Below are positions 1-64,000 of a DNA stretch of 64,000 nucleotides, piece after piece. The notes under the pieces were generated by a model. The model was not told where the DNA came from and did not search any database. It worked only from the letters and a program-made list of their open reading frames with translations. Source of the stretch: Thecamonas trahens ATCC 50062 (lineage: Eukaryota; Protista; Apusomonadida); NCBI RefSeq assembly GCF_000142905.1, contig NW_013657661.1:434001-498000 (forward strand), given 5' to 3'. The position numbers were made by a program, and so were the translations under genes. How positions within the stretch are numbered: position 1 is the first letter of the stretch; the number at the start of each line of letters is the position of its first letter.

Positions 1-379
1 ACCTTGAACTCTTCCTCCTCCTTCTCCGCCATCCCACCAAACCGAGCCTTGTCCACCACCCTCAGCTTGTTATCATACGTCCACGGCACCTTTGCCTTCT
101 TCTTGCTAGCCTTGCCCGACCACTTCTTCGCCGGTTCACCCCATCATCACCCGAGCAATACGACGACGCAGAAGAAGCATCTGCCGAGTATGAATCCTGA
201 TCATCATCGGCATTGCTCTTGGACTTGGTGGACTTGGTGGACTTGGTGGACCTGGTGGACCTGGTCATGCTCTCCTCCGATGAGGAGAGTTCGTCAAAGG
301 AGGCATCCATGACGAGCTCCTGGTCCTGGTCCTGGGTCTGGACCTCTGTGGCCTCTGTCTTCCGCCTGCGCTTCCCCAT
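1..379 (-). CDS. Hypothetical protein, 5' part; continues off the window start
   Basis: ATG at 379 (MGKRRRKTE...) with a Lys/Ser/Asp-rich N-terminus. Near 140 another frame continues open to base 1 (EPAKKWSGKASKKKAKVPWTYDNKLRVVDKARF...), implying a frameshift. Confidence 0.5.
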
Positions 380-528
380 AGTGATAGATTACTATGTCTA
401 TGTGGGGGAAAGTGTGTGGTGTGGTGTGCGAGTGAGGTGTGTCTGTGGGTAGGGTGGTGGCTCGTGCTGGGGTGGGGGGAGGGGGGTGGGGGGAGGGGAT
501 GGGATGGGGGAGATGGTCCCGACTGGGT

Positions 529-669
529 NNNNNNNNNNNNNNNNNNNNNNNNNNNNNNNNNNNNNNNNNNNNNNNNNNNNNNNNNNNNNNNNNNNNNNNN
601 NNNNNNNNNNNNNNNNNNNNNNNNNNNNNNNNNNNNNNNNNNNNNNNNNNNNNNNNNNNNNNNNNNNNN
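529..669. other. Assembly gap (N run)
   Basis: Run of N, preceded by a G-rich tract. Confidence 0.99.
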
Positions 670-1177
670 AGAGTCACGCAACGATGGCGGTATATATTCC
701 AAACATTAATCTCTCTGGCAGATGAAAGTTCGTCGTATGGAATTTCCAGGTCTTGGGCGGTCGCTGCAAGTTCTTTCCTCGGACTTAGTCGTCGCAAGGG
801 GCTTGCGACTGGTTAGGCCGGTTACTGGCCTAATTAGGGCGGGACATCTGCACGAACTAGGAGGGGGAGATGGGGATGATCGGGGAGAGGGGGAGAGGGG
901 ATCGGTGATGGGGGAGGGGGAGGGGGATCGGTGATGGGGGATGGGGTGAGGGGTGAGGGAGGGGGGGATGTTTGATGATGATGGGTAGGGGGAGCGGGGA
1001 GAGAGGGCCGGCAATGGTGATGGACAGGGGGACAGAGGGTGACGAGCAAGGGGCGGGGAGACGGACAAGGGTGGAGAGTCGGTACACTCGACTGTGTTTG
1101 GTGAGACAGACTCAGGAGGAGGTACAGAGAGAAAGAGAGAGAGAAAGAGAGAAGGTCTGCGTGTGTCTGTCTTGGTC

Positions 1178-1314
1178 ATGGCTCGTAAGAGAGGCAAGCG
1201 TAGCGGAGGTCGAGGTGGCGGCAAGCGGCAGAGAGGCAATAGCGGGCGGTATGTCGACGTCCGGACCAATGCCGCCTTTGAGGCGTACTACAAGGTATGG
1301 TATCGGGTGGATGT

Positions 1315-1346
<32 letters not shown>

Positions 1347-3306
1347 TTGCTGTGGTGGGGACTCATCGATGGCGATGACCGCTTGCCGGACACGGATCTC
1401 TGGGCTGACATGGATGTCTGGCGGACAATGATCGATGCCGGATACGGGCGTAGGCGACTGGCATTGTGGACGAGTCCGAGTGGGAGGCGTTCCTCGCCTG
1501 CCTTCAAGCGCCGCTGCCGACCACGTTTCGTCTGTCGATTGACTCTGAGACGCGGGCCAGGCAGCGCGCGTTTCTTGGCGCCCAGGCGGATGCGCTCGTT
1601 GCGGCTGGCGTCGACGCCAAGTATGTGCCGCGGCCGCTAGAGTGGTTTCCGGACGGGCGGCTGTGGCAGATTGATGCGTGCAGGGGCGAGCTGAAGGCCG
1701 AGCACATGCAGGAGCTGCGGGCGATGCTGATGCGGGAAAACAGTCCGGCGACATCACCCGCCAGGAGGCGGTCTCGATGATCCCGGTCTGCTACCTGGGC
1801 GTCCAGCCCGGGAACCGCGTCGTCGACATGTGCGCCGCTCCGGGCTCCAAGACCTCGCAGATCGTCGAGTGCCTCGGGTGGTCGAGTGACGACGCAGGCT
1901 TTGTCCTCGCCAACGACGCCAACATTCATCGCTGCCAGACGCTGACTGGCCAGTTGCGGCGGCTCAAAAGTGACAAGGCGCTCGTCGTCTCGCACCAGGC
2001 TCAGGCTCTGCCGCGACTGACCGGCGCCAACGGCGAACTCGTTCTCTTTGACAAGGTCCTCTGTGATGTGCCATGCTCGGGCGACGGCACCCTCCGCAAG
2101 GCCGTCGACGTGTGGAAGGATTGGAAGCCGAACTGGGGACAAGCCCTCCACTCGGTCCAGACGCACATCGCCACGCGCGGCGCCCGTCTCCTCGCGCCCG
2201 GCGGCACTCTCGTCTACTCGACGTGCTCGCTCAACCCGGTCGAGGACGAGAGTGTCGTCGTCGACCTCCTCCGCAAGTTTGGCGGCGCCCTTGAGCTCGT
2301 CGACGTCTCAGACATGCTTCCCGGCCTCCGCACCTCGCCAGGCCTCACTTCCTGGCCGCTGGTCGCCGCTGACGGCTCATTCGTCGAGAGCCACGCCGAC
2401 GCTTACGACGGCGCCACTGCCCTGCCGGATCCGCAGACCGAGGCGTGGATCATTGACCAGCTCCCGCGCGCTGTCCGCATCCTCCCGCACCACAACAACA
2501 CCGGCGGCTTCTTTGTCGCAGCCTTTCGCTGGAGAGACGACCGGCCGGCTGCATCGCATGCCGGCGCTGATCCCGACCCCGCCACCGTTCCGCTCACCTT
2601 TCACGACGGGCTTGAGGCGCAGTCCGGCGTGGCACATCTGGATGTGGCCGCGGCCTCGGCCGACGCGCCCGTCATCGCGCTCAAGCCCGACTGCGAGCTC
2701 GCACTCGCGCTCTCGGAGAGGTTCGGCCTCGCATCCGACGACAGCAACCCGACGCGCCGGCTCGTCATCCGCGTTGCCGAGCAGGAGACAACGACCAACG
2801 GCCAGCTCTGGTCCGTCTCGCCTGCACTCCACAACGTCCTCTCCCACGCTCGCAACGTGAGCAACCTCCATGTCGTCGTCGCCGGCATGCCGCTCGTCTC
2901 GCGCTACCGGCTCGGCGCGTCGATTGTCGAGCAGTGGAAGCTGACTCAGATGGGCGCGCGGACAGTCGGCGCCGTCGCCACCCGCAGCGTCCTTGTCACC
3001 TCGCCTGCCGCCTTTCTCGCCGCCATGACCTCTCATTTCTCCCGCGATAGCAATGGGCTCATCACTCTTGCGGCCGAACACGCCGCAGCGCTCAATGCTG
3101 ACGCCATGGCTGCGCTGTCGCCGGGCCCAATCATCATCGCTGTCGATGTCGCCGCCACTGGCTCCTCCTGTATGGGCTCGCTCACGCCGCAGCACAACGA
3201 GCCCGAGTTTGTCTCGGCCTACCTCTACGACTCGGGCACCGTCTCCATCCGCCTCTCCAAGGCGAGCCTGCCGGTGGTCAAGGCCCGGCTGGAAGAGTGG
3301 CTGTAA
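1178..3306 (+). CDS. NSUN2: tRNA (cytosine-5)-methyltransferase, NSUN2/Trm4 family
   Basis: Exon 1 1178-1294 (…NAAFEAYYK), GT-AG intron 1295-1453, then exon 2. Motifs GDITRQEAVSMIP, VVDMCAAPGSKT, LCDVPCSGDGT, VYSTCSLNPVEDE, RILPHHNNTGGFFVA. One-base frameshift at the A run 1737-1740. Confidence 0.93.
1295..1453 (+). other. Spliceosomal intron (NSUN2)
   Basis: GTATGG donor and CGTAG acceptor. Removal joins YYK to ATGIVDESEWEAF in frame. Confidence 0.8.
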
Positions 3307-3342
3307 AAAGGCAAAGAGAGCCGAAAGGGGGTTGTGTGTGTG

Positions 3343-6163
3343 TTACAGGCGCCACTCGGCTTGTGCAGCAAGGTCGAATGGGCGGTCGATGGTATCGATC
3401 ATGTGCTCGCCGCAGAGGAGGCACTCTCGCGCGACGATCGAGTCGTAGTCGTCGCGGGCGGCCTCGTAGGCGGCCTCGATGGCGGCGGCGTCGTTGGCGG
3501 TAGCGGACGGGGCGATGAGGGCGGCGCGTGCGGCATCGACGGCGCGTTCGAGCTCACGGACGTGGCTGCGGAGCGAGGGCGAGGCCGTGGTGAGCGCCAC
3601 GCTCACCATGCAGTGGGCGTGGAAGACGTGCGAGCATCCAAAGGCGTAGCGGTCGGCGGTGGCGAGAGGAAGGTGGCAATGCGCGCACGATGACGAGGCA
3701 CGGACGTAGGTAAACCTATGGCGCGAGTCGGTGACCTTGGTGCGGATTTCCTCGGCGGCAGCGGTGGCGTCGGTCATGTCGCGCTCCAGCTGGGCGATTT
3801 CGCCGTCGTACGCCTCGAGCGAGGAGCAGATGACCGACCGCAGCTCGCCGAGCTTGGGAACGGTGGCAGGAGCGGAAGTACGTCTTCGATGCGGAGAATC
3901 GAGGTCTCCAGCAGCTGGACAGCGTCGTCGACCGCCTGTCGGGCTGCGTTCTCGAGCTTGGCGAGGTACTCGGGATCGAGGGTGGAGCGGTCGGCGTCGG
4001 CGAGAATGTGCGCGGGCGCGAGGACGTGCTTGGCAATCTCGAGCCAGACCCTGAGCGTCGGCTTGGCATCGACGTCGACGTCGTCGGTCGCGCCCATGAC
4101 CAGGTCCATGTCGGTGGCAACGTCGCGGGCAACCTCGAGGTCGCCGGCGGCGAGGGCGGCCGAGACAGCGTCGGCAAACTGGCCAATGGAAGTAAGGATG
4201 ACAACCGATGCCCGCGCGAGCTCGTGGTGCTGGGTCAGCCGGAGCGCAAGCGGCACGTTGTACTCGACGCCCGAGGAGAGGTAGCGGATGAGGCTTGTCT
4301 CGTCGCCCGAGGCGCAGAGGAGATGGAGCGCAAGGTCAGAGAGGGCGCGCGAGTCGATCGGCGGCTCGACCGTGGTGGTGTGGAAGATGAACCGGAGCGC
4401 GTCGCTCGGCGCGCACCGGGTGAGCGCCGGGATGAGCGCGTCGACCGAGTCGATGTACGGGAGAAGCGAGACAAAGGCGTCAACGAGCGGGCCCGAGATG
4501 CGCGACGCAAGCGCTGACGCCGACTTGAGGAGCAGGGCAATGCCTTGCTCAGGCGCAAGGCGAGTCCGCCGGATGATGACCTGCAGCGCGGCACTGTAGT
4601 CGCTTGCCTCGCAGTGGTGGACTACAATCTTCTCGTAGTCGCCGATGGCCTCGGCAAAGGCAAGGAGCTCGGGCTGGCGGCCGTGCGAGGCGATGATGTC
4701 GTACGTTGTCTTGGGGTCAACCACCGACGCATACCCGTCCAGAAAAGCGGCAAACTCGGTCGCGGCGTCGGCGTCGCCGGCGTCGTCGAGGCGGGCAAGA
4801 AGAAGCTCGAGGAGCCACGAGGCGAGGACCGTTCGCTGTGAGGCGTCCGACGACGGCGTCTCGCGAAGGCGGACGCGGACAAGGGTCGAGAGTGCCTGTG
4901 GGTCGGCCTCAAACTGAAGAGCGAGCTGCTCAAAGGCAGCGCCCGAGACGCGGGCAAAGGCGGCAGCGGCAAGCTCGGGCAGGCCGTTGGCCATAAAGTG
5001 CTTGCCCTGCTCGAGCAGGACCTCATCGCGCTGCGCATCTTCGCGGGCGTACTCGAGCGCCGACTCGTAGAGGCCTTTGTCGAGGTAGAGGCGCCAGACG
5101 TGGCGCGACTCGTCGTCGATGTTGAGGCCAAAGACGTCGAGCGAGGCATAGACCCAGTGCGAGCTGGTGGAGGCGTCGGTGGCGACGCCGAGAACCCGGC
5201 CCGAGCCCGAGTGGAAGAGCTCCTCCTCCACCACTTCCTCGGAGAGCCGCGAGATGGCCTGCCAGCAGTGGTCAAAGATGAGGACAAAGTGGAACTCGGT
5301 GATGGTGATGGCGATCGGGACGTGGATGTCCTTCTCCACCAGCAGCGAGCCGCGGCCGTACTCGAGGAGCGACGGCGAGGTGAGCACGTTGTCCGATGAG
5401 TTGGCAAACGAGAGCCCGCCGTGGTACACCCCGAGCGAGGTGGCCCAGGCAAACGACGACGATGCCGACTCGTACGGCCCGCGGTAGACGGCAAGCGTCG
5501 AGGTGTCGCCCGGGAGCTGGAAAACGTTGGCGACGCCGCACACCGCGCAAAGACCTCGGTCAGTGTCTCGCCGGGCCGGCCGAGAAAGTTGAACAGGCGC
5601 ATCGGGTCCGAGACGAGGACAAAGAGCGCACCCGACGGAAGCCGTTCGAGATGCAGGCCAGTGACCTCGGCGCGGACCGAGTAGATGGCCGTGGCGCTCT
5701 CCTCAACCTTGCCGGCCTTGACGTGCGAGATGGAGATGGTGTACATGTCTCCCGTGCTCGAGGCGAGAAGAAACTCACCAGTAGCGTCGGTGTTCTCTCC
5801 CGGGTTCCATGCCACCTTTGCCAGCGAGAGGTTCCGCAGCGAGCGGAGCTTGACCGGCTTTGTCCACGAGCGGGCGAGGTAGTAGACGTCGCCGTTGCCG
5901 ATGGCGATGAGCGAGTGAGCCGAGGTCGGCGAGAGAAAGACGGCGGTAATAGTATCCGAGAGCGACTTGGGCTTGACCACAGGAATGGTCTCGATCTCAG
6001 CAGGGTTGTTCACGTCGAGTCTCTGCACTTTTCCGCTCTTCAGTCCGAGGAGCACAAAAGCTGCGTCGGTGGCCAGAGCCGTCAAGTCCTGCGGGCGGTA
6101 CTGAGAGGAGAGGGAGAAGATAGGGGAGACCATCATGGAGCTCTGACCAGCCAGGCCATCCAT
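3343..6163 (-). CDS. VPS18: Vacuolar protein sorting 18 (Pep3), HOPS/CORVET subunit
   Basis: Three ORF pieces joined by frameshifts near 5522 and 3857. Pep3 motifs ITEFHF and VWRLYLDKGLYESAL, a clathrin-like helical repeat region, IEDVLPLLP…ICSSLEAY, and a C-terminal RING (CAHC…FGCSHVFHAHC…ECLLCGEHMI). Confidence 0.92.
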
Positions 6164-6585
6164 ATACCCTCCTGCACCACGAGAGCCCACCACCACCCAC
6201 CACCACCATACCCTCCGCCTAGCCCGCCTACCCCGCCTCCCACCACCGCCATGACCCAGACCCCTCCCGGCCCCCACCCCCCCCATTGTTCGAAGCCCCC
6301 CCCCTTCCCCCCATCCTCCCCCCCGGGCCCTCCCACTCTTTTTTACCCCCCCCCAAAAAAAAAAAACCCTGTGTTGTCCTTCCATTTTTAAAAAAGGGCA
6401 ATGGGGGGGGGGGGGTAATTTTTTGGGGGCTTTTTTCCTTTTGTTTTTTGTGGGGGGGGGGGGGGGGGGGGGGGTCACGAGTGGGGCGGGGAGGAGGGGG
6501 GCACTTGCACATGTGATCATGTTTGGAGGGGGTGGAGGGGTGGGATGGGTGTCGCAGTTGCAGAAGAACTATCATTGGTATCGGT

Positions 6586-6780
6586 GTCATGATCATTGTC
6601 ATATCGTCATCGTCATCGTCATGATCATTGTCATGGCCATCGTCATCGTCATCGTCATGGCCATCGTCATGATCATTGTCATGGCCATCGTCATCGTCAT
6701 GGCCATCGTCATGATCATCGTCATAGTCATTGCCATGTTTGCCATCAGCCTCATCATCATCTCAGCGCTCATCACTATGA
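6586..6780. repeat. Degenerate hexamer repeat (CATCGT/CATGAT/CATGGC)n
   Basis: Directly visible tandem CATNNN array between the divergent VPS18 and ANKRD13 genes. Confidence 0.85.
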
Positions 6781-7058
6781 TGAAGCCACGACATCCCTCC
6801 CCACCCCACCCCAAACTCCCCCCTACGGACGGGGAGGGTGAAAGGGAGGGGGGGGGGGGTACTCACCTGGGACACACTCGCACCGCTCTCCATTACACCT
6901 CGGACGCCTTTACAGCCCACACGACATAGGGGTGGTTGTAGGTGGTGAGTGTCTTCCTACTGTGGCAGTCCCGCTCCCTGGCTTCTGGCAAATCTCCCCG
7001 CAGTGCCTCCCCCTGTTGGCCCCCTTGCCCGTCTTGACCCAAACCCTCCTTCGCCGAT

Positions 7059-8921
7059 ATGGCCAACGAGGCGAACTCGGCCAGTGCCCGCCAATCTGCC
7101 AGTGGCGATGATGGCGAGGTGTGGGCTGATGCGGATGCTGGTGGCTCTGGACAGGATCCTCAAGGTAGTCGCCATGCGGATGGTTCTGCCGTCTCAGCCT
7201 CAGCCTCAACCTCCGCCTCCAGCTCGGGCACGGACACGGACTCGGACTCGGACTCGGACTCGAATCAGTTCTTTGACACGGCACCATTTGCAGCACCGGC
7301 GCTTCACAAGGCTGTGGTGACCGGAGACTCTGAGCAGCTGGTGGCACTGCTCGAGTCTGTGGCAGTGGCACATCGGTATCACGACAAGCATACCCATGTC
7401 ATCAATGCTCACGACAGCCACGGGATGACAGCGCTGCATCTAGCGACTCTGCTGGCGGACCAGAAAGCAATTGATGCGCTCATCGACGCCGGTGCTAGCG
7501 TAACGCTGCCGTCGGCCGAGCTGTATGCCACCTACCACGAGGCCATTGCCACGTCCAACGCAGCACTGCTGCTGCGTGCGCTCAAGATCATCCGCGCTAC
7601 CTCGCAGGTGGTGTACGAGACCAAGCTTCCGAACGTGCTCGCCACGCTGGCCAGCCTTGACGACTTTGCGCTCGACTTGGACTGGAAGGTCTCTTCGTGG
7701 GTCCCGTTTGTCTCGCGGCTCTGCCCGACCGACACCTACAAGGTGTACAAGATCGGCGAGGCCGTCCGGGTGGACATCACGCTGATCGGGCGCGAGGGCT
7801 CGTCGTGGATCCGCGGCAACATTTCGTTTGTCTTTCTCCCCACGCCGCCGCTTGGAGTCCTCTACTCGATCAACCACGAGACCAAGACATACTCGGTGAT
7901 CAAGACCGACGCCGTTGCCATGAGCGACTCCCAGCTCGCCCGCGAGGCAGCGCACCTGATGCGCTCAGAAATCGCGGTCACCGATGTTCCACTGGAGAAC
8001 ATCGAGGTTGCGCCGGCAACTTCATGGATGGGCTCGCTGCGGTTTGAGGAAGTCAACGGCTATCCGTGCTCAGTCCACAACATGTCCAACATTGTGGTCT
8101 CAACCAAGACGCGCAACGAGCACATCTCGCCCGAGATCCGCGCCGAGCTCGAGGCCCGCCGTCGCCGCTTGGCCGAGCTCGAAGAGGTGGCGCTCGAGGC
8201 CGAGAACCCAGACACGCTCGAGCTCGAGGCTTCGGAGACCGACGCGCTCCTCGACGATCTGCAGCGCAAGTATGGCTCGAAGCTCGCCTCGTCGCTACCA
8301 ACCTATCACCCGGTAGCTCGCGACGAGCCGGACGCGCTCTGGGCCGCATACCTTGCGCACGGGCCGGCCGTGCTCCGCGGGCGCGAGCTCTCGGAGCAGA
8401 CGTCGACCAAGACACTGAAGGCCTCGCTCTGGTGCTCGCCTGACTTTCCGCTCACCATCGACCAGTTCCGCCCGCTCCTGCACCTACTCGCCCCAGCCTC
8501 GCCCGAGTTTAAGGAGATCTCTGAGTTTTTCGACAACCGCCTCCCGCACGACCACGGCTTTCCGGTCCGGTTCCAGCTCCCGCTCTACAAGCTGTTCAAA
8601 GCCGAGGCCACGTTCCGCAACTACCGCCTCCTCGACGCATCCGACCCCGACGTCATCGCCCTCATCGCCCTCCCTGCAGACTACACGCAGGTTGCGTCGC
8701 TGGCCGACTTTGACGAGGCTGACTATTCATACGAGTCGTCACAGGTGGGCGACTCTGCCGGCTCCAGCTTTCCATCCACCGAGGACGATGAGGAGTATGA
8801 GAACGTAGAGTCATCCCGCGAGCACCCGGACGCGAGCAAGGCGTCGGCGTCGACGTCGGCGTCGCCATCATCGTCACGCCGCCGCCGCAGGATCAAGGTC
8901 AAGCGCCGCGTCCGGAGCTAG
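7059..8921 (+). CDS. ANKRD13: Ankyrin repeat domain-containing protein 13 family
   Basis: 620-aa ORF. N-terminal ankyrin repeats (HGMTALHLA) followed by ANKRD13 core motifs SSWVPFVSRLCPTDTYKVYKIG, VRVDITL, DFPLTIDQ and GFPVRFQLP. Confidence 0.88.
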   Translation: MANEANSASARQSASGDDGEVWADADAGGSGQDPQGSRHADGSAVSASASTSASSSGTDTDSDSDSDSNQFFDTAPFAAPALHKAVVTGDSEQLVALLESVAVAHRYHDKHTHVINAHDSHGMTALHLATLLADQKAIDALIDAGASVTLPSAELYATYHEAIATSNAALLLRALKIIRATSQVVYETKLPNVLATLASLDDFALDLDWKVSSWVPFVSRLCPTDTYKVYKIGEAVRVDITLIGREGSSWIRGNISFVFLPTPPLGVLYSINHETKTYSVIKTDAVAMSDSQLAREAAHLMRSEIAVTDVPLENIEVAPATSWMGSLRFEEVNGYPCSVHNMSNIVVSTKTRNEHISPEIRAELEARRRRLAELEEVALEAENPDTLELEASETDALLDDLQRKYGSKLASSLPTYHPVARDEPDALWAAYLAHGPAVLRGRELSEQTSTKTLKASLWCSPDFPLTIDQFRPLLHLLAPASPEFKEISEFFDNRLPHDHGFPVRFQLPLYKLFKAEATFRNYRLLDASDPDVIALIALPADYTQVASLADFDEADYSYESSQVGDSAGSSFPSTEDDEEYENVESSREHPDASKASASTSASPSSSRRRRRIKVKRRVRS

Positions 8922-11900
8922 CGCCGCGCTTGGAGCTGTGAGCGGCCGCTCCCGAGCTTGCGTCCTGCATGTGCCGCCGTATGGTGGCGGCGGCACCGCC
9001 GCCGTCGCTGCGGCCGTACCGTCGCTCTCGGTGTCCATCTGGGGCCTGATAGTGCTCGTCGCGGGCGCTCGGGGAGCTTCGCCGAGCGCCTGACGTCCGC
9101 CGCTTCGTTCTCCTGCGAGCGCGCGGCGGTCGCGGCGGTCGCTCTGGGTGGCGCTCGACCAGTGCTGGCGAGTTGGAGCGCGACCGCGAGTGCGAAGCTG
9201 ATCGCGAGCCCGACCGGACTGGACCGCTGCTCGGAGGCGCCCTCGCCCGCGGCCGAGACCGGGACCGAACCTTGCTGTGGAGCATCTTGTCCGACCCCGA
9301 CGGTTGAGTGACTAGAACCTTAATGCCAGCGACAGCTCCTGCAGGCGGTGTCGAGACTGTGAGCAAGTCCTCAGACGCCGTAGAGACGTCATCGAGCACG
9401 TTGTCAAGTACCTCGTCTTCGAGAATGGAAGCCAGCGAGCGAGTCTGTGCCGGCAGTGCACTGGCGGTGCGAGCCGGTGCCGAGTGCTGTTGCGGCTGCA
9501 GCGGCGATGGCACATGCATGGCCAGATGTGATCGCCGGTGTGGACTGGAGGCAACCCGCTGCAGCGGGCTGCTTGTGGCTGGCGAGTACGGAATCGGCGG
9601 CATCGGTCGCCCGGAGCTGGTCTGGCCGGAGCTTGTGGTCCGCAGCGTGTAGAGGGTCGAGCCTGAACCAACTGATGTCGGCGGCAGCGACGGCTGCCCG
9701 GGAGAGAGGACAGGAAGCACCGCGGTTCGGCGGTAGTACTCGGTCTTGCCCACCCGCCAGCACTCTGCCGCCAGCCAGGCCCCGAGTCCGAGTAGCGCTG
9801 TGGCGATGAACGCGGCCACGACCGCCGCGACTTCGGTCCGTCCGGCACGGAGCCCAGTGTCGGATGCAATGTAAGCGAGGATGGCGATGGTGCACGCGAC
9901 CGCCAGGAGCAAGGCGCCGCCATGGTTGAGCCAGCGGCTCCGTGCCGGCGCCACCACCTCGGTCAGAGCTGCTGTCAGAAAGAGCGGCGCTGTGGTGAGC
10001 GCGGCCTGCCAGCCCGGCTCGTCGCGAAGAATCGAGCTGGTGAGAGCCAGGATGGCGAGCAGCGCCAGCTCGACCACAACCCAAAGCAGCGCGCCGGTGC
10101 GGAAGAGGTCAAAGAGGACGCCGTATCGGGCGATAAACTGAGAGCGCGTGTATGCGCGCGGGCCGACGGCGATGAAGATGCTTCTTCCTCCTGCAACGAG
10201 TGCGCCGCCGACGATCCGGTATCGGCGGTCGACTCGCTCCCGTCGCCGTTGTCGACGGCAAAGTTGGCAACAGGCAGGCCCAATTCCGACTGCGACGAGT
10301 CCGAGTCCGAGTCTGTGGTAGAGAGAGTGAGGCTCGAGAGCGAGAGCGAGGCCCGCTGGCGCGTAGCGATGAGCTCTGAAATCCGCGACGGGAGCTCGAG
10401 GCGCGGTGCGTGGGCCTCGTCGGCGTCGGACGACGATGACCGGAACGTGACCTTGCGCCGGCGGCGGAGCTCGCGCAGCTTGTTGATGGCAAAGACTCCA
10501 AGCTTGGCCGAGTAGCCTAGTAGGCCAAGGAGTGACGAGATGAAGATCGGGATGTGTTCGCCGGCAAGGCACTTCATGTTGCGCGAGGCGCCGACGACCC
10601 AGAGAGTCGAACTGCCTTGTGCAAGCGAGATGCAGAAGATGCCGTTCAGAAAGAGCTGAGTGAGCGGAAGAAAGAGGACGACCGCGAGTGCAATCCCAAC
10701 TCGCGTTCGCCTGTGGCGGTAGTATTCGGCTGAGAGTGGATGGGCGAGGCCGACGACCCATACGGTGGTGATCGAGCCAAAGCCAAGAACAGCCGCGGCT
10801 GACAGGACCGCAAAGTGGTGCGCGGTGTAGGTGCCGGGGAGGCCTTCGCAGCCGGGGCGGACTACGTCCAAATTGAGGCTCACCGCGTCAACGGCCAGTA
10901 GGAGGTGGCTCATCCAAGACGGCAGGATAGGAGCGTGGGTTTTGGCCACGTTGCGAAGTATAGCGAGGCCGAGAAGGACCTGCGTTCCGAGGCTGATAGC
11001 CTTGTCGCTGGCAAGCAGAGCAGCGGCGGTGGCAACAGTCCAGAACGCCAGATTGCTGGTGATCAAAATCGAGAAGACGGCGAGCGAGCCCGTACACGCC
11101 GCGCATCCTGTGCCGGCGCGGTAAAATCCAGGTGCACACTCTGCGCACATGTTGCCCGAGTAAGCGGCACCGCAGCGCGACGCGCGGCCGCCAGAGCAAC
11201 GCGACGCGGGTGACGAGCAGGCGACGACAAAGCCGGCAAACTCAGACGGTGTCCAGTAGCCCTCTTTCGGCCACATGCGGTCACCGCCGGGGCAGCGTGC
11301 ATACGATGGGCAGGGCGCGCATTGTAAGCCCTTGCCAAAGCTGCCCTCGGCCGGGCAATCGTCGGTAAAGTAGTGGTCCGAGTAGACTGCAAAGGCAGTG
11401 GTGATCGGATCCGAGACGATAATGTCCAGGTAGCCAGTGTCAGATGTGGGTGATGTGGCTAGCAATAGCAGGCGACCGTCGTTGGACGCCGAGATGTTGG
11501 TTGCAGGCACAATCTGCGACTCGATGGAGACGTCAAAGCGGGCCTCGAGGTTAGAGCCATGGAGTATCAGCGGGGCCGACGAGGAGGCCGGCGAGACGGT
11601 GGGGGCAGTGCGCGTGATGCGCGGCCATGGAACGCGCAAGACCGCCAGCTTCAGTTCGGCCGAGGCCACAGCCACGGTATCGGCTGTGTAGCCGGCCGAC
11701 GATGAGGCGTCGAGATCGAGGGTGGCGGACACGGCGACATGGGTCGAGGCGTAGAGAGAGGTGTCGGTGGGTGCGACGACGCAGAAGGGGATGGAGGCAT
11801 CGGCCTCAGCAAAGACCAGTCGGGTCGAGTCGCTGAGCGGGCGGGAAGGACGCGCGGCGCCGTCCCGGCGCTGATGGCGACGGGCGGCTGTGGCATGGCA

Positions 11901-13677
11901 GCGATGTCGACTCCGACAACAAAGCTGACGAGACCAGGCGGGCTGGTTGCGAGCGAGACAACCACGGTCGGGCGCGTACCCGTCGACAGCGTGGACCAGG
12001 GGACGGCGGTAAGCAAGACATGGCCGCATAGGCTGTGGCCGCTCTGCGAGATAGTGCCGGCGAGCAGCGGGTGGCCCGGAGCCAGCGGCGCAAGCGGAAA
12101 TTCGGGGTGCGGTTGGGCTTGCCGGCCATCTTGGCCGGCAAGCGGGGAAAAGGCAACGCCGGCGGTAGTTGCGTCGACGACCACGAGAGGAAAGGAGGTG
12201 CCGGTCGAAGGCACGGCGGAGACATAGAGCGGATCAGAGGTGCCCAGTGGGGGGAGGATGAGCTTGGGCAGTGCATCGGGCTCGCCAGCAAAGGCATCAG
12301 CGGGCGCCGAGAGAGTGATGGTCTGGAAAGCGTTCCAGTTGGATGGCGTGAAGACGAGCGAGACCGGGCCGAGGATGGTGAGATGCGGCCCGCGCGGAGG
12401 GCGCGGGCTCGCCGACGCCGGATCGAGCTGAAAGGTGGCGACGACCGCGACGGTTGGCGGGACGGTGAGTTGGACAAGGAGCCGCAATGACTGGCCTTGA
12501 AGAGCCGGGTCGGGTCGAAGCAAGGGTGGAGAGCGGCGCGCCGATGTCTGCGTTGACGACCATGACGGTCGGAACGAGAGAGCCCCATGTGCCAGCGAGC
12601 GGCGGCGAGGTGGCAAGCGATGGCAACGAGGTGCCAGATGCGTCGCGGATGGGTGGTACGCCGGTTGGCACGACGCGGGTGAGGCCCGGTGTGGCGGTAG
12701 CGCTCAGCGGCGGGTGGGCGTGACCGGACGCAAGGGTGATGGTGAGGGTAGTATTGTCTGGCGACCAGACGGCGGAGAGCGGACTGCCGAGGCATGTAGA
12801 GAGCGGCGCAGGTGTGAGCGGCGGGCCAATGCAGGAGAGAGCGGCATCGATGTCTGCTGTTGAGGAAAGCGGCGGAGCCAAGGTAGGGACGGAGAAAAGG
12901 ATAATGAGCTCGTCAAGCGGCGAGAGGCCTGCGACGACCGGGACCGGGTCGGAGGCAGTGAGGGCGGTGATGACCGGTGCGGCCGAGGACGAGCGCGGTG
13001 CGACGGAGAGTGGGGCAGCGGCGGTGGACTCGGTGGCTGCCAGAGGCGAGGCGCAGAGCGAGAGTGAGCCTTCCATTGTGAGGTCCGCGTGGTACAACCA
13101 GCCGGTGAGAGAGGGAGGGAAAAATGTGAGGCGGTCTGTGCCGGAGTGACAGTGCCCAGAAGCTCGATGTGGCCATTGCACCGGGAGCGACGCGACGACA
13201 AGCGAGCCAGGGATATGTTTGCAGCAGACGGGATTGAGACAACCAGGGCATAAGTCGACGATGGCGCGAGAGGAAGTGCGAGCTGGAGACGATGAGCGGC
13301 AGCAGAGTCTGCAGATTTGGTGACGAGCGGCGAAGCGACGGTTATTGCTTCGCCGAGTTTTGCAAAGGAAGCGGGAGATAGAGAGCTTGCCGAGTAAAGA
13401 GCAAAGCGAGCGGAAGGCGAGCGGAGCGAGGGAAAGAACGAGAGTGCGCAAAGGGAGACATTGCTATGGAGGTGTGGAGGGGGGTCCTGAAGAGAGTGCC
13501 CCAAATTAGCGCCTGCCGGCGTGTTGCCTGTCCTGGCACGTCAGCGGTCTCTCCCAGCGAACAGTCGGTCGGGCGTGGGTTGGCTGTTGGTACGAGACTG
13601 CTGCCGACAACGATGGAGATGAGCAACGAAACCGAGGCGATGACGAGGTATTGGGAACATCTACAACGTAGTGGCAT
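8899..13677 (-). CDS. Large membrane protein: signal peptide, beta-rich ectodomain, Cys-rich region, multi-pass TM domain, disordered tail
   Basis: Pieced from ORFs 12297-13451, 11651-12616, 9975-12029 and 8899-10761, with several frameshifts. Contains LVFTPSNWNAFQTITL, CAPCPSYARCPGG…GYW…CAECAPGFYR, about 7 hydrophobic helices and RYGVLFDLF. The 5' exon structure is uncertain. Confidence 0.65.
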
Positions 13678-13879
13678 GGCGGGGTCTGTGGCGCACAGAG
13701 GGAGAGGCCAGCCAGCCAGGGCTCGACTCAACGTGCGCTCTGCTCACGCGAGGAGTGGTGCCTGGTGCCGGTAGTACGTGCTGCGGGTGTGGGTTGGAAG
13801 ATGGCACGTGCGCGCGTGCCGAAGAAAAAGTAGGTGGAACTATTTGTTTCTATTTTGCCGAGATTCGCCGGGGCCGCCG

Positions 13880-14896
13880 TCAACACGCCGATGCTACCCT
13901 CGCCACCGCGTGCGACTTGCGGCAGTCGGCGCCAAAGGCGCAGTATCCTGCGATAAAGTAGTTGCAGAGCGAGTCGATAAGGCGGACGTGGCCGGGCGAC
14001 ATGGCGGCAGACGGCATGACGCCCGGAATGCAGTGAAGTGGGATGGCAAGGGTGTTGCCCGCGCCGCGATCAGTGCGGCGACGGGCGCGTGAGTTGCGCT
14101 TCTTCTTGCGCAGGCGGAGGAGGGCAGCACCCGGAAGCTTGGGCCGCGGGCGCAGAGTCGGGCGCGGTAGCGGCGGGAACTCACTGGGAGAAGTCAGGCC
14201 TGGTGGGGCGGGGTGTAGGAGCCGCGGCGCGGCGGCGGCGATGGCAGCGGACTTGGCGGCGCGATCGGCAAGGAGCGTGGCGACGACGGCGGCGACCGCG
14301 CCAAACTCGTGCGGCTCGCCCGACACGGCCCCGATGTGGGAAATGGTGCCCGAGACCGAGGCGCCCGAGGCGATGAGCGCAAACGGAAGCCTCGATCCGT
14401 GGCTTCCGAGCAAGCAGTCGCCGAGGAGGCCGGTGTAGACAAAGTTGCCGTCGCGGACAGAGACCTGGCCGGCGAGCTCGAGCTCGACCGGCGCAGCCGT
14501 GAGCGGCGCGTCGAGACCGTAGAGAGTGGCGGAGCCGGTGACAAACTCAGATCCGGGCGGTGCGGCAATGATGTCGAGGCCGGCAAGGACGGCGTCGCGC
14601 AGATCATCGAGCAGGCTCTCGGCCGGGCGACGACGAAAGCTGGCGCCGTCAGCGAGAACAATGGGCGCGTCGAGCGAGGCGGCAACTGCCACGCCGGGAG
14701 CCACCCGGCGCTGGCGGGTGTGAACGAGGTGGACATCGGGCGACGACGGAGTGCGGACCGAGAGAAACTCGCCATCGGTGATGGAGAGGCGCAGGACAGC
14801 GTAGGCCGAGCCGTCGGCGGCCGCCACAAAGAGCTCCTCGGGCGCGAGCGCCGGCGAGATTTCGGGCGCGGAGCACGCCGCGGTGAGCGCCGGCAT
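13880..14896 (-). CDS. Hypothetical protein with a C-terminal CCCH zinc finger
   Basis: 338-aa ORF ending in CNYFIAGYCAFGADCRKSH (C-x7-C-x5-C-x3-H). Confidence 0.7.
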   Translation of the reverse strand: MPALTAACSAPEISPALAPEELFVAAADGSAYAVLRLSITDGEFLSVRTPSSPDVHLVHTRQRRVAPGVAVAASLDAPIVLADGASFRRRPAESLLDDLRDAVLAGLDIIAAPPGSEFVTGSATLYGLDAPLTAAPVELELAGQVSVRDGNFVYTGLLGDCLLGSHGSRLPFALIASGASVSGTISHIGAVSGEPHEFGAVAAVVATLLADRAAKSAAIAAAAPRLLHPAPPGLTSPSEFPPLPRPTLRPRPKLPGAALLRLRKKKRNSRARRRTDRGAGNTLAIPLHCIPGVMPSAAMSPGHVRLIDSLCNYFIAGYCAFGADCRKSHAVARVASAC

Positions 14897-15744
14897 GAAG
14901 GTGGGCGTATTGCGAATCGAGTGGTGTGCGAGCGGGTGCGGAGGGAGTGCGTGTTTTTAATGGAGGAAATGGCGACGTTTCCAAAAATGGCGACGTCAGC
15001 GGATCGGAAGGTTCCGGTTGATCGGAAGAGTGATAGTGAGGGAGATAGGGGGATTATTGTGGTATTGAAAGAGCATACGGGCATGTGCCGTGGGTAGGAT
15101 GAGGGATGGGGGGAGAATAGGGTTTGAGCGGTGTGTATAGGTGAGATTAGGGTGTGGGTGCGGGGAATGGAGTGGCGATGCCGTTGATCAACAAATATAA
15201 TCAAAGTTGATTGGACGTGATGTGGGGCAAATGTGTGTGATGGGAGTTTGCGGCGGGGCGGGACAACCGACGCAAACATCTCCTGCCGCCGGATGAAGTG
15301 GTGCAGGATTGGGGTGGCGGTTAGCTGAGCCGATCGGTTGACTCGCGCATTCGACTGTGGCTGGTTGACTGGTGTGGTGGACCAGATCGTGGCGGCGGCA
15401 GGGGGGGGGGGGGGAAGGGCATTGCCGCTGTCCGATGGTGGTTGAAGGCATGCTGTGGGCGAGATGCAAGACTGAGACCTCTTTGCGGCGTCACTGCGGA
15501 AAGTGTGGAGCGAGTGTGGGATGGGTGTGGGGCGGGTGTGCGATGATCGGTACGGCGGGCAGAGGTGGCCTGGGCGGAGGGGGGGGGGGGTGGTTCGAGC
15601 TAGGTGGCATTTGGCAGGCGAATGGCGCCAAAGGCAGAGCGGCGACGGGTTGGGTCAGACAGGCAGGTAGGAGAAGCGGGCTGCGAAGGACGGAGAGGCA
15701 CCTGTCGCGGCGAGAAAGAGAACGAGAGTGGGAGACGGAGGACC

Positions 15745-18700
15745 ATGGGCAATACAGCGTCGCTTGACGCAGCAGGCGAGTCGCAGCTGACTGGGTTGGC
15801 GGCAGCGGCGTACCAGGGAGACGAAGGGCGGGCCAAGCGACTGATCCGGAAGAAGGCAAAGGTGAACGGGACGGACAAGAACGGACGGACACCGCTGCAC
15901 TGGGCGTGCACGCGGGGGCACCTGGGCATGGTCCGACTGCTGCAGACGCATGGCGCACGGATGGATGTGGAAGATTGGGTCGATGGCTCTACTCCGCTCA
16001 ACAATGCTGTTCACTCGGGATCGGTGCCGACGGTCGAGTACCTGCTCGAGCGCGGCGCACCGGTGAACAAAGTCGATACGCAGGCGCGATCGGCGTTGCA
16101 TTTTGCTGCTCATGGCGGCGATGTTGAGATGGGCAAGCTGCTTGTCTCGCACCGGGCCGATCTGGACCCGGTCGACAAGCAAGGTCGAACGCCGCTGCAT
16201 TGGGCCGTCTTTGCCGGCCATCAGGGCTTTATCGAAATGTTGCTCTCGTTTGGCGCAGATGCCAATGTGGCCGATGAGTGCGGGCGAACGCCAACTATCT
16301 ACGCTGCGCATCTTGGGCATGCCTCGTGCCTGGAGGTCATCATCGAGGGCGGCGGCGACGGCCGTGCCGCCGACGAGCAGGGCATGCGCGCGCTCGACCA
16401 CGCCCGCCACAACAAACACCGCGCGTGTCTGGAGCTCCTCCGCAAGCTCGCCTTTCCGCTGCCTGGCGACGACAACTACGACGAAGAGGTCCGCCTGCTG
16501 AAGGAGGACGAGGCGTCAGCAGCTCGCAAGGCAGCGCGCGGCAAGGCAAGGACCGAAAGCGCAGGTCCAAGTCGAAGCACAGCGGCACGACCAAGTCTGC
16601 CGATCCAGGCCAGAGCGACGAGCTTACTGCTGCTGAAGCCGACGATGGTGCCGTCTCCAACCTTGCGCTTGCCGTCGATGTTGATGTCGACGCGAGCGAG
16701 AGCCACGCCGTGACGCGCCGCCGCTCGCAGAGCAAGAGCAAGAGCAAGAGCAAGAGCAAGAGCAAGGAGAAGGACGTGAGTGGCGACGAGCCAGCAGATA
16801 ACAGCCCCACGTTGCGCAACAAGGCTGTGGCTGCGGATGCGAGACCGGGCGAGCCGCGGTCGCCGGTCTCGCACCTCAAGGGCAACAAGGCGGCGATGAT
16901 CAACTCGCCGCGGCGTGAGGCGAGCCCGGCGGGGACATCACTTCTGGTGGCGCGGTCGCCGACGCCGCGCGTGCGGGCACCGAGCCCGGCTCAGATCCGG
17001 CAAGCGCAGCTCGAGTCATCAGGCGACGGAGTCATGCTCTTTGAAGATTTTTCCGACGAGTACGACGATCTCGACAATGTGGCCATCACTGCGTCGGCGG
17101 CAGCGCCAGTAGCGGTGGTGGCGGCGGGGCCGGGAGCGAGCGGTGCTTCGCACGGCGTCAACGTCATTGCCTCCGAGTCGATGGACGCGCTTGACTTGCC
17201 GCCGCCGGACGGCGGTGCATCGTCGGATGGTGGAGCAGGCTTGCGAGTGTCACCGGTCGAGGCGCTGGTCACCCCGCGACCACACGAGCCGACTGCCGAG
17301 CCACCGGCTGATGCGGTTGTTCCCATCGCGATCGACGTGGCGTCGGCCCAAGAGAACGTCGCCGCGCTGAGAGCCCGCGTCGACGAGCTGCAGACTTTAC
17401 TTGCGGGCGAGCGGGCCAAGAACTCGGAGCTCCAGGCCGCGCTCGAAGACGCGCAGTGGGAGCGGAACAAGGCGCTCAGTGAGGCTGAGGCGAGCAAGGC
17501 CAAGCTGGCGACCGAGCTCGCGCGGATCAAGGCGGTTAAGGCTGGGGCGGCGACTAGTCGCGAGGCGAGTGTGGCCGTCACCGCCGACGGTGTCCGCGCG
17601 CACCCGCTCTTTGTCGAGCTCGAGGAGCAGTACGCCGAACTGCTCGCCAGACACGACGATTTGGAGGAGGCGTTCGAGGCTGCCCGAGTTGGTTGGGAGC
17701 TCGAGCGGTCCGGCCTTCAGGCCAAGGTCCTCAATGCGGCCAAGGCCGACGGGCACGCTGATCTGGTGAAGGAGATGCGGAACTTGCAACGCGAGCTGGA
17801 CGCGGCCGAGGACGCGCTGAAGGCACGGGAGGCGTCGGAGCGGGCGCTGCGGCGGCAGCTGATGGCATCGTCGCCGCCATCGTCGCCAGCTGCCAGCGGT
17901 GACAGCGTCGCCAGGGTCTCACACGATGTTGACCAGCTGCGCGAAGAGCTGGGGGCGGCACAGGCAGCGGCGGTTGAGGCCGACATGGCGCTGTCAGCGC
18001 TCAAGGCCAAGTACGAGAAGGCCAAAGTCTCGGCAACAGAGCTCAAGTCTGCGTACACCTCGCTCAAAGTCAAGCACACGACCGAGGCTGAGACCGCGGC
18101 GGCGCAGATCGCCATGCTTGAGAGTGAGCTGCGGAGCATGGCTGCTGGCGACGGCCGGGCCGCCGCAGACAATAAGGTTGCGCTGCTGGAGCAGGTCCGC
18201 TCGCTACAGGAGCAGGTGACGGCGTCGTCGACTGCGCTTGCCGAAGCGCAAGCCATGCACAAGCTGGAGCTCACCCAGGCCCGCGACGAGGCTGACGGCG
18301 CGCGGACCGACCTTGTTCTGGTCCGCGGCAAGCTTGATGCGGCCAACGCCCAGCTCGCCAAGTATGAGGCCGGCGAAGCCTCGTCGACCGCCGCTGTCGT
18401 CTCGCTCACCCGCGACAACGAGGATCTGGCTGAGCAAGTGGCGGCGCTCAAAGAGGCCCAGGCGGCAGCGTCGACCCGCGCCAACGTTGGCGCTATGCGC
18501 AAGCTCGCCGCCGCAAACGCGCAAATCTCCGAGCTTGAGAACACGGTTGTGGCCGCCGAGCATTCTGCCGAGCAAGCGACTGCATCTGTCGCAACGCTGC
18601 GTGCTCGCGTGTCAGAGCTGGAAGCTGAGCTTGAGAATGCCTCGCGGGCCGAGGCCGAGGTTCAGCAGGCGGCGGAAGTGGAGGCCGGGTTGCAGGCCGA

Positions 18701-21700
18701 GATTGACGGGCTGAAGCGAAAGCTGGCGCGGGCCGAGGCCGAGGCTGAGCGTGTTGCCGAGCTAGAGGCGGAGCTCGACAATGCCAAGGCGACGACCGGG
18801 CGTGGCAGCGATGATGACGACGGCGAGGTGGCCGAGCTCAAGGCTAAGATTGGAGGTCTGGAGCGGAAGCTGGAGACCGAGCTCGAGCGCGGGGCCGAGG
18901 CCGAGGCCGAGGTTCGTACACTCAAGCGCAAGCTCGCACGGGCCGAGGCCGAGGCTGAGCGTGGCAGCGATGATGACGACGCCGAGCTCAAGGCTAAGAT
19001 TGGAGATCTGGAGCGGAAGCTGGAGCGGGCTGACGCGCGAGCGGCCGAGCTGGAGACCGAGCTCGAGCGCGGGGCCGAGGCCGAGGCCGAGGTTCGTACA
19101 CTCAAGCGCAAGCTCGCACGGGCCGAGGCCGAGGCTGAGCGTGTTGCCGAGCTAGAGGCGGAGCTCGACAATGCCAAGGCGACGACCGGGCGTGGCAGCG
19201 ATGATGACGACGGCGAGGTGGCCGAGCTCAAGGCTAAGATTGGAGATCTGGAGCGGAAGCTGGAGCGGGCTGACGCGCGAGCGGCCGAGCTGGAGACCGA
19301 GCTCGAGCGCGGAGCCGAGGCCGAGGCCGAGGTTCGTACACTCAAGCGCAAGCTCGCACGGGCCGAGGCCGAGGCTGAGCGTGTTGCCGAGCTAGAGGCG
19401 GAGCTCGACAATGCCAAGGCGACGGCCGGGCGTGACAGCGATGATGACGACGGCGAGGTGGCCAAGCTCAAGGCTAAGATTGGAGGTCTGGAGCGGAAGC
19501 TGGAGACCGAGCTCGAGCGCGGAGCCGAGGCCGAGGCCGAGGTTCGTACACTCAAGCGCAAGCTCGCACGGGCCGAGACCGAGGCTGGGCGTGGCAGCGA
19601 TGATGACGACGGCGAGGTGGCCGAGCTCAAGGCTAAGATTGGAGGTCTGGAGCGGAAGCTGGCGCGGGCTGACGCGCGAGCGGCCGAGCTGGAGACCGAG
19701 CTCGAGCGCGGGGCCGAGGCCGAGGCCGAGGTTCGTACACTCAAGCGCAAGCTCGCACGGGCCGAGGCCGAGGCTGAGCGTGTTGCCGAGCTAGAGGCGG
19801 AGCTCGACAATGCCAAGGCGACGGCCGGGCGTGGCAGCGATGCTGACGGCGGCGAGGTGGCCAAGCTCAAGGCTAAGATTGGAGGTCTGGAGCGGAAGCT
19901 GGCGCGGGCTCAGGCCGAATCGGCTAGCACCAGGGACAGTCTGGTCGCTGCCGAGGCCAACGTTCGCACGCTGAATCGCAAGCTCGCACGCGCTTTGTCT
20001 GACACCGAGGTGGTGGCGACGCTAGAGCGCGAACTTGCTGCAACCCGGCGTGAGCTGTCGCAGGCTAAGGTCGCTGCCAATCACGCAGAAGAGCTTGAGC
20101 GCCAGTTGGAGGCCACCCAAAACTTTAGCAGCGGCGAGCAAGATATGGCCGAGATCCAGGCTGAGGTCCATGTAGTTCGCCGAAAGCTTGCTCGCGCCGA
20201 GGCCGAGTTGGCGCGAGTCACCAGTGACGAGCAGGAGGCGCGCGCCGAGGCGCGGGCGGGTGCTGTCCGCGCCGCTGAACTCGAGTCGCAAATTGCATCG
20301 TTGGAGAGCTCTCTGGCCCGTGCCGAGGGCGCGCAGCGGGCCGCCGAAGCTCGGTTGCATGACCAGCTGGAACACGAGGCCCACGCTGCCGCCGAGACGC
20401 TGCGTGGTGCTGCGTCTACTGACGCCACGGCCTCGTTGGAGGCGCTTACCGCAAAATCAAGCGCGCTCATGGCCGAGCTGCGGTCAGAGCTGGACAGTGC
20501 CAGGGCCTCGCTCGCCAAGCGTGAACTCGAGCTCCAGCGACTCCGCGCCGACCTGGACGGCACCCGGCTGCGGCTCGAGACAGAGACCAGCGCCCGAAAG
20601 ACAGCCGAGGCCGAGGCCGACGCGGCGCGGCGCGATGCCGACGCATGCCGTACCCAGGCGCAAAAGCTCGAGCGGAGTGTGCTCTCGCTTGAGAATTCTG
20701 CTGCACGGCACGATTCCGGCGATGGGCTCCGAATGGCTCATGCAGAGCAGATGCGCGAGGCCCAAGCGGTAACCGAGCGTCTTGAAGCCGATCTTGCCCG
20801 TGCGAGGACCGAGACTGTATCTGCGCAGCGTGAAGTGTCCAGTCTTTGCGCTGACGCCGACGTGCTGCGGATGCAGCTCGAGGCTGCTGAAGCATCCGCC
20901 GCCACACTCCGGGGCGAGGTGAGCAAGGCCCGCAAGTCGGCACTTGCGGCACAGCAGGCGGCACAGAACTCGGAGCTGCAGCTTGCCGAGGCGGCGTTTA
21001 CGTCGGCGATGAGCGGCCGAGCCGTACCTGTTGTTACCGAGCGCTCACAAGATCGTGCCGAGGCTGTCGCAGCCCGTGACGCTGCGCGCCGCGATGTTTC
21101 GCGCGCCGAGGCTGCGCGCGCTGATGCTGAGCTCGAGCGCGATGCAGCGGTGGCCAAGGTTGGCGTGCTCGAGCGGACGCTGGCAAGCCTGCGGAATCAG
21201 CTGAGCGAGGAGCAGGCGGCGCTGGCGCTGGAGCAGTCCAGAAGCGCATCGCTCTCGGCTCGTGCCAGCTCGATGTCAGCAGCTAACGCTACACTCCGTA
21301 CCGAGCTCGCCGAGTCTGCGGCCACACCGCCAGGCGCGTCGCCAGACAAGGTACGGCTACTGGAGGCACAGCTCGCCGAGGCACGTGCGCGCGCCGACGC
21401 CATCGAGTCTGCGGCGCTGCGCAAGTCGATGGCCGCAGCGTCTGCGGCAGACTCGGCCCTGCATCTCGCCGACACGCTCACTCACTCCAAGGCGCAGCTT
21501 CAGGAGCTGGTAGTCTCGCACGAGGGGACAATTGCGTCGCTGAAGGCGGAGCTGGCGCTTGCCCAGACCCGCGGGCCGGCGTTGGTGTCGGCGTCGGAGC
21601 AGGCCAGCCGGACCCGACGTGCTGGTGCCACCACGGAGAGGCGAATCTCCGAGCTTGAGCTTCAGCTTGAGCATGCCAACACCCGCATCGCGCACCTCAC

Positions 21701-23528
21701 GGCGCACGTTGACCTCCTCGAGGCCGCGGCGGCATCGCCAGTCAAGGCGGCGTCAACCCGTGTCGAGGCCGAGTCGCTAGCGGCAGCACGGGCGTCTGCT
21801 GCGTCGCTGAGGGCCGAGCGGGACGAGCTGGCGGCGTCGCTGGCGGCGTACCAGGCAGGCGCAACGACTGTGACCGAGGCGGCACGGCTGCGGTCCCAGC
21901 TCCAGTCGGAGATTCGCAATCACGCGGCGACCAAGTCAGAGCTCGCCGCATTGCGGGCGACACTGACCTCGCTTGACGTCTCGTTTGCTGCCGACGAGGC
22001 GCGGACGCCGGCGCCTGCCCGGGCCGGAGGCGATCCAGAGCTGGCGGCGGTGACGGCAAACACCCGGCATGAGACTCAAAAGCTCTCGCTCTTACTGGAG
22101 CTCCTCGAGTCAACACGTGTTCAACTCGATGCGGCATGCGCGCGATGCACCGAGCTCGAGGCACTCAACTCGAGCCTCAACGCGTCGCTGCTGGAAAAGA
22201 ACAAGAAGATTGGACACCTTGAGGCAGCCTGCGACGCGCTGCGGGAGCGAGTCCGCTCACTCACCGGCTCGCTCGCTTCGGCCGGTGAGACGTCGTCGCC
22301 GCTCTCGCCAACCAAGCACCGCAAGCTGCGTCATTCCAAGACCCAGACCAAGTCGCGAACGGCCGAGCTGTATCGCGAGTTGAGGGCCGAGCTTGCGGCA
22401 TCGTCGGCGGGGTCGAGCGGGCCCGAGGCTCTGCGATCGGCGCCCGAGTCTGCCGACGTCGCTCACCTCCGCGCCGAGCTCACAGCGCTGCAGTCCAAGG
22501 TAGCGTCAACCGAGGCGCATCTTGCCAACACGCAGCGGCAGTATGCGCATGGCATCGAGGTTGTAGTTTCGGAGCTGGCATCGCTCTCGACAGCTATGGC
22601 CTCGGCGCCGAGTACAGCACAGACATCGTCGCCGGGGCCGGACATATCCGCGCTGGCGGAGCAGATTTCCGCGCTCCAAGCAACCCTCGAGGGCGCGCAC
22701 ATTGCGTACCGTCCGTCACGCGGCCGCACCGGCTCAGACGCCGGCTCGGCGGCGTCGGCCGGGACGATGCACCTCTCGGCGCTCGGATGGAGTGCACCCA
22801 GGGAGGTGCAGACGGCGCGGTTTGCAAACACGTCCAACTTGCCGGACGCGTCTGCGCTGCCACTGCATCACGCGGCGTTTGTGGGGGACAGCACCGCAGC
22901 GAGTGGAGCGCTGGCGCATGTCCACGACCGCGACAACCTGGGGCGGACGCCGCTGCACTGGGCGGCACACGCCGGACACGCCGACGTGGCCAACCTCCTG
23001 CTCTCTGTTCCGGACGTCTTTGTCGACGCCCGGGACGCATCTGGTAAGACTGCACTGTACTGGGCGGCGTATCGTGGGCACGAAGGTGTGGTCGACGCGC
23101 TCCTCCATGGCGGGGCGTCGCCGGATTTGGCGTCGAAGAGCGGCGCTAGCCCGCTGCAAAAGGCGGCCCAGGCCGGTCATGGCGCTGTTGTGCAGCTGCT
23201 GCTGCGGCACGGGGCAGATCCAGCGCCGGTTGACCATGCCGGGACGACGCCGCTTCACGCTGCTGTCCGGCGGGGCCATCTCGGTGTTGTGGAGCAGCTG
23301 GTCGACGGCCTGCTGGGGCAAGCCGAGTACACACCGGCCGCCGGGCTCGACGCCCAGGACGCGCGCGGCGAGACAGCACTCCATGCAGCGGCGCGTGGCG
23401 GCAACGTGCTTGCGGCGCAGATCCTTGTCGGTGCCGGGGCGTCGACCCATGTCCGGAGCAGCTCTGGACGGACGGCGGCCGAAGTGGCCGACGCGCACGG
23501 GCACACGCGGGTAAGCGCCATGCTCTGA
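15745..23528 (+). CDS. Giant ankyrin - coiled-coil - ankyrin protein (~2,594 aa)
   Basis: Starts MGNTAS, then about 6-7 ankyrin repeats (GRTPLHWA). A one-base frameshift near 16545 joins it to the 2416-aa ORF, which has a long Ala/Glu/Leu heptad region and about 6 C-terminal ankyrin repeats. Confidence 0.8.
18711..19910 (+). repeat. Intragenic near-identical tandem repeat, full unit 240 bp (80 aa), about 5.5 copies
   Basis: The LKRKLARAE codons recur at 18711, 18921, 19101, 19341, 19551 and 19740 (spacings 210, 180, 240, 210, 189). Confidence 0.92.
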
Positions 23529-23575
23529 CGCAGCTGGCAGCTGACGTTGTGTATTGGGCGGGGCGCGGCTATCAA

Positions 23576-25761
23576 TCACGAGCGACCGATGATGGTGCGG
23601 ACTTCATCGGCGTCGAGGGTCTCCTTCTCCAAGAGGGCGTCGGCGAGGAGGTCGAGCTCGTGGCGGTGCGAGAGCAGAAGTGACTTTGCGCGAGCGTACG
23701 ACTCAGCGAGGAGGCGGGCGACCTCGTCCTCGATGAGCGAGCGGAGGCGGGGCGAGGAGCCGAGCGCGGTGTCCTCGGCGATAAACGTGGGCCAAGCTTG
23801 GGCGACATGCCGTACTTTGTGACCATCTTGTAGGCAACGTCTGTGGCCTTTTGCAGATCGGAGGAAGCGCCGAGGGTGACGGCATGCTCGCCGAGGACGA
23901 GCTCTTCGGAGACGCGGCCGCCCATGCAGACGTCGAGTGTAGCCTCGAGCTGCTGTAGCGACCAGTTGGGGTCGTCGTTCTCGGGCAGCTGCGAGGTGAC
24001 GCCGAGGGCGCCGATGGAGCGGCGCGGGATGATGGAGACTTTGTGGAGCGGGACGGCAGCCGGGGTGAAGAGGGCGACGAGGGCGTGGCCGCCCTCGTGG
24101 TAGGCGACGGTCCGCTTGACATCGTCGGTGTAGCCAAACGACTTTGCCGGCTCGCCCATGATGATCTTCTCCTTGGCGAGTTCGAGGTCGTTCATACTGA
24201 CGGCGGGGCGGCCGTCGCGGGCGGCGCGGAGGGCGGCGGTATTGACGACGTTGGCGAGCTCGGCGCCCGACATGCCGGGCGTGCCACGGGCGAGGCGCGA
24301 GACGTCGACCGAGTCGTCGACAGGTACATCGCGGAGGTGGACGCCGAGAATGTCGACGCGGCCAGAGACGTCCGGGAGCGGGACAACGACCATGCGGTCG
24401 AAGCGGCCCGGCCGCACCAGTGCGGCGTCCAGGCGCTCGGGCGTGTTGGTGGCGGCAATGACGACGACACCGGCAGTCGTCTCAAAGCCGTCCATCTCGG
24501 TGAGGAGCTGGTTGAGGGTCATATGGTAAAGGCGCGAGTCGCGGTCGATGCGCTTGGAGCCGACGGCGTCGATCTCGTCAATAAAGACAATGCACGGCGC
24601 ATTGGCCTTGGCGGCCTCGAACAGGTTGCGGACGCGGCGGGCGCCGACGCCGACATACATCTCGTCAAACTCCGAGCCCGAGGCGTAGTAGAACGGAACA
24701 CCAGCCTCGCCGGCGACAGCGCGGGCGAGGAGGGTCTTGCCGGTGCCTGGGGAGCCGACGAGGAGTACGCCCTTGGGTAGCTTGCCACCAAGGGTCGAGA
24801 ACTTGTCCGGCGACTTGAGAAAGGCGACGACTTCCTGGAGGTCATCCTTGGCCTCGTCGACGCCCTGGACGTCGGCAAAGGTCACCGTCTCGCCATCCCA
24901 TGGCACCACCTCCTCTTTGCCTGCCGACATGGCCTTGGACAGCGAGCCGCCCGACGAGCCCGACGACGGCGCATCCATGATCATGCCGGTGACAAGCGAG
25001 CCGAGAAAGAGCCAGGCGAGGACTTGCAGGCTGAGCTTGGCGGCCTGGCTTGCCCGCGACGGCGCCTCCGATTGGACGAAGAGCGGAGCCTGGCGGGTGC
25101 CCAGCGCGGCCATGCCGCCCGCTGCTGGCACCGCGCCTGCCATAAAGCCCTGCCCAGCTCCCGCTCCACCCATACTGGAGCTTTGCAGGAGCGAGGCTGA
25201 TGAAGGCGAGGCAAAGGCTGACGACGGACCTGTTGGCGGAGCGGGGCTTGCGGCACGGTGAAGAGCGTTGATCTCCTCAAACTTTGCAGCATCCAGACGA
25301 CCAAGGCGAGCGAGCGCGTTGGTGTACGCGGCGAGAGTGGCAGGTGTGCGAGCGACTGAGCCTGCGTTGACCAAGTCGACGAGCTGCTGCGGAGCGTGCC
25401 GGGCGAGGGCATCCATGTATCGCTGGCGGGCCACATCAGACGAGGGATTGTTCTCTGCTTGTCTGCGGAGGCGAGCAAGGCCATCACGGACCATTTCCGG
25501 ACTCAGTCTCCTTCCCGATGACGGATCTCCACCGAGTGTCTGGCCATGACCAGCGCCTCCGTCTCGCCCACCAAATCCCACCGATGCTCTCATCGCCGAT
25601 GCCGTCGCTCCGCTCGTCGACGACAGCCACCTCGCGGCGGCGGCTCCTGCTGCCGCCACAGCCACTTGAGAGCCTTGGCTCTTTGTCCTGCCGAAGGCCA
25701 TGGCCATTGCCTGTGCCACTGGTCGCGAGAAGCTTGTAGCCCGTCGCACAAGTCCGAACAT
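23576..25761 (-). CDS. YME1: Mitochondrial i-AAA ATP-dependent Zn metalloprotease (YME1/FtsH family)
   Basis: Arg/Ser/Ala-rich presequence, one TM helix, [50 protein letters not shown] frameshift at 23783-23785 restores the C-terminus …[13 protein letters not shown]. Confidence 0.95.
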
Positions 25762-25869
25762 GACGGTGGGAGGGGAGGGGAGGGGAGGGGAGGGGGGGGA
25801 GGGGGAGAGGGGTGGCGCGTTCGATGGTTCGTCTTGCTGGCGGTGGCGGTGGCGGTGATGGGGATGATC

Positions 25870-26335
25870 AATGGTTTGTTGTTGGGGTTATTGTTGCGAG
25901 TTTATGCATGGTTTGTTGTTGGGGTTATTGTTGACAGTTTATGCATGGTTTGTTGTTGGGGTTATTGTTGACAATTTATGCATGGTTTGTTGTTGGGGTT
26001 ATTGTGGACAGTTTATGCATGGTTTGTTGTTGGGGTTATTGTTGACAATTTATGCATGGTTTGTTGTTGGGGTTATTGTGGACAGTTTATGCATGGTTTG
26101 TTGTTGAGGTTATTGTTGACAGTTTATGCATGGTTTGTTGTTGAGGTTATTGTGGACAGTTTATGCATGGTTTGTTGTTGGGGTTATTGTGGACAGTTTA
26201 TGCATGGTTTGTTGTTGGGGTTATTGTTGACAGTTTATGCATGGTTTGTTGTTGGGGTTATTGTGGACAGTTTATGCATGGTTTGTTGTTGAGGTTATTG
26301 TGGACAGTTTATGCATGGTTTGTTGTTGGGGTTAT
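25870..26335. repeat. 37-bp AT-rich minisatellite, about 12.5 copies
   Basis: Unit AGTTTATGCATGGTTTGTTGTTGGGGTTATTGTTGAC, head-to-tail with a few substitutions and no spacers. Confidence 0.97.
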
Positions 26336-26404
26336 CGTTCCAGCCATCGCTGCCTCTGCCACCTCCGCCGCCGCCCCACACCCGACTCGACATCGCAGCG
26401 GGCC

Positions 26405-28177
26405 ATGGCGGCAGCAGGCGGCAGCAAGGGAGCAGGCAGTCTGCGGTGTATCATACACATCGACATGGACTCGTTCTACGCAGAGGTGGAGCGAGTCCGT
26501 CTCGGCCTCCCGGCCGACCGCCCGCTCGTAGTCCAGCAGTGGGAGTCGCTCATCGCGGTCAACTACCCTGCACGAAGGCACGGCATTGCCCGATCGCGCG
26601 GCAAGGGCATCATCGATCCGGTCGAGGCCAAGGAGGCATGTCCCCATCTCGTGGCTGTCCACGTCCCGCTCTTTACCCTCGAGGGCATGATCGACCTGGA
26701 CATCAACGAGTCCATCACCTCGCAGGCGAGGGCGAGGAGGCCCATGGGCAAGGCCTGTCTTGACCGCTATCGCGAGGCTGGCTACAAGGTCATCCAGATT
26801 TTCAAGAGGTTCACGCCGGCTGTGGAGCGTGCCTCCATCGACGAGGCCTTTATCGACATCACAGATCTGGTCGAGGCTCGCGCTGCTGCCGCTGCCGCCG
26901 CAAGGGGACCCGAGTGGTGGCGATCAGAGTCATTTGCGGGCTCGGCGGTGGTGACCGGGCCAAAGTCTGCGATCGGCGGCGAAGAGGTGCGTGTGGCCTC
27001 GCTTTCGTCGGCCTTGCTCTGCCTCGGCGCGCGCCTGGCAAGCGAGATGCGTGCTGCAGTCTCCGATGAGCTGGGCTACTCGTGCTCGGCCGGCGTGGCA
27101 CAGACCAAGATGCTGGCCAAAATCGCGTCGGCTGCCAACAAGCCCGACGGGCAAGCTGTTGTCCTGCCCGGCAACGTCGCCGGCTTTATGGCCGACATGC
27201 CGCTCAAGGACATTCCAGGGCTCGGCGGTAAGCTCGGCGGAGTGTTGGCCGAGGCACTCGGCGCGACTACCGCCGGCGAGGTGCTCGCCGCGCCACGGAC
27301 AGCCCTCGATGCAGCCCTTGCTGGCGCCCGCACTCTCCACGCCTCGCCGCGCTGGGTCATCGCCTCGTGTGATGGCTCGCGGAACGAGTCCGTTTCGCCG
27401 GTCTACAAGCCCAACTCGATGCTGGCCCAGAAGCGATTCAAGGGCCTCGTTGACAAGTCGGTCGTCCGCTCCTGGGTTCGCATCCTCATCCTCGAAGTTG
27501 CCACCCGCATCTCGACCTACCGCCAGTACTACAACGGCGCGCCGACTACTATCACACTCTCGTCCGAGTCGAGCCCGCCGTCGGGCACCATCTCGCGCTC
27601 GGGCTCCGCCCAGCTACCGTACTTGCCGAAGGATCCCGAGAAGGTCATCGCCGCCGTCTCGGACCGCGTCCTTGCCCAGCTCGACGTCATTGCGCCGCCG
27701 CTTCCAGTCACGCTCCTCACACTCTCGGCCCGCAACTTTGTTGATCTCGTCGACGACGAGAACGCCATCTCAGCCTTCTTTACTGCCGACCAATCACCGG
27801 CGGAAGCTGAAGAAGCACCACTGCCATCCTCAACCGCCACCAAGCCTGAACCAGCTCCTGGCCCCGCGCCCGCATCCGAGCCTGACATTATTGCGCTGAC
27901 GCAAGATGTGGTGTGTGATCGATGTGGCATGCAGATGCTGCCGTCCGCCGCACCCGCGCATCGCGACTTTCACCTCGCAGCCGACCTCCACGCCCAGCTC
28001 AATCCGCTCTCAGACCCGAGCCACACGCTTGGCTTCCGCGCCGCACCGCGCTCACCTGCCAAGCGATCCGCACCATCATCGTCGTCTGCCTCGACCGCCT
28101 CCACCCGCCCCTCCAAAAAGGCCAAGCCGAGCTCGAGCGCCTCTCTCACCTCTTGGTTCGGGCCTGCACGTACTTGA
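26405..28177 (+). CDS. POLH: DNA polymerase eta (Y family, Rad30)
   Basis: IIHIDMDSFY, LIAVNYPAR, VERASIDEAFID, KMLAKIAS…NKPDGQ, IPGLGGKLG, a UBZ finger (CDRC…HRDFH) and a terminal PIP-like SLTSWF. Confidence 0.92.
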   Translation: MAAAGGSKGAGSLRCIIHIDMDSFYAEVERVRLGLPADRPLVVQQWESLIAVNYPARRHGIARSRGKGIIDPVEAKEACPHLVAVHVPLFTLEGMIDLDINESITSQARARRPMGKACLDRYREAGYKVIQIFKRFTPAVERASIDEAFIDITDLVEARAAAAAAARGPEWWRSESFAGSAVVTGPKSAIGGEEVRVASLSSALLCLGARLASEMRAAVSDELGYSCSAGVAQTKMLAKIASAANKPDGQAVVLPGNVAGFMADMPLKDIPGLGGKLGGVLAEALGATTAGEVLAAPRTALDAALAGARTLHASPRWVIASCDGSRNESVSPVYKPNSMLAQKRFKGLVDKSVVRSWVRILILEVATRISTYRQYYNGAPTTITLSSESSPPSGTISRSGSAQLPYLPKDPEKVIAAVSDRVLAQLDVIAPPLPVTLLTLSARNFVDLVDDENAISAFFTADQSPAEAEEAPLPSSTATKPEPAPGPAPASEPDIIALTQDVVCDRCGMQMLPSAAPAHRDFHLAADLHAQLNPLSDPSHTLGFRAAPRSPAKRSAPSSSSASTASTRPSKKAKPSSSASLTSWFGPART

Positions 28178-28408
28178 GCGTCGTCTGGCTTAGCTGGCTG
28201 AGTAACTCGATCGAGGCCAAAGCATAACACGGCGTAGTCGCAGATCTGTGTGAGCGGGGCACTGATCAATCCGCAGCTGGTGCGCCGCGTGCTGCGCGTG
28301 GATGACCGAGCGAGCAGCAGCCAATTGGCTGGTTTGACTCGGGCTTTGGCTGTGGCTTTGGCTTTGTGTTCGCTGTCACACACACGTGTCGCACAGCATT
28401 CACGAAGG

Positions 28409-30741
28409 ATGGGACGGAAAGGTGGCGGTCGCAAGGGCGGAGGCGGAGGCGGAGGAGGACGGGGAAAGGCTAGCAGCAGAGCAGACGACATGCACTTTGA
28501 AGGAGGGCTATCCGGGAAGAAAAGAAGGAACAGTTGAGGAGAAAGCGCGCTGCAAAGAGAGCCAAGGTGGAGGCCGAGAAGGAGGCTGAGCGGAGGCGGC
28601 GTGAGGCGGCGCCGGCCGAACTGGCTGCGCGACCCAGCGGCGAGACGGGCCGATGCGAGTCAGAGTCCGACGCAACGAGCCACGGGTCGACGGGCGAAGA
28701 CGAACCGGCGTCTGGATCGTCGTCGATGGCGGCAGACTCCGAGTCGGCGTCGGGATCGAGCGAGCGCGACAACGAGAGCGAGAGCGAGCGCGAGTGCGCC
28801 GCGGGTGCAGATGGCGCAGGCGCGAGCAGAAAGGCCCGGCGCCGTCCTGGCGTGGGTGCGTTTGGGCTGACCAAGCAGCACTTTCGGCTTCAGACTGTGT
28901 TTGAGAAGGAGCCGCGCGAGATCATCGAAGCGCGAAAGGCCACAGCGCGCGAGCCACTCGTCCGCCCGGCGTGCGAGCCGGGCGAGCGGTTCTCGACGCT
29001 CCGGATGACCGACGCCGAGCTGGACGCCATGGCCGACTCCATTCCCATGCCGAAGCGACCGATATGCCCGCATGGCTCGTCGAAGGATGCCATTGTCGCT
29101 GCGGAAGAGGCCGCGTACACAGCATGGCTAGAGAGCGTGTATGGGCAGTGGCCGCGCGAGCGGCTCAACTACTTTGAGCACAACCTCGAGGTGTGGCGCG
29201 AGCTCTGGCGGGTCCTTGCCATCTCGGACATTCTCTGCCTGCTGGTCGACGCCCGTGCGCCGCTCTTCCACTTTCCGCCGTCGCTCTACCACCACGTCAC
29301 CGCCGACCTTGGCAAGCCGCTGGTCCTTGTGCTGACCAAAGTCGATCTTGTTGCGCCGCAGACGCTTGCTGCGTGGATCAAGTACTTTGAGACCAAGTAC
29401 CCCAAGCTGGCGGTGGTTCCCGTCTCGTCGTTGCCTAATGCGCCGATCACGACGCCGACCGCGTACCGGACCGATGAGCGTGGCCGGCTGCTGTACCGCA
29501 AGCGGCGTCGCCGCAAGCAGGCGCAGCGCCCACCGCAGGGCCTGGCCAGGCTTGCCCGCGAGATAGCACAGCTGCCTGAGGCCCGCGCGGCAAGCGGCAT
29601 CGATTGGGATGAGCTTATCGACACGCTACTGGTCCGCGAAGAGCGCGTGCGAACCCAGATCGAGGCAGCTCACGATGACGCGCGCGCCGCTGCGGCTGTG
29701 GAGGCACGTTCCGCCGCAGGCGACGTTCCAAGCTCTGACGATGGTAGTGACGAGTACGTCATCGGGCGGAAGCGCGGTTCGTTTGTGACGCTCGGCATGA
29801 TCGGGCATCCGAACGTGGGTAAGTCGGCGCTCATCAATGCGCTCATGGGCAAGCATGTGGTGTCGGTCAAGCGGACGCCCGGGCACACCAAGGCGCTGCA
29901 GACGCACTTTCTCACGCACAACATCCAGCTGTCAGACTGCCCCGGGCTCATCTTTCCCAAGGTCGACATGTCCAAGCCGTTACAAGTGCTCTGTGGCCTC
30001 TATCCGACGTCCCAGGTTGTGGAGCCGTTCTCGGCCATCCGCTACCTTGCCGAGCGGGTGCCGGTCGAGGTTGTGTACGAACTGCAGCTTCCTGTCGAGT
30101 CGGACGAGGACGATGATGGCGGCGGCCCGCCGCGGCCCGCGCTCAAGAAGCTGAAGAAGGCAATGGCCCAGGATGAGCGGCTTGAGCTTAACCGGATGGG
30201 AAAAGCGCTGTCCAAGGCACGGGTCCGGTACGTGGCAGAGCACCTGGCCTTGTCGCGGAGCTGGAAAGCTGCGGCTGCGGCGACGGGCGAGCCGTTTGCC
30301 GCTGCCACGGTGGCCTATCTCGAGGATGCGCAGCAGTGGACGGCGTGGAAGATGTGCGAGGCTTACGCCATCAAGCGCGGGTTCTTTACACCCAACACCG
30401 GGCGGCCAGACGTTTACCGGGCGGCCATCAAGATGATCTACGACGTGCTCGACGGCTACGTCGTCTTCTCCTTCCTCCCGCCCGCAGACTACGAGCTCAG
30501 CGGACCGGACGAGGTCGACAGACTGCTGTTGGGCTTTCGCCACGGTTATTTGCTCCACGAGCGGATCGAGCCTCATCGGCCTGGTAACGACCAGAGTGAG
30601 AGCGAGAGTGGGGGCGAGGGCAGCGACGGGAGTGATGACAGGGGCGACGGCGCAGCGAGCGGCTCGTCGTCGTCGTCGTCGTCGTCGTCGTCAGGCGCTG
30701 TCCGCGTCTCCAATCCCTTTGACATTCTTGCGTCGATGTAA
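28409..30741 (+). CDS. GNL1: Guanine nucleotide-binding protein-like 1 (circularly permuted GTPase)
   Basis: LNYFEHNLEVWRELWRV, LVLTKVDL, GMIGHPNVGKS, TPGHTK, DCPGLIFP, GRPDVYRAA. A frameshift at 28520-28523 restores SGKKKKEQL. Confidence 0.92.
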
Positions 30742-30756
30742 GTGCAGTAACATGCC

Positions 30757-31365
30757 TCACTTGCGCTTCTTCTTGGACACAGTAGTCCAACCGTCGTCGT
30801 CGGTCGCGGCGGCGGCAGCGGCAGCGGCAGCATCGGCAGCAGCATTGGCGTCAGCCGGGGCGACGAGGACAGGCTCGTCATCCTCAGCCTCGAGCCCAAC
30901 CAGGGCAGCAGCATCACCATCAGGCGCAGCATCATCATCGCCATCAGCAACCACAGCATCGCTTGGATCGGAAGCAGTCAGCTTTGCCCAGGCGAGGCCC
31001 TTGTCGAGCTCCTCACGATTGCCGGCAATGACCTGAGCGTAGACGTTGACGATGAGGCGAGCGACTGAAGCTGACGAATCGTCTTCCACAAGCATAGCCA
31101 CGGATTCCAGGGCAGCATTGATGATGTCTTCGACTTCATCAGCAAAGACCGGCTCACCAGCTCGGGCAGCAAACAAATCAACCAGGTCATCGGCCAGCCC
31201 GTTGGCCACGTCCTCGGCCGAGCCACCGCCCTCTGCCGTCATCGAGTTGGTGATAGCGTACGACATGGCGGGCATCTTGGTGACAAAAGCAGCCACAAGA
31301 TGGGTAAAGTCGGTCCACAGCGCAGCTGCCTGTGCCGTCACGTCGGTTGTCGTCTGGTCAGCCAT
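30757..31365 (-). CDS. TSR2: Pre-rRNA-processing protein TSR2
   Basis: 202 aa, acidic. Contains DEVEDII…LVEDDSSASVARLI and a C-terminal DDDGWTTVSKKKRK. Confidence 0.8.
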   Translation of the reverse strand: MADQTTTDVTAQAAALWTDFTHLVAAFVTKMPAMSYAITNSMTAEGGGSAEDVANGLADDLVDLFAARAGEPVFADEVEDIINAALESVAMLVEDDSSASVARLIVNVYAQVIAGNREELDKGLAWAKLTASDPSDAVVADGDDDAAPDGDAAALVGLEAEDDEPVLVAPADANAAADAAAAAAAAATDDDGWTTVSKKKRK

Positions 31366-31885
31366 GTTGTCGCGGTGGTGGTGGTGGTGGTGGTGGTGGT
31401 GGTGGGAGAGAGGAGTGATGGCGAGATTGGGTCGTGGGGGGGGGGGGGGAGGGGGGGAGGGAGGGGGCATGATAAGATCGTGTAGTCTGGGGGGCTTGTG
31501 GGGATGGGGGACGGGGGATGGAGGATGGGGGATGGAGGATATGATAATGTGGTGGTGTGCAAGAGTGTGCAGTGTGTGTGTGAGGGGGCGCGCATCGATG
31601 TGATCGGGCGGAGTGAGAGTGGTGCGTGATTGCGACTCGTGTGAGGTGTCCGAAGGGGGGAGGGGGGAGGGGGGGGGGGGTGATGATCGGGACAAGGCGA
31701 CGATGTGGCATGTGCTCCTTCTGATGTGGTGGCGTGGCATGATCATGGTCGTCTCGCTTGTCGAGCACGTCTCAGGGTGTGGAACCAAGCTTCCATCCAT
31801 GGCCAGATCATCATCGGCACGGCTGCGGCAGCTGCAGCCAAGACACTCTCCACGCGCACGCACATTCTTCTCTATCTATCTGCCT

Positions 31886-32830
31886 ATGGCGTCGATGTCG
31901 TCACGGCGGGCGGTGGCCGAGGTGGAAACGACACTGCTGAATGATGGCGGACTGTATGTGGTAGCAGGTCCCTGCTCGACGGCGGGGGAGGACGGGCGGC
32001 CGGCGAGCTATCCACGCGACGGATTTGTGCGGTTCGTGGCGTACTCGGACACACACAGCCGGGCAGAATGGCTGGCCAAGCCAGATGCAGACGTCATGAT
32101 CCACGGCGGCGATTTTACCATGACGGGCACAAACGCAGAGATCGACGGGTTTGTGGCCTGGTTGAACGAGCTGCCGTACGCCCACAAGATCGTCATCGCA
32201 GGCAACCACGATCTGACGCTCGACATGACGGTCGGCGACGACGGCGTGCCCTACTATGAGCGAGCCTGGCAGCGGTTCCACCGCCTCAATGGCAAGCAGG
32301 ACCCAGATGCGGCCCGAAAGGCCGTCATTGAGGCATGCACATACCTCGACGACGAGACAGCTGTCATCCGCCGCCGCGACGCGGACGGTATCATCGAGAT
32401 CGTTCGCCGCACCAGCAGCGACGAAGATGGCGAGGCGGATAGCGAGGGTCTGGTTGTCACAGGCTCGCCGTGGTCGCCCGAGTTCTACGACTGGGCGTTC
32501 AACGAGAGCCGCGGAGTGCCGATCATGAAGCGATGGAAAAAGGTGCTTCCGCACGATGTCGACGTGCTTGTTACCCACGGCCCACCAGCTGGCTTTGGCG
32601 ACATGACTGTGACAGGTGTGGAGGCCGGGTGCGAGGATCTGCTGCGACTGCTCCACAGCGGACGGATTGCGCCTGCTGCTCATGTCTTTGGCCACATCCA
32701 CGAGGGCTTTGGCGTCACGACCGAGACCGGTACGTCGTCGCTCGACACCACCTTTATCAACGCCTCCAACTGCACGCTCAAGTACAAGGCGACGAATCCG
32801 CCGATTGTCTTTGATCTGCCTCTTACATAA
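31886..32830 (+). CDS. Calcineurin-like metallophosphoesterase, MPPED1/2 type
   Basis: SDTH, IHGGDFT, KIVIAGNHD, SPWSPEFYDWAF, VLVTHGPP, HVFGHIHEGFG. Confidence 0.9.
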   Translation: MASMSSRRAVAEVETTLLNDGGLYVVAGPCSTAGEDGRPASYPRDGFVRFVAYSDTHSRAEWLAKPDADVMIHGGDFTMTGTNAEIDGFVAWLNELPYAHKIVIAGNHDLTLDMTVGDDGVPYYERAWQRFHRLNGKQDPDAARKAVIEACTYLDDETAVIRRRDADGIIEIVRRTSSDEDGEADSEGLVVTGSPWSPEFYDWAFNESRGVPIMKRWKKVLPHDVDVLVTHGPPAGFGDMTVTGVEAGCEDLLRLLHSGRIAPAAHVFGHIHEGFGVTTETGTSSLDTTFINASNCTLKYKATNPPIVFDLPLT

Positions 32831-32969
32831 GCCGTGCACCGTTGTTGACGAGATCGAGCCATTGTCCACCCTTCACGATGATGATGATCGATCTGCCCAG
32901 ACATTACCCCAAAGATGCATAACTGCCGAGCAGTGGTCCCAAACTGGTAGCTGGTCATGGGCGGCTGGC

Positions 32970-33026
32970 GATTGAGCGTGTGGGCGATTGAGTGTGTGGG
33001 CGATTGAGCGTGTGGGCGTGTGGGCG
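32970..33026. repeat. 16-bp tandem repeat (CGATTGAGYGTGTGGG), 3 copies
   Basis: Directly visible in the intergenic region. Confidence 0.8.
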
Positions 33027-33080
33027 AGAGACGGGTGGCGGCGGAACGTGTCGTTCACCGGCACTTCACCCCCTCCCCAC

Positions 33081-35557
33081 ATGTCCTCTGCGGTACGCCG
33101 GATGCCCAGGCCCCACGAGGACCACAACGACCAGCCATAGGCCACCGTCGCTTACAAACACACTCTACTCACATGCTAGCCTCCTTAGATACGTCGTAAA
33201 CGACCGGGTTCGGGCAAACGGTTGGAACCGCTGGCGGGCGGAGTCGGTGGCCGAGTTGGCGGTGCCGATGGCGGTGCTGGCGGGCTTGGACGGCCACTGG
33301 GGAGAGAGTCTCTGGTGCTGGGACGGGATGATGGTTGGGCAGACGGGCTGGAGAGGCGTGAGTCACTAGCGTCTCTCCGATCGGATGGAAGGGCTTCGGT
33401 GGCGAATCCTGGCCGTCCGCTGGAGGCCATCGCCGGCAGTGATGGCGGCAGTTGCGGGAGATCGGTTACCTCGCTTGGCATTCGTTCGGACACTGCTGTC
33501 CGCGAGCTGGGCAGGCGAGAGGCAGGAGTTGATGGTCGGCGAGGGGCAGGCCGGGCGGAGGACGAGCGCGATGAGGTCGAGTTCATGCCGCGTCTGAGGC
33601 ACGCAGTGGGCGACGAGGGCAAGGTGGGCAGCCGGGATCGGTCAACCAGCCCGCGTCGTAGGCCCTTGCCTCGCCACCGCGGAAGCCGCCGGTCCTCGCA
33701 TCGCCATCGCGCACGAAGACGGCACCAGTCGCGCCACCATCGCGCAAGAAGACACCGGCGGGGCGGGCACGGGAGGAGTCAGCGGAGGAGGCACCATCGG
33801 CGGGCATCGTACTCGGGTTACTCTGACTACTCGGGCGGGTACTCGTATACCAGCTACGGATACAGCTACAGCTATTCAGATTCGCTGCGACGGCGAAGGC
33901 GGCCGCGGCGGGGAGGCAAGGGCGAGCGGCGAAAGGACAAAGAGGCGCGAGGCGACCGGGTGGCGGAAGGAGGATCGGCTGCAGCATTAGCGCCCGCAGC
34001 CGCCCCAAGCGGCAGCTTTTTTTTGGCGAGTATGTTGTCAACCGGCAGGCGGCGTACGCGTTTGTCAACGAGCTCATCGACGAGTTTCTGGAGGACGAGA
34101 TTGTGCCGGACTTGCTCATCGACGTGCTCTCGCAGCCGGATGCCGAGTTTGAGGTTGGGTCGGAGCAGACCCGTGTCGAGGCTTGGCTTGTTGACGAGGT
34201 GGTGGCATTGGTGGTGCCGGCGCTGGCCAAGCAGGTGGCGCTCGAGTGCACCGACGAGCTCGTCAAGCACTACTTTATCAACAAGGCTGCTGCGCTGCCG
34301 GATCCACACGAGGTCATTGTTGGTGACGTCATCGAGGCGTATGTTGTGGCCGAGGCTGCCGCTGTGGTCGACGAGGCTGTTGCCGAGCTTGTGACCGAGC
34401 TGCTGACCGAGTCGCGAGTGAGCGACGCAGCCGACGCCATCATTGACGAAGTTGTAGCACCGATGCTGGGCGACATTGTGCGAGCGGCGATCCTTGACAA
34501 CGCCGTCGATGGCGTCGGTGCCGAGCTGTACGACGAGCAGCTCGCAGCCTTTATTGAGCTTGTGGCCGAGGAAGAGTATGCCGCGGCACAGGGGCTCGAG
34601 ATGGCCTCGGGCCAGCGTCTGGAGTTTCTGCAGGTCTCGGACGTGGCGTCGTCCAAGCTCCTTGACGAGCTTATCATCAGCCATCTGCTCAACGTGATCG
34701 GTGACGGCGCTGAGATGGCGCTTGTCGACGAGTACCTCGACCGGACACTCAACCAGATGATGGCGCGGACGCTGCTGGTGCGGACCGCGGACATTGTCGA
34801 CGCGCGCGAAGAGGTGACCGACAATGTGTTTCTCGCCACCGTCCACGACATGCTCACCACCGACATGGCCATCGCCTTTGTCGTCGACCGGATGAAGGCC
34901 CTGGTTCCGTCGGCGGCCGCGGTACAATTTGAGCGCGAGGCCGCCGCCATGGAGGCGCGCGCGGGCCGGGATGGCTCGTCCACCCGCCGTGCTGAGCTCG
35001 ACCGCAACGCCCGTATGTCCGAGCTCCGTCGCTGGCTGAGTCGCAACAACTACGACACGCCGTCGACACCGTCGACCCACGACGGCCGCGCTAAGATGGT
35101 GGCCGACGCAGAGGCTGCCAGCCAAATGCTCGCTGTCGCGCACACTCTCGCCCTCTCGACCGGCTCCAGCGGGCTGCAGCGCGAGCCACCGCCACACCCG
35201 CACGCGCTCCCGCGGCCCGAGCACGAAACCGTAGTCGAGATCGAGGCCGACGAGCTGGACGAGCTTGAGAACGGCGAGATCGAGTATGTCCACGACGCGC
35301 AGCCGGAGCCAGAAGCCGAGCCGGTACCCGAGCCCGAGCTAGAGGCCGAGCCGGAACCCAAGCCGGAGCCTGAGCCCGAGCCTCAGCCCGAGGCACAGCC
35401 CGATGCCCAGCTCCCATCCCCAGCCCCGGCCACAGCTCCAGCGCAAGCTCAACTCCCAACTCGGGCTGGGGCTCTACCGCAAGACGAGGGGTTTGATGGC
35501 GAGTATGAGTATGCGTACGAGTACGAGTACGACGACGCCGGGCCGCTGGCGCCCTAA
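33081..35557 (+). CDS. Hypothetical protein: Arg/His-rich and Tyr-Ser N-terminal part, acidic helical core, Glu-Pro tail
   Basis: Micro-exon 33081-33092, GT-AG intron 33093-33188, in frame with ORF 33222. A frameshift around 33900-34030 leads into ORF 34103-35557. Confidence 0.6.
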
Positions 35558-35576
35558 CACAAGAGAGCTTAAAGAT

Positions 35577-38099
35577 TTACAGTGTGGACTGTCCGCGCAG
35601 CCAGGGATGGAGGGCGACGTCCGAGATGGTGAACCGGTGGGCCTCATTGACGACAAGCATGTTGGACATGAGGTCGCGGAGGGCGGGTGACCACTTGGGC
35701 GGGAGGTAGTACGAGCCGGCGACGATGGCCTGCGGGGTCTCGAAAGGCATCTGGCCCTCCATCAAGAGGTAGAGGAGGACGCCGAGCGACCAGATGTCGG
35801 CGCGCTGGTCGTAGGGCGTGTGGAGGAAGCATGCCGGGGAGGCGTAGAACGGCGTGCCACACCACGACGAGAGGAGCTGGCCGGACTCGATGGTGGTGGC
35901 AAAGCCAAAGTCGACGAGTTTGACGTCGCCGGCCGAGTTGACCATGACGTTGTCGAGCTTGATGTCGCGGTGGACAATGTTGTTGCGGTGCAGATAGTGG
36001 ATGGCCTGGACGATGGGGATGAGCAATCTACGGGCTTCGTCCTCGGTCAGGCCGGGCTCGAGTGGGTTGTCGTAGTGCCAAAGGTGGACGAGGTCCGAGC
36101 CGTCGATGTACTCCATGACGAGGTAGAGCCTTGTCTCGGTCTCGACCACGTCAAAGAGCTTGACAACGTTCTCATGGTCGCACACTTTGAGCAGGGCAAT
36201 TTCGTTGTGGAGGCGGATGAGGTCGATCGAGTCGGGCTCGAGCTTGTCGGTCCGCACAATCTTGATGGCGCGGAGCTCACCGGTGGCCTTGACAGTGGCG
36301 AGGCGGACTTCGCCGGACGAGCCCTTGCCGAGCAGGCGCGAGAACGAGTACTTGGCGAGCGCCGGGTGCGAGACCTCGATGGTCGCTTCCTCGCCTGCGG
36401 CACGCCAAACGTCGTTGGCGTCGGGCGGCGACGACGACGACGGCGACTCTCCGCCGGAGCGGACGTCGGCTGGATCGATCCAAGGTGTGAAAAAGGCGGA
36501 GAACATGCGGGTGGAGCGGTCGACCGAGGCTACGGAGCGGTCAGAGGCCTCGCCCCCGGCCGAGGCCAGCGAGTCGACGTGCGAGTCGGCCGAGCTCGAG
36601 CTCGAGCGGACGAGCTCAAGCGGAAAGTAGTCGTCGATGGTGAGGCAGACAACAAACTCGGAGCCGTCCTTGTGATACGAGACGAGCCGGCGCGAGCCGA
36701 GCTTGAGTCGTTGCATCTCCGACTCAAACTCGGCGAGACTCTTGGCCATGGCCTCGAAGCTTGCAGTCGACATCTCGTACGACCGCATGTCGCCGAGGAG
36801 TTTGGAGACGTGGTGGCCGACGAGCTCGCGTGACTCGTAGCCGTACATGAGTCGGAACGAGGGGGTGACCGACTTGATTATGCCCGACGAGTCAAAAGTC
36901 ATCATACACTCCATGTCTTCGACACGGTCAATGAGAGCCTCAAACCGCTGGCCGTCATCGGTCCGCAGCTCCTTGACACGGAGCGAGATGGGGAAGAGCA
37001 GACCGTTCTTGTGGAGACCGGGGACGTGGCGGACTTTGTCGAGCACTTTCTTGACGCCGGTCTCGATGTAGGAGGTCAGGAAACCGTCGTGGGCCGACGA
37101 GTACGGCTCGGGCATGAGCTTCTTGACGTTGAAGCCCTCAAGCTCGAGCTTGGAGTAGCCAAAGATGTCGGTCATCGAGTTGTTGACGTAGGTGATGATA
37201 CCCGAGGTGTCGATGACGGTGTGGCCCGTCGGCGTGTCGTCATGCTCGACAAGCGCCACATACAGCGGGGCGCCCTCTGTGGTTGTCAGCTCGGTGACAT
37301 GCAGCAGCATGTTGAACGTGTGGCCCTTGAGGTGCAGACCCTCGACCCGGCGAGTGATGCCAATGGCTCGGTTCGCGCCGCGCTCTTCGTGGCGACGGAT
37401 AAAAGTGTGGTGCTGCTCGGCAAAATGCACCGGCATCAACACCTCGAGCCGCTCGCCTGCAAGCTCGTCCGACTTCCAGCCAAACATCCGCGCCGCGTAC
37501 GGGTTCGCCGACCGGATGATCGAGTCGGACGTGGCAGTGATGACGCCCTGGAAGCCTTGCTGGATGGTCATGGTCTTGGAGATGCTCATGGCTGCCGCGC
37601 GCGACTTGGCCACCCGCCGTGAGACCGAGTTGTGCGACTTTTTCTTCTTGTGATGCCGGCGGCGCGACCGCTGCTTGCTCGCACCAGCGGCACACGCAGC
37701 TCCAGCCTCGGGCTCAAGCGGCGGCGAGACGGGCATGCCACCATGCCCAGCCACCGGGCACCCGCCACTACTGGCAGCGGTGGCTGACGCCGGAGCTGCG
37801 GTGGCACGACCACTGTAGCCACCAGAGTCATTGCCCTTGGACCGCTTCACGTCTTCCGAGTGGATGCTAGCGATGGTGTCTTCGGACGGGGCACGCTTTG
37901 CCGGGCACACCGATGATGATGAGGGTGAGCTGGTGCCGGCTGTACCGACCGAGCCCATGGTGACCGGCGAGGTCGAGTTTGGCGAGGCAACGCTCGAGCC
38001 GATCTGTGGCGTCTGTCCCGAGACAGACATCGAGCACTGACCCGATGCGGAGATCGATGACGACCTCGAGTAGTACGGCGTCTGAGCCCTCCCGGCCAT
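35577..38099 (-). CDS. Triple-PAS-domain Ser/Thr protein kinase (CAMK group, AMPK/MARK-like catalytic domain)
   Basis: Three PAS domains across about 37560-36640. Kinase motifs LGKGSSGEV, RAIK, HRDIKLDN, DFG, WCGTPFY, DIWSLGV. The start codon is uncertain. Confidence 0.88.
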   Translation of the reverse strand: MAGRAQTPYYSRSSSISASGQCSMSVSGQTPQIGSSVASPNSTSPVTMGSVGTAGTSSPSSSSVCPAKRAPSEDTIASIHSEDVKRSKGNDSGGYSGRATAAPASATAASSGGCPVAGHGGMPVSPPLEPEAGAACAAGASKQRSRRRHHKKKKSHNSVSRRVAKSRAAAMSISKTMTIQQGFQGVITATSDSIIRSANPYAARMFGWKSDELAGERLEVLMPVHFAEQHHTFIRRHEERGANRAIGITRRVEGLHLKGHTFNMLLHVTELTTTEGAPLYVALVEHDDTPTGHTVIDTSGIITYVNNSMTDIFGYSKLELEGFNVKKLMPEPYSSAHDGFLTSYIETGVKKVLDKVRHVPGLHKNGLLFPISLRVKELRTDDGQRFEALIDRVEDMECMMTFDSSGIIKSVTPSFRLMYGYESRELVGHHVSKLLGDMRSYEMSTASFEAMAKSLAEFESEMQRLKLGSRRLVSYHKDGSEFVVCLTIDDYFPLELVRSSSSSADSHVDSLASAGGEASDRSVASVDRSTRMFSAFFTPWIDPADVRSGGESPSSSSPPDANDVWRAAGEEATIEVSHPALAKYSFSRLLGKGSSGEVRLATVKATGELRAIKIVRTDKLEPDSIDLIRLHNEIALLKVCDHENVVKLFDVVETETRLYLVMEYIDGSDLVHLWHYDNPLEPGLTEDEARRLLIPIVQAIHYLHRNNIVHRDIKLDNVMVNSAGDVKLVDFGFATTIESGQLLSSWCGTPFYASPACFLHTPYDQRADIWSLGVLLYLLMEGQMPFETPQAIVAGSYYLPPKWSPALRDLMSNMLVVNEAHRFTISDVALHPWLRGQSTL

Positions 38100-39105
38100 G
38101 ATCACCAGATCATTCTCCGGGACTTGGACCGGTTGACTGGCACCTTTTGCGGGACGCTGCGCCCTGGCAGCTTTTTTTGAATGATGTTGCCCTAGTGATC
38201 GGTGTCCCCCGCACGACACGACGAGAGCAGGGAGTGCGTGAGTCTGGAAGGTCTCTCTGGCACCTCTGCTGCCACTGTCCCCCCCCCCCCCCCCCCCCCC
38301 CCTTCCTTTCGCTGTCACGGTCGGGAGCGGGTGGGTGGGGAGGGGTAGCAGGAGCGTGGGGGGAGGGCACGACGCTGTGAACGTGTCCTGCCCGCTGGCA
38401 GGGAACACGTCAGAGGAAGCAACAAGCGTAGCGCATGACGTACCCATTACAGCGTGAAGGACGGGAAGACGGTGCAAGAAGTAGAAGGGGTGGGGTGGAG
38501 GTGGCGAGGGTGGTGGTTGGAGGGGAGAGGGAGGGGAAGTGCGGTGTGGGTGAGGTGAGGTGGTGCGTCGAGGGGGACGAAGCGGAGGGGGACGGGTGGA
38601 CGGAGGGTGGTGGGAGGCGTGACCAGATCCATGCTTCGACAACGTCGCAAATGATCAACCTGGTCAGTATGGGCAAACGATTAAGGGAACGAAAAACAAT
38701 AGTGAAATTTCCCCAGGGAGGGGGTTGTTGATGCGATGGGCGCAGGATTAGCACGCTAAAGTCGCATCAGTGCAGGGGAGGGAGAGGTGCAGATAGGGAC
38801 TTGGAGTATGCTGTGCGTATTGTGTGTGGGGTGATTGGGAGAAGATAGAGGGCTTGCTTGGGAGGATGTAGTGATACTGGTGATGGATGAGCGCATTGTT
38901 CAGGAATAATTCCCCGCCATCGGCAATGCTCTGGTCATTGTCTCGCCTTTGATTGATCCCACCAAACGGCATATCGTCCTTAATTGGTGCCGCTTCAGTT
39001 TGGATGGGCTGTCAACACGCTGCGATGACTGCCGGCGGCTGGCGGCTGGCGGCTAGAGGCTGGTGCTTCGAGGCACCGGTCGCGTGTGGGAGAGGCAGAA
39101 ACGAC

Positions 39106-40713
39106 ATGGCTGACGACGGGGCGCCGTTTCTTGGAACCCGGCTGCGGAGTGCAGGCAGCAGGGTGCTGGGCAAGGGCAAGGGCTGGGGGAAGAAGCGTGG
39201 CCAGGCGTCGAGCTCGACCTTTGTCCCGCTGAGTTACTCGTCGTCGCGGGGCAACAAGGCGCCACGGATCCAGCTCGGGCTCAACGATCTGATGGACGAG
39301 GAGGACAAGCTGCATGAAGTGATGAAGAGCCAGGCTCGGGCGGCGGGGGTGCGGAAGCGAGTGCTGGGCGGAGAGAGTGTCGGGCAGGCGGGGAACGGAC
39401 TGGATCGGACGGACGCACGGGGCGCGCATGGAGTCGGCTACACGGCTGATGGCACAAGCGCGAGCGGCGACGATCCGCTTGTACTCTTGCGGCGGCATCA
39501 AGGCCCGAGTCTTCCAGCTGGGCTTGTCCGCGAGAGTGCCACGGGCGGAGGGTCTGCGGCGATCGAGCTACCGGCGGGGACGCCGCTAGCGCCTCCGGCA
39601 CCGGCGGGCTATGTCCCGCGCCATGTGTTTGCCGCTGATGGCGCCGTGGCTGGTAGCTGTGCGAGGAATGAGGTGCGGCCGTCAGCGCCGCAGCTCGTGG
39701 TGGAACGGGCATCGGGCGAGCACGCACCGTTTGCGGCACAGCCTGCGGTGCAGGCACGGTATGAGGCGTGGAGGGCAGGCGGCGAGGCGGCGGTCACGTT
39801 TCCACCAAGCTATACCCGGCACGACATCCGGCACGAGCTGGCGCAGTTTGTGGGCGCGGAGTCGTTCTTTACCCCGCTGGCAATGCCGGTGGCATCTCGG
39901 TTTGCGCGAGCAAGCGGGCCGGGCGACGCGGCGCCTGCGCGGGGTGGCACCAGGCGCGGGCGCCGGATCGAGACCTGGACGCCGCACCCGCTGCTGCTGA
40001 AACGGTGCGGCTTCCCGCGCGACAAGGACGCGCCGCGGATGGACAAGAGTGCTGCGAAGGCGTTGTCACGACTTGGGACCCACGCGGCGTCTGACACAAG
40101 CGTGTCGCTAGCCGATCTCACCGGGGTCGCGGGCGTCGAGAGAGAGGAGCCACAGGGAGTTGCCCACGTGCCTGAGCCCGAGCCTGAGCTGCTCGCCGCT
40201 GCCGATCCGGTGCTCCTTGCCGCGGTCTTTGCTGGCGAAGCCGCTGACGCTGCAAGCGCAGCAGTACTCTCGGCAACCGCGGCTGCCGCCGATCTCGAGC
40301 TGGACGCAATTTGCGTGGCGCTCCCACCGGTGCAGCGGGTGGCGGTCGGCGAGGCGGCCGAGGAGAGCAGCGAGTGGAAGCGGCAGAAGGGGCTGTCCGA
40401 GGCGAACATGGATGGCGAGGATGCGAGGTCGACCACAAGTGGCAGCGCGAGCGGGTGCGAGAGTAGCAGTGGCGGACGGCGGGAGCGGAAGCGGCGGGAG
40501 CGACGACGAGAGCGGCATTCTGGGCGTCGGCGTCGGAGGCGGCGGTCATCCGACGAGCGGGGATCGCGGCGGCGGCGGCACGAGCACAGCAGCCGTCGTC
40601 ATCACTCCCGCCACCGATCCCGTCACCGCACCCGCCACTCCCGCCATCGAGGCGGCAGCTGCAGCGGGAGTGCAAGTCGGAGTGGAAGTCGTCAGAGGCG
40701 GCATCGACGCTGA
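39106..40713 (+). CDS. GPATCH1: GPATCH1/TOUGH-like splicing-associated protein
   Basis: FVPLSYSSSRGNKA…DLMDEED, HGVGY, PFAAQPAVQARYE, ASRFA, WTPHPLLLKRCG and an RS/RH-rich tail. These match GPATCH1 blocks as I recall them. Confidence 0.7.
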   Translation: MADDGAPFLGTRLRSAGSRVLGKGKGWGKKRGQASSSTFVPLSYSSSRGNKAPRIQLGLNDLMDEEDKLHEVMKSQARAAGVRKRVLGGESVGQAGNGLDRTDARGAHGVGYTADGTSASGDDPLVLLRRHQGPSLPAGLVRESATGGGSAAIELPAGTPLAPPAPAGYVPRHVFAADGAVAGSCARNEVRPSAPQLVVERASGEHAPFAAQPAVQARYEAWRAGGEAAVTFPPSYTRHDIRHELAQFVGAESFFTPLAMPVASRFARASGPGDAAPARGGTRRGRRIETWTPHPLLLKRCGFPRDKDAPRMDKSAAKALSRLGTHAASDTSVSLADLTGVAGVEREEPQGVAHVPEPEPELLAAADPVLLAAVFAGEAADAASAAVLSATAAAADLELDAICVALPPVQRVAVGEAAEESSEWKRQKGLSEANMDGEDARSTTSGSASGCESSSGGRRERKRRERRRERHSGRRRRRRRSSDERGSRRRRHEHSSRRHHSRHRSRHRTRHSRHRGGSCSGSASRSGSRQRRHRR

Positions 40714-40733
40714 CGGGCTGAGTTTCAAAGCGC

Positions 40734-42910
40734 TCACCAGATTGGAGAGATGTCTGGGAGGCTGTGGCGGAGCACCCAGGCGCGAAGTGACCACCCGTAG
40801 CCCGAAGCAGCGGCGCCGACAAATGCGGATGCGGCGGCGAGAGCGGCGACGGCGAGCGGAGGGTGAGCGAGGACGGCGAGAGCGGCGTTGATGGCGGCAA
40901 ACGAGCCCGAGTTGAGGCCGACGACAACGAGGTTGGTGGTGTTAAAGTACCGGACGCCGCGGTAGCCAAAGCCGGAGACGAGAAAGGCAAAGTGGAAGAT
41001 GACGCCGTAGCCGCCGGCATGGGCCTCGGCGGCGCCAAAGTCACAGGGCGTGGCGAGCGCGGCGTTGATGAACGCGACGACACAAAAGAGCGCGAGGAGC
41101 GCATAGAGAAGCGCAAGACCGACGCCGCGGCGGCGCACAACGGCAGCTGCCGGCACAGGAGCCGCATCCAGCATGGCCTGGCCCTCGTCCTCGGTGTAGG
41201 TTGTTGGGGTGTTTGCGGCCGGAAGCGCAATGGCGAGCGCCGACAACGGATCCGGGCCAGGCGGCGCGTCCGAGTCCGAGCTCGAGTAGTCGAGAAGAGC
41301 GACGAGAGCCTCGCGCTCGCGAGCTGGCTGGTCCGATGCCGGCGAGAGGTCAAGGAAGAAGAAGGCGAGACCAAGACCGGCAGCAAGAGCACCGCGGAGG
41401 GCGACAAAGGCGGTGGCGAAGCGGAACCAGAGCTCGCTGCGAGTCGGCCACGAGATAAGCATGGATGTCGCTTGCGAGATCGAGACCAGCGCAAGAAGCC
41501 CAGCGAGGCAGTAGTGCAGCCGGCGACGGTTGGCAAAGACGCTCTGCGACTCGGCAATCTTGAAGAACTGCAGGTGGTAGAGGGCGACGGCATGGATGGC
41601 AAAGTTGAGGGCGAGGGCGAGGCCCTGCGGGGCTGCCCCAGCTCGAGCGCCAGCAAGAACAATGGCGATGCACTCGCCCTGCCATAGGCCGAAAAGCAAG
41701 GTTGCGGCCAAGCCCGCCAGCGCGGTGCGCCATGCAGGGCGATGGAGCTTGGCAGATGCCAGCGCGCGTGCCATTGTCAGCAGTGACCGCCCGCGGACAA
41801 CGTCAGTGCCAGGCCCGACGACGGTGTGCGGGACAGATGCCTGAGTAAAGCGGCAGATAACGGCGGCACGGAGGGCAACACATCGCCAGGTGGCGACGGC
41901 GTTAATAACAACTCGCAGGCCGAGTGCACATGCGTTGAGAGCTAATACTCGGTCACAGCGGGAAGGAGTGGCGACGGCAGCATGGACAGTTGCGGCAAGC
42001 TGGACGGCGTAGTAGGCGGTAAAGAGCCCGTTGGCAAAGCTAAAGACCTGCAGCAGTGCGGGCCGTAGCGCGGTGACAGCGTGGCAGCCTTGCGAGAGGA
42101 CGATGGCCTTGTGGATGGCGCCGTTGTAGCCCTCGACTAGAGCACGGAGCGCGAGCTCAAAGGCCCAGGGTGAGGAAGCAGCCGATGCGAGCGCCATTGC
42201 CGAGGCTGGGCCGACGATGCGGGCCACAAGCGGAGTGGCGAGAATCTCGACGACGTACCATGCGGACTGCAGACCGACCGCCAGGCGGGCCTGGCGCGCA
42301 AGAGCAAGTAGCTGCGGCGGGGCAGTCTGTAGGGCGGAAGCAACCGCAAGATCGCGCTCCGACTCGTGGTCGGGCGGGCTGATGACGTTGCGGATGCGGA
42401 GAGCTTGGGTGAGGCATGTAGTGGCGAGGCTCACATGCGCCACAGTTACAAAGAGCGCCGGCAGCCAGCCGGGGCAACCGTAAGCAAAGGGGCCGATGAG
42501 CAGGTCTGCGAGCGAGGCCCATGCAGCAGCAGTGACAAACGCGTGGCCAACTACCTGCATCCACCAGTAGTGCAGCCGTCGCGAGTGGTAAAACAGCGAT
42601 GCGACGCCGACAACAAAGACAGCATGCATGGCATTGACGTAAACAAGGACGTCAAGATGAAAGAAAGCAAAGAGCGACGGAATGGGAGACATAGGCGATG
42701 GCGATGGCGATGGCGATGGCGTTGAGGGCGGGAAGAACATCCTTGGTGCCGCCAGTAGCACACAATGGATGATAAACGAGAGAGTGACAAGAAAGTTCCA
42801 TCGGAGAAAGGCCATCGACTGGCGCGAGGCTTGTGAGAGCTGTCGCGCGGTGAACGCAGCAATGGCGGGATCGGTGGCGGCGTCGTTGGTGATGGCGGCG
42901 GCGGCGTCGT

Positions 42911-42943
<33 letters not shown>

Positions 42944-43100
42944 TGGCGGTGGCGGTGGCGCGGCGGCGCTTAGCCTGGACCGAGTCGTAGATAGCAAAGG
43001 TGAAGAAGGCGGTGGCGGCGGCAGTGGCGTAGGGCACGAGCAGGTAGACCCAGCCCCACCATGGTGTTGGAGATGCTCCGAGGACGGTAGGTCCGTCCAT
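40734..43100 (-). CDS. Hypothetical multi-pass membrane protein (788 aa)
   Basis: Uninterrupted ORF with more than 12 hydrophobic segments. No family recognised. Confidence 0.65.
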
Positions 43101-43271
43101 GGGTGGTTGTGAGGGCGGGAGAGGGGGGGGACGGGGGAGGGGGGGGGGGCGACAGGTGGCAGGGGTCTGTGTCTGGGGAGGGAGGGAGGGAAGAGGCGGG
43201 GGAGGGGGATGTAGCCATGGGTGTAATTACAATCATGGGTAATGTTGCTGGCCAGGCGGGATAGATGATGG

Positions 43272-44660
43272 TCATTGGGTGGTCGAGCTGAACGATGCCG
43301 AGGATGATGATGCTGATGAGAGCGACGACAACGAGAACGATCGGGCAGAGGCGGGTGGTGGGCAAGGGGAGGGCGGGAGGGCAAGGGCAAGACTGGCGTA
43401 TGAGATGGATCGCCAGGTGGCTGAGCTCGGGACTGGAACACCGTCGGTGCAAGTGCTCGAGGTCGAGTCGAGAAAGGTGGCAAAGGAGGAGGCGCAAAGA
43501 TCGCCAACGGTGCCGAGATCACGGTGGAAGAGGATGGAGGCGATAGCAGGTGCGTATCGGGGGTGGACAAGGACGACAGTGCCGGCCGAGTCAGGGTGAA
43601 CGGTGGCGGCGGCAAGGCCTTTGCGGGCGCGAGAGAGGTCGGCGACGAGAAAGAGTGCCGATGGAAGAAAGGGCAGCGAACGCTCGTGCCACAGGATGGG
43701 CGCTGCTGTCGGTGCGGGAGAGGCCGGCACCGACGTTGCTACGGTCGCCCACCAGGCGGCAAATACAGTGGCGCAGCAGATGAGGGTGAGGGCGGCAACT
43801 GCCACGATGAGGATGACTAGACGAGACCGGGTCTCGCTGTTGGACGACGAGTACTCGGCAAGGACCTCGGCAGAGGGCGGCGGCGGGAGAGAGTCGACCT
43901 GCGCAGCGATGGCGTAGTCGACGGCGGCGGGAGTAAGCGGACGGATGCGAATAAAGACGGTGCTGGGCCAGCGGAGGCCGGCGAGATGGCTTGCGGTGAG
44001 CTGAAGGCGTGACGTCGAGGCGTTGAACAGTGCCGTCGACGGCGCCACATCATACGAGGCAAGCATGTCTGCGGCCAAGTCAAGAGTGGAGAGAGCAAGA
44101 TCGAGCGCAATCAGATTGGACGGCAGGTTGACAACCCAGATGTGATCGCGGGATTGCTGCCGAGTCGCTGACTCGGCAGGGAGTGTGTCGTTGACCATCG
44201 AGCCGTGGGCGAGGCTCCGCAGCTGGACGCAGGCGGGTGGGGTGGCAGCCCATGCCGGGCATGATCGGTACCATCGCGGGCGGGCGCCACGGTCGGGCGG
44301 AGCGACTTCGCGGCAGAGGCCGTCGATGGAGCACATGCCACAGCCATTCTCGGCAGTACACGCGTGGCAGTCGTTCCTGAACGCCGAGCAGTGGCGCTCA
44401 CAAGACGAGTAGCTCCATGATCGATGCGGGCAGCGCGGGTAGCCTGCGGCCGGGCCATCAGCGGTTCCATTGTAGCATGCACCAGACACAGCACAGTAGC
44501 CACATCCAGCGGTAGCCACACACATGCCACATCGGTTGGCAAAGGCGAAGCACTGGTCTTGGCTGTGGGTGGGGTGGACGAGGAGTGTGAGCAGGAGAAG
44601 AGAGTGGATCAGCAGAAGTGGCCGTTGTTGCCGTAGTCGTGTGGCGGCGGATGTGGGCAT
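43272..44660 (-). CDS. Type I membrane protein with two PSI-like Cys-rich repeats
   Basis: Signal peptide, CGMCVATAGCGYCAVSGAC…CP…WSYSSC and CHACTAENGCGMCSIDGLC, a beta-rich domain and one TM helix (LVILIVAVAALTLICC). Confidence 0.75.
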   Translation of the reverse strand: MPTSAATRLRQQRPLLLIHSLLLLTLLVHPTHSQDQCFAFANRCGMCVATAGCGYCAVSGACYNGTADGPAAGYPRCPHRSWSYSSCERHCSAFRNDCHACTAENGCGMCSIDGLCREVAPPDRGARPRWYRSCPAWAATPPACVQLRSLAHGSMVNDTLPAESATRQQSRDHIWVVNLPSNLIALDLALSTLDLAADMLASYDVAPSTALFNASTSRLQLTASHLAGLRWPSTVFIRIRPLTPAAVDYAIAAQVDSLPPPPSAEVLAEYSSSNSETRSRLVILIVAVAALTLICCATVFAAWWATVATSVPASPAPTAAPILWHERSLPFLPSALFLVADLSRARKGLAAATVHPDSAGTVVLVHPRYAPAIASILFHRDLGTVGDLCASSFATFLDSTSSTCTDGVPVPSSATWRSISYASLALALPPSPCPPPASARSFSLSSLSSASSSSASFSSTTQ

Positions 44661-44752
44661 GGAGGTGGGTGGGGAGGAGGGGGTGGGGGTGGGGGTGGGA
44701 GGTGGGAGGTGGGAGGTGAGGAGATCAGTGGGTGGTGGTTGGTGGGTAGCGC

Positions 44753-44890
44753 GGGTGGCGGGTGGCCGGGTGGCCGGGTGGCCGGGTGGCCAGGTGGCCG
44801 GGTGGCGGGTGGCGGGTGGCGGGTGGCGGGTGGCGGGTTACGAACGAGCGAACGAGCGAACGAACGAGTGTGAGACAGCGAGCGAACGAA
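44753..44890. repeat. (GGGTGGC[C])n G-rich repeat followed by (GAAC/GAGC)n
   Basis: About 11 GGGTGGC-type units followed by GAACGAGC repeats. Confidence 0.85.
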
Positions 44891-45213
44891 CAGATGAGGG
44901 AATAGCCGACGGAATCGTGCAACACCCGTCTCTGTCCATTTCGCAGACCGGGTTACCTGCGGGAGTGTCTCACACTCTCAGCAGAGGGAACCCTCGTCAT
45001 CCACACTGCCCAACGTGGAGAGAGGGACTGCCCATGGACAAGTAGCTAGGTACGCACTATGTCTCCATCACTAGCACTCTGCTGCGTGGTGTCTATCCCC
45101 CTCCCCCCCCCCCCCCCCCCCTTACTTCCGCGATGCTGGCGGCGAGGGATTATGGCATTGTGAACATTTTTTATTTGTTTGCGCTTTGTCTTGTCCATTC
45201 TTCCGCGCCCTCT

Positions 45214-45253
<40 letters not shown>

Positions 45254-45704
45254 ACCCAGCCCCTTCCTGGCCCATCAATGGCCAGGGGGGACTCATTTGC
45301 ACTCGGGTGCGATGCTATAGCAAACTCCTATCCCGTGGGTTTTGGGCGTGTGCAGTCCCTGGTTCTGCGCGTGTTTACCGACCTCCGGACATCTCCTCTT
45401 GTCCCTCTCCTCTTGTCCCTCTCCCCCTCTCCCCCCCCCCCTCCTTTCCCTTCCCTCTCCCACTCACGTATGTGATACAGATCTTCGCTGATCAGCCTCT
45501 TGCTCCGCTAAAGCCTTGGATGTTGTCGTCACCTGCCGCAGTACGCACATGGTCGCGTCAGGGGACTGCTGCTGTCCATCACATCCCGGCTGATGGACAG
45601 CACCACAGCCTGCACCATGTGCGTGCGCTGGGAGAGTGCTGCCGTGTATCGCACGCCACGTGATGGACTGCACCACTCGCCAGTCGGGCAAGCTCTGCCC
45701 TCAT

Positions 45705-47380
45705 TCATTCCCCCCAATCAAACGCTTCAGCTCGCATCCCCACCAGCCAATCGTGAACAACATTGCCGGCATCGATCATGTACACCTCTCGGGCGCCGGC
45801 ATCGCGGAGGCGGCGCGAGTGCTGCCGGAGCAGTGGCGTAAGGACTGTCTTGGTAGCCTCGTCCATGACGACGCCAAAGGCGGAAGGCGCGTCGTCTGCC
45901 GCAAGCGCGCGTGCGGCTGCTGCGACAACGTCGGCGGCCGGGGCCAGCCATGCCCACCGCGTCGCGCACTCCCACAGCACAGCCAGGACAGCAATGCGCT
46001 CACCAGTGAGCCAGACAAACGGTGGCAGGTCTTGCCGCCGCCCGCCGGCCTGAAATGGGCCGATCGCGCGTTCTTCTGTGCGTTGGCCAGCTGGCCCACA
46101 GCTCGGATGCCGGTCACGTCGGAGTAAAGCACATTGGCGGCGCCGACGAGCGCGTTCCATGCTGCGGTAGCTGCCTCAACCTCGAGCCAGTCGGCCATGA
46201 AAGGAGCAAGCGGATTTTCCGGAGAGCAACCGCCACTGCTCGCCGCCACCACCCCGATGAGCCACGGCACGCTCTGCTCGACAACGCCCTTGGCAAACGC
46301 GCCGATCTCCATGGCGCCGTCAGCAAGCTTCAGCGGCTCACCCCGGAGCATCGCCGCGGGAGAGGCCTGGACAAGCTCCAGCGATCGACCGTCGGCAGTG
46401 GCAACGGTCGCCACTCGTCCGATGGTGCCGGGCCCGCGGCCGGCTGCGGACATGGTTGCGTCGCTGAAGCCGTGCGAGATCCTCGTCGCCACGACCCACT
46501 CGGCCAGCCATGTGTCCAGCTCGTCCGGCAGGCCGGCACTCTGCAGCCCGTCATCACACTCAGGGCCAAGCCAGGCCGTGGCCTCATCGACCATGCTCCG
46601 GATCCGAGCCCGGGCGAGGTCAAGCGGCACGTCACCACTGCGGATGCCGGCGGCAAAGAGCTGTGCCGGCGAGGATGTCGGGAGGAAGACGGTGAGCTCG
46701 CCGGTGTCTGCCACCGAGAGCGCACGCGCCATCAGCGCGGCCTGTACGTAGAGCTTCTTGCGGAGCATGTCACGGAGGCCGTCGGCCTTGGGCCCGGGTT
46801 CGGTCACGGCCAGCTTGGCAAAGAGGGCGTCGGTCTGAGCCGCGCCGCGGCGGCCGAGCGCCTCGGAGACGCACTTGGCGACGACGGCACGGCCACCGTC
46901 GCCACGAAGGAGAAGCTCGCTCCGCCTGGCGGCCAGGGCGGCAAAGGGTGGGCTTGTGCGGACGACCATGGCCGGGACCTGGAAGAGCGGCTCGAGCGCA
47001 TGCATGTCGGCGGAGCGGGCGAGGTCGGCAAAGGCAGCCACGTCGTACACCACGTAGTCGGCGATCTGGTCCGGCAGCGCATGGTGGACGGTGGGGAGCG
47101 GGGCATCGACGCCCCAATGGCTCTCAGCTTCAAAGGCAGCAACCATGACCATGTCGGCGTCCGACTCGGGCAGGGCCACGTTGTATCCGCGCGATCCGAG
47201 GAGGCAGGCAAAGAGGACGGACCCGATCTTCGCCTCCACAGCCTCGACCATCCGTTGCCCGCTCTCCATCGCCGCATCTTCGCCTTGCCCCACCGCCAGA
47301 AACTCGTCTGCCACAATCGGATCAGCGAGCGTGTTGGCAGGCACCCGTCCTCGCCGTCGGCCGCCTCGGCTGTCGGCCAT
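45705..47380 (-). CDS. DNA polymerase beta-superfamily nucleotidyltransferase, RlaP/Nuc-transf (PF10127)-like
   Basis: LLGSRGYNVALPESDADM (GS-x10-DxD), DYVVYDVAAF, LEPLF, KKLY…TGELTV, IRSG, LPDELD…WVVATR. A frameshift at 46053-46055 leads into ORF 45705-46160. Confidence 0.75.
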
Positions 47381-47544
47381 GCCGATGGATGGCTGCGACT
47401 TGAGCACGAGACAAGTACAATCAGTTCCAACTCTCGATACACAGAAAGGCAGCGTGATTGGAGATGGATGCCAGGGGTGTGGCGTGTGAGCGATGGGCCC
47501 ACTCGTTCGCGATCGGTAACAGTGCGCAGCATCTGTCTCGTAAC

Positions 47545-48190
47545 ATGGCCAAGAGCAGCCGCAAGCGCCAGCGCTCGGTCTCGCCCGAGTCCAACCGAAG
47601 TGAGAAGCGGGCCCGCGGGCTTGAGAGTAGCAAGGGCAAGAGCAAGGACAAGGACAAGAGCAAGAGCAAGAGCAAGCTGAAGAGCAAGGCCAAGTCAAAG
47701 TCGAAAAGAAGGATAAGAATGAGCATGGTGCCGCTGAGAAGACCGTCGAGCTGGCCAAGGATGGGAGCCAGGATGGATCCTCGGCGGCGGCTGCGGCGGG
47801 CAAGGATGCGATGGCGGGGACGTTGGCCAAGGCTGACGCTGATGTGATCGGGGGCGATGAGAAGGCCAAGAGCAAGGGCAAGAGCAAGGGGAAGAGCAAG
47901 GACAAGAGCAAGGGAAGGACAAGAGCAAGGGGAAGGTGGCGGCGCCAGTCGAGGTGGCGGCGCCAGTCGAGGTGGCGGCGCCAGTCGAGGTGAAGGAGGA
48001 GGCTGAGACGGCGGGCAAGGCGGGCAAGGCGGGCAAGGCGGGCAAGGCAAAGAAGGCAAAGAAGGCGAAGAAGGGGAAAAAGGGGAAGAAGGGGAAGAAA
48101 AAGGCAAAGTCGCCGACTCCTCCTCCGCCGCCGCCGTCATCATCGTCATCGTCATCGTCGTCATCGTCGTCATCATCGTCATCGTCATCA

Positions 48191-48223
<33 letters not shown>

Positions 48224-48622
48224 TCGTCATCGTCCTCGTCCTCGTCCTCGTCCTCGTTGTCATCAAGCTCAGACAAGGCCGTGGTCGACAACAAGGCGCG
48301 GGCAGCAATGTCCAAGGACGAGAAGCGAAAGCTGTTGTGGGGTGGGAAGAAGAAGACGGCAGAGAAGACGGCAGCAGCGTGGGCGTCGTCATCGGCGCTG
48401 TCAGGCGATCGCAAGGCGCGTTTCCTCTCGCTGCTCGGTGCCGGCAAGTCTGCAGCACAGGCAAAGGCCGACAAGGCTGCGCAGCGCAAAGCGGCTGGCA
48501 AGGTGCTTAACTCTGGTGAGCAGGATCGCCTGTTCAACAACCTCCAATCAACCTTTGAGGACGGGCTCAACCGTCGTCTCAACCCCAAGCTCCGCGGTAA
48601 GGGCCTTGGTCATCGTGGCTGA
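47545..48622 (+). CDS. Lys/Ser-rich protein with a C-terminal SMAP domain
   Basis: KRKLLWG…RKARFLSLLG…LFNNLQSTFEDG…GKGLG, with KS repeats and poly-Ser. Frameshifts at 47704-47707 and 47912-47914. Confidence 0.75.
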
Positions 48623-49024
48623 GACACGATGCCGGCTTAAAGACCATCATCGCACCAATAGATGCGCGGCCTCGCCAATCACATGCCCACCGCAGCCACA
48701 CAGATTCACACCCTTCACACCATCAACCATACACCTATCCCCATCCTCCCCAAACACGCCTATCAACTCCGATCGGCCGCCTTCCACCCCGCCCATACCC
48801 CCATCCACCTCCATGCACCCCTCCCGTCCGCCTGCATCCGCCCCAATCATCCATTCTGCCGGACTGATGGCGTGCCCACGTTCGGCGAGCAGAACACCGA
48901 TGGCGACGAGTCGCTCACCGTCAGCCACTCGGTCCCTCTCACCCGCCCACCCCCACTCCACCCAGCCACCCTCCCCCCACCCCCTCCCCCCCCCCTTCTT
49001 CTCCTTACCCAACCTGGTCTGACC

Positions 49025-49263
49025 ATGGCATGCGGCGAGGAAGAGATGACGGATGTGTGTGGGACACTCCATGGCTTTCTATCTCGCCACGAGCTCCTCC
49101 TTGGCATCACCGCCATGTGGAACGGTCGCATGGCCGAGGCCGAAACCGTCTTTGCTTCAGCTGCCGATACCGATCCCCGAGCTGCCTATCACTGGGCAGA
49201 GGTATGTGGGCTGTGAGAGAGGAAGGCTCGGGAGGAGAGAGAGAGGGAGAGGGGGGGGGGGGG

Positions 49264-49297
<34 letters not shown>

Positions 49298-50991
49298 CAT
49301 GGATCTGTGTTTGTGTGTGGGGTTCTCGCCATCATCGCCATCATCACCATCGCCACCCCCAGTGCTCCGCCCTCACAGCTTTCCTCACAGAGGATCCGGA
49401 CGACCTCGCAGCAGCATTTGCTCGCCTCGACGCCGCTGCTGCCACTGCCTCCGCCACTGCCGCGGCAACCTCACCGCCGTCCAAGATCAAACGGATGCTC
49501 GGCCTGGGCTCTTCGCCGCCGCCGCCGCTGCAAACATCGTCTGCTGCTGCGGCGAGCCCGGACCAGCTCGCTGCCGCTGCTCTTGTTGCCCGAGTCATCT
49601 ACGCTGAAGTCGGACTCATCTACGGCTTCCTCCACCTCCGCGCCGGCTCGTATGTCAAGGGCTCGTACCGCCTGCGCAAGGCCTGGAAGGCGTTCTCGGC
49701 CCTTGTCCGCGAGCTGGCCCCTTGTGCTGCCTCGCTTGACCCTTACATCACCTCGTCCATCGCCCTCGGCTCCGGCATGTTTCTCTTCTTCATCTCGCTC
49801 ACTCCGCCCAAGTTTCTCTGGCTCGTCTCGTTTGTCGGATTCGAAGCCGACCGTGAGCGCGGGCTCGACTCGCTCCGGTCGGCCATGCTCGACCCACGCG
49901 GGCAGCGCGCACCCATGGCGCTCTTGTTTCTCATCTGGGTCGAGATGTTTTTCTGCGAGCGCCTTGACGACGCCGAGGCCCTCGTCACCGCCGCTCTTGA
50001 CGTCTATCCACATGGCATGCTCTTCGCCTACCTCCGCGGATACATGTTTCGCAAGCGCGGCGCTCTCGACGCTGCCGCCGCTGACTTTGATGCTGTCATT
50101 GCCGCCTCCCGTCGAGAGCTCCCGCAGCTTGCCCTCGCCGCCATGTACGAGCGCGGCTCAGTCCTCTACATGGCCGAGCGCTGGGCTGACGCTGCAGCCG
50201 TCCTCTCTGACTTTGTTGACGCCAACCGCGCACCCTCGTTTCAGGCCTACGCCACCCTCGAGCTCGCTTACGCCCGCCACTTTGCCGGCGAGAGCCCCCA
50301 CGACATTGCCCCGCTCCTCGACGACATGCCGTCACGCGTCCGCAAGCACTATACCTTCGACCAGTTTGCCGCCCGCAAGGCTGCAGAGTACGCCGCCAAC
50401 AACGGCATCTCCCCCACAGAATCCTGCCTCATCCAGGCCTTTAACCGCAACGACGCCTCCAATCCCACCGGCGCCCTCGAGCTCCTCGCCACACTTGCAT
50501 CGCCGGACGCTAGTACGCCCGTCGCCGCCGGCCTCGACGAGCATGCTCTCGCCCTCCTCGACCTCTGCGACGATGACGACGTCGGCGGCACCGTCACCAC
50601 GCTTCCTCCCAACTCGCCACCGCCGCTCTGTGGCATGTTCCACTACGCCGCCGGCAAGGCCCACGCGGCGCTTGGCGCGCGACGGCTCGCGCTGGTTCAC
50701 CTGCTTGCTGTTGACGCCCTCGAGCACGAGCTCGGCCACGAGTTTTTCCTCCTCCCGCACGCCCTCACCGAGGTTGGCGACATCCTCATGGCGCTCAACG
50801 CCGTCGACGACGCGCGCCGCGTCCTCGCCCGTGCAAAATCGTTCTCTGAGTACGACTTTGACAAGCCGCTCATCCGCCGCATCACCCGCATGCTCGACAT
50901 CCTCTCCGGTACTTCGACTCCGAGCTCGCGTACTCCGCTCCCCGACACCGCTGCCTGGACGAGCTATCTCGACTCGCTCAGCGCCGCCTGA
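49025..50991 (+). CDS. TTC39: Tetratricopeptide repeat protein 39 / IML2 family
   Basis: Exon 1 49025-49201, GT-AG intron 49202-49362. Motifs YVKGSYRLRKAWK, GSGMFLFFISLTPP, FVGFEADRERGL, TPR helices and YDFD. Confidence 0.88.
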
Positions 50992-53862
50992 TCCTTCCGC
51001 CATACCTTTTTCCGTGGCGTGATTCAGCGCGGCGCTCGCCGCCGCAGCGGCTGCTTCCGCCACCACAGTGCTCGCTCGAAGCTCGGCAACCACCGTCGCC
51101 GCTGTCGCCAGCTGCAGGTCGGCCACAAGGCACTTCACAAGCGTGCTTAGCCGCTCTGCCTGGGCCTCCGCACTCGGTGCCGCTGTCTCCAGCCACTCGC
51201 CCACGCTCTCGATGATTGTCGCAGTCGACGCGGCTGTAAAGTCGCCAGCTGCAGGACGCGGCAGCCGTGGCGCTACCTCGCCCGCGGCATGACACGCTCC
51301 ACCTACCCTCCCGTCCTCGGCGCTGACAAGCAGGTGCCGTCGCCGCGCCGCACGCCCACCTTCTGCTTGCGATGGATGAAAGATTTGTGAGAGCGACGGT
51401 GCTCCTCCGCGCTGCCGCTTGCGGCCGCCGTCGCACCTGCCGCTCTTGCGCGGCGACGTCCGCTTCAGGTCGGCCTCCACTTCGCGCCGCAGCTGGCTGG
51501 GGAGTGCGGCCAGGAACTCCGGATCCACTCCGTCGTCGCGCCCACTCCCCTCGTCGCTACTACCTCTGGTCTGCGGCGGCGGCGAGACAAAGTCGTCATC
51601 GTCGGACCCGCTCGCGCCGTCCAGTACAATGACCATCGGTGCTGGCTTTGTCTTGGCCGCCGACGCAGGCCGGGACGGCAGTGTCGGGCGTGCCATCTGC
51701 GTCAGTGTCCCGCGCCCAGCATCGCGCTTCCGCTCCGCCAGCCGTCGCCGGTACACAATCTCGAGCTCCCGCCGAGTCTCGGCCGGCAGCTCGGCGATCA
51801 CGCTCGGGTCCAGCTGTGAAAAGGTCGGCAACTCGACAGTTCCCTCGGCGCCCCGTCCGCCCACACCCGTCACCGCTGGCGGGTGCCACTCGGCTGAGAG
51901 CGTGGTCTGCGAGTCAATCGCCGCCGGTTGGAGCGCTGGACGTCGCTCACTTTCCACCTCGGACAGTCGTGTCAATGCAATGCCAACGCCGCGGACGGTG
52001 GTCGCCTCGAACCCAAGACCGCGGTAGAGCGTGAGTGCGGCGTCGGCCAGGGCGACGGCATCGCTAGACGGCGGCGCCAGCGTCGTCGACCGCGAGAACG
52101 AGTTGACCTTCCCGTGGCCAAGAAACTTGGATGCCTCTGCTGGCGCGTCCGGATGCCGCTGTTTGATCTTGAGCGTCAGCGTGGCGCCGACCATGGCCGC
52201 CTCGACCGCCCGCCGCCCCACCTCTCCCGCCAGTTCGCGCACAAACTGCTCGGCACCCGTGGCGTCTGTAAACCGGACACCCCACGAGATCTCTGTCCCG
52301 ATCGACTTGCGTGGGCCTGGAAGCGTTACCGTCCCGCTGTCGAGCCCACGGACTGTGTCGTATAGCTTGGCGCCGACCGAGCCGCCGAGAAGCGCCTGCA
52401 GGCGCGCTCGCGGCTGCGCCCGGCACTCGGCGCAGCTCGTGATCCCGGCCTTGGCCAACTTACGTACGGTCTTGTACCCGACGCCAGGCAGCTTGCGGAG
52501 CGGCAGCGCGTCAATCTCAAACGTCGCGTGCTCGTGCGAGAGAAACCGAAAGCCGTCCGGCTTGGCCAGCGACGTCGCAATCCGAGCCAGGAGCATGTTC
52601 GGCCCAGCTCCGATCGACGCGGTACAACCCGAGAGCTCGTGGATCTGAGCCCGCATCTCGCTCGCCAGTTCCGCCGGCTGGCCTAGCCCAGTCATGTCTA
52701 GGTACGCCTCGTCGACCGAGACAGCCTGCACCTTGTCCGAGAACGCCACAAAGACCCGGTACAGCGCCTTGGAGACGGCGGCGTACTTGTCAAACTCGTA
52801 AGGCACAACAACCAGATCCGGCACCTTGCGCCGCGCCGCGCCCATGAACATACCGTTAGAGATGCCGCGTGCGCGCGCCGCGTACGAAGCACACGCAATG
52901 TCCGACTTGGACTCGACGCTACCGTTGAGCGCGTGCGCCACCACCACCGGCGCGTTGGCCAGATGCGGCCGATCCCGCAGCGCCACCGAAGCAAAGAAGC
53001 AGTCCATGTCGACGTGGAAGATGACTTGCCTCGCACCGGCTTCCCGCGCCAGCGGCTGCGACGTCGAGTACCGCTCCGCCAGCGCCTTGCGGAGAAACTC
53101 CTGCGACGCCATCCGTGACGTCGAGATAAAGTGCAGCCTCGAGTTGGAGTAGAACTTTTGCACAAAGTCGCCCCCTCCCAACGTAGTCAGCCGGGCGAGG
53201 CCCGGATCAATCGGCTCGTCCTTGCTCCGGCGCATGCCGAGTCCATCCAGATCAGGATGAGCTTGTTCGACATCCGCGGCGCCAGCCGCTCCCGCCGCGC
53301 GACGAGTAAGCGCGTCGCCGGCCGTTGTCCGCCGATCGAGCTCGGGCGCAATTGCCAGCGACTCGCCAGCCGCGGTGGCCAGGCCCAGCGACTCTGCTAG
53401 CGACTGCTGCCCCGCCATCGACTTGTAGGCATTAGCAAAGAGCAGATACCGCTCGACGGCAAGTTGCTTGCCAGCAGCAATCGAGTCGACAATCCACTGC
53501 GGATGAACAATGACGTCCGATGCCGGACCAAACTTGATCTTGGCATCCGGCAGAGTGGTGGCGATGATGTGGGTGACCGAAGACCGATGAAGCTGGAACT
53601 CGTACCGTCCGCCGTGCTGCAGCATGTATCTCCGCAGCGTCATGGCTGATGGTGTTGTGTAGCCATTGACATAGATGGTGACGCCGTCAAAGATGGACGA
53701 GACCTGCGCCACCCCGCCACCATTCGCCGCCCTCTCCGCATCGTATTGAGCCGCCAGCTTCCTCCGCTTTCTCTCCATGTATCCAGCTATAGACTCGAGG
53801 TCATCAATGGCCGCCTCTCCTACCCGAGGTCGCCCTCCCTTTCGCTGTCGTCCTCCCCGCAT
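50978..53862 (-). CDS. REV1: DNA repair protein REV1 (BRCT + Y-family deoxycytidyl transferase)
   Basis: YMERKRRKL, BRCT (IFDGVTIYVNGYT…WIVDSI), NSRLHFIS, FHVDMDCFF, SVDEAYLD and two UBMs. A frameshift at 51007-51011 gives the terminus KRYGGRIRRR*. Confidence 0.95.
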
Positions 53863-54075
53863 ACCCGCCGTCTCCTGCCAGTCTCGTCCGGCACGACACC
53901 GCTCCAGGAAAAAGGTCGTAGAGTGGTGGCGAACGATCTGATCGCGTGTGCGATCGTGATCGCGCCTCGCACCCACCACCACGCCCACGTCCGCCTAGCC
54001 ACACTCCTCCCACTCCCGCCTCCACCTCTACTACGCCCCACACTCCGCAACCGTCTCACACATACCTACAGAACA

Positions 54076-54662
54076 ATGGCCAGCAGGGCAGGCGTTGCCG
54101 TGCGTGCCATCATGGACGTCTCGCGGCTGACGCGGGGACGGATCGGCAAGGTGATCAAGACCGCCGCCGAGACCAATGTACGGACAGAGGAAGGCGGCCG
54201 GGGGGATTGATGAAATGAGGGGAGGTAGGGAGGGCCCGGGGGGAGGGGGGGGGGAGAGGGGGGGGCAGGAGGGAGGGGCCGAGGGTGCCGCACAAGCCAG
54301 CTGGAAGCGGGCGACGCGACTAACAGCGAGAGTGGCGGCGGGTGGATCACGGACGGACGAACGGGCGGGCGGACGGGCGGGTTGGCGTGCTGGTTGTTGT
54401 TGGATGTGGACGGGCGGACCTTGGGCTGGGCACCGACGTGGTGATGGGAGATGTAGATGAACAAGACCACTGTGGTTGAGGTTGCTCGGCAGAAGACCCA
54501 TCCCAAGTACGGCAAGTCACGTCGGGTGACCAAAAAGTCCTCTGTCATGACGAGTCCAACGTGTCCAAGGTTGACGATCTTGTGCGCATCGAGCTCGGGC
54601 GCCCGCGCTCAAAGCGCAAGTCGTGGTATGTTGCCGAGGTTGTCAAGCGCCGCGTTGATTGA
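54076..54662 (+). CDS. MRPS17: Mitochondrial ribosomal protein uS17m
   Basis: Exon 1 54076-54177, GT-AG intron 54178-54456. MNKTTVVEV…HPKYGK, then after a frameshift at 54532-54536, KKVLCHDE…VDDLVRIELGRPRSKRKSW. Confidence 0.88.
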
Positions 54663-54806
54663 GGTCGCGATTGATCTCTCTGGCGAGTGGCTGCAGCCCT
54701 TCCCGTCAACTTGTTGCGCGCACTGACGCGCTCAGCCTAGCAGGCCAAGCCCGCATAAACGCACTTCGAACACGAATCGCGCGTGTATTTATGTCATGGA
54801 CTCAAA

Positions 54807-57800
54807 TCAGCGGCGCGTCTGATGGAGCCGGTGATGATGAGATAACAGCAATGGCCGCGGCTTTTCCTTCGGCTGGGCCCCCGCAACCGGCGACGGTGCA
54901 TCGTTGACCGGCGAGACCCGGTTCGGGTTCTCACAATTGGGCAAGGATGCGCCAATGGGTGACGACGACGACGACGCCGAGAAGGAAGACGAGGATGGGG
55001 TGGCGGCGCCTGCCGCGCCTGTCGAGCTCGTCGTCGAGCTCGACGAGCTCTGGCTTTCATGGCGGCTTTCGTCTCGCGGACGTGGGCGAGACGGACGGCG
55101 TTGGCGACGCTCCGCAGCCTGTGACCCTGCTTGGACGACGACGAGCGATGGCGGCGGGACGAGCGGTGGGAGGTGGCGCCGGATGCGGTAGCCGGCGGCG
55201 TAAGCGAGTCGTAACCAGGCAGCGCCGTCGTGTTGAGCATCGACATGTCGAGCGAGGCGTCGCCGGCCATGTCTTGGGACGCGATGAACCGCGAATACCT
55301 CTGGCGCTGTAGGATGCGGACGGCGCGCGGACCGCCGCCATCGGAGCCTTTGACAGTCACAGCATTGATGCGGGAGCCGAGATCGCCTGATGCTGACGCC
55401 GCAATACCGCGGTACGCCAGCGACGACGCCGAGTTGGTGCGGACCGACTCGGCACCGTGCGGCGATGACGACTCGAGCGGCGATGCCCGGACGCTTGCAA
55501 GCGCAAGCGGCCCGGGGTGAAACGGTGCAGCGTCTTGGCTGACTGCGCTGTGACTCCATTGTCGTCCTCGGATGAGTTGCACGCCGGGTCGTAGACGCCA
55601 AACGCGGCGGTGTCGAGCTCGATGTCATGACCAGGAGAGACCTCGCCGCCGCCGTCCTGCGCGCCGTCCAAGGATGATGGCGGCAGCAAGCTGGTGTGAG
55701 CGTTGCCGTCGCCGTCATCGGTCTCGAGCGGGAGCTCGGCGTGGACCAGCAGCGAGTTCTCACGAGCAAGAAGGAAGATTTCGAGAACAAGCGAGACGAG
55801 GACGTTGATGACGATGTTTGAGACGATAAAGGTGAAAGAGACAAAGTAGACCGAGGCAAACTTGGTGCCGACAGCCTCAAGCGCCGGGAACATGATGTCG
55901 TGCCAGTTGGACTGGGTGAGGAGCTGAAAGAGGAGCAGAAAGGTGTGTGCCGGAGTCGAGAACGTGGCCCATGCATTAACCTCGTCGACGTAGCCGGGCA
56001 CCTCTTCGAGCGAAGCGCCCCAGATCTCCATGCCCAGGATGGCGTAAAAGTAAAAGACAATGAGCAGCAGGCCGCCGACAATGTACAGCGGCGTGCCGAT
56101 TTTGAGAAAGGTGTCGGTAAAGGTCTTGAACCGCGGAATGCAAGTGAGGATGCGCCACATGCGAATGGAGCGGAAGGAGCGAAGCCGGATGTTGGCGACA
56201 GCGGCGGTGGGCGCCAGACCCGAAGCGAGCGAGACGAGGACGAGGACAACGTCGAACCGGTTCCAACCCCACGAAGAAAAGGCGCAAAGCCCCAGGCGGC
56301 CATGCGGAGGAGGAGCTCAGCGCAGGAGAGGAAGAGAATGGCGTAGTCAAGATAGACAAAGACGGCTCGCTCCGGCGATCGCGGCGGGTAGTTGGGGATC
56401 GAGCACGAGACAAAGATGTTGAAGGCAATAAGCACAGTGACGGCGTTGAGAAAGGCTTTGTGGGTGACGATCTTCTGTAGCGACGGCCGCGGCACGTACA
56501 TCCACGAGGTGAGGAGGCCTGCCTCCCACGACGACGGCCCCGAGGCCTCAACCTCGAAGCGGAGAAGGAGGCAGTCAACAAGCTCAAAGAACTCCAGAAC
56601 GTCGACAGTCCCGTTGCCGTCTTGATCGATGACTGAGAAGAGAAGCTTGATCTCGTGTTCCTCGCGTTGAACCTTGAGCGTCTCGATGAGGTCGTGCCAG
56701 GTCTCAAAGGTGACCGAGTTGTCCGAGGTGCGCGGAAGGCACTGAAAGGCGGCGAGCAGGGCCTGGCGCTCCATGATTCGGTCCTCGAGCGCCTGCTTCT
56801 TGCGCTGGACTTTGAAAGAGTCAAAGATGACGGCGACGGCGACCGAGAGCAGCATGTAGACACCAAAGAAGATAAAGACAACAAAAAAGACAACAAAGCC
56901 TTGGTTGAGCCGAAATGCTGGGTACATGACGTCCGGGTAGTTTTCGGTAGTGAGGAGGACGTAGAGCGAGAGCATGCCCGACTGGACGTCGTCAAAGTGG
57001 GAAGCCGGGCGGATGCCAGTTGCCGGATCGGTGTACTCGCCCTGGAAGAGCTCGGCGCCCATGACGGCAAAAAGATGACCATGAGCGTGGTCATGAGTAC
57101 AACGTCGACAAGCGCCGGCATGGTCCGGATGAGAACAACAAAGTTCTTGCGGAGGACTTTGGCGCGGAAGAGCTGCAGCGAGCGGAGGAGGCGTGAGACA
57201 CGCATGAACGGAACAGCCTCGACTGAAATGTGGAGGAGGACGTCGGCGGTAATGACGACCACGATGACCGACTGGACAAGAACCCACGAGACGCGCGAGA
57301 GCCACTCGGGCATGCTGGCCGCCAGTAGCCGCGCGCAGAGGCCCGGCGGCGGAGTGTGCCCTTTGCTCTCGCTCAGCATCGACGGCGGGCGGAAGAACCG
57401 GGCGGTGCCCGAGTGATAAAGCTCCATGCCGAGGTCGATGCCGTAGACAACGATGCAGAAGAGTTCCGGAAGAAGGAGGTGGAGCGGGAGCGTGGCGTCG
57501 GCAGTCTGCGCCGGCTCGCCAAAGACGAGGCACATCTGGAAGAGGACCACAAAGTAGAGAAAGTAGTTCCAGCCCCTTGTGTGCTGGAAGCGGTAGACCC
57601 GCATCTGCGCCGGCGAGGTGCGGGTAAGCTTGGGCGGGCGTCCGTGAATGGCGTCAAGGATGTAAGCGCCGGCCAGCTCGAGGGCTTCCTTGTGCTGCTC
57701 CGATGTGAGCACCGGCGCGACGTCGTACGAGTACGAGTACGAGTAGGCGTAGGCCGAGCTCTCGTTGTCAGAGTCAGAGCTGGCCGAACCGGTGTCTGAG

Positions 57801-59626
57801 ACAATGGATGGCAAGTCGGCGCAGGCTGGCGAGGTCGGGTCATTGGAGTCGTTACGGTTCCGGCTCCTATTCTTGGATCGCAGGCCGCTGAAGGAGTCGG
57901 CCGACGGCAGCTTGTTGAGGTGCTTCTGCACAATGAGCTGGTCTAGCTCGGTCGGGTCGACGCCCGACTCGCGCAGGTGCTGATGTAGGTTCTGCAGCCT
58001 CGCGGTGTCCTTGGCTTTGACGGCCGAGTTGGGCGGCTTTAGCGTCGTCTTGGTCTCGCCGCGCTTGAGTTGGCGGATCTTGGCGTCGGCCTTGCCGGGC
58101 GTCAGGGCGGTAAACGATTTGGCCGACGGCAGCCGCTGCGGCGGGAGCGGCCTGGATGACTGCGCCGGCGAGGCCGGAGGGACCAGGAGCACCGGACCGG
58201 CGGTGCCTGCCACCGAAATCGACGTCGACCGTCTGCGGCGGCGGCGAACCGAGCTGTTTGGCGAGCGGGGCGAGATGCGCGAGCAGGTCTCAGTCCGCGG
58301 CGAACGCGACGAATTGCGTGACGAGCCAGAGCCGCCCGAGACCTCGGGCCGGCGCGGTACCAGGTGGTGGCGCGAGCTGCTGGTTTGGGCCCGGGGCAGC
58401 TTGTCGGACGGGGCCGGAAGCGAGGGGCTCTGTGAGAGTTCGTCAGAGTCCGAGTCTTGGCGATGCGGCCGGATTTGGAGAAGGAGCTGGCGATTGTGCT
58501 CACCCTTGGTAGCCATGGCCGCCACCGAGGCCTCGGTCGGCTGCTGGGCAATCGGGCGCGAGAGCGATGACCGCCGCGCGAGTGCCTTGTCCTCGAGCTT
58601 GATGAGGTCGCGGACAAGGTCCGGCGATGCCACCAGAGAGTCGCGCTTAGTCTGCGGAAGCCGTTGCTTGAGCAGGGTGTCTGCGCGGGCGGCAAGGTTG
58701 TCGGGCGAGCGCGGCGAAGAGTGGCCGTGATGGTGGCGGTGTCGGTGGCGGTGGTGATGGTGCGAGTGCTCCAGCGACGGCACGGCCTCTAGCTGGACCG
58801 ATCCGCGGTGTCCAATGTCGGCACGCGCTGCTTGAGCGAGGAGTGCTGCGGACTGCTCGCGGCTCGGCGACACGGACGCTGTCTGTCGGCGCTGTAGCTT
58901 GCGAGTGTGCAGTGCAGTCGGGGCGCGGCGGATGCGGCGGACAGCTTCGACTACGCCTGCAGTGCCCGAGGCACGCGGCGCGACGAGCGAGAGCTGGGCA
59001 AAGCGTGCCGGTGGCAACGGCTTGCCGCCGCCTTCAGTGGCGTGCAGCGAGCGAAGGGTAGACCCGACAGTAGCTTGCGCGGCGTCGGGGCGTCGGGAGC
59101 AGGTCATGTCCCACGACTCTGACGATCCGACGGGCGAGTGGCTTCTCGAGCCCGAGGATAGCATGGCGCCGCGAGCCGACGCAACCGAGGCATGCGAATG
59201 CGAGATGGCCGACGAGTCGAGTGAGGAGAAGAGCTCGCTGTTATCGCCGTCGCGTTGGACGCGAACAACCAGCGGCTCCGAGTCGGACGAGTCGGCTACA
59301 AACCGCGGACCGGCTGTGGGCAGAGGCGGCAGCGAGGGTGGCGGCGGAGCCGACGACTGTGACGACGATGCCTGGCGACTCCTCCACCGCGACTGACTCA
59401 GCATCGAGTCGTCGGAAGAGGGGGCCTGTTGCGTGTATCCATCACGGGCACAGGAGCGGGAGCGGGATCGGGCACGGGAGCGGGATCGGGCACGGGAGCG
59501 GGAGCGGGCACGGGAGCGGGAGCGAGAGCGAGTTCGCGGCAATGGAGGCTGCGCTCTGTTTGCGCGAATACGCTCGATGGCTTCTCTAGCACCATCTCTG
59601 TCGAGTTCTGCCATGAGCTGGACCAA
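54807..59626 (-). CDS. TPCN: Two-pore channel (2x6TM) with EF-hand linker and long disordered termini
   Basis: AGAYILDAIHGR, S4 MRVSRLLR, pore I LLTTENYPDVM, EF-hand DQDGNGTVDVLEF, WNRFD, S4 RLRSFRSIRMWR, pore II LLTQSNWHDIM. At least 4 frameshifts (about 57071, 56268, 55520, 55056). The true 5' end may lie across the gap. Confidence 0.88.
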
Positions 59627-59795
59627 TGACCGTTGCCGTTGTACTGTGGCTGACGGTGAGTCGGTCCGGCTGCCGTCTGGCTCTGTCGTCCGAGAGAGTT
59701 TGGAGTTGAGTCTGCGGCACAGGGGGGAGGGAAGGGGGGGGGGGGGGGTGGGGGGAGGGGGAGGGGGGGGGAGGGAGGAGAGACGACGACGACGA

Positions 59796-59895
59796 NNNNN
59801 NNNNNNNNNNNNNNNNNNNNNNNNNNNNNNNNNNNNNNNNNNNNNNNNNNNNNNNNNNNNNNNNNNNNNNNNNNNNNNNNNNNNNNNNNNNNNNN
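59796..59895. other. Assembly gap (100 N)
   Basis: Run of N after a G-rich tract. Confidence 0.99.
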
Positions 59896-60345
59896 TCCGC
59901 GTCTCGCACGAGTAAGCAGGAATAGGGATGTATAGAAAAGTGAGACAGTCTTGGCCGCGCGATCATGCGACGGCGCCAGCAGGGCGCCGCCGGGCGAGCT
60001 CTGGTTGCGGCTTCTGCGGGGCGGGCCTTAGCATATTGCATGATTGCGTTTCCGGTGACAATTTGCAGGTCGTCAACACCGGCGTCCGACAGCTGTGGTT
60101 GGTCGGAGGACGGAGGGGAGGGGTGGTTAGGCAAGAGAGTGGGGGAGGACGGCTTGATCAGCTGCCGAGTGCGGAGGGGGGAGTTCCCGGTAGAGGCGGC
60201 ATAAAATTGTGGGTAATACGCATTTTTACAGTTTGCTCACACACGTTGGCCAGCACAGACGTAGTTGGCCAAGGCGGGAAGCAAGATGACAAGAAGCGCA
60301 TAAGGGGGTGTGCTCTCACAAGAGCGAAAACTGCCCACGCAAGAC

Positions 60346-61052
60346 TTAGGCCACGATAGCAAAGAGGGCGGAGACGGCGAGGACGAGGGCGCCCAGGATG
60401 CTGGCGGTCGGGGAGACCGAGGAGGCGGCCGAGGTACCGGCCGGAGCAACGTAGCTAGCATAGCCGTTGCCCTCGACGGTGTCGCCGGTCTTGACCTCAC
60501 CGCAGGTGTCGATAGGGTAGGCGGTCTTGTCGCTGCCGCACTGCCCGCAGTTGGTCCCGGAGCAGCCGGCAACCTCAATGTTCGAGCCGACCTTTGTGAG
60601 GGTGTTCGAGGTACCGCCGACCTGCGGGGCGCACTGGCGGGTCGAAGCCACAATCGAAGTCACGTTGGAGATGTCGCACGAGGGGTCAGTCTCGTCGAAG
60701 ACGCGGAGGATGTAGGGGAAGTTGGAGACGGCAGGCGCGGCAGCCTCGCAGGTGGTCTTGGAGTAAAAGTTGGACTGGCCGATCTTGGCGCAGTCGGACG
60801 CAGTGCAGAACGGGTTCTGGTTGACGGAAACGCCGATCTGGTCGTTGTCGGCACAGGTGCTCGAAGTGTACACCTTGTCCACCTTCCAGTCCTGGGCAGA
60901 CGCGAGCGCAACTAGGGCGGCAAGAACAAACGCAACAGCAAGCCTGTGGCAGACGGCGTCGAGCAGGAAAAAGAGAGTGAGTGGGTGCCGAGTAGCGGAG
61001 CCGGAGGAGAATGCGAGCAAGCTCATAGCGGCCTAGTAGATGCTTACTTCAT
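60346..61052 (-). CDS. Small secreted Cys-rich, probably GPI-anchored surface protein
   Basis: 5-nt first exon (ATGAA) and GTAAGC…CACAG intron 61047-60944 give the signal peptide MKLAVAFVLAALVALASA. About 10 Cys and a hydrophobic C-terminus preceded by small residues (GTSAASS). Confidence 0.8.
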
Positions 61053-61459
61053 GATGGTCACGAGGAAACAGTAGATGTGTACAGAGACCGCGTGTGTTGG
61101 TGGGGCAATAAAGGCGGTCTGTTTTAACGATTCTGACACAATCGCATATGCCACATGTATAACGCGTGAATTTTTTCGCATGTGAGGCGGCTGCGCGTAC
61201 CGGCGGGGGTGACGGACCCCGGGGCTATTGAGAAGAGTATAGGGTGTGGCAAGGAGCTCATAAGGATGGTATGGGGGTGTTAACGACAGCCTGCTGGGGT
61301 GAGGGCTGCAGGATGGCAAGAACGGCGATGTGGAAGGTACAATGGTGGCGGGGAGGGAGGTTGGGTGAGAGTGGACGCCTCATTTTTTTGCACAAGTTGT
61401 ATGAAGCTGCGAGCGGGTTCGGCGGCGACAACGACAAGAGCGGCGAGGCTGACGGCGGG

Positions 61460-64000
61460 CTACGAAGCCATGGACGAGCGGGTCTTGAACGAGCCGTCGA
61501 ACGAGGGACGCCGCTTATTAGGGCGCAGTGAGCGTCGGGAGCGGGCGGATGGGCGGTCACCGATGGTGCGGAGAATCTGAGTGAGGGCCGGCCCATAGGC
61601 CTTGGCGACGTCCGCGGACGAGTTCATGGCGTCGGTAAGAATGGCAACGCCGCCCTGGTCGAGGAGGACAGCGAGGTTGTGCTCGAGGGCCATAGCGTTG
61701 ATGATGGCGCCGACGAGGGCGACAACTGCAGAGTCCGAGCGGCGGTGCCGCCGTGCCAGCTGCAGGAGCAGAACCATGCCGTTGTGGCGGGCGAGGTCGA
61801 GCTGGGCCTGTGGTGAGTCAAAGAGCATGTTTTGACCAGTCGGGCACCAGCGCGGGCGAGCTCGGCCTCAGCCGGTCCGTGCAAAGCGAGGATGGCGAGG
61901 ACGCCGCGGACGCCGCGCCCGGCAACAAGAGCGTCCTTCCACTCTGGGCGGCCAAAGACGAGAGCTTTGAGAAGGGCAAAGCCCTGGACGAGGACATCGA
62001 CAAAGCCGCGGAGGTCATCAAGGACGAGCATGACCTTGTCGAGAAAGTGGGTCTTGTCTGGCGCCCACTCGGAGAGCCTGACGACGCTCTCGAGCAGGTT
62101 TGCCGGCGTGTCGCCGGCGCCAGTGTCGACGAGGACTGGTAGGCCACGGCCGGCTGGCGATCGACCTGCCGACGGCGAGCTGGGCGGCGCTGAGCCTTGG
62201 GTCGGACCTGTGCTGGCACACAGCCGGTTCGCGGTCCGATCCAGTGCCACAAAGGCACGGAGGAAACACATGGCCTCGGTGGCGAGCAGCGCATGGCCCG
62301 ACGCGCTGAGCAAGAGGTCTCGGGAAAGGCGGGCGGCATCGAGCGGCGGCGAGGCGAGCGCCACCAGGTAATCCTGTGAGGCGGCACCGATGTGGCGCAG
62401 AAGGCGCAGAGCCATGACTAGCATGTCAGCGGCGTGGAGATGGCTGCGCGCGAGGGCGACGACCTTGGCAGGGACGTCGAGGGCGACGAGCGAGGTAACG
62501 GCGAGAGGATTGAGGGTGAGGTTGACAAAGAGCGCGAGGCAGGCGGCCAGCAGGTCGGGATGCATGTCGTGCTCGTCCATGACCTGCAGGACGAGCGAGA
62601 TGCCCGAGTGCTCGCGGACAAGAACGCAGGCGAGGTCGGAGACGGTGACATCGACGAGGGCGGTGAGTGTCTTGAGCTGAGCCATGTAGCTCGCGTCCGA
62701 GTTGGCAAGCTGTGCGAGCAGCGGCTGGACCTCGTGGTGCGGCACAACTTCGGCGCGGAGCGCAAGATCGGCCAGCCGCTGCTGCTCGGCGCTGAGCACG
62801 ACAGAGCGGAGGCGGAGCGCAGAGCGGGCGCCGCCGAGCTCGTGCGCGAGCGCCTCGGTCGGCGCGCATGAGAGCTGGGCCACGGCCGATGCCTTGTCGA
62901 CCTCGACCGACTGTAGCGCGTCCCACCATGGGCTCGCCGACTCTTCGTCGAGGGGAAAGCCGAGGATGACCGGCTCGAGCGCCGTGTCAAACTGGAGCAC
63001 GAGCGGCTCAGACCATCCTTGCGCGAGGTAGGCCGACCACGAGGCCGCCAGTTCGTAGTCGACATACGCGTCGTTGGAGTGGACGGTCTCGGACATGACA
63101 TCGGCGACATCGAGCTGGACGTCGGCGAGCGGGACCCAGTACTTGAGGGTGTAGTGCGGGTGAGGCGGGGCGCCCGGAAGTGGCGGCGGCGGCGGGCGGA
63201 GGAGGAGGGCGACGTCGGTGAAGAGCAAGAGCAGGCCCATCCGCAACGGGGCCGAGACGGTAGCAAAGTAAACAGGCGCCTCTGCCACAAAGGCGCGGGT
63301 TGGCGAGGCGAGCAGGTGGTACGGCTGCGGGCCGTCGGGCATGTCGCTCTCCATCAGCTGGGCGTACTCGAACAGCTGAGTCACTCGCTCGAGCTGAGGC
63401 CGCCTGGCGCACAACTCGGTCTCGACTCGCTGGAGAGCGGTCCACGCGCTCTCGAGCGCGGTATAGTCGGGGTGCGACGGGATGGTGCCCTGCAGCAGGT
63501 GTGAGACCTCGCGGAACATCCGCCCGAGATGGACAAGTGGCCGCGAGAAGTAGTAGGCCACAGACTTGATTTCGAGTACATCGGCATCGGGCTGCAGTGC
63601 GGCCTGCGCTGCATCGTATTCGAGCTTGTCGAGGAGGGCCACAAACTTGGGGTTGGCGAGGAGCGAGCCGAGTAGCTGGACTGATGTCGAGTAGTTGGCG
63701 GTAAAGTCGGAGACAAGCTCCGCAAGCAGCGGCACGTCGCTGCTCTCGCCCCGCCCCACAAATGCACCCAGCGCGGTTCCGATCCGCGACGAGGCATCCC
63801 ACGACTTGAGCGCCGATGCGAGCGCGCTCTGTAGCGCACCCGCCCGTGCCTCAATCTCAGCCAGGGCTCGCGGGAAAACGGTGTCGAGCTCCGATTGCGA
63901 GAGCGCAAACGGAACGTCGAGCCCGGGAGCGGAAGCCTTGCTCTTGAGGACCGAGGACGAGCGAGAGAGCCGCCCGCTCGAGCCGACGGAAGAGCCGTCG
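61460..64000 (-). CDS. DH-PH (RhoGEF-like) protein with C-terminal ARM-like repeats; 5' end outside the window
   Basis: YYFSRPLVHLGR…LLQGTIPSHPDYTALESA (DH C-terminus), RAFVAE…LLLFTDVALL (PH), then helical repeats. Frameshift at 61830-61833. Confidence 0.72.

What the first reader, a model, noticed from the sequence alone, without database searches (positions are those of the whole stretch)
35577..38099. Candidate eukaryotic heme/O2-sensing kinase: FixL-type PAS domains fused to an AMPK-like Ser/Thr kinase
Seen: PAS1 reads LMPVHFAEQH-HTFIRRHEERGANRAIGITR and PAS2 reads LMPEPYSSAH-DGFLTSYIETGVKKVLDKVR. In both, a His is the 10th residue from LMP and an Arg lies exactly 20 residues later. PAS3 lacks the His. 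Known: Bradyrhizobium FixL has LMPEPDRSRH with His200 as proximal heme ligand and Arg220 as the distal O2-contacting residue, and it drives a histidine kinase. Animal and yeast PAS kinases are not known as heme proteins. Inference: a two-heme gas sensor wired directly to a eukaryotic CAMK-group kinase, i.e. a one-component O2 signalling route independent of HIF.
Basis: partly seen in the sequence, partly recalled or inferred. Interest (0 to 1): 0.8.

Follow-up and report, generated by a model that had tools for sequence, protein, structure and literature searches.

The report
Heme-PAS oxygen-sensor protein kinase candidate
A single-exon gene of the marine flagellate Thecamonas trahens joins two bacterial-type (FixL-like) heme oxygen-sensor domains to an animal-type protein kinase. 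Many amoebae and single-celled relatives of animals share this design. One survey has listed it, nobody has tested it, and it could be a direct way of sensing oxygen without HIF.

Summary
Window 35577-38099 (-) is one uninterrupted ORF of 840 aa (the start is more likely M24). It encodes PAS1, PAS2, PAS3, a roughly 85-aa linker, and a CAMKL Ser/Thr kinase that ends the protein.

PAS1 and PAS2 are true FixL/DosP-type heme-PAS domains:
- Sequence matches to RmFixL reach E 4e-13 (PAS1) and 2e-16 (PAS2).
- The PAS2 model superposes on BjFixL at Z 19.5, rmsd 1.1 A over 105 of 105 residues.
- The proximal His (H230, H337) lies on the F-alpha helix, and the distal Arg (R250, R357) lies 20 residues later at the start of G-beta.

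PAS3 has no His and no significant match to any solved structure.

The gene is neither unique nor unnoticed:
[quoted passage not shown] 2023. That paper files it under PASK and notes that its PAS domains fall in the heme cluster.
- I found about 30 sequence clusters with the same layout, in Amoebozoa, apusomonads and unicellular Holozoa. In a 19-member alignment the PAS1 His and Arg are invariant.

Best reading (confidence 0.55): a heme-based gas sensor, most likely for O2, that controls a CAMKL kinase. Heme binding, the ligand, the direction of the switch and orthology to PASK remain untested. Interest is moderately high. Novelty: a new variant of a known kind.

The parts
35577..38099 (-). 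Whole coding sequence (840 aa plus stop), single exon. The alternative and likelier start is M24, at 38028-38030.
37593..38099 (-). N-terminal Ser/Ala/Gly-rich low-complexity region (res 1-169). It ends in a polybasic patch (res 142-156), a possible nuclear localisation signal.
   Evidence: Model residues 1-12 have pLDDT below 50.
37239..37553 (-). PAS1 (res ~183-287), a FixL/DosP-type heme-PAS domain.
   Evidence: RmFixL E 4.3e-13. AF2 pLDDT is mostly 80-96.
37410..37412 (-). His230 (CAC), predicted proximal heme ligand of PAS1, on the F-alpha helix.
   Evidence: Aligned to the RmFixL/BjFixL heme His. Lies in helix 55-71 of the model. Invariant in alignment A3.
37350..37352 (-). Arg250 (CGC), predicted distal O2-contacting Arg of PAS1 (equivalent to BjFixL R220).
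   Evidence: invariant in A3
36924..37229 (-). PAS2 (res ~291-392), a FixL-type heme-PAS domain.
   Evidence: RmFixL E 2.2e-16. VIA-align to BjFixL 1xj6_A: Z 19.5, rmsd 1.1 A, 105/105 residues.
37089..37091 (-). His337 (CAC), predicted proximal heme ligand of PAS2.
   Evidence: helix 164-178; His in 18 of 26 family members
37029..37031 (-). Arg357 (CGC), predicted distal Arg of PAS2.
   Evidence: 24/25; nearly invariant
36606..36911 (-). PAS3 (res ~397-498), a divergent PAS fold with no heme His and no significant match to a solved structure.
36351..36605 (-). Ser-rich linker (res 499-583). Its PAS-proximal part is modelled at low confidence; the rest was not modelled.
   Evidence: model residues 334-351, i.e. 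protein 503-520, have pLDDT below 50
35598..36350 (-). CAMKL Ser/Thr kinase domain (res 584-834): K613, D712 (HRD), D730 (DFG), Ser745 at the T-loop position, and SPA (A756) in place of APE. The protein ends 6 residues after the domain.

Best explanation
This gene encodes a cytosolic one-component gas sensor. Two tandem FixL-type PAS domains each hold a b-type heme through a proximal His on the F-alpha helix (His230, His337). There is no Met at the DosP Met95 position (+18 is Ile in PAS1 and Lys in PAS2). The ferrous heme is therefore predicted to be five-coordinate, as in FixL. When O2 binds, the Arg 20 residues after the His (Arg250, Arg357; equivalent to BjFixL Arg220 and DosP Arg97) swings from the heme propionate to the bound O2 and moves the FG loop. 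That movement is passed through the cofactor-less PAS3 and a flexible roughly 85-residue linker to the C-terminal CAMKL kinase and changes its activity. Transmission is most likely by direct PAS-kinase docking or a change in dimerisation, as proposed for PASK, rather than through a coiled coil as in FixL. What is shown: the domain order, homology to heme-PAS O2 sensors, the placement of the key residues, their conservation across a deep eukaryotic family, and intact catalytic Lys, HRD and DFG motifs in the kinase. What is inferred: heme occupancy, O2 as the ligand (rather than NO, CO or redox state), the direction of the switch, and the route of transmission.
For: Sequence. PAS2 matches RmFixL at E 2.2e-16 and BjFixL at about 3e-12. 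PAS1 matches RmFixL at 4.3e-13 and DosP at 3e-7. Every PDB hit below E 1e-4 is a heme-PAS protein.

Residues. Both domains have the His, the Arg at +20, LMP, and hydrophobic residues at the BjFixL I215/I216/L236/I238 positions. PAS1 also has Arg at +6 (equivalent to SmFixL R200, which binds a heme propionate and matters for signalling, PMC10765370) and Arg at +14.

Model. The AF2 model has pLDDT 82.9 and shows three PAS folds. Both His lie on F-alpha and both Arg lie at the start of G-beta. Foldseek's best hits are DosP and FixL. With VIA-align the top 13 entries are all FixL heme domains (Z 18-20, down to rmsd 1.0-1.1 A over the whole domain). Other heme-PAS proteins follow at Z ~15, and generic PAS domains reach 14.8 or less.

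Selection. About 30 clusters (at 50% identity) share the layout. The PAS1 His is present in 24 of 25 aligned members and its Arg in 24 of 25. The PAS2 His is present in 18 of 26 and its Arg in 24 of 25. His230 and Arg250 are invariant in a 19-member alignment spanning Amoebozoa, an apusomonad and Holozoa.

Kinase. Pkinase E 6.5e-62, with K613, HRD and DFG present.

Cellular context. Ferrochelatase is present, no H-NOX domain was found, and this is the only PAS-kinase in the genome.
Against: There is no biochemical evidence of any kind. In the Xing et al. heme cluster only about 60% of members keep the His, so cluster membership alone does not prove heme binding. PAS2 lacks the +6 Arg (it has Ser), and PAS1 has Ala at the SmFixL I209 position. 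AF2 was trained on FixL structures, so the close superposition partly restates the sequence similarity. The T. trahens kinase reads SPA where its orthologue reads APE, so catalytic competence is not assured.
Confidence: 0.55

Rival explanations
1. The domains bind heme but the signal is not O2. The protein reports NO, CO, cellular redox state (Fe2+/Fe3+) or heme availability, as several bacterial heme-PAS proteins and the heme-regulated kinase HRI do.
For: The heme-PAS fold is used for redox and CO/NO sensing as well as O2 sensing. The fourteenth-ranked structural match is FG214, a heme-PAS redox switch. No H-NOX domain was found in this genome, so another NO sensor would be needed if NO is sensed at all.
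Against: The Arg at +20 is the residue that stabilises bound O2 in FixL and DosP (and references there). It is almost invariant in both domains of the family. The closest relatives by sequence and by structure are the two classic O2 sensors.
Confidence: 0.2
2. It is an ordinary PASK-type nutrient or metabolite kinase. The PAS domains descend from heme-PAS domains and still carry the old residues, but they no longer hold heme. Instead they bind a small metabolite or only mediate autoinhibition.
For: Xing et al. 2023 file the Thecamonas, Acanthamoeba and Capsaspora proteins under PASK. PASK likewise has three PAS domains and a C-terminal CAMKL kinase. Protein-language-model features place the PAS-plus-kinase part of the protein (residues 160-840) nearest to PASK clusters. 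It is the only PAS-kinase in the genome.
Against: His and Arg are kept across lineages that diverged very early in eukaryote history, which argues for continuing selection. No PAS domain here hits human PASK PAS-A even at E <= 10, whereas FixL hits at 1e-13 to 1e-16. Human PASK PAS-A has lost the His. The linker is about 85 aa, against about 400 aa or more in PASK.
Confidence: 0.17
3. The T. trahens copy is catalytically impaired (the APE Glu is replaced by Ala) and acts as a scaffold or pseudokinase, or the substitution is a sequencing error.
For: The sequence reads YASPAC with a GCA codon at 35832-35834, where P0002 has APE and P0218 has SPE.
Against: The Gly-loop, K613, HRD, the catalytic Asn and DFG are all intact. 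The ORF has no stops or frameshifts. A single-residue change at APE does not by itself define a pseudokinase (general kinase knowledge).
Confidence: 0.06

Closest known systems
FixL (Bradyrhizobium / Sinorhizobium), a heme-PAS O2-sensing histidine kinase
   Same: The sensor domain is the same: 30-44% identity, His on F-alpha, Arg 20 residues later, the LMP motif and a hydrophobic distal pocket. The PAS2 model superposes at rmsd 1.0-1.1 A.
   Different: The output is a eukaryotic CAMKL Ser/Thr kinase, not HisKA/HATPase. There are two heme-type PAS domains in tandem plus a third PAS. There is no coiled-coil linker and no response regulator partner.
DosP / EcDOS, a heme-PAS O2-sensing c-di-GMP phosphodiesterase
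   Same: PAS1 matches it at E 3e-7. It is Foldseek's top hit. It also has a heme PAS followed by a non-heme PAS.
   Different: There is no Met at the Met95 axial-ligand position, so FixL-like five-coordination is expected. The output domain differs.
PASK (PAS kinase; animals, fungi)
   Same: Three N-terminal PAS domains and a CAMKL kinase at the very C-terminus. The literature already groups this protein with PASK and places the PASK PAS clusters next to the heme cluster.
   Different: Human PASK PAS-A lacks the heme His and binds non-heme ligands. No sequence hit to PASK PAS-A (1LL8) at E <= 10. The PASK kinase (3DLS) is not among the 60 best solved relatives. The linker is short. Orthology was not tested.
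Phototropin (two LOV/PAS domains plus an AGC Ser/Thr kinase)
   Same: The design logic is the same: two cofactor-bearing PAS domains in tandem directly controlling a eukaryotic Ser/Thr kinase in a single chain.
   Different: Phototropin uses FMN and light. The LOV Cys motif is absent here, and the kinase group differs (AGC versus CAMKL). This comparison rests on general knowledge. LOV structures appear only as weak hits.
MARK / SIK / BRSK / AMPK (CAMKL kinases)
   Same: The kinase domain is 33-39% identical to these, with E down to 4e-50. The T-loop motif resembles xxTFCGTPxYAAPE.
   Different: In the tree it lies outside the MARK/SIK/NIM1 clade (support 98/96). It has no UBA, AID or KA1 tail. 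It has Ser in place of the T-loop Thr.
TmcB-like membrane proteins with FixL-type PAS arrays (algal and protist). Chlamydomonas FXL proteins are recalled from memory only, as no paper on them was found in the library.
   Same: These are the other eukaryotic proteins that carry FixL-type PAS domains with the His/Arg motif. Thecamonas has one of its own.
   Different: They have membrane domains and no kinase. They carry up to 13 PAS repeats.

Membership tests
FixL/DosP-type heme-PAS domain (Xing et al. cluster 3) | PAS fold with significant sequence similarity to solved heme-PAS domains | tested here: met
   E 2.2e-16 (PAS2) and 4.3e-13 (PAS1) to RmFixL. Z 19.5 at rmsd 1.1 A to BjFixL.
FixL/DosP-type heme-PAS domain (Xing et al. 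cluster 3) | Proximal His on the F-alpha helix | tested here: met
   His230 and His337 align to the FixL heme His. Both lie in the modelled F-alpha helices.
FixL/DosP-type heme-PAS domain (Xing et al. cluster 3) | Distal Arg at the start of G-beta (BjFixL R220 / DosP R97) | tested here: met
   Arg250 and Arg357. Present in 24/25 family members for each domain.
FixL/DosP-type heme-PAS domain (Xing et al. cluster 3) | Basic residues for the heme propionates (BjFixL R206 and H214) | tested here: inconclusive
   PAS1 has Arg and Arg. PAS2 has Ser and Lys.
FixL/DosP-type heme-PAS domain (Xing et al. cluster 3) | Stoichiometric heme b and reversible O2 binding | not testable with these tools
   Needs spectroscopy of the expressed domains.
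PASK (PAS kinase) | N-terminal PAS domains plus a C-terminal CAMKL kinase with nothing after it | tested here: met
PASK (PAS kinase) | Kinase domain orthologous to the PASK subfamily | not tested
   No PASK sequence could be obtained by reference. PASK 3DLS is absent from the 60 best PDB matches. Kinase-only feature search gives generic CAMK neighbours.
PASK (PAS kinase) | PAS-A of the PASK type (no heme His; matches 1LL8) | tested here: not met
   No 1LL8 hit at E <= 10 for any of the three PAS domains. The heme His is present.
MARK/SIK/AMPK-type CAMKL kinases | Membership of the MARK/SIK/NIM1 clade and a UBA/KA1/AID tail | tested here: not met
   Falls outside the starred clade. The protein ends 6 residues after the kinase domain.
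Active eukaryotic protein kinase | Gly-loop, VAIK Lys, HRD, DFG and APE | tested here: inconclusive
   All are present except that APE reads SPA (A756).
FixL-type two-component histidine kinase | HisKA and HATPase_c output domains | tested here: not met
   Pfam finds neither.

The most novel reading that the evidence does not exclude
This family may preserve the ancestral state of PAS kinase: a heme-based O2 sensor fused directly to a CAMKL kinase. It would already have been present in the common ancestor of Amoebozoa, apusomonads and Holozoa. Such a protein would give these cells a direct route from oxygen to phosphorylation that predates HIF. Animal and fungal PASK would then descend from it by loss of heme. 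Its amoebozoan members would be candidates for the still unidentified O2 sensor of Dictyostelium aerotaxis.
Probability: 0.2. Interest if true: 0.85.

Novelty: new variant of a known kind. Interest (0 to 1): 0.6.

Why it matters
All characterised FixL/DosP-type heme-PAS gas sensors are bacterial. They drive histidine kinases, c-di-GMP enzymes, chemoreceptors or transcription factors. I found no paper reporting a heme-PAS domain that controls a eukaryotic Ser/Thr kinase.

If heme and O2 binding hold, three things follow:
- This would be a direct oxygen sensor that needs no HIF or prolyl hydroxylase, in the closest unicellular relatives of animals and fungi. That bears on how the HIF-less ancestor of animals sensed oxygen (PMC5800844).
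- It would offer a concrete hypothesis for what PASK, whose natural ligand is still unknown, originally sensed.
- It would give testable candidates for the unidentified aerotaxis sensor of social amoebae (PMC10307954).

The test is simple: expression of a 100-230-residue domain followed by a UV-visible spectrum.

Tried and rejected
- My first guess of a trypanosomatid origin (GC 64%, long intronless ORFs) was wrong. Earlier notes name Thecamonas trahens. [quoted passage not shown] Data S3 and S4.
- I looked for synteny between the window and the orthologue's contig L003 and found none.
- The word-index protein searches found only P0002 and a few PAS proteins. A profile query (A3) found no further members and no PASK, so the PASK tree could not be built.
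- My first AU test 'rejected' family monophyly (p 0.011). This was only because two true or likely members (P0226, which Pfam shows to be PAS-PAS-kinase, and the fragment P0218) had been left out of the named group. With them included, monophyly is not rejected (p 0.42). Support for the clade itself is only moderate (81/90), and the clade is unresolved in the tree with named references.
- The Cys-Pro 'heme-regulatory' dipeptides in the N-terminal region (res 65-66 and 114-115) are not conserved in P0002, so I do not count them.
- The Pfam HIF-1 search of the genome was uninformative, because the control genomes gave no hits either.
- Complex prediction (PAS region against kinase) was unreachable and then withdrawn, so nothing was folded.
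- The paper on Chlamydomonas FXL heme-PAS proteins is not in the library, so I cite it from memory only.
Full report
WHAT IS THERE

Window 35577-38642 (-) is one open frame. From the ATG at 38099 it encodes 840 residues and stops at 35577-35579. The collection's own model of this gene (P0001, 817 aa) starts at Met24 (38028-38030). The 70%-identical environmental orthologue P0002 begins at the equivalent Met, so Met24 is the likelier start. There are no introns.

Pfam finds PAS domains and a protein kinase domain at 584-834 (E 6.5e-62). An AlphaFold2 model of residues 170-520, built on a 30-sequence family alignment (pLDDT 82.9, pTM 0.70), shows three consecutive PAS folds at about 185-286, 291-392 and 397-498, packed end to end with no helical linker. 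Confidence falls away after PAS3; the Ser-rich linker (499-583) was modelled only to residue 520. The protein ends six residues after the kinase domain.

THE ORGANISM

Earlier notes of this scan name Thecamonas trahens. This fits independent evidence. The assembly has 28,680,627 bases, and Xing et al. list T. trahens at 28.68 Mb. [quoted passage not shown] In the genome itself this is the only gene that combines PAS and Ser/Thr kinase domains. The nearest kinase paralogue is only 41% identical.

Both quoted motifs are present as written. His230 and Arg250 (PAS1) and His337 and Arg357 (PAS2) are spaced exactly as His200 and Arg220 are in BjFixL. PAS3 has no His at that place. A sequence search of the PAS region against all solved structures returns only heme-PAS proteins below E 1e-4:
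- PAS2 matches RmFixL at 2.2e-16 and BjFixL at about 3e-12.
- PAS1 alone matches RmFixL at 4.3e-13, BjFixL at 6e-9 and DosP at 3e-7.

In the printed alignments the His and Arg fall on the FixL heme His and distal Arg. The LMP motif and the hydrophobic residues that line the BjFixL pocket (positions I215, I216, L236, I238) are conserved or conservatively replaced. PAS1 also keeps Arg at +6 and Arg at +14. The +6 position is SmFixL R200, which contacts a heme propionate and affects signalling (PMC10765370). PAS2 has Ser and Lys at these two positions.

In the model both His lie on the F-alpha helices and both Arg lie at the first residue of G-beta. Foldseek ranks DosP and FixL first among 350,542 chains. 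VIA-align re-alignment places PAS2 on BjFixL 1xj6_A at Z 19.5, rmsd 1.1 A over 105 of 105 residues, with 32% identity. The top 13 entries are all FixL heme domains (Z 18-20). The heme-PAS proteins FG214 and DosP follow at Z about 15, and generic PAS domains reach 14.8 or less. Because AF2 has seen FixL structures, I treat this as confirming the sequence evidence, not as independent proof.

PAS3 has no significant match to a solved structure.

THE KINASE

The best solved relatives are MARK4/2/3, SIK3, SNRK, BRSK2 and AMPK (E 4e-50 to 1e-41). PASK (3DLS) is not among the first 60. The Gly-loop, K613, HRD (D712) and DFG (D730) are intact. The T-loop position carries Ser745. APE reads SPA (A756, codon GCA), whereas P0002 has APE.

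In a mixture-model tree with named references, the family sits inside a CAMKL clade (support 95/91). It lies outside the MARK/SIK/NIM1 clade (98/96).

NOT A ONE-OFF

An exhaustive HMMER search of 1.84 billion cluster representatives, using residues 160-840 as the query, returned two groups.

The first group is about 30 proteins of 530-1080 aa. Each has one to three FixL-like PAS domains followed by a CAMKL kinase. Where a source is named, they come from:
- Holozoa: Corallochytrium and Pigoraptor.
- Amoebozoa: Vermistella, Cavostelium, Stygamoeba, Balamuthia and the dictyostelid Tieghemostelium.
- Two entries labelled Mesostigma.
- The rest are from metagenomes.

Xing et al. add Acanthamoeba (two genes) and Capsaspora.

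Conservation across 28 members is high:
- PAS1 His in 24 of 25 aligned sequences, and its Arg in 24 of 25.
- PAS2 His in 18 of 26, and its Arg in 24 of 25.

In a 19-member alignment His230 and Arg250 are invariant columns.

A tree of the individual PAS domains groups second domains with second domains, including the Thecamonas PAS2 (aLRT 81), and third domains with third domains. First domains sit among bacterial and algal FixL-like PAS domains. The three-PAS-plus-kinase layout is therefore old and has been inherited position by position.

The kinase domains of all members form one clade with moderate support (81/90). An AU test does not reject their monophyly (p 0.42). This is consistent with, but does not prove, a single fusion event.

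The second group is giant proteins of 2,000-4,500 aa, described under 'In passing' below.

HOW IT PROBABLY WORKS

By homology, each of PAS1 and PAS2 should bind one heme b through its His. There is no Met two residues before the Arg, where DosP has its axial Met95 (PMC4263535). I therefore expect a five-coordinate ferrous heme like FixL's. O2 binding would draw the +20 Arg into the pocket and shift the FG loop.

The PAS domains abut one another directly, and the link to the kinase is a flexible Ser-rich stretch rather than a coiled coil. The signal is therefore more likely to pass by PAS-kinase docking or a change in oligomeric state, as proposed for PASK (PMC3247726), than by FixL-style helical torque. 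This step is inference. The complex predictor was unavailable. The direction of the switch is unknown: O2 turns FixL off and DosP on.

Ferrochelatase is present in the genome and no H-NOX domain was found.

WHAT IS ALREADY KNOWN

[quoted passage not shown] They take this as evidence that the PASK PAS domains derive from bacterial heme-PAS domains, and they note that human PASK PAS-A has lost the His. The architecture and its cluster assignment are therefore published, in one sentence and one supplementary table.

In the searchable library I found no paper that:
- reports that these protist proteins keep both the His and the Arg;
- proposes them as oxygen sensors;
- maps the family;
- tests heme binding.

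The Acanthamoeba genome paper and a 2023 study of Dictyostelium aerotaxis do not mention them. The aerotaxis study concludes that the sensor is still unidentified.

Whether the family is orthologous to PASK is open:
- For: the architecture, the single-copy status, and protein-language-model features of the PAS-plus-kinase part of the protein (residues 160-840) point to PASK.
- Against: none of the three PAS domains hits PASK PAS-A even at E <= 10, and the kinase alone looks like a generic CAMKL kinase.
- I could not obtain a PASK sequence by reference, so no tree was made.

VERDICT

It is a strong, cheaply testable candidate for a heme-based gas-sensing Ser/Thr kinase, and it is one member of a widespread, uncharacterised family of unicellular Amorphea. 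It is not wholly new, because one survey has tabulated it under PASK. I class it as a new variant of a known kind, with confidence 0.55 in the O2-sensor mechanism and interest 0.6.

IN PASSING

The giant proteins have an N-terminal TmcB-type TPR region and 10-13 tandem FixL-like PAS repeats, most of which carry the His/Arg motif. Thecamonas has a second FixL-type PAS domain, in another gene on contig C71.

No contig here was taken for human. No spliced model had to be joined.

Noticed in passing
L002:1501-1761 (G000:C71:18127-18387, + strand): A second T. trahens gene carries a FixL-type PAS domain with the full ligand set (His, Arg +6, His +14, Arg +20) inside a 1684-aa open frame.
   Followed up: partly
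Proteins P0127-P0165 (metagenome): Giant proteins of 2,000-4,500 aa have an N-terminal TPR_TmcB region (PF25474) and 10-13 tandem FixL-like PAS repeats about 125 aa apart. Most repeats keep the LMP-x6-His-x19-Arg motif. They appear to be an uncharacterised class of multi-heme-PAS membrane proteins.
   Followed up: partly
window 35832-35834 (-): The kinase APE motif reads SPA (Ala756, codon GCA, one base away from Glu). The orthologue P0002 has APE and P0218 has SPE. This may be a real substitution or a sequencing error.
   Followed up: partly
window 37632-37676 (-), residues 142-156: A polybasic patch lies just upstream of PAS1. The orthologue P0002 also has a Lys/Arg-rich stretch at this place. 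It may be a nuclear localisation signal.
   Followed up: no
window 37902-37907 and 37755-37760 (-): Two Cys-Pro dipeptides (res 65-66 and 114-115) lie in the disordered N-terminus. They are absent from the orthologue's N-terminus, so they are probably chance and not heme-regulatory motifs.
   Followed up: partly
Proteins P0182 and P0190 (EukProt, labelled Mesostigma viride): Two PAS-kinase family members attributed to a green alga nest among the holozoan members (Corallochytrium, Pigoraptor) with 100/98 support. This points to contamination of that data set or to gene transfer.
   Followed up: no
Protein P0121 (EukProt tig00021522_g22102): A 1352-aa algal-type protein has three FixL-like PAS domains at its N-terminus, followed by a long hydrophobic region that may span the membrane, and no kinase. 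It is 30% identical to the PAS region here.
   Followed up: no
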